DNA from: Candidatus Saccharimonadota bacterium
Lineage (GTDB): Bacteria; Patescibacteriota; Saccharimonadia; CAILAD01; BJGX01
NCBI GenBank assembly: GCA_037133995.1
Contig: JBAXNA010000003.1
Location: 1 to 38,273 of the forward strand
DNA length: 38,273 nucleotides
Direction of reading: 5' to 3'
Shown here: positions 1 through 38,273 of the stretch, piece by piece
How positions within the stretch are numbered: position 1 is the first letter of the stretch
Layout: each line of letters opens with the position of its first letter
The notes under the pieces: model-generated
What the model was told of the DNA's origin: nothing
The model's input: only the letters and a program-made list of their open reading frames with translations
Database searches by the model: none
Position numbers and translations under genes: made by a program

Positions 1-1
1 T

Positions 2-160
2 GACGCAGAAGTTGAAACCGAGCTAGCCCAGATGAAGGCAAACTACACCGATCCAAAGATGCAAGAGGAGCTAACTCATGGACACTTCAAAGATGACTTG
101 CGCAACCATCTTCTAACTACCAAGGCCGTGGCTATTCTCTCAGCCGCAGCTAGCAAATAG
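2..160 (+). CDS. tig: Trigger factor, C-terminal fragment (5' truncated by window)
   Basis: Open frame DAEVETELAQMKANYTDPKMQEELTHGHFKDDLRNHLLTTKAVAILSAAASK ending TAG at 158-160. Helical trigger-factor-like C-terminus in the canonical position upstream of clpP. Confidence 0.7.
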   Translation, partial: DAEVETELAQMKANYTDPKMQEELTHGHFKDDLRNHLLTTKAVAILSAAASK

Positions 161-264
161 TAAAATTAAAAAAATCTGATATTGATTAAAATTTAATTTA
201 TATATTTTATAAAAAGAATTTAGTTTAATCTTGCATATCAATTTTATCGATATCGCTCGTCATG

Positions 265-273
265 TGCTAAAAT
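265..273 (+). promoter_or_regulatory. Extended -10 promoter (TGcTAAAAT) for clpP, probably leaderless
   Basis: TG-n-TAAAAT with 8 nt between it and ATG 282. No Shine-Dalgarno. Very AT-rich upstream. Confidence 0.55.
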
Positions 274-281
274 AGTAAACT

Positions 282-905
282 ATGAATACAAACGATTTTT
301 CAAACTCAATCTTAATACCAACCGTTATAGAAAAGACTCAATCTGGAGAGAGAGCATATGATATTTATTCTCGACTTCTCAAAGAAAGAATCATATTTTT
401 AGGTACAGAAATAGATGACACCGTAGCAAATCTTGTAATAGCCCAGCTATTGTTTTTACAGAGCGAAGACCCAACTGCAGATATTAGCCTCTATATAAAC
501 AGCCCCGGAGGTAGTGTAACTGCAGGGCTAGCGATATATGACACCATGCAGCATATTGGCCCAGACGTAAGTACAATTTGCGTTGGTATGGCGGCTAGTA
601 TGGGCGCTTTCTTGTTGGCTTGCGGCCAGTCTGGAAAAAGATTTTCATTACCTAACAGCCGAGTAATGATACATCAGCCAAGCGGTGGATTTCAGGGTAC
701 AGCATCTGATATCGAAATAACTGCTAATGAAATTATCAAAATACGCCATAAGCTCAACGAGATATTGGCTGAGAAAACTGGCCAAAAAGTAGCCAAAATA
801 ACATCTGATAGCGATCGTGACTTTTGGCTAGCTGCAGAAGAGGCCAAGGCCTACGGAATTGTTGACGAAGTAGTCAAAAAAAAGCCAAGCAAATCTAAGA
901 AGTAG
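282..905 (+). CDS. clpP: ATP-dependent Clp protease proteolytic subunit
   Basis: [22 protein letters not shown], catalytic Ser (GMAASMG), His (MIHQP) and Asp (DRD) all present. Confidence 0.98.
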
Positions 906-923
906 AAGTATTATCTAGAGATT

Positions 924-2168
924 ATGTATTCATCACTATTGCGAAACCAGAATTTTCTAAAAATATGGATAGCCCAGCTAACTAGCCAGCTAGCCGCAAA
1001 TTTACTCAATTTTGCTTTAATTATTAGAGTGTATGAGCTAGCCGCCCAGACACCCTATGCCAACATCGCCGTTAGTCTGCTTATTTTAGCCTTTGGCGTT
1101 CCCTCGGTTGTTTTTGCAGTCTTGGCGGGCGCCTATGTGGATCATTGGGATAGAAAAAAAGTTCTGATTGTAACTAATGTCGTAAGAGCAATTTTAGTTC
1201 TGGGCTTCTTGTTTATCGAGAGCAATCTACTGCTAGTCTATTTATTGGTATTTGCTATTTCTGTATTTTCACAGTTTTTCACACCAGCAGAGGGCGCGGC
1301 TCTACCAAGGCTTGTCAAAAAATCTCAGTTTTTGAGCGCCAACTCGCTATTCTTATTTACGCTGTATAGCTCGTTTGTTCTTGGCTACAGCTTGGCCGGG
1401 CCAATAGTTGCTCTATGGGGGCCAAACGCTGTGTATTATGTCACCTCTGGTGCATTTGCTGTTGCCGCAATACTCTGCATTGGCCTACCAAGTCTAAGGG
1501 CAGAAACTTCTGCAAAACCCATCAAAGAAATTAATAAAGAAGTTTTTTCAACCATCAGAACTAGCTTTCATGAAATAATAACAGACCCCGGACTAATATT
1601 TCCAATAATCAATCTCACCATCGCCCAGGCCATGCTCGGTGTGCTTGCAGTACTAGCACCGGCAATTGCGCTACTGGTATTTGGCGAAAGTCTGGCACAG
1701 GTTAGCTTTATGCTTATCATCCCGGCAGCTCTAGGTATGGTAATAGGAGCTGTTATTGTTGGAAAATATTTAAAGCTTACTAAAAAAACTACTGTAATAA
1801 ATGTTGGTATAGCTATAGCATCTATCATGCTGATAAGCCTAAGTTTTGTGCCGGCACTGAGAGATTTACGCTTTTTTGGCCTAATAGTTGCTTCTATCTC
1901 TCTAGTTCTAGGAATAGCTAACGGGCTAGTCAGCGTATCTGCTCAGACACTCCTGCAGCTTAATTCTACAGATGAGGCCAGGGGAAAAATATTTGGCACC
2001 CTAAATATGATGATGAATGTAGCGGCAATTTTACCAGTATTATTGGCTGGCATCACAGCAGATCTTGTTAGTCCGCTAAAGGTCTTGACTGGCGCTGGAA
2101 TATTAATTGGCCTATACGGAGTATTTCAGTTTAAGACTTTTGCAAGATTACAACTAAAAAGTACTTGA
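924..2168 (+). CDS. MFS transporter (DHA3/MefA-like, MFS_3 type)
   Basis: 414 aa with about 12 hydrophobic segments, motif A-like AGAYVDHWDRKKV, and C-terminal RGKIFG. Confidence 0.88.
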   Translation: MYSSLLRNQNFLKIWIAQLTSQLAANLLNFALIIRVYELAAQTPYANIAVSLLILAFGVPSVVFAVLAGAYVDHWDRKKVLIVTNVVRAILVLGFLFIESNLLLVYLLVFAISVFSQFFTPAEGAALPRLVKKSQFLSANSLFLFTLYSSFVLGYSLAGPIVALWGPNAVYYVTSGAFAVAAILCIGLPSLRAETSAKPIKEINKEVFSTIRTSFHEIITDPGLIFPIINLTIAQAMLGVLAVLAPAIALLVFGESLAQVSFMLIIPAALGMVIGAVIVGKYLKLTKKTTVINVGIAIASIMLISLSFVPALRDLRFFGLIVASISLVLGIANGLVSVSAQTLLQLNSTDEARGKIFGTLNMMMNVAAILPVLLAGITADLVSPLKVLTGAGILIGLYGVFQFKTFARLQLKST

Positions 2169-2194
2169 CAGTATCAGTCTTTTCAAGATAAGAT
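2165..2194 (+). promoter_or_regulatory. sigma70 promoter for rpoBC
   Basis: TTGACA 2165-2170 (overlaps the MFS TGA stop), 18-nt spacer, TAAGAT 2189-2194. Confidence 0.65.
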
Positions 2195-2205
2195 AAGGGT
2201 CATAC

Positions 2206-2267
2206 AGAGGACGCTTAAACTCTTCAGCCGGAATAAATACCCAAAGTACGTGGGTAGCCGGTTTTTT
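2206..2267 (+). promoter_or_regulatory. Structured rpoB 5' leader / putative attenuator
   Basis: AGAG..CTCT hairpin, then AGCCGG/CCGGTT outer stem enclosing a TACCCA/TGGGTA inner stem, followed by T6. Confidence 0.5.
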
Positions 2268-2327
2268 GTCAGTTTAGAAAAACCACCTGTTCGGCACAAC
2301 AAATATTAATAGGAGAGATCGGGAATT

Positions 2328-5300
2328 ATGGCAAAAACCCCTGTTCAGAAACGCGTTTTTTTACACAAAAATAAAGAATTACTGTCCTTACCAAATCTTA
2401 TTAAAATCCAAACCGATGCCTACAATTGGTTTGTTGACGAAGGCCTCAAAGAACTATTCGCAGAAGCCACCCCAATAGAAGACTTCACCGGCAAGCGCTA
2501 CTCAATAAGCTTCAAAGACTATCACTATGAAGTTCCTAAATTCACTGAAATACAAGCCAAAGAAAAAAACCTAAGCTACGAATCTTCACTAAAAGTTACA
2601 GCCGAACTTCTTAACAAAGAAACAGGCGAAATCAAAACCCAAGAAATATTTTTAGGTGACTATCCTGTCATGACCGAACGCGGTACTTTTGTTATCAACG
2701 GCGTAGAGCGCGTTGTAGTAAGTCAGCTAGTACGAAGCCCTGGTGTATTCTTCACCCGCGAAAGCTCAGCCAACTATTTCGGAGCAAAAATAATTCCTAA
2801 CCGTGGCGCATGGCTAGAAATCGAAACTGGCCAAAACGGTGTAATGACCGTAAAAATAGATCGCAAACGAAAAATTCCAGTAACCGCACTTTTGCGGGCT
2901 TTTGGCTATGGCACAGATAAAGAACTAAAAGAACTATTTGCCGATATCGACACAGGTGAAGTTAAATTTATAGACGAAACAATCTCTAAAGACCCTAGCA
3001 GCTCAAGTGCTGAAGCCCTAATGGAAGTCTATAGACGTATTCGACCTGGCGATCTAGCCACAGTAGAAAATTCAAAAAGCTTAATTGACGGAATGTTTTT
3101 TGACAACAAACGGTATGATTTTTCAAAAGTAGGTCGTTACAAAGTTAACAAAAGACTTGGTCTAAACGTAAAAAATATTCCAGAAAATCGTATTCTAAGA
3201 AAAGAAGATTTTGTTGCCATAATCAAAGAAATCATCAGAATGAGTAACAGCGATGCCCCTACAGAAGACATCGACCACCTTGGCAATCGCCGCTTAAAAA
3301 TGGTTGGCGAACTTATGCAAGCTCGTTTTAGAGTTGGTATTTTGCGAACTGAAAGAATTATCAAAGACCGCATGAGTCTTGCTGATCCTGAAACTATTAT
3401 GCCAGCACAGCTAATCAACAACAGACCAATAGTCGCTGCAGTGAAAGAGTTTTTTGCTTCTCACCAACTCAGTCAGTTCATGGATCAAATCAATCCGTTG
3501 GCCGAAATTGTTCACAAGCGCCGTCTAAATGCCATGGGTCCTGGTGGCCTAAACAGAGAGCGAGCAGGCTTTGAGGTTCGCGACGTTCACAGAACTCACT
3601 ACGGTAGAATATGCCCAATCGAAACACCAGAAGGACCAAACATTGGTCTTGTAAGTACTATGGCGACTTACGCAAGAATTAATGAGTACGGATTTTTAGA
3701 AAGCCCATATCTAAAAGTAATTAACTCTGCCACTCCAGAAAAAGCGACAGGTGAGATTGCTGTAAAAGAGCTTAAGGACAGCAAGGGACAGTCAATAGTT
3801 AAGCCTGGAGACAAAATAACCTCTGCAATTGCCAAGAAATTAGCTTCAGCTAAGATTGAATCATTGCCAGTAAAGGCTCACGTTACTACAGAAGTTGTTT
3901 ATTTAGATGCCTCAGATGAAGAAAAAGCTGTTATCGCTCAGGCCAATACTCCATCAGACGAGAATGGCTACTTTATAGACTCACGAGTTCCAGTACGAGG
4001 AGTTGGTGGTGAAGCCGATGAAGAAGATGCTAATTTGGTCGAGTACATGGACGTCACCAGCAAACAAATCGTAGGTGTATCAGCTAGCCTTATTCCTTTC
4101 CTTGAGCACGATGATGCCAAGCGAGCCCTAATGGGAGCTAACATGCAACGACAAGCTGTAGCCCTAATCCGACCAGATTCTCCTGTTGTTGGTACTGGTA
4201 TAGAAGGAACTGTAGCAGTTGATTCTGGCCAAGTTATAATTGCTGAAGATGATGGCGAAGTAATATCTTCTACTGCCGAAGCCATTGTAGTAAAATATAA
4301 AAAATCAGGTACAAAAACTTACGAGCTTGCAAATTTTGTTCGCTCAAACCAAGGTAGCTGTATTCACCAAAAAGCCCTAGTCTACTCATCACAAAAAGTG
4401 ACCAAAGGCGATGTCTTAGCTGACGGTATGAGTACTCAGGCTGGTGAGCTAGCTCTAGGCCAAAATGTAGTAGTTGCATTTATGCCATTTGATGGACTCA
4501 ATTTTGAAGACGCTATTGTGCTCTCTCAGAGACTTGTACAAGATGACCGCTATACTAGTATCCACATCGAAACCCACCAAGTGGACGTTCGTGATACTAA
4601 GCTAGGCGATGAAGTTGTAACAAGAGATATACCTAACGTGTCAGAAGAAAGCCTAAAAGATCTTGACGAAGATGGTGTAATCAGAATAGGTGCAGAAGTT
4701 GGTGCAGGTGATATATTGGTAGGTAAGATTACTCCAAAAGGTGAAACCGAGCTATCAAGTGAAGAGCGTCTACTTAGAGCAATTTTTGGTGAAAAAGCTC
4801 GTGACGTAAAAGATACTAGCCTTAGAGTGCCTAACGGTGCCGCAGGAAAAGTTGTTGATGTTAAGATATTGAGTCGAGAAAATGGCGACGATCTATCTGC
4901 CGGCGTCTCACTACAGATATACGTATCTATTGCCGAGCTTCGTAAGATTCAGGCTGGTGACAAAATGGCCGGTCGACACGGTGACAAAGGCGTTATCTCA
5001 AAAATTATGCCTGTAGAAGATATGCCACATCTAGAAGACGGCACTCCTGTAGACGTAATCCTAAACACCCTTGGTGTTGGTAGTCGTATGAACCTTGGGC
5101 AGATTTTAGAAACCCACCTAGGTTGGGCTGCTCAGGCTCTAGGCTACAAAATAGCCAGCCCAGTTTTTGACGGTGTAACAATCGATGAAATAAAGGCCGA
5201 ACTCAAAAAAGCCGGACTTCCAGAAGATGGTAAAGCCCAGCTCTACTCTGGCTTTACAGGAGAGCCGCTAACACATAGGACAACTGTCGGTGTTAAATAT

Positions 5301-5843
5301 CTACTTAAACTACAACATATGGTAGACGACAAAATACACGCACGCTCAACCGGTCCATACGCTATGGTTACTCAGCAGCCACTCGGCGGTAAAGCCCAAA
5401 GAGGTGGACAGCGTTTCGGGGAAATGGAAGTTTGGGCCCTAGAAGCTTACGGTGCCGCAAATACACTTCAAGAAATACTAACCATCAAGTCAGATGATGT
5501 TATTGGCCGAAGCAAGGCTTACGAGTCAATAATAAAAGGCGAAGACATTATGGGACCTAGGGTACCAGAATCTTTCAACGTTTTAGTAAAAGAACTACAA
5601 AGCTTAATGCTTGCTGTAGACCTTGAAAGAAATGAGCTAGATACACCTGTTGATGCAGAAGATGTTATTGCCCAGGCTACTGCTGAAGAAGTAGAAGCAC
5701 TAGGCACAGACGAGCTAATTATGGGAACCGAGCCACCAGAAGGTGAAGCAATAGTTGATCTTGCAGACGCAAAAAGCAAAGACGACTTTGAAGTTCTAGA
5801 AGAAGCCCAGCTACAAAAAGAAATTGAATCGGAAGAGGTATAA
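2328..5843 (+). CDS. rpoB: DNA-directed RNA polymerase subunit beta
   Basis: GTFVINGVERVVVSQL, QLSQFMDQ, ETPEGPNIGL, ALMGANMQRQA, GGQRFGEMEVWALEAYGA. SD AGGAG upstream. Confidence 0.99.
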   Translation: MAKTPVQKRVFLHKNKELLSLPNLIKIQTDAYNWFVDEGLKELFAEATPIEDFTGKRYSISFKDYHYEVPKFTEIQAKEKNLSYESSLKVTAELLNKETGEIKTQEIFLGDYPVMTERGTFVINGVERVVVSQLVRSPGVFFTRESSANYFGAKIIPNRGAWLEIETGQNGVMTVKIDRKRKIPVTALLRAFGYGTDKELKELFADIDTGEVKFIDETISKDPSSSSAEALMEVYRRIRPGDLATVENSKSLIDGMFFDNKRYDFSKVGRYKVNKRLGLNVKNIPENRILRKEDFVAIIKEIIRMSNSDAPTEDIDHLGNRRLKMVGELMQARFRVGILRTERIIKDRMSLADPETIMPAQLINNRPIVAAVKEFFASHQLSQFMDQINPLAEIVHKRRLNAMGPGGLNRERAGFEVRDVHRTHYGRICPIETPEGPNIGLVSTMATYARINEYGFLESPYLKVINSATPEKATGEIAVKELKDSKGQSIVKPGDKITSAIAKKLASAKIESLPVKAHVTTEVVYLDASDEEKAVIAQANTPSDENGYFIDSRVPVRGVGGEADEEDANLVEYMDVTSKQIVGVSASLIPFLEHDDAKRALMGANMQRQAVALIRPDSPVVGTGIEGTVAVDSGQVIIAEDDGEVISSTAEAIVVKYKKSGTKTYELANFVRSNQGSCIHQKALVYSSQKVTKGDVLADGMSTQAGELALGQNVVVAFMPFDGLNFEDAIVLSQRLVQDDRYTSIHIETHQVDVRDTKLGDEVVTRDIPNVSEESLKDLDEDGVIRIGAEVGAGDILVGKITPKGETELSSEERLLRAIFGEKARDVKDTSLRVPNGAAGKVVDVKILSRENGDDLSAGVSLQIYVSIAELRKIQAGDKMAGRHGDKGVISKIMPVEDMPHLEDGTPVDVILNTLGVGSRMNLGQILETHLGWAAQALGYKIASPVFDGVTIDEIKAELKKAGLPEDGKAQLYSGFTGEPLTHRTTVGVKYLLKLQHMVDDKIHARSTGPYAMVTQQPLGGKAQRGGQRFGEMEVWALEAYGAANTLQEILTIKSDDVIGRSKAYESIIKGEDIMGPRVPESFNVLVKELQSLMLAVDLERNELDTPVDAEDVIAQATAEEVEALGTDELIMGTEPPEGEAIVDLADAKSKDDFEVLEEAQLQKEIESEEV

Positions 5844-5844
5844 A

Positions 5845-8800
5845 ATGGATAAGGACAACACTATGCACGAACAACAAATAATCGACTTTGATGCAATTAA
5901 GCTTTCTGTTGCTGGCCCAGAGCACATACTAGACTGGTCAAATGGCGAAGTTATCAAACCAGAAACAATCAACTATAGAACTCAAAAACCAGAAAAAGAT
6001 GGTTTATTCTGCGAAAAAATCTTTGGACCAACCAAAGACTGGCAGTGTTACTGTGGCAAATACAAGGGTATTCGTTACAAAGGAATCGAATGTGATAAAT
6101 GTGGAGTATTAGTTACTCGTAGCATTGTACGACGCGAAAGAATGGCCCATATAGCCCTTTGCGTACCAGTTGCTCACATTTGGTTCTTAAGAGGTACTCC
6201 AAGTCCAATAAGCCTTGTTTTAAACGTAGGTATTCGTGACTTAGAGCGTGTTGTTTATTTTGCAAATTTCATAGTCACTGATGTAGATGAAAAAGCTAAG
6301 GCAGATGCTATCGATGATCTTAAGAAAGACTTTGAATCTAAGCGCAAAGAGCTTATCGCAAAGTATGACATCAAGGGCGGTAAGGCTGAACTTATCCCAG
6401 AAGATGCTACAAAAGAATTTGCCGAGCTAGATGCCAACTGGGCAGCAGCAAAGACTGACTTAACCAACCTTGCTAAATACCAGCTCCTACCAGAAGGCCG
6501 TTACCGAGAGCTAAACATGAAGTTTGGTCAAGTTTTTAAAGCCGGAATAGGTGCTGAAGCCCTTCAGCAGTTACTCGAAGAGATTGATCTAAAAGAACTT
6601 ACTATTAGTCTTCGAAAAGAAGCCGACGAATCATCTGGCCAAAAGATGAAAAAAGCCCTCAAGCGACTTAAGCTAGTCGAAGGCATGGAGCAATCTGGTA
6701 TTTCGCCAGAGTGGATGATTACTACAAATCTACCTGTTATTCCACCAGACCTTCGCCCAATGGTTCAGCTTGATGGTGGCCGATTTGCCGCATCAGATCT
6801 AAACGATCTATACAGACGAGTCATAAACCGAAATAATCGTCTCAAGAAACTTTTCAGACTAGAAGCACCAGAAGTAATCTGTAGAAATGAAAAACGTATG
6901 TTGCAAGAAGCTGTTGATGCTCTTATAGACAACAACGCTCGTCGTGACCGAGCTGTAAGTGCTGCTGGTAGCCGCAAGAAGCTAAAAAGTCTTACAGATT
7001 TACTAAAAGGTAAGCAGGGTCGTTTCCGTCAAAACCTTTTGGGTAAACGCGTAGATTACTCTGGCCGATCAGTGATTGTTATTGGTCCTCACCTCAAGCT
7101 AGACCAGTGTGGATTACCAAAAATGATGGCCCTCGAGCTCTTTAAGCCATTTGTAATTGGCAAACTAATAGAAAAAGGCGTGGCTCATAATGTCAAATCA
7201 GCTTCTCGAATGATCGAGCGTGCCCGAACCGAAGTCTGGGATACTCTAGATGAAGTTATTACCGGCAAGTACGTATTGCTTAATCGTGCACCTACTTTGC
7301 ACCGCTTAGGTATTCAGGCCTTTAAGCCAGTGCTAATTGAAGGCAAAGCTATTCAGCTTCACCCAATGGTTTGTGCAGCTTTCAACGCCGACTTCGATGG
7401 TGACCAAATGGCCGTCCACGTACCTCTCTCAGCAGCAGCTCAGGCAGAGGCTCGCGATATCATGCTTTCAAAACACAACCTTCTCAAGCCAAGTAGTGGT
7501 GAGCCTGTTGTAAAGCCAAGCCAAGATGTTGTCTTGGGTTGCTTCTTCTTGACAAGCACTAAGCCAGGACTAAAGGGCGAAGGCAAGGCCTTCTCTAGTA
7601 CAAGTGAGGCAATCATGGCCTACCAGGCTGATGTAGTAGAATTGCGTGCTATGACAAAAGTAAGAGTTAACGGTGTAACAATCGAAACAACCCCAGGACG
7701 CCTAATATTTAACGAAATACTGCCAGCAGAAATAGACTTTGTAAATGAGACCCTAAACAAATCTCGACTACAGGCCATTATGGCGAAAGTTTTTGCAGAG
7801 CTTGGCCAAGAAGTTACAGCAGTACTTGTAGACGACGTCAAAGACCTTGGCTTTAAGTACTCAACTATTTCAGGTATCTCAATCGGCATGGACGATCTAG
7901 TAGTTCCTGAACAAAGAGACGGCTTGATTGCAGAAGGCGAACTAAAAGTGCTTGAATACGTTTCTCAATACCAGCAAGGTCTAATAACTAACGAAGAGCG
8001 TTATGCTCGTACTGTAGACGTCTGGAAAGGCGTTGGTGAAGAAGTTGAGTCACTACTAGGCGAAGCTCTAGCTAACTCAGATTCGACCCTACAAGATGAT
8101 CTTCAGTCTGGCGCTCGTGCTAGCCTTGGACAGATTAACAAAATGAGCGGTATGCTAGGCCTTATGCTTAGCCCAGCTGGTCGAGTTATCGAGCTTCCAG
8201 TTCGCTCAAACTACAAAGATGGTCTAGGAGTACTTGAGTACTTTATTAGTACTCACGGCGCCCGAAAAGGCCTTACTGACACCGCCCTAAGAACTTCTGA
8301 GTCTGGCTACCTAACTCGCAGACTTGTTGATGTAGCTCAAGATATAGTTATTTCTGAAAACGACTGTGGCGACAAAGAAGGTTACTCAATGAGCCTAGCC
8401 GAAGCTAAGGCAGTAGGCGAAGAAAGCCTATCAGCCTGGATAGTTGGCCGTACTTCGCTTGAGAAGATCGTGGATCCTAAGACCAATGATGTAATTGTTA
8501 AAAAAGGACAGCTAATAACCGATGTGACAGCTAAGCAAATAGCCGACATTGGCCTAGGAACAATCAAGATTAGATCAATATTTAAATGTCAAAGCGCTTG
8601 GGGCTTATGCCAAAAATGTTACGGCATAGATCTAGCTAAGGGCAACCCAGTACGACTAGGAGAAGCAGTTGGTATTATGGCAGCTCAGAGTATTGGCGAG
8701 CCAGGAACTCAGCTTACTATGAACACCAAGCATGCAACTGGTATTGGCGGAGACATCACCCAGGGTCTGCCACGAGTAGAAGAAATTTTTGAAGCTCGGG

Positions 8801-9633
8801 CACCAAAAGGTCAAGCAATTCTTTCTGAAATAGACGGTACCGTCAAGCTCAGTAAGTCGGGTGTTAAGCAAGTAGTTAGCGTTATCCCTGCCGATCAAAA
8901 AGTAACTAACTATGATCTAAAAGACATGACTCCAAAAGTAAAAACCGGTGCGGGAGTCATTCGCTCTCAGATACTTGCTAAATCTAGCGATGGTAAAAAA
9001 ACCATCAAGGCTGGTGGCATTGGTACCGTAACAGTTGAAGCTGACAAGATTGTACTAACCCACGACAGCGGAAACAGCCGAGAATACACTCTGTCTGAAT
9101 ACACAACCCTAGAGGTCAAGAATGGTGACCAGGTAGTAGTGGGACAGCGTCTAAGCGAGGGATCAGTGAACTTGCAAGATATGCTAAGACTACAGGGCGA
9201 AGAAGCCGTTCAGCGCTATGTGATTGACGAAGTACAGGCTATTTACTTGAGCCAGGGTCAAACTATCTCTGCTAAGCATATTGAAGTTATGATCAGGCAA
9301 ATGTTCTCTAGGGTGCGTATAGAAGAACCAAATGACACCGAGTTTATATCTGGTGATGTGGTTTCTAGAGCTGCTCTAGCAGAAGAAAATGCTCTAGTAA
9401 AAGAGCGCAAAGGCAAGATTGCTACATACGAGAAGCTTCTAATGCCAATTACTAAAATATCAACAAGCTCAGATAGCTGGTTATCAGCTGCTAGTTTCCA
9501 AGAAACTACCAAGGTATTGATAGCTGCAGCAATGCGCGGTAAGCAAGACAAATTGCGTGGGCTTAAAGAGAACGTTATCATTGGCCGCCTTATTCCAGTA
9601 GGAACAGGCTTTCATGATGATGAGCAGGCTTGA
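5845..9633 (+). CDS. rpoC: DNA-directed RNA polymerase subunit beta'
   Basis: Catalytic NADFDGD, both Zn sites, bridge helix GARKGLTDTALRT. Start moved from 5824 to ATG 5845 (GAGG upstream). ATG 5863 (AAGGA upstream) is an alternative start. Confidence 0.99.
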   Translation: MDKDNTMHEQQIIDFDAIKLSVAGPEHILDWSNGEVIKPETINYRTQKPEKDGLFCEKIFGPTKDWQCYCGKYKGIRYKGIECDKCGVLVTRSIVRRERMAHIALCVPVAHIWFLRGTPSPISLVLNVGIRDLERVVYFANFIVTDVDEKAKADAIDDLKKDFESKRKELIAKYDIKGGKAELIPEDATKEFAELDANWAAAKTDLTNLAKYQLLPEGRYRELNMKFGQVFKAGIGAEALQQLLEEIDLKELTISLRKEADESSGQKMKKALKRLKLVEGMEQSGISPEWMITTNLPVIPPDLRPMVQLDGGRFAASDLNDLYRRVINRNNRLKKLFRLEAPEVICRNEKRMLQEAVDALIDNNARRDRAVSAAGSRKKLKSLTDLLKGKQGRFRQNLLGKRVDYSGRSVIVIGPHLKLDQCGLPKMMALELFKPFVIGKLIEKGVAHNVKSASRMIERARTEVWDTLDEVITGKYVLLNRAPTLHRLGIQAFKPVLIEGKAIQLHPMVCAAFNADFDGDQMAVHVPLSAAAQAEARDIMLSKHNLLKPSSGEPVVKPSQDVVLGCFFLTSTKPGLKGEGKAFSSTSEAIMAYQADVVELRAMTKVRVNGVTIETTPGRLIFNEILPAEIDFVNETLNKSRLQAIMAKVFAELGQEVTAVLVDDVKDLGFKYSTISGISIGMDDLVVPEQRDGLIAEGELKVLEYVSQYQQGLITNEERYARTVDVWKGVGEEVESLLGEALANSDSTLQDDLQSGARASLGQINKMSGMLGLMLSPAGRVIELPVRSNYKDGLGVLEYFISTHGARKGLTDTALRTSESGYLTRRLVDVAQDIVISENDCGDKEGYSMSLAEAKAVGEESLSAWIVGRTSLEKIVDPKTNDVIVKKGQLITDVTAKQIADIGLGTIKIRSIFKCQSAWGLCQKCYGIDLAKGNPVRLGEAVGIMAAQSIGEPGTQLTMNTKHATGIGGDITQGLPRVEEIFEARAPKGQAILSEIDGTVKLSKSGVKQVVSVIPADQKVTNYDLKDMTPKVKTGAGVIRSQILAKSSDGKKTIKAGGIGTVTVEADKIVLTHDSGNSREYTLSEYTTLEVKNGDQVVVGQRLSEGSVNLQDMLRLQGEEAVQRYVIDEVQAIYLSQGQTISAKHIEVMIRQMFSRVRIEEPNDTEFISGDVVSRAALAEENALVKERKGKIATYEKLLMPITKISTSSDSWLSAASFQETTKVLIAAAMRGKQDKLRGLKENVIIGRLIPVGTGFHDDEQA

Positions 9634-9658
9634 CCAGAAGGGCCCTATCTGATAGAAT
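9630..9658 (+). promoter_or_regulatory. sigma70 promoter for rpsL-rpsG
   Basis: TTGACC 9630-9635 (overlaps the rpoC TGA), 17-nt spacer, TGaTAGAAT extended -10, with only 9 nt to the ATG. Confidence 0.7.
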
Positions 9659-9667
9659 GTTTAAGTT

Positions 9668-10090
9668 ATGCCTACTATAAACCAACTAATTCGAAAACCT
9701 CGCGTAAGCAAGAGTAAAAAGAACAAAGCCCCAGCTTTGGCTCGAAGCTTTAACGCACTTAAAGTGCAGGCTAGTAGTATCAACTCACCACTTAAACGTG
9801 GTGTTTGTACCAAGGTGTTTACTCAGACCCCTAAAAAACCTAACTCAGCTTTGCGAAAAGTAGCACGTGTTAGACTAACAAATGGCATGGAAGTGACCGC
9901 CTATATCGGTGGTGAAGGCCATAACCTACAAGAACACTCAGTTGTTTTAATTCGTGGCGGCAGAGTAAAAGATTTACCTGGTGTAAGATATCACGTTGTA
10001 CGTGGTGCTCTTGATACAGCCGGTGTTTCAGGTCGCAAACAAGGCCGCAGTAAGTACGGTACAAAGCGCGAAGTCGCAAAGAAAGATTAA
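9668..10090 (+). CDS. rpsL: 30S ribosomal protein S12
   Basis: [30 protein letters not shown]. Carries the N-terminal insertion of the long S12 type. Confidence 0.99.
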
Positions 10091-10093
10091 GCT

Positions 10094-10570
10094 ATGCCAA
10101 GAAAAGTAACCAAGTCTCTAAAAAGAATAATTCCACCAGACCGTGTGTATGGCAATGTTTTAGTCTCAAAAACTATTAACAAAGTAATGATGGATGGTAA
10201 AAAGCAGATCGCTGAAAAGCTAGTGTATTCAGCTATAGAGCAAGCTGCCGTAAAAACCAAAGTAGAACCAGCAGAAGTTTTAGAAGCAGCTGTAAAAAAT
10301 GTTAGCCCAACAGTAATGGTTAAATCTAAGCGTATTGGTGGTGCCAACTATCAAGTTCCAATGGAAGTAAAAGGTGATCGTAAGGTTCACTACGCGCTTG
10401 TTTGGATACTAGATAGTGCCCGGTCTAAAAAAGGTCAGAGTTTTGACAAGAAGCTCGCTAGTGAGCTAGTTAACGCTTTCAACAACGAAGGTGATGCAAT
10501 GAAGAAAAAGCAAGATGCTCACCAGATGGCAGAAGCCAACAAGGCATTTGCTCACTTTGCCCGTTACTAA
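10094..10570 (+). CDS. rpsG: 30S ribosomal protein S7
   Basis: MDGKK, RIGGANYQVP, MAEANKAFAHF. Confidence 0.99.
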   Translation: MPRKVTKSLKRIIPPDRVYGNVLVSKTINKVMMDGKKQIAEKLVYSAIEQAAVKTKVEPAEVLEAAVKNVSPTVMVKSKRIGGANYQVPMEVKGDRKVHYALVWILDSARSKKGQSFDKKLASELVNAFNNEGDAMKKKQDAHQMAEANKAFAHFARY

Positions 10571-10575
10571 AAACT

Positions 10576-10604
10576 TTGTTCGTTAGGCCTAAATAAAGTA
10601 TAGT
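10576..10604 (+). promoter_or_regulatory. Possible internal promoter for fusA
   Basis: TTGTTC, 17-nt spacer, TATAGT in the 131-nt rpsG-fusA spacer. Confidence 0.4.
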
Positions 10605-10701
10605 AAATAAACAAGTCCCTTGGCGTATTGTGATGCAAAGCATAAGCACTAAGTACAATTTGCAACAAAATCATTGAAGAAAGGTAAAGTAAGGAATTTT
10701 T

Positions 10702-12819
10702 ATGGCTCGAGATTATAGTTTAGAAGACACAAGAAATATTGGTATTATTGCCCACATCGATGCTGGCAAGACGACAGTCACAGAAGGTGTACTGTATAGA
10801 ACAGGCAAAGTTCATAAGATTGGTGAAGTTCACCAGGGCGAGGCCACTATGGACTGGATGGAACAAGAGCAAGAGCGAGGCATTACTATTACTTCTGCAG
10901 CTACTACTTGCTTCTGGAACGACAAGAGAATTAATATTATCGATACCCCAGGTCACATCGACTTTACCGTAGAAGTTGAGCGCTCACTTCGTGTACTTGA
11001 CGGTGCTGTAACAGTATTTGACGGCAAAATGGGCGTAGAGCCACAGTCTGAGACCGTATGGCGCCAGGCTGATAAGTATGGTGTACCTAGAATTTGTTTT
11101 ATAAACAAAATTAATCAAACTGGCGGAGATTTTTATAAGTCACTGGAGTCTATCCATGAGCGGCTAACAAAACACGCTTATCCTATTCATCTACCAATTG
11201 GCTTTGAGCAAGAAATAAATGGCGTTATTGATCTTATTGCCATGAAGGCCTACAGCTACAAAGACTACACAGACAAAGAACTTACAGAGTCTGAGATTCC
11301 TAGCGATATGCTTGAAAAAGCAAATGGCTACCGCCAGCACCTAATTGAAGCTGCTGTAGAAGCAGACGATACAATAATGGAAAAATACCTAGAAGGTACT
11401 GAGCTAACAATTGACGAAATCAAGCTATGTATTCGTAAGTCAGTCTTGCGCGGTGACTTTTTTATAGTTTCTGGCGGTGATGGCCGCGGTGTTATTGTTG
11501 AAAAACTACTTGATATAGTCACTGATTACCTACCAAATCCACTAGAGGTGACTCCTCCTTTGGCAATAGAGAGCAAAACTGGCGATGACAAGGTTATCGA
11601 AGTAAGCGATAGCGCTCCATTTGCCGCACTAGCTTTTAAGATTGCTACTGATCCATTTGTGGGTAAACTTGTATTTTTTAGAGTTTATGCCGGAACAATC
11701 AAATCTGGCAGCTATGTATTAAATAGTAGTACTGGTGAAAAAGAACGTATTGGCCGTATTGTACGTATGCACGCCAATAACCGTGAAGAAGTAAGCGAAG
11801 TATTCGCAGGCGAAATTGCCGCCGCCGTAGGCCTCAAGGCTACAATCACAGGCCACACACTAAGTGACGTAGCTACACCAATGGTACTCGAAAGTATTAC
11901 TTTTCCTGAGCCAGTTATTAGTATCGCTATCGAGCCAAAAACCAAAGCCGATCAAGAAAAAATGGGTATTGCCCTCGGTCGCTTAGGTGAAGAAGATCCA
12001 ACTTTTAGAGTTCACACAGACGAAGATTCTGGCCAGACTATTATCGATGGAATGGGTGAGCTTCATCTAGAAGTTATTGTCGATAGAATGAAGCGTGAGT
12101 TTAATGTTGAAGCTAATGTTGGCCGACCACAAGTGGCCTTTAGAGAAACAATCAAAGGTACTGCACAGATCGAATCTAAGTTTGTTCGCCAATCAGGTGG
12201 TAGAGGTCAATATGGTCATGTATGGCTCGAGCTTAGTCCACTTGTTCATACAGATGATGACGAGAAAGGTAAGATTTTCGAATTCGAGAATGCCATTGTT
12301 GGTGGTTCTGTACCTAAAGAGTTTATCAAGCCTGTAGAGCAAGGCGTGATAGAAGCTATGGGTAATGGCGTACTAGCCGGCTACCCAGTAGTAGATATCC
12401 ACTGTAAGCTCTATGACGGTAGCTACCACGAGGTTGACTCTAGCGAAATGGCCTTTAAAATTGCCGGTTCAATTGCCTTGCAAGAAGGAGTTAAGAAGGC
12501 TACTCCTGTAATACTAGAGCCTGTTATGAAGATTGAAGTAACAACTCCAGAAGACTTCATGGGCGACGTTATTGGCGATATCAATGCTAAGCGTGGTCGT
12601 GTAGATGAAATGGAAGACAGAACAGGCGTAAAAGTAATACGTGCTTTTGTTCCTCTAGCTGAAATGTTTGGCTATGCTACTAGCCTTAGATCAATGACCC
12701 AAGGTCGTGCGGCCTATGCGATGGAATTTGATCACTACGCAGACGTACCAAGCAATGTAGCAGAAGAGCTCAAGGGTAAGTACACTGCCGCTCGTGAAGC
12801 TGGTGAGTCAACAAAGTAG
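10702..12819 (+). CDS. fusA: Elongation factor G (atypical G4/G5 motifs)
   Basis: [52 protein letters not shown], located in the str operon. Confidence 0.99.
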
Positions 12820-12877
12820 ACTGAGTTGATTTAGATATAGCTCAGGCTGTATCGCAAAGCTTATCACGATAATTTAT

Positions 12878-12905
12878 AAAAAGAGGCCTGTATGGGCCTC
12901 TTTTT
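12878..12905 (+). terminator. Intrinsic terminator after fusA
   Basis: AAAAAGAGGCC-tgtatg-GGCCTCTTTTT perfect inverted repeat. Confidence 0.85.
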
Positions 12906-13006
12906 AGTTGTAAAAAATATCAACGATGCCAAATAAGGCTGTATTTTTTATACAAAGTCTGATACAATTGCCGATATATTTGCACCTTGACGAGAGGAAA
13001 CCAAAA

Positions 13007-13333
13007 ATGCACGAAGACTTCAACGACGAGCTTGAAGACGACTATCCCAACTTTTTGTATGATAATCATGTAGACGACGACGACATGCAGAACCTTCTGC
13101 TCGGCGTACTGGCAATTGCTCTGGTTATAGCGGCCGTAGTGTTGTTTACCGCTGGCATTTTAGCTACGATTCTAACAAATAGACTGAGCTATGGCTTAAA
13201 GGGGCTTTTGGCCCTAGTGGTTTTTCTTGCCCTTGGGTTTGTTCTGCCAGCTAGAATCTTTGGAATGCTTAACAAAAAACCAACAGTCAAGCTTAGTAGT
13301 CTGAATCACGAAGTCATAACAGAAGAAGATTAG
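13007..13333 (+). CDS. Hypothetical membrane protein, acidic N-terminus, 2 TM helices
   Basis: Start moved from 12926 to ATG 13007 (GAGAGG SD; TGaTACAAT at 12960-12968). D/E-rich first 26 aa, then two hydrophobic stretches. Flanked by terminators. Confidence 0.7.
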   Translation: MHEDFNDELEDDYPNFLYDNHVDDDDMQNLLLGVLAIALVIAAVVLFTAGILATILTNRLSYGLKGLLALVVFLALGFVLPARIFGMLNKKPTVKLSSLNHEVITEED

Positions 13334-13366
13334 TTGTTATAAAGACTCAAAATTCAGCTCGAAAGT

Positions 13367-13418
13367 GCGCCTAGTATGGGCGTTTTATGCCCTCAGTTTA
13401 GACTGAGGGTGTTTTTTT
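13367..13418 (+). terminator. Tandem terminator hairpins upstream of tuf
   Basis: GCGCCTA-gta-TGGGCGT plus T run, then ATGCCCTCAGT-ttag-ACTGAGGGTGT plus T6. Confidence 0.8.
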
Positions 13419-13429
13419 AAATAAAACTC

Positions 13430-13458
13430 TTTACAAACCGAGTATATTTGCCTATAAT
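13430..13458 (+). promoter_or_regulatory. sigma70 promoter for tuf-rpsJ
   Basis: TTTACA, 17-nt spacer, TATAAT, with an A/T-rich UP-like region upstream. Confidence 0.8.
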
Positions 13459-13532
13459 TGAGAAGTCTAAACAGGGCAACTTATGTTGTCTTTTAAGTTT
13501 GATACGTCTAAAAGTTATAACAAGGAGAAATA

Positions 13533-14717
13533 ATGGCAGAAAAATATAATCGCGATAAACCACACGTAAATGTAGGAACTATGGGTCACGTAGATCATGG
13601 TAAGACTACTTTAACTGCGGCTATCACAACAGTACTAGCAAAAAAACTTCCAAGCGATATAAACCAACCAGTTGATTATGCGACAATCGACAACGCTCCA
13701 GAAGAGCGCGAGCGCGGTATCACAATCGCTACTTCTCACGAAGAGTACGAAACTGAAAAACGCCACTACGCCCACGTAGATATGCCAGGTCACGCCGATT
13801 ACATCAAGAACATGATTACCGGTGCAGCTCAAATTGATGGAGCTATCTTGGTAGTTAGTGCTGCTGACGGCCCTATGCCACAGACTAGAGAGCACGTATT
13901 GCTTGCTCGCCAGGTTGGTGTTCCAAAAATCCTAGTATTCATGAACAAAATGGACATGGCCGACCCTGAGCTTGCAGAGCTTGTAGAAGTTGAAATTCGT
14001 GAACTACTCGAAAAGAATGGTTATGACAAAGACGCCCCAATTATCAAGGGATCTGCCCTAAAAGCCCTAGAAGGTGATTCTGCAAACGAAGATGCCATTA
14101 TGGAGCTTGTGAAAAATATGGACGAATACATTCCAGAGCCGAAAAGAGAGCTTGATAAGCCTTTCCTAATGCCTATAGAAGATGTTTTCTCTATTAAGGG
14201 CCGTGGCACTGTAGCTACAGGTAGAATCGAACAGGGTAAAATCAATGTAAATGAAGAAGTAGAAATTGTAGGCATCAAAGACACTACTAAGACCGTAGTA
14301 ACTGGTGTTGAAATGTTCAAAAAACTACTTGATGAAGGTCAGGCTGGCGATAACGTAGGTATCTTGCTACGAGGCGTTGAACGCGATGACATCGAACGTG
14401 GTCAGGTTCTAGCAAAGCCAGGTTCTGTCACTCCTCATACTGAATTTGATGCTGAAATATATGTTCTTAAAAAAGATGAAGGCGGCCGTCACACCCCATT
14501 TTTCAAAGGCTACAAGCCACAGTTCTACTTCCGTACTACCGATGTAACTGGCGAAGTTCAGCTACCAGAAGGTACAGAAATGGTTATGCCTGGTGATAAC
14601 ATCAGCATTAAAGTTAAACTTCTAGCCCCAATCGCCATGGAAGACGGCTTGCGTTTCGCAATTCGTGAAGGTGGTAAGACTGTTGGTGCCGGTGTAGTAA
14701 CTAAGGTAACAAAGTAA
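13533..14717 (+). CDS. tuf: Elongation factor Tu
   Basis: [52 protein letters not shown]. Confidence 0.99.
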
Positions 14718-14724
14718 AAATACT

Positions 14725-15051
14725 ATGTCAGCAGTAGAGGTACCAACCAAGCAACGAATTCGCATCAAGCTAAAAGCCTATGACAATAAAGTCATAGACC
14801 AGTCTGCTAAGCAGATTATAGATACAGCTATTCGCACCGGCGCAACTGTTGCAGGGCCAATCCCTCTACCAACAGACAAGCGAAAGTATACCGTTGTAAA
14901 AAGTCCTCACGTCTACAAGACAGCCAGAGAGCAGTTTGAAATGCGTACTCACAAGCGACTTATTGATATCACAGACCCAACCCCTAAGACTATTGATAAC
15001 CTCATGAATCTTAGTCTGCCAGCTGGTGTTGATATCGAAATAAAAATGTAG
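14725..15051 (+). CDS. rpsJ: 30S ribosomal protein S10
   Basis: [32 protein letters not shown]. Confidence 0.99.
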
Positions 15052-15071
15052 CCCCACTGTAAATAAAAGTG

Positions 15072-15107
15072 ACAAAAAAGCTCTAAAAATATTCAGAGCT
15101 TTTTTGT
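15072..15107 (+). terminator. Intrinsic terminator after rpsJ
   Basis: ACAAAAAAGCTCT-N10-AGAGCTTTTTTGT inverted repeat. Confidence 0.8.
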
Positions 15108-15136
15108 TTGCCAGATATCAGACTTATAAATAATAT
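15108..15136 (+). promoter_or_regulatory. Promoter for ABC-F gene, probably leaderless
   Basis: TTGCCA, 17-nt spacer, TAATAT, then 8 nt to ATG 15145. No SD. Confidence 0.5.
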
Positions 15137-15144
15137 TTACCATC

Positions 15145-16788
15145 ATGATAATATCCGCCAAAATTCAAGAAAAGACCATGGGCTCAAAGCTTTTGCTAAA
15201 AGACCTAGACTTAACCTTACAAGATAATCAAAAAATAGCCATTATTGGCAGAAATGGCGTAGGTAAATCAACGTTGCTAGCAGTTCTAGATGGCTCTGAT
15301 GATGAATATATAGGAGAAGTAAATATTAAAAAAGGTGCCGTTGTTCTAAGCACCAGACAAGAACATGCCGTAGTGGGCGAAATGACGGTGCTTGAATACA
15401 TTTTGAGTGAGCTACCAGAATATTCTGGCCTTAAGCACACTATTGAGGCTTATCCGGGCCTAGATGATCCCAGCGAAGCTGATTTAGATGACTATAGCGA
15501 CGCTATTGACAGATTCGGTGTGCTTGACTACTATCGTGCTGAAGACAAGATACTTCAGGAGCTAGAAAAATATCAGCTAGATAGTACAGTTGCTATGAGT
15601 CCACTGAAGAACTTAAGTGGTGGACAAAAGCGCTTTGTCGAGCTCGTGAAGATAGCAGAAAGCCATGTCGATCTAGCTCTAATAGATGAGCCAACCAACC
15701 ACATGGACTATGTAGCTAAAACTGAATTTATCAGCTGGCTCAAGGCATGCCCTTATGCGGTAGTACTAGTCAGTCACGATAGAGATGTATTGGCCAATGT
15801 TGACACTATTATCGAAATAAAAGACCAAAAAGCAGAGATTTTTAATGGTAACTATGATGCCTATTTAAAGCAAAATAGTCACTCTACACTTCAAGGTATT
15901 GATCAGTACGAGATTCAGCTCAAAACTCTAGAAAACGTTAAAAAGCAGCTAGCTGAAGCTAATCGTAAAAAAGCTTCTAGTAGTAAGACGCCAAACCCCT
16001 TCATTCCTATGATTCGTCGTTTTGAGAAAGAAATATCTAGACTAGAGGCCTTAGCAATTAAGCCGTCTTTCTGGATAGACCAAGACTCAATAGGGGAGCA
16101 GCAGGGCAAGGTAGTAGAAAAATACGATAAGTATAAAGCTCGAAACATTAGGGTAAAAACCGACCAAGCTACAAAGCACCACCAGGCACTTTTGCAGGTG
16201 CATAAGCTCTCACTCGGCTACACAAAAAAACTCTTTTCCGATGTAAGCTTCATACTCAATACCGGCGATAGACTAGAGCTAAGAGGTAGAAATGGTGCCG
16301 GAAAATCCACTCTAGTAAGAGCAATACTAGGCTATATACACAGCAATGATCTGGCCTGCCAGAGCTACGAGGGTCACATTGAAGTTTTCCCCGCCCTTAG
16401 AGTTGGATATTATGAACAAGAAATAGACACTAAGCTGCTAAAAATGACTTTAGCTGAGGCAATCGAACAAGTCTACCACGATGCTGATCAGCCAATAAAC
16501 CAAGAAAAGATAATGGGCTTAGCTCATCAGTATCTTTTTGAGCCAGAGAGAGATTTAAAACTTAGCCTACAAAAGCTAAGTGGAGGACAAAAAGCTCGTT
16601 TTCAATTGATCAAGATGCTTTGTAGCGATCCAAACATGCTTATTCTAGATGAACCAACCAACCATTTAGATTTGCCCTCAATAGAAGAGCTAGAAAAGGC
16701 TCTTATCAATTATAGTGGTGCAATACTGTATGTAAGTCACGATAATTACTTTCGTAACAAGCTTGGCGGCGAAATAGTTCAGATATGA
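15145..16788 (+). CDS. ABC-F family ATPase (ribosome-associated, no TM domain)
   Basis: Two NBDs: GRNGVGKST/GRNGAGKST, LSGGQ twice, DEPTNH twice, VSHD twice. Arm insertion in NBD1 and a long helical linker. Confidence 0.93.
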   Translation: MIISAKIQEKTMGSKLLLKDLDLTLQDNQKIAIIGRNGVGKSTLLAVLDGSDDEYIGEVNIKKGAVVLSTRQEHAVVGEMTVLEYILSELPEYSGLKHTIEAYPGLDDPSEADLDDYSDAIDRFGVLDYYRAEDKILQELEKYQLDSTVAMSPLKNLSGGQKRFVELVKIAESHVDLALIDEPTNHMDYVAKTEFISWLKACPYAVVLVSHDRDVLANVDTIIEIKDQKAEIFNGNYDAYLKQNSHSTLQGIDQYEIQLKTLENVKKQLAEANRKKASSSKTPNPFIPMIRRFEKEISRLEALAIKPSFWIDQDSIGEQQGKVVEKYDKYKARNIRVKTDQATKHHQALLQVHKLSLGYTKKLFSDVSFILNTGDRLELRGRNGAGKSTLVRAILGYIHSNDLACQSYEGHIEVFPALRVGYYEQEIDTKLLKMTLAEAIEQVYHDADQPINQEKIMGLAHQYLFEPERDLKLSLQKLSGGQKARFQLIKMLCSDPNMLILDEPTNHLDLPSIEELEKALINYSGAILYVSHDNYFRNKLGGEIVQI

Positions 16789-16792
16789 AAAA

Positions 16793-16830
16793 ATCCCTGC
16801 TCAACGTAATGTCGAGACAGGGATGGTTTT
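16793..16830. terminator. Hairpin between convergent genes
   Basis: ATCCCTG..CTC..GAG..CAGGGAT flanked by an A run (5') and a T run (3'). Confidence 0.55.
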
Positions 16831-16839
16831 AACTCCCCC

Positions 16840-17202
16840 CTAGAAGTCTTTTGGTAGAGCCGGAACTCTACTGGCTAGTAAGATTTTTAGGTCTTGAGCT
16901 AGCTGTGTGTCTTTGCGCAAAGTTCGAAATGAAATTTGCATTGTGTCACCACGACAGGCATCCTTCACGAGTCTTTTTAGTGGCTCAACCTGCTCCTTGT
17001 CTAGGCGGCAATTGGTTACTACGGCAATGGCTTTGTTGCTTAGGCCGTAAGCTTTCTCGATAGTGCATAGCTCACCTTTGAAAAAACTACCAATTTCTGG
17101 GAAAAAAGCCGATCCGTCAATGTGGAAGATTATCAGTCTATTTGACTGACGCACTACATTTATTCGAACCTCTTTGACTAGGGTCTTAACGGTACTAGAC
17201 AC
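16840..17202 (-). CDS. Hypothetical protein (orphan, soluble, basic)
   Basis: GTG start with AAGGAG SD (17214-17209). Minus-strand TTGACA(17291-17286), 18-nt spacer, TAATAT(17267-17262). Fills the gap without overlapping real genes. Confidence 0.7.
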   Translation of the reverse strand: MSSTVKTLVKEVRINVVRQSNRLIIFHIDGSAFFPEIGSFFKGELCTIEKAYGLSNKAIAVVTNCRLDKEQVEPLKRLVKDACRGDTMQISFRTLRKDTQLAQDLKILLASRVPALPKDF

Positions 17203-17316
17203 CTAATTCTCCTTGCTGGGTATAGATGAATGGGGCAACCACGTGTCAAGTGGTACTAAATATATTAGTGCACACTAGGCTTTTGTGTCAAGCCTAATCA
17301 ATAAATACATAAGCGC

Positions 17317-17346
17317 TTGCAATGGCAGTACCCAATGCACTACAAT
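17317..17346 (+). promoter_or_regulatory. sigma70 promoter for DUF4870 gene
   Basis: TTGCAA, 18-nt spacer, TACAAT. Divergent from the minus-strand promoter. Confidence 0.55.
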
Positions 17347-17398
17347 ACTAAGTAAGAAATATTAATAAAAATAGCCTAGGCTATATGAAGGAGCTAAA

Positions 17399-17785
17399 AT
17401 GCCAGAAGAAAAAAAATCATCAACAGCAAACAAGCCGCAGACAAAAAGCAACGACAGTAGCAACGACACACTTATGGGAGTACTAGCCTACATTGGTATT
17501 CTCTGTCTTATACCTTTTCTAGCTGCAAAAGACTCAGAGTTTGCCCAGTTTCATGCCAAGCAAGGACTAAACCTCTTTTTACTAGAGATTGGGGTAGCAG
17601 TTCTATCATGGGTTCTAGGCTTTATGAGTATTGTGGGCGGTCTAGCTTTCTTGGGCCTGTTAACTATGCTGATATGGTTGGTTCAAATAGGCTTTATCGT
17701 TCTATCTATTATCGGTATTGTAAATGCCCTAAATGGCAAAAAAGAACCACTCCCAATTATCGGTGGTATCAAGCTAGTAAAGTAG
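17399..17785 (+). CDS. DUF4870 / Tic20-MamF-like membrane protein
   Basis: LAYIGILCLIP..DSEFAQFHAKQGL..IIGIVNALNG..PLPIIG pattern, 3 TM, SD AAGGAG. Confidence 0.8.
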   Translation: MPEEKKSSTANKPQTKSNDSSNDTLMGVLAYIGILCLIPFLAAKDSEFAQFHAKQGLNLFLLEIGVAVLSWVLGFMSIVGGLAFLGLLTMLIWLVQIGFIVLSIIGIVNALNGKKEPLPIIGGIKLVK

Positions 17786-17800
17786 CAAAACTACTGTTCA

Positions 17801-17840
17801 TAAAAAATCTCCTGGCAAATAGCGGGAGATTTTTTATTTT
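17801..17840 (+). terminator. Intrinsic terminator
   Basis: TAAAAAATCTCC..GGAGATTTTTTA inverted repeat plus T tract. Confidence 0.75.
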
Positions 17841-17912
17841 ATTATACCCGGCAAAAAAGACTCAATCAGGGCTCTATAGACCTGGTATACTTTTTATGCT
17901 TAAATAAGAGTA

Positions 17913-18167
17913 ATGAGTAAAAAATCAACCAGAAAGAGATTTTATGAGTCAGACTTCGCATTTCTTATCAAGTCAGCGCTATATTTAATACTTGGTACAG
18001 TTTGGATTGGCTGGGGAGGGCTTAGGTGGATACCAATCGGAGTGATAGTTGGTTTTGGCTTCTCTAAGATTGAAGTATTACGCATAAATCGCAAAATAGA
18101 GTACGCCCTACTAGTCGTTGGAGCTCTTTTGGGTCTTTTTGGGCTGGGCTTAACAATATTTCTTTAG
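17913..18167 (+). CDS. Small hypothetical membrane protein
   Basis: 84 aa, basic N-terminus, 2-3 hydrophobic segments, RKIEYA motif. Confidence 0.7.
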   Translation: MSKKSTRKRFYESDFAFLIKSALYLILGTVWIGWGGLRWIPIGVIVGFGFSKIEVLRINRKIEYALLVVGALLGLFGLGLTIFL

Positions 18168-18205
18168 CAGACATCGAAAGCTGCCTTTAATATTTAAAAA
18201 TATGG

Positions 18206-18235
18206 TTGACACTGCTGTTGGTAATCTGATACAAT
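18206..18235 (+). promoter_or_regulatory. sigma70 promoter for rplC..secY operon
   Basis: TTGACA, 18-nt spacer, TACAAT with extended TG. Confidence 0.8.
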
Positions 18236-18300
18236 AGCAAGCGACTTACATTATATACGTGCACGTAAGCTCTAAATATATTAAATCTATATTAAATTGA

Positions 18301-18360
18301 CTGGGAAATTCTTAGGTCTGACGTCTACATATAGACAGCAGAAACCAAGCGTTTACCCAG
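18301..18360 (+). promoter_or_regulatory. Structured 5' leader of rplC (candidate r-protein leader)
   Basis: Nested pairings CTGGG/CCCAG, AAA/TTT, CTT/AAG, GGT/ACC, CTG/CAG, GTCTA/TAGAC with loop CATA. Confidence 0.55.
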
Positions 18361-18390
18361 ATATTATTTTTTTGACCAACTACAAAAACT

Positions 18391-19029
18391 ATGAAAGCAT
18401 TACTTGCAACAAAACTAGGCATGACTCAGCTCTTTGATGAAAAAGGGCGACTTAATTCTGTCACTCTTCTCGAGGCTGGCCCATGTGTAGTTACTCAGAT
18501 TAAAGACGAGACAACAGATGGCTATACAGCAGTACAGCTTGGTTTTGGTACTTCAAAAAATATTGCCAAGCCTCAACAGGGCCACATGAAGAAGGCCGAA
18601 GCCTCAAGCCGTCACTTGGTAGAGTTTAGAAGCCAAGTAGATCAAGCCGACGCCGGTGATAGTGCAGAAACAAGCCTCACAGTAGGTGACAAACTAGTCG
18701 CTGACATTTTCAGCGTTGGCGATATGGTACAGGTAGTAGGTACAAGTAAGGGCAAGGGTTTTGCCGGAACCATTAAGAGACATAATTTTGCTCGTGGCCC
18801 AAAAACTCATGGTAGCCACAACTATCGAGCCCCTGGCTCAATCGGCGCTGGATACCCACAGCATGTTTTCAAGGGTCAAAAAATGGCTGGTCGCATGGGT
18901 CATGACACAGTAACAGTCAAAAATCTAATGGTAGTCATGGTAGACGCTGAAAAAAATCTCATTGGAGTAAGAGGAGCGGTTCCTGGTCCTAAAAAAGGTC
19001 TTGTACGCGTGCAGGGGATAAAGCAATGA
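18391..19029 (+). CDS. rplC: 50S ribosomal protein L3
   Basis: KLGMTQ, SKGKGFAGTIKRHNF, HGSHNYRAPGSIG, GAVPG. Confidence 0.99.
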   Translation: MKALLATKLGMTQLFDEKGRLNSVTLLEAGPCVVTQIKDETTDGYTAVQLGFGTSKNIAKPQQGHMKKAEASSRHLVEFRSQVDQADAGDSAETSLTVGDKLVADIFSVGDMVQVVGTSKGKGFAGTIKRHNFARGPKTHGSHNYRAPGSIGAGYPQHVFKGQKMAGRMGHDTVTVKNLMVVMVDAEKNLIGVRGAVPGPKKGLVRVQGIKQ

Positions 19030-19655
19030 AAGCCCTCACCTATACACGTACCGGCACTAAATCTGCCGAAACCTCTCTAGCTAAGAATGTATTTGAAAGC
19101 AATATTAGCCAAGACTTACTTAAGCAATCTGTTGTTCGTGCTGGCGCCAACTTGCGTCAAGGTAACGCAAAGACTCTTACTAGAAGCGAAGTTCGTGGTG
19201 GTGGCCGCAAGCCTTGGGCTCAAAAAGGCACTGGTCGAGCTCGTTTTGGATCAAGTAGAGTCAATATCTGGCGCCATGGTGGTGTTGCTCACGGCCCAAC
19301 AGGACTACAGAACTACCAAAAAGATATGCCCACAACAATGATAAGAGCAAGTATTAGAATGGCTCTTTCAGCTCAGTCTGAACAAATCAAAATTATAGAA
19401 AAATTTACAGTTGCTGAGCCAAAAACCAAGCTAGCAGACGCCTTACTAGACAAACTTAGCGCTACTGGCAATGTTTTGCTTATTACTGCCGGTGTTGATC
19501 CTAAATTTGCCCTAGCATGCGCAAATCTTGGTGGCGTAAATATCATTGAGTACAGCCAGCTTCGTAGCTATGATGTTCTAAACGCCGACACAATTATTAT
19601 AGAAAAGCCTGCATTAGAAAAAATCGAAACATGGCTTGGGAGCAAGACTAAATGA
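19026..19655 (+). CDS. rplD: 50S ribosomal protein L4
   Basis: RSEVRGGGRKPWAQKGTGRAR and operon position. Confidence 0.98.
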   Translation: MKALTYTRTGTKSAETSLAKNVFESNISQDLLKQSVVRAGANLRQGNAKTLTRSEVRGGGRKPWAQKGTGRARFGSSRVNIWRHGGVAHGPTGLQNYQKDMPTTMIRASIRMALSAQSEQIKIIEKFTVAEPKTKLADALLDKLSATGNVLLITAGVDPKFALACANLGGVNIIEYSQLRSYDVLNADTIIIEKPALEKIETWLGSKTK

Positions 19656-19933
19656 AGCCACTTATTTTAAAACCTATTATTTCAGAAAAAAGCATGACCA
19701 TGGCCAGTAATGGAACCTACATGTTTGATGTACCTGTATCAACCAATAAGCTAATTGTTGCTGATGCTGTGAAGAAGAGCTTCAAGGTTGATGTCGTAGG
19801 CGTTAGAATAAGCGTACTAAAAGGTAAAGTTAAGAAGTTTAAAGGTACTACCGGCGTTAGAAAAACCACTAAGAGAGCCTATGTAACTGTCAAATCAGGC
19901 CAAAAAATAAGTATTTTTGAGGAAAGTAAGTAA
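19652..19933 (+). CDS. rplW: 50S ribosomal protein L23
   Basis: PIISEKS, KRAYVTV and operon position. Confidence 0.97.
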   Translation: MKPLILKPIISEKSMTMASNGTYMFDVPVSTNKLIVADAVKKSFKVDVVGVRISVLKGKVKKFKGTTGVRKTTKRAYVTVKSGQKISIFEESK

Positions 19934-20766
19934 TGGCAACACGACTACTAAAACAAAATACAGCAGCAAGACGAAACATGAGCGTAGCAGATTTCTCATC
20001 TCTTACTAAAAAACGCCCTGAAAAATCACTAACAATTGCCAAAAAGCAAAAATCTGGTCGTAATAATCAAGGTAAGATTACTATTAGGCATCGTGGCGGC
20101 GGCGTAAAGCGCCACATTAGACTTATAGACTTCAAGCTTGACCAAGTAGATTCAGCTGAAATAATCGCCCTAGAGTATGATCCTAATCGTAGTGCTCACT
20201 TAGCTCTACTTCAGCTACCAGACGGCACGAAGGCTTATATTCCTGCTACTACAACAATGCGAGTTGGCAAAAAGATTAGCGCTGGTACTGACGCCGAAGT
20301 TAAAGCAGGCAACAGATTGCCTCTTAAGAATATTCCGGTTGGCTCTGTAATATGTAATATTGAGCTAAAACTTGGCGGGGGAGCTCAAATGGTTCGTTCT
20401 GCAGGTGCTAGAGCACAGCTTGCTGCCAAAGAAGGTGTTTTTGTGCAGGTTAAGTTGCCATCTGGTGAAGTACGTCTAGTTCACCAAGATTGTCACGCTA
20501 CACTTGGTCAGGTTGGAAATGTCGATCACCAAAACATCAAAATAGGTAGCGCAGGTAGAAAGCGAAAAATGGGTCGTCGCCCACAAGTTCGAGGTAAGGC
20601 CATGAACCCTGTAGATCACCCCCACGGTGGTGGTGAAGGCGGTACATCAATTGGCCTCAAACACCCTAAGACACCTTGGGGCAAGCCAGCGCTAGGTCTT
20701 AAGACTAGACGCCGTAAATATACAGACTCTATGATAGTAAGAGGAAGAAAGCGAGGTAAAAGGTGA
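19933..20766 (+). CDS. rplB: 50S ribosomal protein L2
   Basis: [37 protein letters not shown]. Confidence 0.99.
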
Positions 20767-21044
20767 GTCGTTCTGCAAAAAAAGGTCCATTTATTGATCC
20801 AAAACTTCTTAAAAAAGTTATGGCACTAGATCCTAGTGACAAAACTATAATTAAGACTTGGGCTCGTGCCTGCACTATTTCACCAGAGATGGTTGGCCGC
20901 ACTATAGCTATACACAACGGCAAAACCCACGTACCTGTTCTTCTTACAGAAAACATGGTTGGACATAAGCTAGGTGAATTTTCACCTACCCGTAAGTTTA
21001 GAGGTCACGGCGGTAAGCTTGCTAAATCTGAGGGAGGCAAGTAA
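20763..21044 (+). CDS. rpsS: 30S ribosomal protein S19
   Basis: GTG start; [21 protein letters not shown]. Confidence 0.99.
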
Positions 21045-21406
21045 TGAAAGTTCAGGCCAAAGCACGAAATCTTAGCATTTCAGCACAAAAACTACGTCTT
21101 AGCGCCAATGGCCTAAGAGGTAGCTCGGTACAAGATGCCCTTCAGCATCTAGCTAGCAGACCACAAAAAGGTTCAGCTATGGTTTTTGATGCCTTGCGAA
21201 GTGCAATTGCTAACGCCGAACATAACAACAGCCTTAAGTCTGCACAGCTTACAATTGACGAGATTAGAGTTGATCAAGGAGCCAAACTTAAACGCTGGAG
21301 ACCACGATCAAAAGGTATGACTGCGCCAATTGTTCACCCAAAGGCCCATCTAACAATCGTATTGACAGATCAGGTAGTAACTAAAGTAAAGAAAGAGGCC
21401 AAGTAA
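21044..21406 (+). CDS. rplV: 50S ribosomal protein L22
   Basis: SAIANAEHN, LKRWRPRSKG and operon position. Confidence 0.97.
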   Translation: MKVQAKARNLSISAQKLRLSANGLRGSSVQDALQHLASRPQKGSAMVFDALRSAIANAEHNNSLKSAQLTIDEIRVDQGAKLKRWRPRSKGMTAPIVHPKAHLTIVLTDQVVTKVKKEAK

Positions 21407-22023
21407 TGGGACAAAAAATAAATCCAATTAGTTTGCGCTTGCCAGTAACAAAAAACTGGTCTAGTAAGTGGTTCGGCGGTAAAGATTTCCGCAAGAATTT
21501 AATATCTGATATTAAAATTCGTGAGCTAATATCAAAGAAGCTTGGCTTTAGGGCTGGTCTTGCTGCTATTGAAATAGAAAGATCAACAAGTCAGCTAACA
21601 GTCACAATATTTACAAGCAAGCCAGGTGTTGTTATTGGCCGAGGCGGCGTTGGAATCGAATCTCTTAAAAATGATCTCAAAAAAATTACTTCTGAATCAA
21701 TGAAGCTAAATATTGAAGAAGTTAAGAGCCCAGAAACCCACGCCCAGCTTATTGCAGAAAATGTTGCATCACAGCTAGAGCGAAGAATGGCTTTTCGTCG
21801 CGTTATTAAAGGCGCAGTAGACAACTCAGTAAAAGCTGGTATGTTGGGTACAAAAATAACAGTATCTGGCCGTCTTAACGGTGCAGAAATGGCTCGCACA
21901 GAGTCTAACTCTCAGGGTAGTATTCCACTTCACACCATAAAAGCAAATATTGATTATGGTACCGCAAGAGCGATGACTACCTACGGAATTATCGGCGTAA
22001 AAGTATGGGTGTACAAAGGATAA
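21406..22023 (+). CDS. rpsC: 30S ribosomal protein S3
   Basis: MGQKINP, KPGVVIGRGG, GRLNGAEMAR, TTYGIIGVKVW. Confidence 0.99.
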   Translation: MGQKINPISLRLPVTKNWSSKWFGGKDFRKNLISDIKIRELISKKLGFRAGLAAIEIERSTSQLTVTIFTSKPGVVIGRGGVGIESLKNDLKKITSESMKLNIEEVKSPETHAQLIAENVASQLERRMAFRRVIKGAVDNSVKAGMLGTKITVSGRLNGAEMARTESNSQGSIPLHTIKANIDYGTARAMTTYGIIGVKVWVYKG

Positions 22024-22026
22024 GCT

Positions 22027-22458
22027 ATGTTACTACCAAGAAAAACTAAGTACCGAAAAGCCATGAAAGGTAAAAACGCCGGAATTGCATCTCGCGGAAC
22101 CGAGATCAATTTTGGTCGCTATGGCCTAAAAAGTATGGAAAACGAACGTATTACTTCTCGCCAAATAGAGGCAGCCCGAAGAGCAATGACTAGACATGTA
22201 AAACGTGGCGGTAAAATCTGGATTAGAATTTTTCCACACACCCCAGTTACCCGTAAACCAGCCGAAGTTCGCATGGGATCTGGTAAGGGTGCACTCGACC
22301 ACTATGTGGCTCGAGTACAAGCCGGGAAAATACTTTTCGAGATGGACGGAGTAGACGAGGCGACAGCAAAAGAAGCAATGCGACTAGCCGCTATGAAGCT
22401 ACCTGTAAAGACAAAGTTTTTAGTCAAAGCACAGACTGGAGAAAGCAATGAAAAGTAA
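22027..22458 (+). CDS. rplP: 50S ribosomal protein L16
   Basis: RQIEAAR, WIRIFP, RMGSGKG. Confidence 0.99.
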
Positions 22459-22651
22459 AGATCTAAGAAAAAAATCAACCAAAGAGCTACAGAATAGTCT
22501 GCTTGAGTCACAAACCAAGCTAGCTACTCTTGCTATTGAGTATCGCACTAAAGAAGTTAAGAACGTTAAACAGATTTCAGCTATCAAAAAAGATATCGCC
22601 CGCATTTTGACAGTGCAGCGTGAGCTAGAACTAGAAGGAGAAGCCAAATGA
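22448..22651 (+). CDS. rpmC: 50S ribosomal protein L29
   Basis: [10 protein letters not shown] and operon position. Confidence 0.96.
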
Positions 22652-22899
22652 AGCGCATAATTACCGGTAAGGTAGTATCAAACAAAATGGACAAGACTAT
22701 TGTAGTTGCTGTTGAGCGACAGATACAGCACCCCATTTATAAGAAAAACTACAAACGAACCAACACATTCAAGGCTCATGACGAAGAAAACAAGTGTCAG
22801 CCAGGCGATATTGTTGAGATTGTTGAAACTAGACCAATTAGTAAAGACAAACACTTTAGCGTGCATAAGATTGTAAAGACCCAGAAGGTGAACAAATGA
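22648..22899 (+). CDS. rpsQ: 30S ribosomal protein S17
   Basis: [29 protein letters not shown]. Confidence 0.99.
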
Positions 22900-23264
22900 T
22901 TCAAGCTGAAACAAGACTACTTGTAGCCGATAATACCGGCGCAAAAGAAATATACTGCATCAAGGTACTTGGCGGCAGCAAGCGTCGCTACGCACGGGTA
23001 GGCGACATTATAGTTGCTTCTGTTAAGACAGCAACCCCAAACGGCACAGTCAAGAAAAAAGAAGTAGTACAAGCTGTTATTGTTCGTACCAAGAAGACTA
23101 TTAACCGTACAGACGGTTCGGCTATTTGCTTTGATCAAAATGCTGCTGTAATTATCGATAAAGCCAAGCTACCTAGAGGTACCAGAATCTTTGGGCCTGT
23201 TAGCCGTGAGCTTCGTGAACGTGGCTACATGAAAATTGTTTCACTAGCGCCGGAGGTACTCTAA
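22896..23264 (+). CDS. rplN: 50S ribosomal protein L14
   Basis: [25 protein letters not shown]. Confidence 0.99.
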
Positions 23265-23629
23265 TGAAGATACTCAAAAAAGATAAAGTTATGGTGATAA
23301 GTGGTAAGTATAACGGCAAGAAGGGTGAAATAGTTGCGGTACTACCCAAGACCAACCAAGTTGTTATAGAGGGCGTCAATGTTGCTAAAAAACATACTAA
23401 GCCTTCCCAGGCTAACCCTAAGGGTGGAATCATCGAGATTACTAAGCCAATTAACGCTAGTAAGGTGATGGTTTTAGACCCAACAACCGGCAAGCCAGCA
23501 CGAGTTGGATATAAGATTAGTGCTAGTGGTAAAAAAGAACGAATCTTTAAGGTTTCTAAGTTTAAGAACGTAGTAGCTAAAAAGACAGTAAAAAAACCAT
23601 CTAGTAAAAAAACTGAGGTTAAGAAATGA
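23264..23629 (+). CDS. rplX: 50S ribosomal protein L24
   Basis: KOW motif, VIEGVN, GGII, Lys-rich tail. Confidence 0.98.
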
Positions 23630-24171
23630 ACAGATTACTAAAAACATATCAAACAGAAATTAAGACTCAGCTAAAAACTGAGCTAGATTTAAGCAACATC
23701 AATCAAGTTCCTAAGCTTGAAAAGATTGTGATTAATTCTGGTGTTGGTAGGGCCGTACAAGATAGTAAGCACCTAGATATAGTAGTTGCCACTCTAACTA
23801 AGATAAGTGGCCAAAAACCAGTAGTGACCAAGGCCAAGAATAGTATCGCCGCCTTCAAGCTAAGAGAAGAAAACCCAATCGGTGTAAAAGTAACACTGCG
23901 CGGTGAGCACATGTGGGACTTCTTAGATCGCTTAGTAGCTGTTGTTATTCCTCGTATGAGAGATTTTCGTGGCCTTTCTATGAAGAGTTTTGATCCGCAG
24001 GGCAACTACAGTATCGGAATAAACGACCAAACAGTATTTCCTGAGATTAGCTATGAAGACGCAAGCGCTACTCACGGCTTACAGATAAATATTGTTACAA
24101 CAGCAAAAAATAAAGACCAAGCCGTACTGCTTCTAAAGAAGCTCGGTTTACCGTTAGAGAAAGGAGAATAG
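23626..24171 (+). CDS. rplE: 50S ribosomal protein L5
   Basis: [26 protein letters not shown]. Confidence 0.99.
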
Positions 24172-24173
24172 CT

Positions 24174-24443
24174 ATGGCCAGAAAAGCATTAATTCAAAGA
24201 GAGCTAAAAAGACAAAAGCTTGCAATAAAGTACTCTGCTAAGCGTGCAGAACTAAAAGCTGCTGGCGACATGGAGGGCCTAGCTAAACTTCCCCGAAACT
24301 CTAACCCAACTCGTCTGCACAACAGATGCGAGATTACGGGCCGCCCCCATGCTTTTATTAGAGATTTTGGGCTTTCACGAATCACATTCAGAGAACAAGC
24401 CAGTAACGGTCGAATACCTGGTATAACTAAGTCGAGCTGGTAG
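24174..24443 (+). CDS. rpsN: 30S ribosomal protein S14 (89-aa, zinc-independent C- type)
   Basis: [32 protein letters not shown]. Only one Cys. Confidence 0.98.
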
Positions 24444-24456
24444 AAGGAGATATATT

Positions 24457-24843
24457 ATGACTACAGATCCAATTGCAGATATGCTAACAAGAATAAGAAA
24501 CGGTTTGAGTGCCAACAAAGCAGCCGTTACTATTCCTTATTCAAAAGTTAAACTTTCTATCGCTCAGATACTAAAGGCCAAAGGCTACATAGCCAACGTC
24601 ACAGAGACCAAAAACGGTGCCTTTGCTATGCTAGAAGTTCAGCTAAGTGGCGCAGATAAAAAAATAACCACCATCACTAGGGTAAGTAAGCCAGGCAGAA
24701 GAATGTATGCGCCCAAAACCGAGATACCTAATGTATTGGGTGGTCGTGGAATTGTTATCGTTTCAACACCAGCCGGTATAATGACCGGTAGTGATGCCCG
24801 CAAAAAGGGTATGGGCGGTGAATTAATATGTACGGTGTACTAG
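24457..24843 (+). CDS. rpsH: 30S ribosomal protein S8
   Basis: DPIADMLTRIRN, SKPGRRMY, GGELIC. Confidence 0.99.
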   Translation: MTTDPIADMLTRIRNGLSANKAAVTIPYSKVKLSIAQILKAKGYIANVTETKNGAFAMLEVQLSGADKKITTITRVSKPGRRMYAPKTEIPNVLGGRGIVIVSTPAGIMTGSDARKKGMGGELICTVY

Positions 24844-24852
24844 GAGAATATC

Positions 24853-25398
24853 ATGAGTAGAATCGGAAAAGTACCAATCGAAATACCAGCAGGCGTAACA
24901 GTAAGTATTACTGATCAAACTATTGTTGCAACTGGCCCTAAAGGCGAGCTAACAACTGTTGTGTTGCCTGAGTTTAGTATTGTCCAAAAAGAACAGAGAC
25001 TAGAAGTGGCCCCCATAGCTCAAGATTCAATGAGCCTAAAGCTGTGGGGCATGCAAAGAACTCTAGTAGCCAACAGTCTAGAAGGTGTATCTAAGGGCTT
25101 TACTAAGATTCTAGAAGTAAACGGCGTAGGCTTTAGAGTAGTATTGCAGGGTAAAAAGCTAGTTCTAAATCTAGGCTTTTCACACCCAATAGAGTACACA
25201 GCCCCAGATGATATCGACATTAAGGTTGAGCAAACAACAATAACCATTAGTGGTGCAGATAAGCAAAAAGTAGGCGCAGTTGCAGCCTCAATTCGCGAGT
25301 TTAAAAAACCCGAACCTTATAAAGGTAAAGGTATAAAATACCAAGGCGAAGTAATTCGACGTAAAGCTGGTAAGACAGCAGCAAAGACAGCAGGATAA
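24853..25398 (+). CDS. rplF: 50S ribosomal protein L6
   Basis: MSRIGK, GPKG, LGFSHP, PEPYKGKGI. Confidence 0.99.
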   Translation: MSRIGKVPIEIPAGVTVSITDQTIVATGPKGELTTVVLPEFSIVQKEQRLEVAPIAQDSMSLKLWGMQRTLVANSLEGVSKGFTKILEVNGVGFRVVLQGKKLVLNLGFSHPIEYTAPDDIDIKVEQTTITISGADKQKVGAVAASIREFKKPEPYKGKGIKYQGEVIRRKAGKTAAKTAG

Positions 25399-25402
25399 TA
25401 CT

Positions 25403-25756
25403 ATGAGTAAACAAACAACAATTCGAAAAAAATTAACAAGAAGCCGAGTTAGAAAAAAAATTAGCGGTAGTACTAAGCGACCACGCCTAAGCGTGCGTAT
25501 TTCTAACATCAACGTAACTGCTCAGCTTATTGATGATACTACCGGCAAAACACTAGCTTACGTATCGACTATTGGAAATAAATCTGTAGCCAAGAAGAAC
25601 ATGACCGATAAGTCAAAATGGGCGGGCGAAGAAATAGCTAAATCTGCGAAAGCAGCTAAAATAAGCACAGTAGTTTTTGATAGAGGCTTTAGAATTTATC
25701 ATGGCAGAGTTAAGCAATTAGCCGAATCAGCACGAGCTGGCGGGCTGGAGTTTTAA
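25403..25756 (+). CDS. rplR: 50S ribosomal protein L18
   Basis: RPRLSV, AQLIDD, VFDRG..YHGRVK, GLEF. Confidence 0.99.
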   Translation: MSKQTTIRKKLTRSRVRKKISGSTKRPRLSVRISNINVTAQLIDDTTGKTLAYVSTIGNKSVAKKNMTDKSKWAGEEIAKSAKAAKISTVVFDRGFRIYHGRVKQLAESARAGGLEF

Positions 25757-25767
25757 AAGGATATATT

Positions 25768-26241
25768 ATGAGAGATACAAACAATACACCAAGTGAATTT
25801 GAAGAAAAGATTATTGCCCTAGACCGTGTTACTCGCGTTGTAAAAGGCGGTAGACGATTCCGTTTTAGAGCAACAGTTGTCGTTGGCGATGGCGCAGGAA
25901 GAGTAGGAGTAGGCGTAGGCAAGGGTGGCGATGCCCCAACCTCTATTATAAAAGCCGTAGCTACTGCAAAAAAAGCTGTTATAACTTTTCCTCTTAAAAA
26001 CTCTACAATCCCTCACCAAGTTCAGGTTAGATCAGACGGTGCTACAGTATTTATGAAGCCTGCAGCTCCAGGAACAGGTGTAATAGCTGGCGGTACAGTT
26101 CGTTCGATTCTAGAAGTTGCTGGCGTAAAAGATATTCTTACAAAGTCTCTTGGTTCTAGTAATAAGATAAACAATGCCTATGCAACCATAATGGCTCTCC
26201 AGTCACTACAGGTGGACAAGGTAAAGGAGACTAAAAAGTGA
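25768..26241 (+). CDS. rpsE: 30S ribosomal protein S5
   Basis: RVTRVVKGGRRF, PGTGVIAGG, KSLGSSN. Confidence 0.99.
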   Translation: MRDTNNTPSEFEEKIIALDRVTRVVKGGRRFRFRATVVVGDGAGRVGVGVGKGGDAPTSIIKAVATAKKAVITFPLKNSTIPHQVQVRSDGATVFMKPAAPGTGVIAGGTVRSILEVAGVKDILTKSLGSSNKINNAYATIMALQSLQVDKVKETKK

Positions 26242-26801
26242 AACTACACGAAATAAAAGCCCCTAAACACAAAGATACCAAACGACTAGGTCGTGGTATT
26301 GGTAGTGGCAGTGGTAAAACTTCTGGCCGAGGCACAAAAGGTCAAAATTCTAGAACTGGCGGTGGAGTATCTATTGGTTTTGAAGGCGGTCAAACTAAGC
26401 TTAGTCGAAGACTACCTAAGAAGCGTGGGTTTACAGCTATTGCCCCTACTATTTACCAAGTTATAAGTCTAGACCAACTAGAAAAAATTGGTAAGCCGGT
26501 AGTAGACAAGATTGTACTTGCTGAAGCCGGAATGATCAGTGCTAAAAAACCAGCTAAACTCTTAAGCAATGGTAGCCTGAACAGCAAGGTAACTGTTACA
26601 ATAGATGCAGCTAGCAAAAACGCAATTAAAGCAGTCGAAAAGGCTGGTGGAAAAGTTATACTTCCAGAAGTTGTAGTAGCTGTTGCAGAAACTAAAAATA
26701 ATTTAGCCCGTAAGGCTAAAAAAGCATCAGCTAAAATAGCTAAGACCGAAACAGCTGATACCGAATCAAAAATAGTCAAAAAACCTACTAAAGCCAAGTA
26801 A
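26238..26801 (+). CDS. rplO: 50S ribosomal protein L15 (C-terminally extended)
   Basis: GTG start overlapping the rpsE stop; GRGIGSGSGKTSGRGTKGQ, FEGGQ, LPKKRGF. Confidence 0.98.
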   Translation: MKLHEIKAPKHKDTKRLGRGIGSGSGKTSGRGTKGQNSRTGGGVSIGFEGGQTKLSRRLPKKRGFTAIAPTIYQVISLDQLEKIGKPVVDKIVLAEAGMISAKKPAKLLSNGSLNSKVTVTIDAASKNAIKAVEKAGGKVILPEVVVAVAETKNNLARKAKKASAKIAKTETADTESKIVKKPTKAK

Positions 26802-26842
26802 TTTTTATAAAACAACTTAGTAACTAAGTAACGGAGGGAACC

Positions 26843-28162
26843 ATGAATACAGCACTATTTTCGCAAATGTATAAAAACAAAGATTTGCGCAATAGACTAC
26901 TCATAGTGATTGGCATACTGGCTATTTATAGTCTGCTTTCTCATATTCCAGTACCGGTACCTGACACAGCCAAGCTTCAAAGTTTCTTGCTTCGTTTGTT
27001 TCAGAGCAATCCGCTGCTTGGCTTTGCCAATCTATTCACAGGTGGCGCTCTCAGTAGCTTTTCTATTCTGCTGATGGGCCTAGGGCCATACATCAATGCG
27101 TCAATAATTATTCAGCTCTTGAGCCAGGTAGTTCCACAGCTAGAGGCTCTCAAAAAAGAAGGTGAAGCAGGTCAACAAAAGCTAAACTACTACACTAGAC
27201 TACTCACCCTGCCACTAGCAATTGTACAGTCTGTGGCCATGATTACCCTGGCCCGAACTCTGTCTACTCAGATATCTGGCGTCGATCTGATTGGTAACCC
27301 CAATGTCTACCAGTGGATACTTATGATTTCAGCTATCACGGGCGGCTCAATGCTACTTATGTGGCTAGGTGAGATCATCACAGACAGGGGTATCGGTAAT
27401 GGTATATCTATACTTATTTTGGCCGGCATAGTATCGCACCTACCTACCCAGATAGCCCAACAAGTCAGTCTTGCTCAAGCTGATACTGCCAAGGTTTTCA
27501 CTCTAATATTTTTCGGAATTATAGCCATTGGCGTAGTGCTATTTATAGTTATGCTAAATGAAGGTCAGCGTAATATACCCATCTCCTATGCTCGCAGAAT
27601 AGCTGGTGATTCACGCTATGGTGGGGTAGATAGTCACTTGCCTATCAGGCTGATAACAGCTGGCGTGATTCCAATAATATTTGCTCTGGCTTTTTTATCT
27701 CTACCAGCTTTTTTAGGCCAGCTGTTTACAAACGCTAAGTCTTCTTGGCTATCCAGTAGCGCAACTTGGCTCCAGGCTACTTTTCAGCCCAAAAAACCAA
27801 TCTACACGCTGACTTATTTTATTCTGGTAGTAGCTTTTACGTACTTCTATACATCAATAGTATTCAAGCCAGATGAAATTGCTGAAAATCTTCAAAAACA
27901 AGGCGGTTTTATTCCAGGTATTAGGCCCGGTAAAGAAACTAGCCGGTATCTTAAAAAAATAATTACTCGACTGACTCTTTTTGGTGCAATTGCTCTTGGC
28001 CTACTGGCGGTATTTCCATTTATTATCGAGACAATATTTAAGTCATCGAACAGTATTTTGAGTATTGGCGGTACCGGGCTGCTAATTATTGTTTCGGTAA
28101 TACTTGAGACGCTAAAACAAATTGAATCTAGGGCATTGATGGCAACTTATGAAAAGTATTAA
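26843..28162 (+). CDS. secY: Preprotein translocase subunit SecY
   Basis: MGLGPYINASII, GIGNGIS, AGVIPIIFA, FIPGIRPG, GGTGLLI. Confidence 0.99.
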   Translation: MNTALFSQMYKNKDLRNRLLIVIGILAIYSLLSHIPVPVPDTAKLQSFLLRLFQSNPLLGFANLFTGGALSSFSILLMGLGPYINASIIIQLLSQVVPQLEALKKEGEAGQQKLNYYTRLLTLPLAIVQSVAMITLARTLSTQISGVDLIGNPNVYQWILMISAITGGSMLLMWLGEIITDRGIGNGISILILAGIVSHLPTQIAQQVSLAQADTAKVFTLIFFGIIAIGVVLFIVMLNEGQRNIPISYARRIAGDSRYGGVDSHLPIRLITAGVIPIIFALAFLSLPAFLGQLFTNAKSSWLSSSATWLQATFQPKKPIYTLTYFILVVAFTYFYTSIVFKPDEIAENLQKQGGFIPGIRPGKETSRYLKKIITRLTLFGAIALGLLAVFPFIIETIFKSSNSILSIGGTGLLIIVSVILETLKQIESRALMATYEKY

Positions 28163-28198
28163 TAAGCCAATAAAAATGATAAATCTTCAAAAAAAGTC

Positions 28199-28227
28199 TT
28201 TACAAGCTAACCAAGAACGTCTATAAT
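28199..28227 (+). promoter_or_regulatory. sigma70 promoter for infA..rpsI block
   Basis: TTTACA, 17-nt spacer, TATAAT with an upstream A tract. Confidence 0.75.
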
Positions 28228-28249
28228 ACTAACCTGATACGCATTTCTC

Positions 28250-28471
28250 ATGACAACAACAAAGGAAGTAATTGAAGTCGAAGGCACTATTAAGGAAGCA
28301 TTACCAAATGCCAACTTTAAAGTGCAGTTAGAAAATGGTCACGAAATACTGGCCCATATTTCTGGCAAAATGCGAATGCATTATATTAAGATACTACCCG
28401 GTGATAGGGTTACGGTCGAGATGACACCGTACGATTTGAACAAGGGTAGAATAACCTATAGGCACAAGTAA
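28250..28471 (+). CDS. infA: Translation initiation factor IF-1
   Basis: [26 protein letters not shown]. Confidence 0.99.
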
Positions 28472-28477
28472 CAAATT

Positions 28478-28591
28478 ATGAAAGTACGAGCTGGAGTTAA
28501 AAAAATGTGCGTTAAGTGCAAGATCATTCGTCGCCGCGGTAGAGTAGCGGTTATTTGTGAAAATCCTAAACACAAGCAGAGGCAAGGATAA
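28478..28591 (+). CDS. rpmJ: 50S ribosomal protein L36 (zinc-ribbon type; below ORF-track cutoff)
   Basis: Translated by hand: [37 protein letters not shown]. Confidence 0.98.
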
Positions 28592-28593
28592 AT

Positions 28594-28980
28594 ATGGCAC
28601 GTATAGCTGGCACAAACATTCCTAATGAAAAGCGCGTAGAAGTAGCCCTAACCTACGTCTATGGTATTGGTATAGTTACGAGCAAGAAGACTCTAGAAGC
28701 TGTCAAAATCAATCCAGACACTAGAGTTAAAGACCTCTCAGAAGACGACCTACTGAAGATTCGTGAGTATGTAGACAAAAATCTTAAAGTTGAAGCTGAT
28801 CTTGCCCGTGAAGTAAGCGGAAACATCAAGCGACTAAAAGACATCAAGGCATATCGCGGTTTACGTCATAGTGCAGCTCTACCATCTCGTGGTCAGCGCA
28901 CCAAGACAAACGCACGAACCAAGCGAGGCAAAAGAGTCACTGTAGGCTCTGGCCGTAAGAAATCAGCAGCGAAAACTTAA
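28594..28980 (+). CDS. rpsM: 30S ribosomal protein S13
   Basis: [22 protein letters not shown]. Confidence 0.99.
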
Positions 28981-29007
28981 ACAATAATAACTAGGTAGAT
29001 TAAAATC

Positions 29008-29397
29008 ATGGCAACAGCATCAAAAACCAGACGAAAAAAAACAAAGCGTAGCTTACCTAAGGGTACAGTGCACGTTCAGGCTACTTTCAACAATACTATA
29101 GTCAGTATCACTGACGATGGTGGTAACGTTGTGACATGGAAGTCTTCTGGATCAGCTGGCTTTAAGGGTAGCCGTAAAAGCACCCCTTATGCAGCTCAAA
29201 TAGCAGCTGAAAAAGCCATAGAGCAGGCTAAAGACCTGGGTCTTACAAAAGTAGACGTTATTATCAAAGGTATTGGATCAGGACGTGAGTCAGCTGTAAG
29301 AGCCTTGATGGCTTCTGGCGTTTCAATAAGTAGCATAAAAGATATAACAGGCATTCCACATAATGGCTGTAGACCAAGAAAGGCACGGAGAATTTAG
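29008..29397 (+). CDS. rpsK: 30S ribosomal protein S11
   Basis: [27 protein letters not shown]. Confidence 0.99.
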
Positions 29398-29399
29398 TT

Positions 29400-30014
29400 A
29401 TGGCTCGTAATCTCACCCCAATAGTTAAGCTATCACGTCGTGAAGGCGTAGAGCTCCACCCAAAAGCTGCAAAGGTTATGGCAAAGAAAGCTTACGGACC
29501 AGGCCAGCACGGCCAAGGTCGTCGTAGCAAGCCAAGTGATTATTCACTGCAGTTGCGTGAAAAACAAAAAGTTAAACGCATGTATGGTATTCTAGAGCGT
29601 CAGTTCAAAAACTACGTAAGAGAAGCAGAGCGCCAAAGCGGCGTTAGCGGCCAGACCCTTCTAAGACTTCTAGAGACTCGTCTAGACAATACTGTTTATA
29701 GACTTGGTCTAGCACCTTCTCGTCAGTCAGCTCGTCAGCTTGTTACTCACGCTCACATCTCGCTAAATGGCAAAAAAGTAGATATCCCATCTATCCAGGT
29801 CAAGCAGGGCGACGTGATAACTATAAAGGCTAGTAGCCAAAAGAATGAGTACTTTAAAGCAGTTAGCGAAACCATTAAGGCCAACACCATTTCGGCGAGC
29901 TGGTTAAGCTTCGACCCCAGCAAAATGACCGCCCAAGTCACCGGGCAACCAACTCGAGAAGAGTTAACAGAAGAAATCGACGAACAATTGATTATTGAAT
30001 ATTATTCACGCTAA
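29400..30014 (+). CDS. rpsD: 30S ribosomal protein S4
   Basis: PGQHG, QLREKQK, LETRLDNTVYR, IIEYYSR. Confidence 0.99.
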   Translation: MARNLTPIVKLSRREGVELHPKAAKVMAKKAYGPGQHGQGRRSKPSDYSLQLREKQKVKRMYGILERQFKNYVREAERQSGVSGQTLLRLLETRLDNTVYRLGLAPSRQSARQLVTHAHISLNGKKVDIPSIQVKQGDVITIKASSQKNEYFKAVSETIKANTISASWLSFDPSKMTAQVTGQPTREELTEEIDEQLIIEYYSR

Positions 30015-30036
30015 TAAATAACAAAGGAGTTACAAA

Positions 30037-30993
30037 GTGTTATACGACATCAACTTACCAGAATTAAAAGAAATACATAGTGAAGGAAACAGCTCGACTT
30101 TTGAAGTAGAGCCGCTTTACCCTGGCTACGGAATGACTCTTGGAAACGCCATGAGACGAGTTTTACTATCTAGCTTAGCTGGTAGTGCCATCACTGGTGT
30201 TAAAATAGAAGGCGTAAGCCATGAGTTTTCAGCAGTACCTGGTGTTCGTGAAGATGTTATTGAAATAATTCTAAATCTAAAGCAAGTTCGATTTGCTAAC
30301 AACCACCAAGAAGCAGTAACAGTTACACTTAAGAAAACTGGCAAAGGTGACGTTTTGGCAGGAGACATCAAGACTGTTTCTGGCGTAGAAGTGGCCAATC
30401 CAGAGCTTGTTATCGCAAGTCTAGACAATTCTAAGAGCAAGATCGAGATGGAACTTCATATCGAGCAAGGTCGCGGCTATGTTGCGGTTGAGAGTGGCGC
30501 TAGTGAGAGACTACCGGTTGGCATGATAGCAATCGACGCAATCTATACTCCAGTAAAAAGAGTTCGGTATAGCGTAGAAAACACTCGCGTTGGTCAAATG
30601 ACAGACCTAGACAAGCTTATCTTAGAAGTTGAGACAGACGGAACAGTTTCTGCCAGTGATGCAGTAAGTCAGTCTGCAGAGATTCTAGTTGGTCACTTCC
30701 AGGTTTTAGCTGGCCACGATGTAGTTAGCGTAGGTTCTGGTGGTATTGTGACTGCAGCAGAGAAACAAGAAGCTGATATGGCCCAGATTTCAATCGACGA
30801 AGTAAACTTCAGCCCAAGAACAACAAACGCCCTAATGAACAATGACATCAAGACTATTAAGGAAATAATGGAACTAAAGCCAACAGAACTAAAAGAGCTT
30901 AAGGGATTTGGTCAAAAAGCCTACGAAGAAGTTCTAGAGAAACTAGATGAACTAGGTGTTAACAGTGCAGGCTCTGAAGGAGAAGAGGAGTAA
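30037..30993 (+). CDS. rpoA: DNA-directed RNA polymerase subunit alpha
   Basis: GTG start with AAGGAG; GYGMTLGNAMRRVLLSS, HEFS, RVGQMTD; alpha-CTD present. Confidence 0.99.
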   Translation: MLYDINLPELKEIHSEGNSSTFEVEPLYPGYGMTLGNAMRRVLLSSLAGSAITGVKIEGVSHEFSAVPGVREDVIEIILNLKQVRFANNHQEAVTVTLKKTGKGDVLAGDIKTVSGVEVANPELVIASLDNSKSKIEMELHIEQGRGYVAVESGASERLPVGMIAIDAIYTPVKRVRYSVENTRVGQMTDLDKLILEVETDGTVSASDAVSQSAEILVGHFQVLAGHDVVSVGSGGIVTAAEKQEADMAQISIDEVNFSPRTTNALMNNDIKTIKEIMELKPTELKELKGFGQKAYEEVLEKLDELGVNSAGSEGEEE

Positions 30994-30998
30994 GCTTT

Positions 30999-31514
30999 AT
31001 GCATCGTCACGCTTACGCTGGTCGTAAACTCTCACGTGCTGCTGGTCCTCGCCGGGCGCTTTTGCGTGGGCTTTTAGATAGCATAATTCTTTATGAAAGA
31101 ATTGAAACCACTGAATCAAAAGCAAAAGAACTTGCACCATATTTTGAGCGCCAAGTTACTCGAGCAAAACTGCAGACACTTTCTGGTTATCGAGCTATTA
31201 TGGCTGAAACTATCAACCCTGTAGCTGCCCAGAAGCTTAACTATGATCTTGTAAATGGCTTCAAGTCTCGCAATGGCGGCTACACTAGAATAATCAAAAC
31301 CGGAACTAGACTTGGTGATGGTGCACCAATGGCTGTTATTGAGTTAATTTTAGACGATGATTACCAGGCATTAGAAAGAAAAGGCGACACTAAAAAACCT
31401 ACTAAAGTTGCCCCCAAGAAAGCCAAGACCACTAAAAAAGCCGCCAAATCAGCTTCAACTGAAAAAGTAACCACTAAGATTACTGGTGTTAAAAACAAGA
31501 AGGAGAAAAAATAG
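30999..31514 (+). CDS. rplQ: 50S ribosomal protein L17 (C-terminally extended)
   Basis: GRKLSR, IETTESKAKE, RNGGYTRIIK, GDGAPMA. Confidence 0.98.
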   Translation: MHRHAYAGRKLSRAAGPRRALLRGLLDSIILYERIETTESKAKELAPYFERQVTRAKLQTLSGYRAIMAETINPVAAQKLNYDLVNGFKSRNGGYTRIIKTGTRLGDGAPMAVIELILDDDYQALERKGDTKKPTKVAPKKAKTTKKAAKSASTEKVTTKITGVKNKKEKK

Positions 31515-31952
31515 ATGAAGACCTTTAGTTTAAAACCCGCAGACGTTGTGACCAACTGGCATATTATAGATGCCCAAGGCCAGACACTGGGCCGTATGGC
31601 TACTCAAATAGCTCGTCTATTAACTGGTAAAGACAAGCCAAGCTATAGCCCTCACGTTGTTGGTGGCGATGTAGTAGTGGTTATCAATTCTGCCAAGGTG
31701 GTTGTTACCGGCCAAAAGCTAACCGATAAGATTTATTATCATCACACTGGATATCCAGGTGGAATTAGAGAAATAAGCCTAAAAGACCAGCTCGTAAAAG
31801 ACCCAAATGAGGTTATTATTCATGCTGTAACAGGAATGTTGCCCAAGAATAAGCTGCAAGCTTTAATGCTAAAAAATCTTAAAGTTTACGCCACTGCAGA
31901 GCACCCTCATGCTCCACAAAACCCGCAATTAATTACTAAGGAGGCAAAATAA
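31515..31952 (+). CDS. rplM: 50S ribosomal protein L13
   Basis: LGRMAT, GKDKP, HTGYPGG, GMLPKN. Confidence 0.99.
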   Translation: MKTFSLKPADVVTNWHIIDAQGQTLGRMATQIARLLTGKDKPSYSPHVVGGDVVVVINSAKVVVTGQKLTDKIYYHHTGYPGGIREISLKDQLVKDPNEVIIHAVTGMLPKNKLQALMLKNLKVYATAEHPHAPQNPQLITKEAK

Positions 31953-32377
31953 TGGCTGAAACAGTAGCTCCAAAAAAAGTTTCTAAGAAAGATCATTACT
32001 ATCCTGGTGTTGGTCGTCGCAAGCGATCAGTTGCTACAATTCGTTTAACCAACGGTAAGGGCGTTATAAAAGTAAATGACAAAACACCCCTAGAGTATTT
32101 TGGGAGTGATGTATTTGAGCAGACTCTACGTGCACCGCTTGTACTTCTTGCTAAAGACAAGACAGTTGATATCAACGCCCGTGTTGAAGGCGGTGGACTA
32201 ACAGGCCAGGCCGATGCAATTAGACTAGGAATCGCAAGAGCACTACTCGGCATGAATGAAGAATACCGGGTCAGCTTAAGAAAAGAAGGTTTTTTGACTC
32301 GTGATGCTCGAGTAAAAGAACGTAAGAAGCCAGGTCTTAAGAAGGCCCGCAAGGCTCCACAGTTCTCAAAACGTTAG
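31952..32377 (+). CDS. rpsI: 30S ribosomal protein S9
   Basis: GRRK, GGGLTGQA, LTRDARVKERKK, QFSKR. Confidence 0.99.
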   Translation: MAETVAPKKVSKKDHYYPGVGRRKRSVATIRLTNGKGVIKVNDKTPLEYFGSDVFEQTLRAPLVLLAKDKTVDINARVEGGGLTGQADAIRLGIARALLGMNEEYRVSLRKEGFLTRDARVKERKKPGLKKARKAPQFSKR

Positions 32378-32426
32378 TCTTGTGTCTCAGCTGGCAATGT
32401 ATTGTTTAGAAAATACATTGTCTAGA

Positions 32427-32460
32427 AGCAAAAAGGCCCACTAAGATGGGTCTTTTTGCT
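32427..32460 (+). terminator. Intrinsic terminator after rpsI
   Basis: AGCAAAAAGGCCCA-ctaaga-TGGGTCTTTTTGCT, preceded by a second hairpin CAATGTATT/AATACATTG. Confidence 0.85.
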
Positions 32461-32472
32461 ATAATAGTACTT

Positions 32473-33459
32473 ATGTCACCAAGCCGTAAAACCTTTCTTA
32501 AACTTGCAGCAGGTAGTTTGGCAATTGTTGTGGCCGCAACGGTGGTATTTAGCATATCTGAGTCTATAAGCCTGCCAGAGGGCTTGTACCGAACGATATA
32601 CATTACTCTGTCTCATCATGACAACTTCCATATGGAAAATTGGATTGCTAGAATAACTATAATCGTTCTAATTGTCGCAAGCTTACTGGTTATTGCCTAT
32701 TTGCTCAAAACGCTCGCAGACTATATGATTAACTTAGGAGATGGATTAAAAAGAAATAAGATGAAAGCAAAACTAGTAAACATCAACGATCACTATATTG
32801 TCTGCGGGCTCGGCCGAGTGGGCAGTCACATAGCCAAAGAATTAGCCACAGAAGGGGTTAAGTTTGTAGGTATAGATAGAAACGAAGAGTTAGTAAAGGC
32901 CGCAATAGCCAAAGGCTATACCGCCATAGTGGGAGACAGTACCAAAGAAGAGGTATTGATGCGGGCAAAGCTCGACAAAGCCAGGGGCTTAGTTGCGGCC
33001 TTAAGCCATGACTCGAGTAATTTATTCGTGACCCTTACAGCTAGACAGATTAACCCAGCGCTATATATTGTCGCCCGTGCAAATCATGAGGAAAATATTA
33101 GTAGAATAGAAAAAGCCGGTGCAGACAAAGTTGCCATGCCAAATCAAATTGGCGGATTCCACATGGCAACAATGCTAATTCGCCCTAACGTAGTAGATTT
33201 TATAGACGTTCTAAGCAATAAGGCCAGCGCTGATTTACAGGTGGAGGAAATGGTTGTAGTAAAAGGATCAAAGCTAGTTGGTAGCAAACTAGGACATTTT
33301 TTGCAGGCATCTGCGTCTGGCAGTACAGTCTTGGCTTTAAATAGCCTAGACGGCACCAGTAAGGTCAATCCTAGCGGTCAAGAAATAATCTACGCCGGCG
33401 ATAAGATGATTATGATGGGTACTCGAGAGCAGCTTGACTCGCTTGGTCGGCATATTTAA
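32473..33459 (+). CDS. 2TM ion channel with RCK_N/RCK_C (TrkA-type) gating domains; non-canonical filter
   Basis: TM1-pore helix-TM2, then HYIVCGLGRVG Rossmann RCK_N and RCK_C. Start moved to ATG 32473 because 32446 lies inside the terminator and TGcTATAAT (32457-32465) precedes 32473. Confidence 0.88.
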   Translation: MSPSRKTFLKLAAGSLAIVVAATVVFSISESISLPEGLYRTIYITLSHHDNFHMENWIARITIIVLIVASLLVIAYLLKTLADYMINLGDGLKRNKMKAKLVNINDHYIVCGLGRVGSHIAKELATEGVKFVGIDRNEELVKAAIAKGYTAIVGDSTKEEVLMRAKLDKARGLVAALSHDSSNLFVTLTARQINPALYIVARANHEENISRIEKAGADKVAMPNQIGGFHMATMLIRPNVVDFIDVLSNKASADLQVEEMVVVKGSKLVGSKLGHFLQASASGSTVLALNSLDGTSKVNPSGQEIIYAGDKMIMMGTREQLDSLGRHI

Positions 33460-33476
33460 ATCAAAAAAATATTATT

Positions 33477-34364
33477 ATGAAATCATTTAGTTTTACTGCA
33501 GATGAACTGCAGACGGGGAGGCGCTTAGATGCTGTACTGACTGAAAAGTATGGTGATTTTAGTCGCTCACAATGGTCAAAGCAGCTCAAACTAGGGCTTG
33601 TAAAAATAGATGGCAAGTTGGCAAAATCATCTGATAAAATAAAATTTGAAGCTAAAATAGATGGTAAATTCCCGGTACTTGAAACCAACTCACTCATAGC
33701 CCCAGCTTCACAGCCTGAAATAATTTTTGAGGATAGTAACGTTATTGTTATCAACAAGCCAGCCGGTCTTGTTGCTCACCCTACGGCCAAGCTATCTCAG
33801 CCGTCAGTAGCCGGGGCTTTTTTAGATAAAATAGTAGACTCAGATCTATTGAGGCCAGGTATTGTCCACCGACTCGACAAAGATACCAGCGGCGTTATGA
33901 TACTGGCTCGCAACGAAGCTACAAAAGACTTTCTTCAGGCTCAGTTCAAAGATAGAAAAGTTAAAAAAATATATACTGCCTTGGTTTTGGGTCATCTAGA
34001 TAGAGAAACAGCGCGCATTGAGCTACCACTAGAGCGCAGCAAGAAGAACCCAGAAAAAATGATGGTTAGTAGTAGTGGTAAGATGGCTGTTAGCGAATAT
34101 AGGCTCGTCGCTGAGTACCCAGGCTATAGCCTGATTGAAGTTGAGCTGCTTACAGGCAGAACCCATCAGATAAGAGCTCATTTTGCACACATAGGCAATC
34201 CTATAGCGGGCGACAGGCTATATGGTAAGCAGATACTGCCGGCAGGCCTGGATAGGCAGTTTTTGCACGCCAGCTTACTTTCCCTAGAAGTAGCTAAAGA
34301 TGAAAAAATGACCTTTAAAGCACCACTAGCCAAAGACCTAAAGGTATTCTTAGGGGGTCTCTAG
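33477..34364 (+). CDS. RluA-family pseudouridine synthase (RluD-like, N-terminal S4 domain)
   Basis: RLD S4 start, INKPAGL, RPGIVHRLDKDTSG, TGRTHQIR, GDRLYG, FLHA. Confidence 0.95.
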   Translation: MKSFSFTADELQTGRRLDAVLTEKYGDFSRSQWSKQLKLGLVKIDGKLAKSSDKIKFEAKIDGKFPVLETNSLIAPASQPEIIFEDSNVIVINKPAGLVAHPTAKLSQPSVAGAFLDKIVDSDLLRPGIVHRLDKDTSGVMILARNEATKDFLQAQFKDRKVKKIYTALVLGHLDRETARIELPLERSKKNPEKMMVSSSGKMAVSEYRLVAEYPGYSLIEVELLTGRTHQIRAHFAHIGNPIAGDRLYGKQILPAGLDRQFLHASLLSLEVAKDEKMTFKAPLAKDLKVFLGGL

Positions 34365-35227
34365 TGGATTTTCCATATTCTAGTCAAGTGCAAGAAAAGC
34401 TTGAGAAAATTAAAGATAGCCCTGGCCAGGTCTATCTGCTCTACGGCTCAAAGGGCCTTGGTAAATTACGATCAGCAACCTCTATTGCCTGTGAGCTACT
34501 TGGCCTAGCTTATACCGATATATCAGAGCTTGCTCACCCAAATCTCATCTGCATTCACCCAAAAGAAGGAAAGAAGCTTATTTCAATAAGCCAAGTCAGA
34601 GATATTTCAGAACGCATCTGGAAAACTAGTGTTAGCGACAAAATGCAAAAAATAGTTATAGTTGATGGAATAGATAAAATATCTTTAGATGGGGCAAATG
34701 CGCTGCTAAAAAATCTAGAAGACAGCCCACCACAAACTAGCTTTTTTCTTATAGCAGACTCAGCTAGTGCGGTACTACCTACAATTCGTTCTAGGAGTCA
34801 GCTAGTTTATTTTTCTTTACCCAAAAAAGAATCTGTTACGCAGTTTTTGCAGTCTAATCACGGCCTAGATACAGAGATGGCTAGTGATTTAGTCGATTTA
34901 GCTCATGGGCTGCCAGAACTTGCTACTAGCTTTTTAGACAGCGAGAAACATAGCCGCGCAATGTCTCTACAAAAAAGCGCACAAGATCTATTGTTTGGTA
35001 CGATAACCCAAGGTTATTTAGTGGCGAAGGAGATTAACGAACAGAAACAGGGAAGTGAGTTCTTGACAGAGCTGCTCTATGCAACAAAACAACAATCAAC
35101 TATACTAGTTCTTGAAGAAAATATTAATAAACTAGAGGTTATAATGCAAGCTCAGTCGCAAATTACTGCTAACGTTAGTACCAGAACTGTGATTGAGAGC
35201 TTAGCGTTACAGATGGCGGTAAACTAA
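34364..35227 (+). CDS. holB: DNA polymerase III delta' subunit
   Basis: GTG start overlapping the TAG; degenerate P-loop GSKGLGK, HPN, ISISQVR, ANALLKNLEDSP, LPTIRSR. Confidence 0.88.
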   Translation: MDFPYSSQVQEKLEKIKDSPGQVYLLYGSKGLGKLRSATSIACELLGLAYTDISELAHPNLICIHPKEGKKLISISQVRDISERIWKTSVSDKMQKIVIVDGIDKISLDGANALLKNLEDSPPQTSFFLIADSASAVLPTIRSRSQLVYFSLPKKESVTQFLQSNHGLDTEMASDLVDLAHGLPELATSFLDSEKHSRAMSLQKSAQDLLFGTITQGYLVAKEINEQKQGSEFLTELLYATKQQSTILVLEENINKLEVIMQAQSQITANVSTRTVIESLALQMAVN

Positions 35228-35228
35228 T

Positions 35229-35918
35229 ATGTTGATAGAAGTTATATTTATTTTGGTAATATTTATGGTAGCTGTCTTGGCTACTGTATCTAAGCGCAAC
35301 GGCTTGATTGACGGCTTGATTTCAAATCTATCATCAGCCCCGCCAAGCCAAGACGTGGCGCTAGACACACTACTCGACACAGCTGGCCGGTATTATGCTG
35401 AAAAAAACTACCTAGCCGCCGAAAAAGCTTACTTGAAAGTTTTGAAGGTAGATCATAAAAACAGCCTGGCCTACAGTCGCTTGGGCTTTGTTTACTCCCA
35501 CCTTGGTAAAAATGAAGACGCAATTGAGTGTTTTAAGATAGTAGCAGATACTTACCCTAATGCAGCCAGCTACCACAACTTATCCATGATGTATTTCAAG
35601 ACAAGAGACTTTAAGCATTCGGCAGAGTCACTAGAGAAGTCTCTGGCTATGGAAATGCACGTAAATAGACTCGTGAGTTTAGCTAGAATATACAGAATTA
35701 TGGACAAATTTGACTTGCAACTCGCGGCCCTTAAGAAAGCTCATGCATTAGACCCCAATAACACCGAAATAATGCAGTTATTGGCAGAAGCTTTCATACA
35801 TGAGAAAGACGAAAAGTCGGCCAGAATCATGTTTAGAAGGGTATTAAAAGTCGACCCAACCAATCATCGCGCCAAATTAGCACTACAGCCCGCTACGCAA
35901 TTGAAAAAGGTCAGATAA
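35229..35918 (+). CDS. Membrane-anchored tetratricopeptide-repeat protein
   Basis: N-terminal hydrophobic helix, then about 5 TPR-like units (AYSRLG..Y...G...A...F; ALDPNN; VLKVDP). Confidence 0.85.
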   Translation: MLIEVIFILVIFMVAVLATVSKRNGLIDGLISNLSSAPPSQDVALDTLLDTAGRYYAEKNYLAAEKAYLKVLKVDHKNSLAYSRLGFVYSHLGKNEDAIECFKIVADTYPNAASYHNLSMMYFKTRDFKHSAESLEKSLAMEMHVNRLVSLARIYRIMDKFDLQLAALKKAHALDPNNTEIMQLLAEAFIHEKDEKSARIMFRRVLKVDPTNHRAKLALQPATQLKKVR

Positions 35919-35929
35919 AATGGTAAGCT
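35901..35929 (+). promoter_or_regulatory. Promoter for tRNA-Tyr/tRNA-Thr
   Basis: TTGAAA, 17-nt spacer, TAAGCT with extended TG. Confidence 0.55.
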
Positions 35930-35953
35930 GTAAGCTGTCTTTTCAAAATTTAT

Positions 35954-36039
35954 GCCGGGTTAGCGAAGTGGTTAAACGCATCAGACTGTAAATCTGACGG
36001 CTTATGCCTTCGGGGGTTCGAATCCCTCACCCGGCACCA
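35954..36039 (+). tRNA. tRNA-Tyr(GTA)
   Basis: GCCGGGT/ACCCGGC acceptor, TCAGA-ctGTAaa-TCTGA, long variable arm, GTTCGAATC, encoded CCA. Confidence 0.97.
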
Positions 36040-36040
36040 G

Positions 36041-36116
36041 GCCGATGTAGCTCAATTGGCAGAGCAGCTGTTTTGTAAACAGCAGGTTATGGGTTCGAGT
36101 CCCTTCATCGGCTCCA
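36041..36116 (+). tRNA. tRNA-Thr(TGT)
   Basis: GCCGATG/CATCGGC acceptor, GCTGT-ttTGTaa-ACAGC, GTTCGAGTC, encoded CCA. Confidence 0.96.
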
Positions 36117-36244
36117 GTATTATTTCAAAATCTGATTTGCAAGAAGCCACTTCGCTTATTAGCTTAATTATAAAAGACATAACAAAAGTAGCGGTGCTGG
36201 CAATAGCAAGCCAATACTGCACCGTAGCTAGCGCTATTTACTTT

Positions 36245-36319
36245 GCCGCCCTAGCTCAGTGGTAGAGCGCTTCCATGGTAAGGAAGAGGTCGCGAGTTCA
36301 ATCCTCGCGGGCGGCTCCA
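36245..36319 (+). tRNA. tRNA-Thr(GGT)
   Basis: GCCGCCC/GGGCGGC acceptor, CTTCC-atGGTaa-GGAAG, GCGAG-ttcaatc-CTCGC, encoded CCA. Confidence 0.96.
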
Positions 36320-36379
36320 TCTAGATCAAGAACTTAACCTATATTTTTTAAAAATTTATGTTAGAAAGAAATTATTTAT

Positions 36380-36574
36380 ATGTGGCAAAAAATCGATTCA
36401 TTGGCCCAAATAACACCCCAGAGTGATCCACCTAGACTTTTGTCAGACTATTTTACTGCAGACTCTACGCAGCATAGATCTATTTGCCTTGGCTTATCTG
36501 TGAGTGGCGTTGGCTTAAAGCTAACTTTTTTGGGTTTGATATTTAGTCTAGTTGCTAAGGCTAGTTTTTTATAA
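36380..36574 (+). CDS. Possible small hypothetical protein with hydrophobic C-terminus
   Basis: 64-aa ORF whose stop overlaps the next ATG (TAATG). No SD or recognisable motif. Confidence 0.3.
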   Translation: MWQKIDSLAQITPQSDPPRLLSDYFTADSTQHRSICLGLSVSGVGLKLTFLGLIFSLVAKASFL

Positions 36575-36795
36575 TGGCCAAGGCCACTAAAAAATCTAAG
36601 TCAACAGCAAAGCTAAAGCTGTCTAATGATAAAAAATTAACTGGCCTGAGCGCTGGGCTGGCTAAGTACTACAAAACAGACCCAGTACTAGTTAGACTTG
36701 GGGTGGTGGCACTTATTATATTGACCGGTGTTATACCAGGGCTAATTATATACACAGCACTATACAGTCTTGTAAAAAATTCTTCTAATAGCTAA
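36574..36795 (+). CDS. PspC domain-containing small membrane protein
   Basis: DKKLTGLSAGLAKYYKTDPVLVRL..IIY matches the PspC pattern D+xIxGVCxGLAxYxxxDPxxVR. Confidence 0.8.
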   Translation: MAKATKKSKSTAKLKLSNDKKLTGLSAGLAKYYKTDPVLVRLGVVALIILTGVIPGLIIYTALYSLVKNSSNS

Positions 36796-36892
36796 GGCTA
36801 GCTAAGCTGTTAATGTAGTTGTTTTTTTGATAAAATACAGAAGTATTAGTTTTTAATTGCAGTATTTTTGTTCGCAATTAGCAGTACGATAA

Positions 36893-36969
36893 AGGGGTGT
36901 AGCTCAGCTGGCTAGAGCGTCGGTCTCCAAAACCGAAGGTCGGGGGTTCGATCCCCTCCACCCCTGCCA
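36893..36969 (+). tRNA. tRNA-Trp(CCA)
   Basis: AGGGGTG/CACCCCT acceptor, TCGGT-ctCCAaa-ACCGA, GTTCGATC, encoded CCA. TGaTAAAAT at 36828-36836 upstream. Confidence 0.97.
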
Positions 36970-36983
36970 ATGCACTAATGTTT

Positions 36984-37010
36984 AAAAAAGACCTAGACGG
37001 GTCTTTTTTT
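36984..37010 (+). terminator. Intrinsic terminator after tRNA-Trp
   Basis: AAAAAAGACCT-agac-GGGTCTTTTTTT. Confidence 0.8.
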
Positions 37011-37024
37011 GTTATGATGTATTT

Positions 37025-38227
37025 ATGAACAAAAATAAATTAGGCTCTAACTTCACAAGGCTTTGGGCTAGTAGTGGTATTTCAAGTTTAGGCGATGGGG
37101 CCATGTTGGCTGCCGGCCCACTTTTGGTAGCATCGCGCACACAGCAACCAGCTTTAGTAGCTGGAGCGGTATTTGCGCAGCAGCTCCCATGGTTACTTTT
37201 TTCACTCCTCAGCGGTGTTTTTGTTGATAGATTTGACCGAAAAAAAATACTGGTATTTGCAAATATAGTCAGGGCGATCGCAGTGGGTGGCCTTGCATTA
37301 GCAATCGTAGTAAATCAAGCCTCTATACCAATTATATATGCTTTACTATTTTTACTAGGCACAGCGGATACTTTGGCCGAAAATGCTGCTGTTGCTTTTT
37401 TACCTGAAATAGTTACTGAGGCCCAGCTATCTAGTGCTAACTCTCATCTGCAGGGTGCAGTACTAATTGGACGCCAGCTAATAGGGCCATCCCTAGGCGC
37501 CTACTTATTTGTAGTTGCTGCGGCAATACCATTTGGGCTTGATGCAGCTACGTTTGTTGTCGCAGCTCTACTAATAGGCTTAATTCGTAAGAGTACTAAG
37601 CCGATCACTAGCTATGATCGCAAAACAATACATAATGAAATAAGAGAAGGCGTTCAGTGGCTCTGGCGGTCAGAATTTTTACGGACTCTTGCAATTTCCA
37701 TCGCTGTATTAAGTATCACTTTTACCGCTGCCTTCGCTACATTTGTGCTATTTGCGAACCAAAGACTTGGCTTGGGACCGGTAGGTTATGGGCTTATGTT
37801 GTCATTGTCTGCTTTAGGCGGCTTATTTGGTGCGGTTCTTGCGACTCCATTGCAATCAAAATTTAGTGTCAGCACTCTACTTAGAGCAGGGTTAATAACA
37901 GAAGCGCTGATAAATCTAGCTTTTGCGAATGTTCAGTCGCCATGGGCTGCTGGATTTATATATGCCATATTTGGAATGCATGCAGTAATTTGGGGAATCG
38001 TAACAGTTTCGTTACGACAGAAGATGATACCATCTAATCTGTTAGGCAGAGTTAACAGCGTATACAACTTGTTTCGAATGGGCGGTGTTGCAATAGGGGC
38101 ACTAGCTGGAGGTTTAATTGCTCAAGCATATGGTATAACAGCACCATTCTGGGTGGCGGGTATTAGCGTTGCACTACTAACAATTCTTACATGGCGGAGT
38201 TTTGGTAAAAGCAAGATTGCTGCCTAG
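37025..38227 (+). CDS. MFS transporter (MFS_3 / DHA3-like)
   Basis: FTRLW..ISSLGDG, SGVFVDRFDRKK motif A, LRQKMIP..LLGRVNS, about 12 TM. TGtTATGAT 6 nt upstream. Confidence 0.92.
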   Translation: MNKNKLGSNFTRLWASSGISSLGDGAMLAAGPLLVASRTQQPALVAGAVFAQQLPWLLFSLLSGVFVDRFDRKKILVFANIVRAIAVGGLALAIVVNQASIPIIYALLFLLGTADTLAENAAVAFLPEIVTEAQLSSANSHLQGAVLIGRQLIGPSLGAYLFVVAAAIPFGLDAATFVVAALLIGLIRKSTKPITSYDRKTIHNEIREGVQWLWRSEFLRTLAISIAVLSITFTAAFATFVLFANQRLGLGPVGYGLMLSLSALGGLFGAVLATPLQSKFSVSTLLRAGLITEALINLAFANVQSPWAAGFIYAIFGMHAVIWGIVTVSLRQKMIPSNLLGRVNSVYNLFRMGGVAIGALAGGLIAQAYGITAPFWVAGISVALLTILTWRSFGKSKIAA

Positions 38228-38252
38228 ATGTTATAATAAGTTGAGTTCTTAT

Positions 38253-38273
38253 ATGGCACACAACGCCCTGCCA
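38253..38273 (+). CDS. Probable start of next gene (MAHNALP..., truncated)
   Basis: ATG downstream of TGtTATAAT (38229-38237). Only 7 codons are visible. Confidence 0.35.

Follow-up and report, generated by a model that had tools for sequence, protein, structure and literature searches.

The T-x-G-Y-G selectivity filter of potassium channels is a textbook structure-function rule, and within the potassium-channel fold CNG channels and the single-glycine P-loops of TrkH/KtrB are precedents for an altered filter with relaxed selectivity. NaK is a further such precedent. Its filter is TVGDG (PMC9822992). Described systems close to the protein reported here include MthK, GsuK and KtrA/TrkA. MthK of Methanothermobacter (PDB 1lnq, 6oly) is a Ca2+-gated 2TM-RCK channel with one RCK_N and one RCK_C, and GsuK (PDB 4gx0-4gx5) is a multi-ligand-gated channel whose chains carry two RCK domains each and whose filter reads T-T-L-G-F-G-D; its PDB titles describe it with NAD bound. 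KtrA and TrkA, in turn, are soluble KTN/RCK rings that gate KtrB and TrkH. A recent survey of small-genome prokaryotes distinguishes five minimal channel architectures, of which the 2TM-RCK K+ channel is one, and describes the filter glycine as fully conserved in its set (bioRxiv 10.64898/2026.03.26.714534). A search of the openly accessible literature, main texts only, turned up no mention of the family described below, of RCK proteins whose P-loop contains His, or of TVG[YF]xE variants of the filter.

Domain organisation and relation to described systems

The gene lies on the plus strand at 32473..33459 of the window, that is, the whole stretch of 38,273 nucleotides that was analysed, which comes from a Candidatus Saccharimonadota bacterium. 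Sequence and translation place its start ATG at 32473 and the end of its stop codon at 33459, giving a protein of 328 amino acids, and open reading frame, translation, Pfam and AF2 model agree on a 2TM pore domain followed C-terminally by an RCK domain, the parts following each other in the order TM1, pore helix, loop, TM2, TrkA_N, TrkA_C. We read this as an inner-membrane member of the potassium-channel superfamily to which one KTN-type RCK domain is fused. The motifs reported in the first-pass annotation were all recovered by translation and Pfam, namely EGLYRTIYITL (residues 36-46), LIVASLL (residues 66-72) and GLGRVG (residues 112-117, 32806-32823), together with RCK_N and RCK_C.

In the AF2 model, helices were formed by residues 5-29, 34-47 and 57-102, with a loop at 48-56; pLDDT was 81-90 over residues 11-80, and 71-78 at both ends of the stretch 1-100. 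The first helix corresponds to TM1 (32485..32559), and the basic N-terminus before it (R5, K6, K10) suggests that the N-terminus is cytoplasmic. The second is the pore helix (32572..32613), also seen in the alignments, and the third contains TM2, the inner helix, which was assigned from model and alignment to residues 57-88 (32641..32736), the modelled helix running on to residue 102.

Pfam recognised the C-terminal part of the protein as TrkA_N (E 5.8e-36; 32794..33141) and TrkA_C (E 1.7e-9; 33244..33447), corresponding to an RCK_N/KTN Rossmann domain and to RCK_C. The G-x-G-x-x-G...D nucleotide fingerprint is intact: G112, G114 and G117 of the motif G112-L-G-R-V-G117 are invariant, D135, which ends strand 2, is nearly so, and the whole aligns both with GLGRFG...D of KtrA and with GsuK, whose second RCK is the top PDB match by sequence (E 1.8e-27). 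To judge from these residues, an adenine nucleotide (ATP/ADP or NAD(H)) is the most likely ligand of the RCK domains. With KtrA and TrkA the protein has in common the G-L-G-R-x-G motif, an Arg aligned with KtrA R16, the strand-2 Asp, and RCK_N plus RCK_C, but unlike them it has its own membrane domain and no TrkH/KtrB partner in the genomes searched. It also carries an Asn, N224, where KtrA has E125, a residue with a role in activation, so that KtrA-like activation is not assured.

For the membrane part, Ion_trans_2 (PF07885) scored 10 bits on the 328-aa protein (E 0.86; cut-off 22.5) and 19-23 bits on the membrane domains of some family members, and residues 1-105 alone, used as a sequence query against the PDB, found no channel. 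In Atlas features, the same residues were nearest to Ion_trans_2 clusters (0.91). Positions 10-327 of the family profile aligned in a single stretch to MthK residues 22-334 (E 4e-28), and the profile also aligned to GsuK; the best Foldseek matches were full-length MthK chains (E 1e-21, about 320 columns). MthK is thus the best structural match, with the same length and order of parts, an end-to-end profile alignment, and a single RCK_N and RCK_C as here. The label "MthK-like" given in the first-pass annotation holds for the architecture but not for the RCK sequence, to which the second RCK of GsuK and KtrA are closest. In contrast to MthK-type channels, the protein has neither the T-V-G-Y-G filter nor the hinge glycine, and its RCK domain carries the G-x-G-x-x-G fingerprint; in contrast to GsuK, it has one RCK domain and no glycine in the loop.

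The pore loop and its modelled surroundings

The pore loop S47-H48-H49-D50-N51-F52-H53 occupies 32611..32631, the site of the T-V-G-Y-G-D filter, as seen in sequence, translation and alignments. The codons are tct cat cat gac aac ttc cat, with H48 at 32614-32616 and D50 at 32620-32622, which confirms the earlier reading of a glycine-free S-H-H-D-N-F-H where relatives have T-V-G-Y/F-G. Residues 47-56 contain no Gly, the T-x-G-[YF]-G filter is absent, and both filter glycine positions hold other residues whichever of two alignment registers is used. It had also been suggested that homologues be checked for TVGYG or random sequence at the loop, and neither was found: among the homologues listed, 116 of the 117 that cover the loop have H-x-D, and T-x-G-[YF]-G is likewise missing in 116/117 (4 further listed homologues are N-terminally cut and outside the 117).

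Not all loop residues are equally conserved. In 30 genomes, H48 and D50 never vary although their codons do (CAT 11 and CAC 19 for H48; GAT 22 and GAC 8 for D50), whereas position 49 holds H 23, F 6 and V 1, and position 53 holds H 18, G 8 and K 4. Of the HHD triplet, whose conservation had been put forward earlier as something to check, H48 and D50 are thus invariant and H49 is not. In the pore helix, Y39 and L46 were found in 30/30 and E36 in 29/30 of the orthologous loci, and E36 and Y39 are invariant in an alignment of 39 rows. In a wider set of proteins, His is present at position 49 in 90/123 and at 51 in 29/123, at both in 0/123 and at neither in 4/123. This pattern requires only about 4 changes on the tree and thus represents few independent events. 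H-x-D is missing from a few members of the clade, which read T-R-A-D (P0083), T-H-F-P-H (P0124), T-R-Y-P-A (P0127) and S-H-F-Y-H (P0123).

The glycine-free proteins form a monophyletic clade of 24 tips (support 0.991), whose nearest neighbours outside are 2TM-RCK proteins of 33-37% identity with T-V-G-[YF]-x-E, in which the second glycine is replaced. Deviations from the filter motif are thus common in this 2TM-RCK subfamily, 58/128 representatives showing the partly altered form. Those relatives, however, keep the first filter glycine and the hinge glycine (109/119), whereas the clade has lost all three. As the earlier annotation had noted, TM2 lacks the hinge glycine: S70 (32680-32682) takes its place, Ser being found there in 22/24 clade members against Gly in 109/119 relatives outside. 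K79 of the inner helix is conserved in the clade where relatives have G, S or T, and the linker from TM2 to the RCK domain, L88-G89-D90-G91-L92 (32734..32748), is conserved 30/30 at each residue where relatives outside the clade have varied residues. S70, K79, Y76, Y84 and G89-D90-G91 are the clade-specific conserved residues. Monophyly, these residues of its own, and the alternation of His between 49 and 51 indicate, on sequence grounds, that this is a coordinated remodelling of the clade and not drift. The likeness to NaK and CNG channels is functional only. Like the P-loops of TrkH/KtrB, these keep at least one filter glycine and the backbone-carbonyl pathway, and the clade keeps no glycine.

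Four copies of residues 1-105 were modelled together, using an alignment built in this analysis. The tetramer reached an ipSAE of 0.77, compared with 0.00 for the best control, in a calibration where the mark was reached by 20/30 solved pairs and 1/23 single chains; this pass favours a predicted tetramer but may reflect likeness to solved channels and may be owed to the model's memory of solved K channels. Model runs agreed in at least 95% of contacts, with pLDDT of at least 83. The modelled contacts are of the K-channel type, the pore helix (39-47) packing against residues 60-71 of the neighbour and a bundle forming at 78-92. Residues 48 and 50 touch the pore helix of the neighbouring subunit (43, 46, 47), and only residue 49 touches all other copies, which places it on the axis; the meeting of four such residues could correspond to a closed or plugged pore. 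The earlier suggestion that up to 12 His and 4 Asp would lie at the outer pore mouth is weakened by this, since H48 and D50 are the only invariant residues among them and face the neighbour in the model, leaving residue 49 axial.

Proposed function and its alternatives

With both filter glycines and the hinge glycine replaced, the backbone-carbonyl K+ cage cannot form, and the 328-aa protein is almost certainly no longer a K+-selective channel. We tentatively favour a nucleotide-regulated tetrameric pore with a side-chain-lined filter that is not K+-selective, a reading that falls a little short of probable. Four copies would most likely assemble around a central axis in the fashion of MthK and GsuK, as in the model, and the putatively nucleotide-binding cytoplasmic RCK domains would act on TM2 via the invariant L-G-D-G-L linker. 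The side chains of S/T47 and of residue 49 would line a short constriction, residue 49 being His, or Phe, Val or Tyr with His at 51 instead, and the loop would be braced by the invariant H48 and D50, packed against the pore helix of the neighbouring subunit. Our best guess at the activity is a weakly selective cation conductance (K+/Na+/H+) under nucleotide regulation, in which the histidines would confer external pH or metal sensitivity. The lost hinge glycine and the Lys conserved at 79 are odd features for a gated cation pore.

The same pore could instead serve as a tetramerising scaffold for a non-conducting, membrane-anchored RCK sensor, whose outer His/Asp loop would bind protons or metal and which would report that or nucleotide status to another component. 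We regard this, the main alternative, as possible but rather unlikely. It would accommodate the loss of all three hallmark glycines, the meeting of residue 49 from all copies at the modelled axis, the tolerance of H, F, V and Y at that position, the conserved Lys 79 in the inner helix, and the placement of invariant residues in an outward-facing loop. However, the genome offers no partner for such a sensor (it encodes neither TrkH nor a CPA antiporter, and the gene of the 328-aa protein is its only RCK gene), and the genes on either side have housekeeping roles unconnected with transport. TM2 is also constrained like the RCK domain (dN/dS 0.02 vs 0.019, from only 13 unsaturated pairs), beyond the needs of a scaffold, and at the dN/dS of this gene a mere membrane anchor should not be expected. 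We know of no precedent for a membrane RCK sensor of this kind, and the literature search found none.

A nucleotide-gated channel for protons or transition metals, not K+, in which the His ring (49 or 51) would be the selectivity site and the His-Asp pair its buttress, is unlikely, and its stricter form, a selective proton or transition-metal (Zn/Ni/Co/Fe) channel with an axial H49/H51 ring, H48 and D50 behind it and RCK gating, is slightly more so. The His tetrad of influenza M2 would be a possible analogy. The invariance of H48 and D50 fits such a channel, although in the model the two residues face the neighbouring subunit, not the axis, where residue 49 lies. Likewise, His is found at 49 or 51, never at both, in 119/123 proteins, but the few changes on the tree behind this alternation reduce its weight. 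Transporters of the ZIP and CorA families are absent from the genome, which would leave room for a metal channel; against this, it already encodes MgtE, a Mg2+ route, and two P-type ATPases, and no known metal-transporter motif matches the protein. If true, the family would provide the first case of an RCK-gated P-loop channel that filters such ions by side chains, and would belong to the core of the ion economy in environmental Saccharimonadia, epibionts with reduced genomes.

A small canonical channel lacking an RCK domain (...ATLATVGYGN...) is found in the same genome, and the 328-aa protein might co-assemble with or gate this pore-only TVGYG channel as a regulatory subunit, supplying the RCK ring. 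Both genes occur in 41 of the 60 genomes of the order, but 14 have the 328-aa protein without an Ion_trans_2 channel (9 of these 14 at or above 90% completeness) and 4 show the reverse, a phyletic pattern that speaks against an obligate partnership. Even in one genus, 4 genomes have the small channel only, 2 the RCK protein only, and 1 both. As the two genes were never adjacent in the loci examined (they are 6 kb apart in G055) and the homotetramer was modelled with confidence by itself, we consider a regulatory subunit very improbable.

Returning to the favoured non-K+-selective pore, the ion-transport genes of these bacteria give it its setting. TrkH/KtrB (PF02386) was found in 0/1 for the genome itself, in 0/60 genomes of the order and in 0/301 of the class, and Kup and KdpA in 0/60 genomes of the order each. 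The family bears on the handling of K+, protons and metals by these bacteria. A sole K+ uptake route, with nothing else in existence, was also considered for the protein, but the case is weak: most genomes of one family of the class (f11, 102 genomes) have neither this protein nor Ion_trans_2 nor TrkH (strong match 0/102, Ion_trans_2 8/102, TrkH none). This pattern indicates that Saccharimonadia can live without any recognised K+ system. The expectation that automatic pipelines would label the protein a potassium channel proved right, with "voltage-gated potassium channel" at JGI and "NAD-binding protein" or "TrkA family potassium uptake protein" at NCBI, and the first and the last of these names are likely to lead reconstructions of metabolism astray. 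A freshwater Saccharibacteria family that breaks the filter-glycine rule while strongly conserved and single-copy is a natural experiment in the uses of a K-channel scaffold after loss of the carbonyl cage.

Spread, constraint and upstream region of the gene

The gene is single-copy in 55/60 genomes of the order, covering 24/24 genera, lies between rpsI and rluD in 30/30 loci, and has strong matches in 106/301 sampled genomes of the class. Its dN/dS, from the same 13 unsaturated pairs, is 0.044 for the whole gene, 0.085 for pore helix and loop, and 0.20 for TM1, where conservation is lowest (mean pairwise identity 0.33). At the protein level, divergence is about as slow as in the ribosomal proteins encoded alongside, and slower than in RluD and HolB. 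The view that the gene was repurposed rather than decayed is supported by this purifying selection, by its standing as a single-copy core gene and by the conserved synteny. Contigs from four other runs span at least 32400-32731 and are identical in the loop, which rules out an artefact of assembly there. That the gene is a decaying K+ channel gene, or its sequence the product of faulty assembly or sequencing, can be dismissed, since the Ion_trans_2 score under threshold and a stop or split in 3/106 strong genomic matches (G054, G068, G150) are outweighed by these contigs, the spread over the order, the low dN/dS, and the fixation of H48 and D50 despite synonymous codon variation.

A strong promoter had been claimed for the gene, which was not borne out: a two-hexamer consensus scan called no plus-strand promoter upstream, and what the sequence holds is an extended -10 element, TGcTATAAT (32457..32465, plus strand), 7 nt 5' of the ATG, uncalled by the scan and accompanied by no -35 match. 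In the orthologous loci, counted by eye, TATAAT occurs 6-26 nt 5' of the start in 30/30 and 6-8 nt in 24/30. With the -10 element only 7 nt before the ATG, the mRNA is implied to be leaderless or nearly leaderless.

Some databases annotate a 337-aa form starting from ATG 32446. This longer start is disfavoured, as the ATG falls within an upstream hairpin, 5' of the -10 box, and most homologues begin at MSPS.... An internal start for a soluble RCK, as known from MthK, was also rejected here, as it is not conserved: codon 97 is ATG 13, GTG 7, GTA 7, ATA 2 and GTT 1 in 30 genomes, so that ATG or GTG is present in only 20/30, and GGAGA in codons 89-90 is too far upstream to be its RBS. The hairpin, GGCCCA-CTAAGA-TGGGTC followed by T5, was read from the sequence at 32435..32457 (plus strand), between the rpsI stop (32377) and the gene, and probably ends the ribosomal-protein transcript, termination itself being our inference; the same hairpin was called by the scan on the minus strand (32450..32437).

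Fold and kinship with K+ channels

The protein belongs to the 2TM-RCK channel superfamily as a real, conserved and derived member. Its coding sequence runs on the plus strand from ATG 32473 to a stop codon ending at 33459 and encodes 328 amino acids, and the pore loop codons, 32611-32631 on the same strand, read S47-H48-H49-D50-N51-F52-H53. The first-pass annotation had described an intact frame with this loop and with the motifs EGLYRTIYITL (residues 36-46), LIVASLL (66-72) and GLGRVG (112-117), and translation, Pfam and structure prediction confirmed this. Pfam assigned TrkA_N (E 5.8e-36) and TrkA_C (E 1.7e-9), and Ion_trans_2 reached 10 bits (E 0.86), under its cut-off of 22.5. An AlphaFold2 model built from a 39-row family alignment (mean pLDDT 81.7; 81-90 across residues 11-80) placed helices at 5-29, 34-47 and 57-102 and a loop at 48-56, and this predicted arrangement of TM1, pore helix, loop and TM2 is the K+ channel layout.

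The family profile aligned in one stretch to full-length MthK (10-327 to 22-334, E 4e-28) and likewise to GsuK, and complete MthK chains headed the Foldseek matches of the protein (E 1e-21). By language-model features, residues 1-105 lay nearest to Ion_trans_2 clusters (0.91), and in some family members the membrane domain scored 19-23 bits against Ion_trans_2. A PDB sequence search with residues 1-105 alone found no channel, and a precomputed Ion_trans_2 call was present in 0 of the best 120 database homologues (50-99% identity, about 325-337 aa). For the RCK domain, the best PDB matches were the second RCK domain of GsuK (E 1.8e-27) and KtrA. Its G-L-G-R-V-G aligns to G-L-G-R-F-G of KtrA, with Arg at KtrA position 16, and D135 aligns to the Asp ending strand 2, while E125 of KtrA corresponds to N224; this fingerprint predicts nucleotide binding.

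An exhaustive search supplied 128 representative 2TM-RCK proteins (290-400 aa), of which 53 carried a T-x-G-[YFLH]-G filter, 58 kept the first filter glycine with the second replaced (mostly by R, S, Q or K), and a few had no filter glycine. The last group formed one clade of 24 tips with support of 0.991 (FastTree, midpoint root), and we took its state to be derived because TVGYG is universal, the direction of the root being assumed from the midpoint. For the 2TM-RCK channels in a small-genome set, a 2026 preprint (bioRxiv 10.64898/2026.03.26.714534) states that the filter glycine is conserved without exception. The 58 proteins with the second glycine replaced, found among the representatives P0129-P0270, read T-V-G-[YF]-x-E and kept the hinge Gly; a literature search on six motifs of this type found nothing relevant, and the partial alteration of the filter seems to be common and not yet described.

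The remodelled pore

The register of the loop was ambiguous by one residue between alignments. H48 stood opposite the first filter glycine and D50 opposite the second with MAFFT and HMMER, and H49 and N51 took these places in an ungapped register counted from the conserved Tyr; as aligned in either register, both glycine positions are held by other residues. Further changes were found when 24 clade members were compared with 119 relatives outside the clade. The usual Gly hinge, said by the first-pass annotation to be lacking from TM2, was indeed Ser at position 70 in 22/24 clade members vs Gly in 109/119 relatives. Position 59 was Gly outside (110/119) and Ser or Ala within (22/24), position 72 was Gly outside (73/119) and Ile, Val or Leu within (21/24), and position 79 was mostly Gly, Ser or Thr outside and Lys within (21/24). 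These pore changes are coordinated and conserved, not drift. The filter and the hinge are two sequence features by which K+ channels are defined, and since this protein fails both it should not be filed as one.

The earlier question of whether the His-His-Asp stretch is kept by selection found a divided answer in 30 orthologous genes, in which H48 (CAT 11, CAC 19) and D50 (GAT 22, GAC 8) were invariant over synonymous codons, as were Y39 and L46, but position 49 varied (H 23, F 6, V 1). Position 51 was N 22, H 7 and A 1, position 53 was H 18, G 8 and K 4, and the L-G-D-G-L motif after TM2 was invariant in all 30. By the Nei-Gojobori method, for which only 13 of 435 pairs were unsaturated and used, dN/dS was 0.044 for the whole gene, 0.20 for TM1, 0.085 for the pore helix plus loop, 0.02 for TM2 and 0.019 for RCK_N. 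These low regional values place the membrane domain under purifying selection, and the constraint on TM2 equals that on the RCK fold.

A tetramer with up to 12 His at the outer pore mouth had been proposed, and four copies of residues 1-105 were folded with the family alignment. The ipSAE was 0.77 vs 0.00 for the best control, on a mark reached by 20/30 solved pairs and 1/23 single chains, counts that are only roughly valid here; runs shared at least 95% of contacts with pLDDT of at least 83. The pore helix (39-47) met the neighbour's 60-71 and a bundle formed at 78-92, predicted contacts that are those of a K+ channel. The model thus supports a tetramer, although the pass may be due to likeness to solved channels. 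The placing of the histidines fared less well: residue 49 contacted all other copies, and residues 48 and 50 faced the neighbour's 43, 46 and 47. Such contacts agree with the ungapped register, in which H48 takes the place of the Val and D50 that of the Tyr, each directed off-axis, and they point to a buttressing role for the invariant pair and to an axis lined by residue 49.

We tentatively favour a nucleotide-regulated tetrameric pore with a side-chain-lined constriction that is not K+-selective, though the odds fall a little short of even. A membrane RCK sensor that does not conduct is a less probable reading, and a channel selective for protons or metals is rather unlikely. In 123 proteins His stood at position 49 in 90, at 51 in 29, at both in 0 and at neither in 4; each position changes about four times on the tree, so that independent events are few. 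A literature search on the family found nothing.

Ion transport in the genome, order and class

The source genome (651 kb, 92.5% complete) held the present gene as its only RCK (TrkA_N) match, one MgtE and two P-type ATPases; TrkH, CPA antiporter (Na_H_Exchanger), CorA and ZIP were not found in it. Its one Ion_trans_2 match was a small canonical K+ channel made of the pore alone (...ATLATVGYGN...), lacking an RCK domain and lying on the minus strand at G000:C25:7657-7857 (1429-1707 of the fetched locus L001), in an ORF of at least 92 aa truncated by the contig end. ORFs of 100-145 aa resembling it were seen in 45/60 genomes of the order.

The family and an Ion_trans_2 channel occurred together in 41/60 genomes of the order, a pattern that a subunit of the small channel would give, but the family was found alone in 14 (9 of these with completeness of 90% or more) and the small channel alone in 4, with neither in 1. 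The two are therefore not mutually dependent, and the subunit reading is very improbable.

TrkH, Kup and KdpA were each found in 0/60 genomes of the order, and TrkH in 0/301 of the class sample. The argument for this protein as the necessary K+ route is weak, because in f11, which with 102 genomes is the largest family sampled in the class, strong matches to the protein family numbered 0, Ion_trans_2 8 and TrkH 0. Known systems offer no explanation of K+ uptake in these bacteria. No Ion_trans_2 match of any kind was present in 94 of the 102 f11 genomes. In class members lacking the family (genomes G216, G077, G086, G238 and others) there was often an ORF of some 560-590 aa, the central section of which matched the RCK_N part of the profile only (40-60 bits); this ORF may encode an RCK-bearing antiporter of the Kef type.

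Conservation of the locus and its transcription signals

One strong match to the family profile was found in 55/60 genomes of the order, covering 24/24 genera, and in 106/301 genomes of the class sample (E 1e-99 or better; counted from the table), where the remaining 43 hits were weak, RCK-only matches of at most 60 bits to other proteins. The order L17-L13-S9-gene-RluD-HolB was kept in 30/30 fetched loci, in which the divergence of the protein was about as slow as that of the ribosomal proteins and slower than that of RluD and HolB. The query and its best 120 database homologues made a set of 121 proteins, 4 of them cut at the N-terminus, and H-x-D occupied the loop position in 116 of the 117 usable ones, with R-A-D in the other; homologues with TVGYG or random sequence there would have spoken against the first-pass view of a gene repurposed and not decayed, which single copy, synteny and purifying selection also uphold. 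The loop was identical in contigs of four other public runs covering the gene start, which rules out an assembly error. Given the four runs, the 55/60 genomes, the 30/30 synteny and purifying selection, decay or artefact is so improbable that we set it aside. Strong matches were interrupted in 3/106 genomes (G054:C35:2481-3449, G068:C1:74341-75309 and G150:C1:894629-895602) by TGA or TAA in frame, or by being divided between two overlapping frames; pseudogenes, recoding or errors of sequencing may account for these cases.

Reading of the sequence gave a hairpin with a T-run 3' of rpsI (32435-32457) and, 7 nt upstream of the ATG, TGcTATAAT at 32457-32465. No -35 match or Shine-Dalgarno sequence was seen before ATG 32473, and a two-hexamer promoter scan made no call at the TGcTATAAT site. 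TATAAT lay 6-26 nt upstream of the start in 30/30 orthologous loci (L003-L032), and a perfect one 6-8 nt upstream of the ATG in 24 of them. This conservation speaks for a start at 32473 and points to a leaderless mRNA, and the gene seems to be transcribed from a promoter of its own that follows directly on the ribosomal-protein operon's terminator. A look for RNA runs containing the stretch found none. Upstream, positions 1-32377 of the window hold a long same-strand run of ORFs, two of them very long (2328-5843 and 5824-9633), which closes with L17, L13 and S9 adjoining the gene, the three being identified as the queries that found the orthologues.
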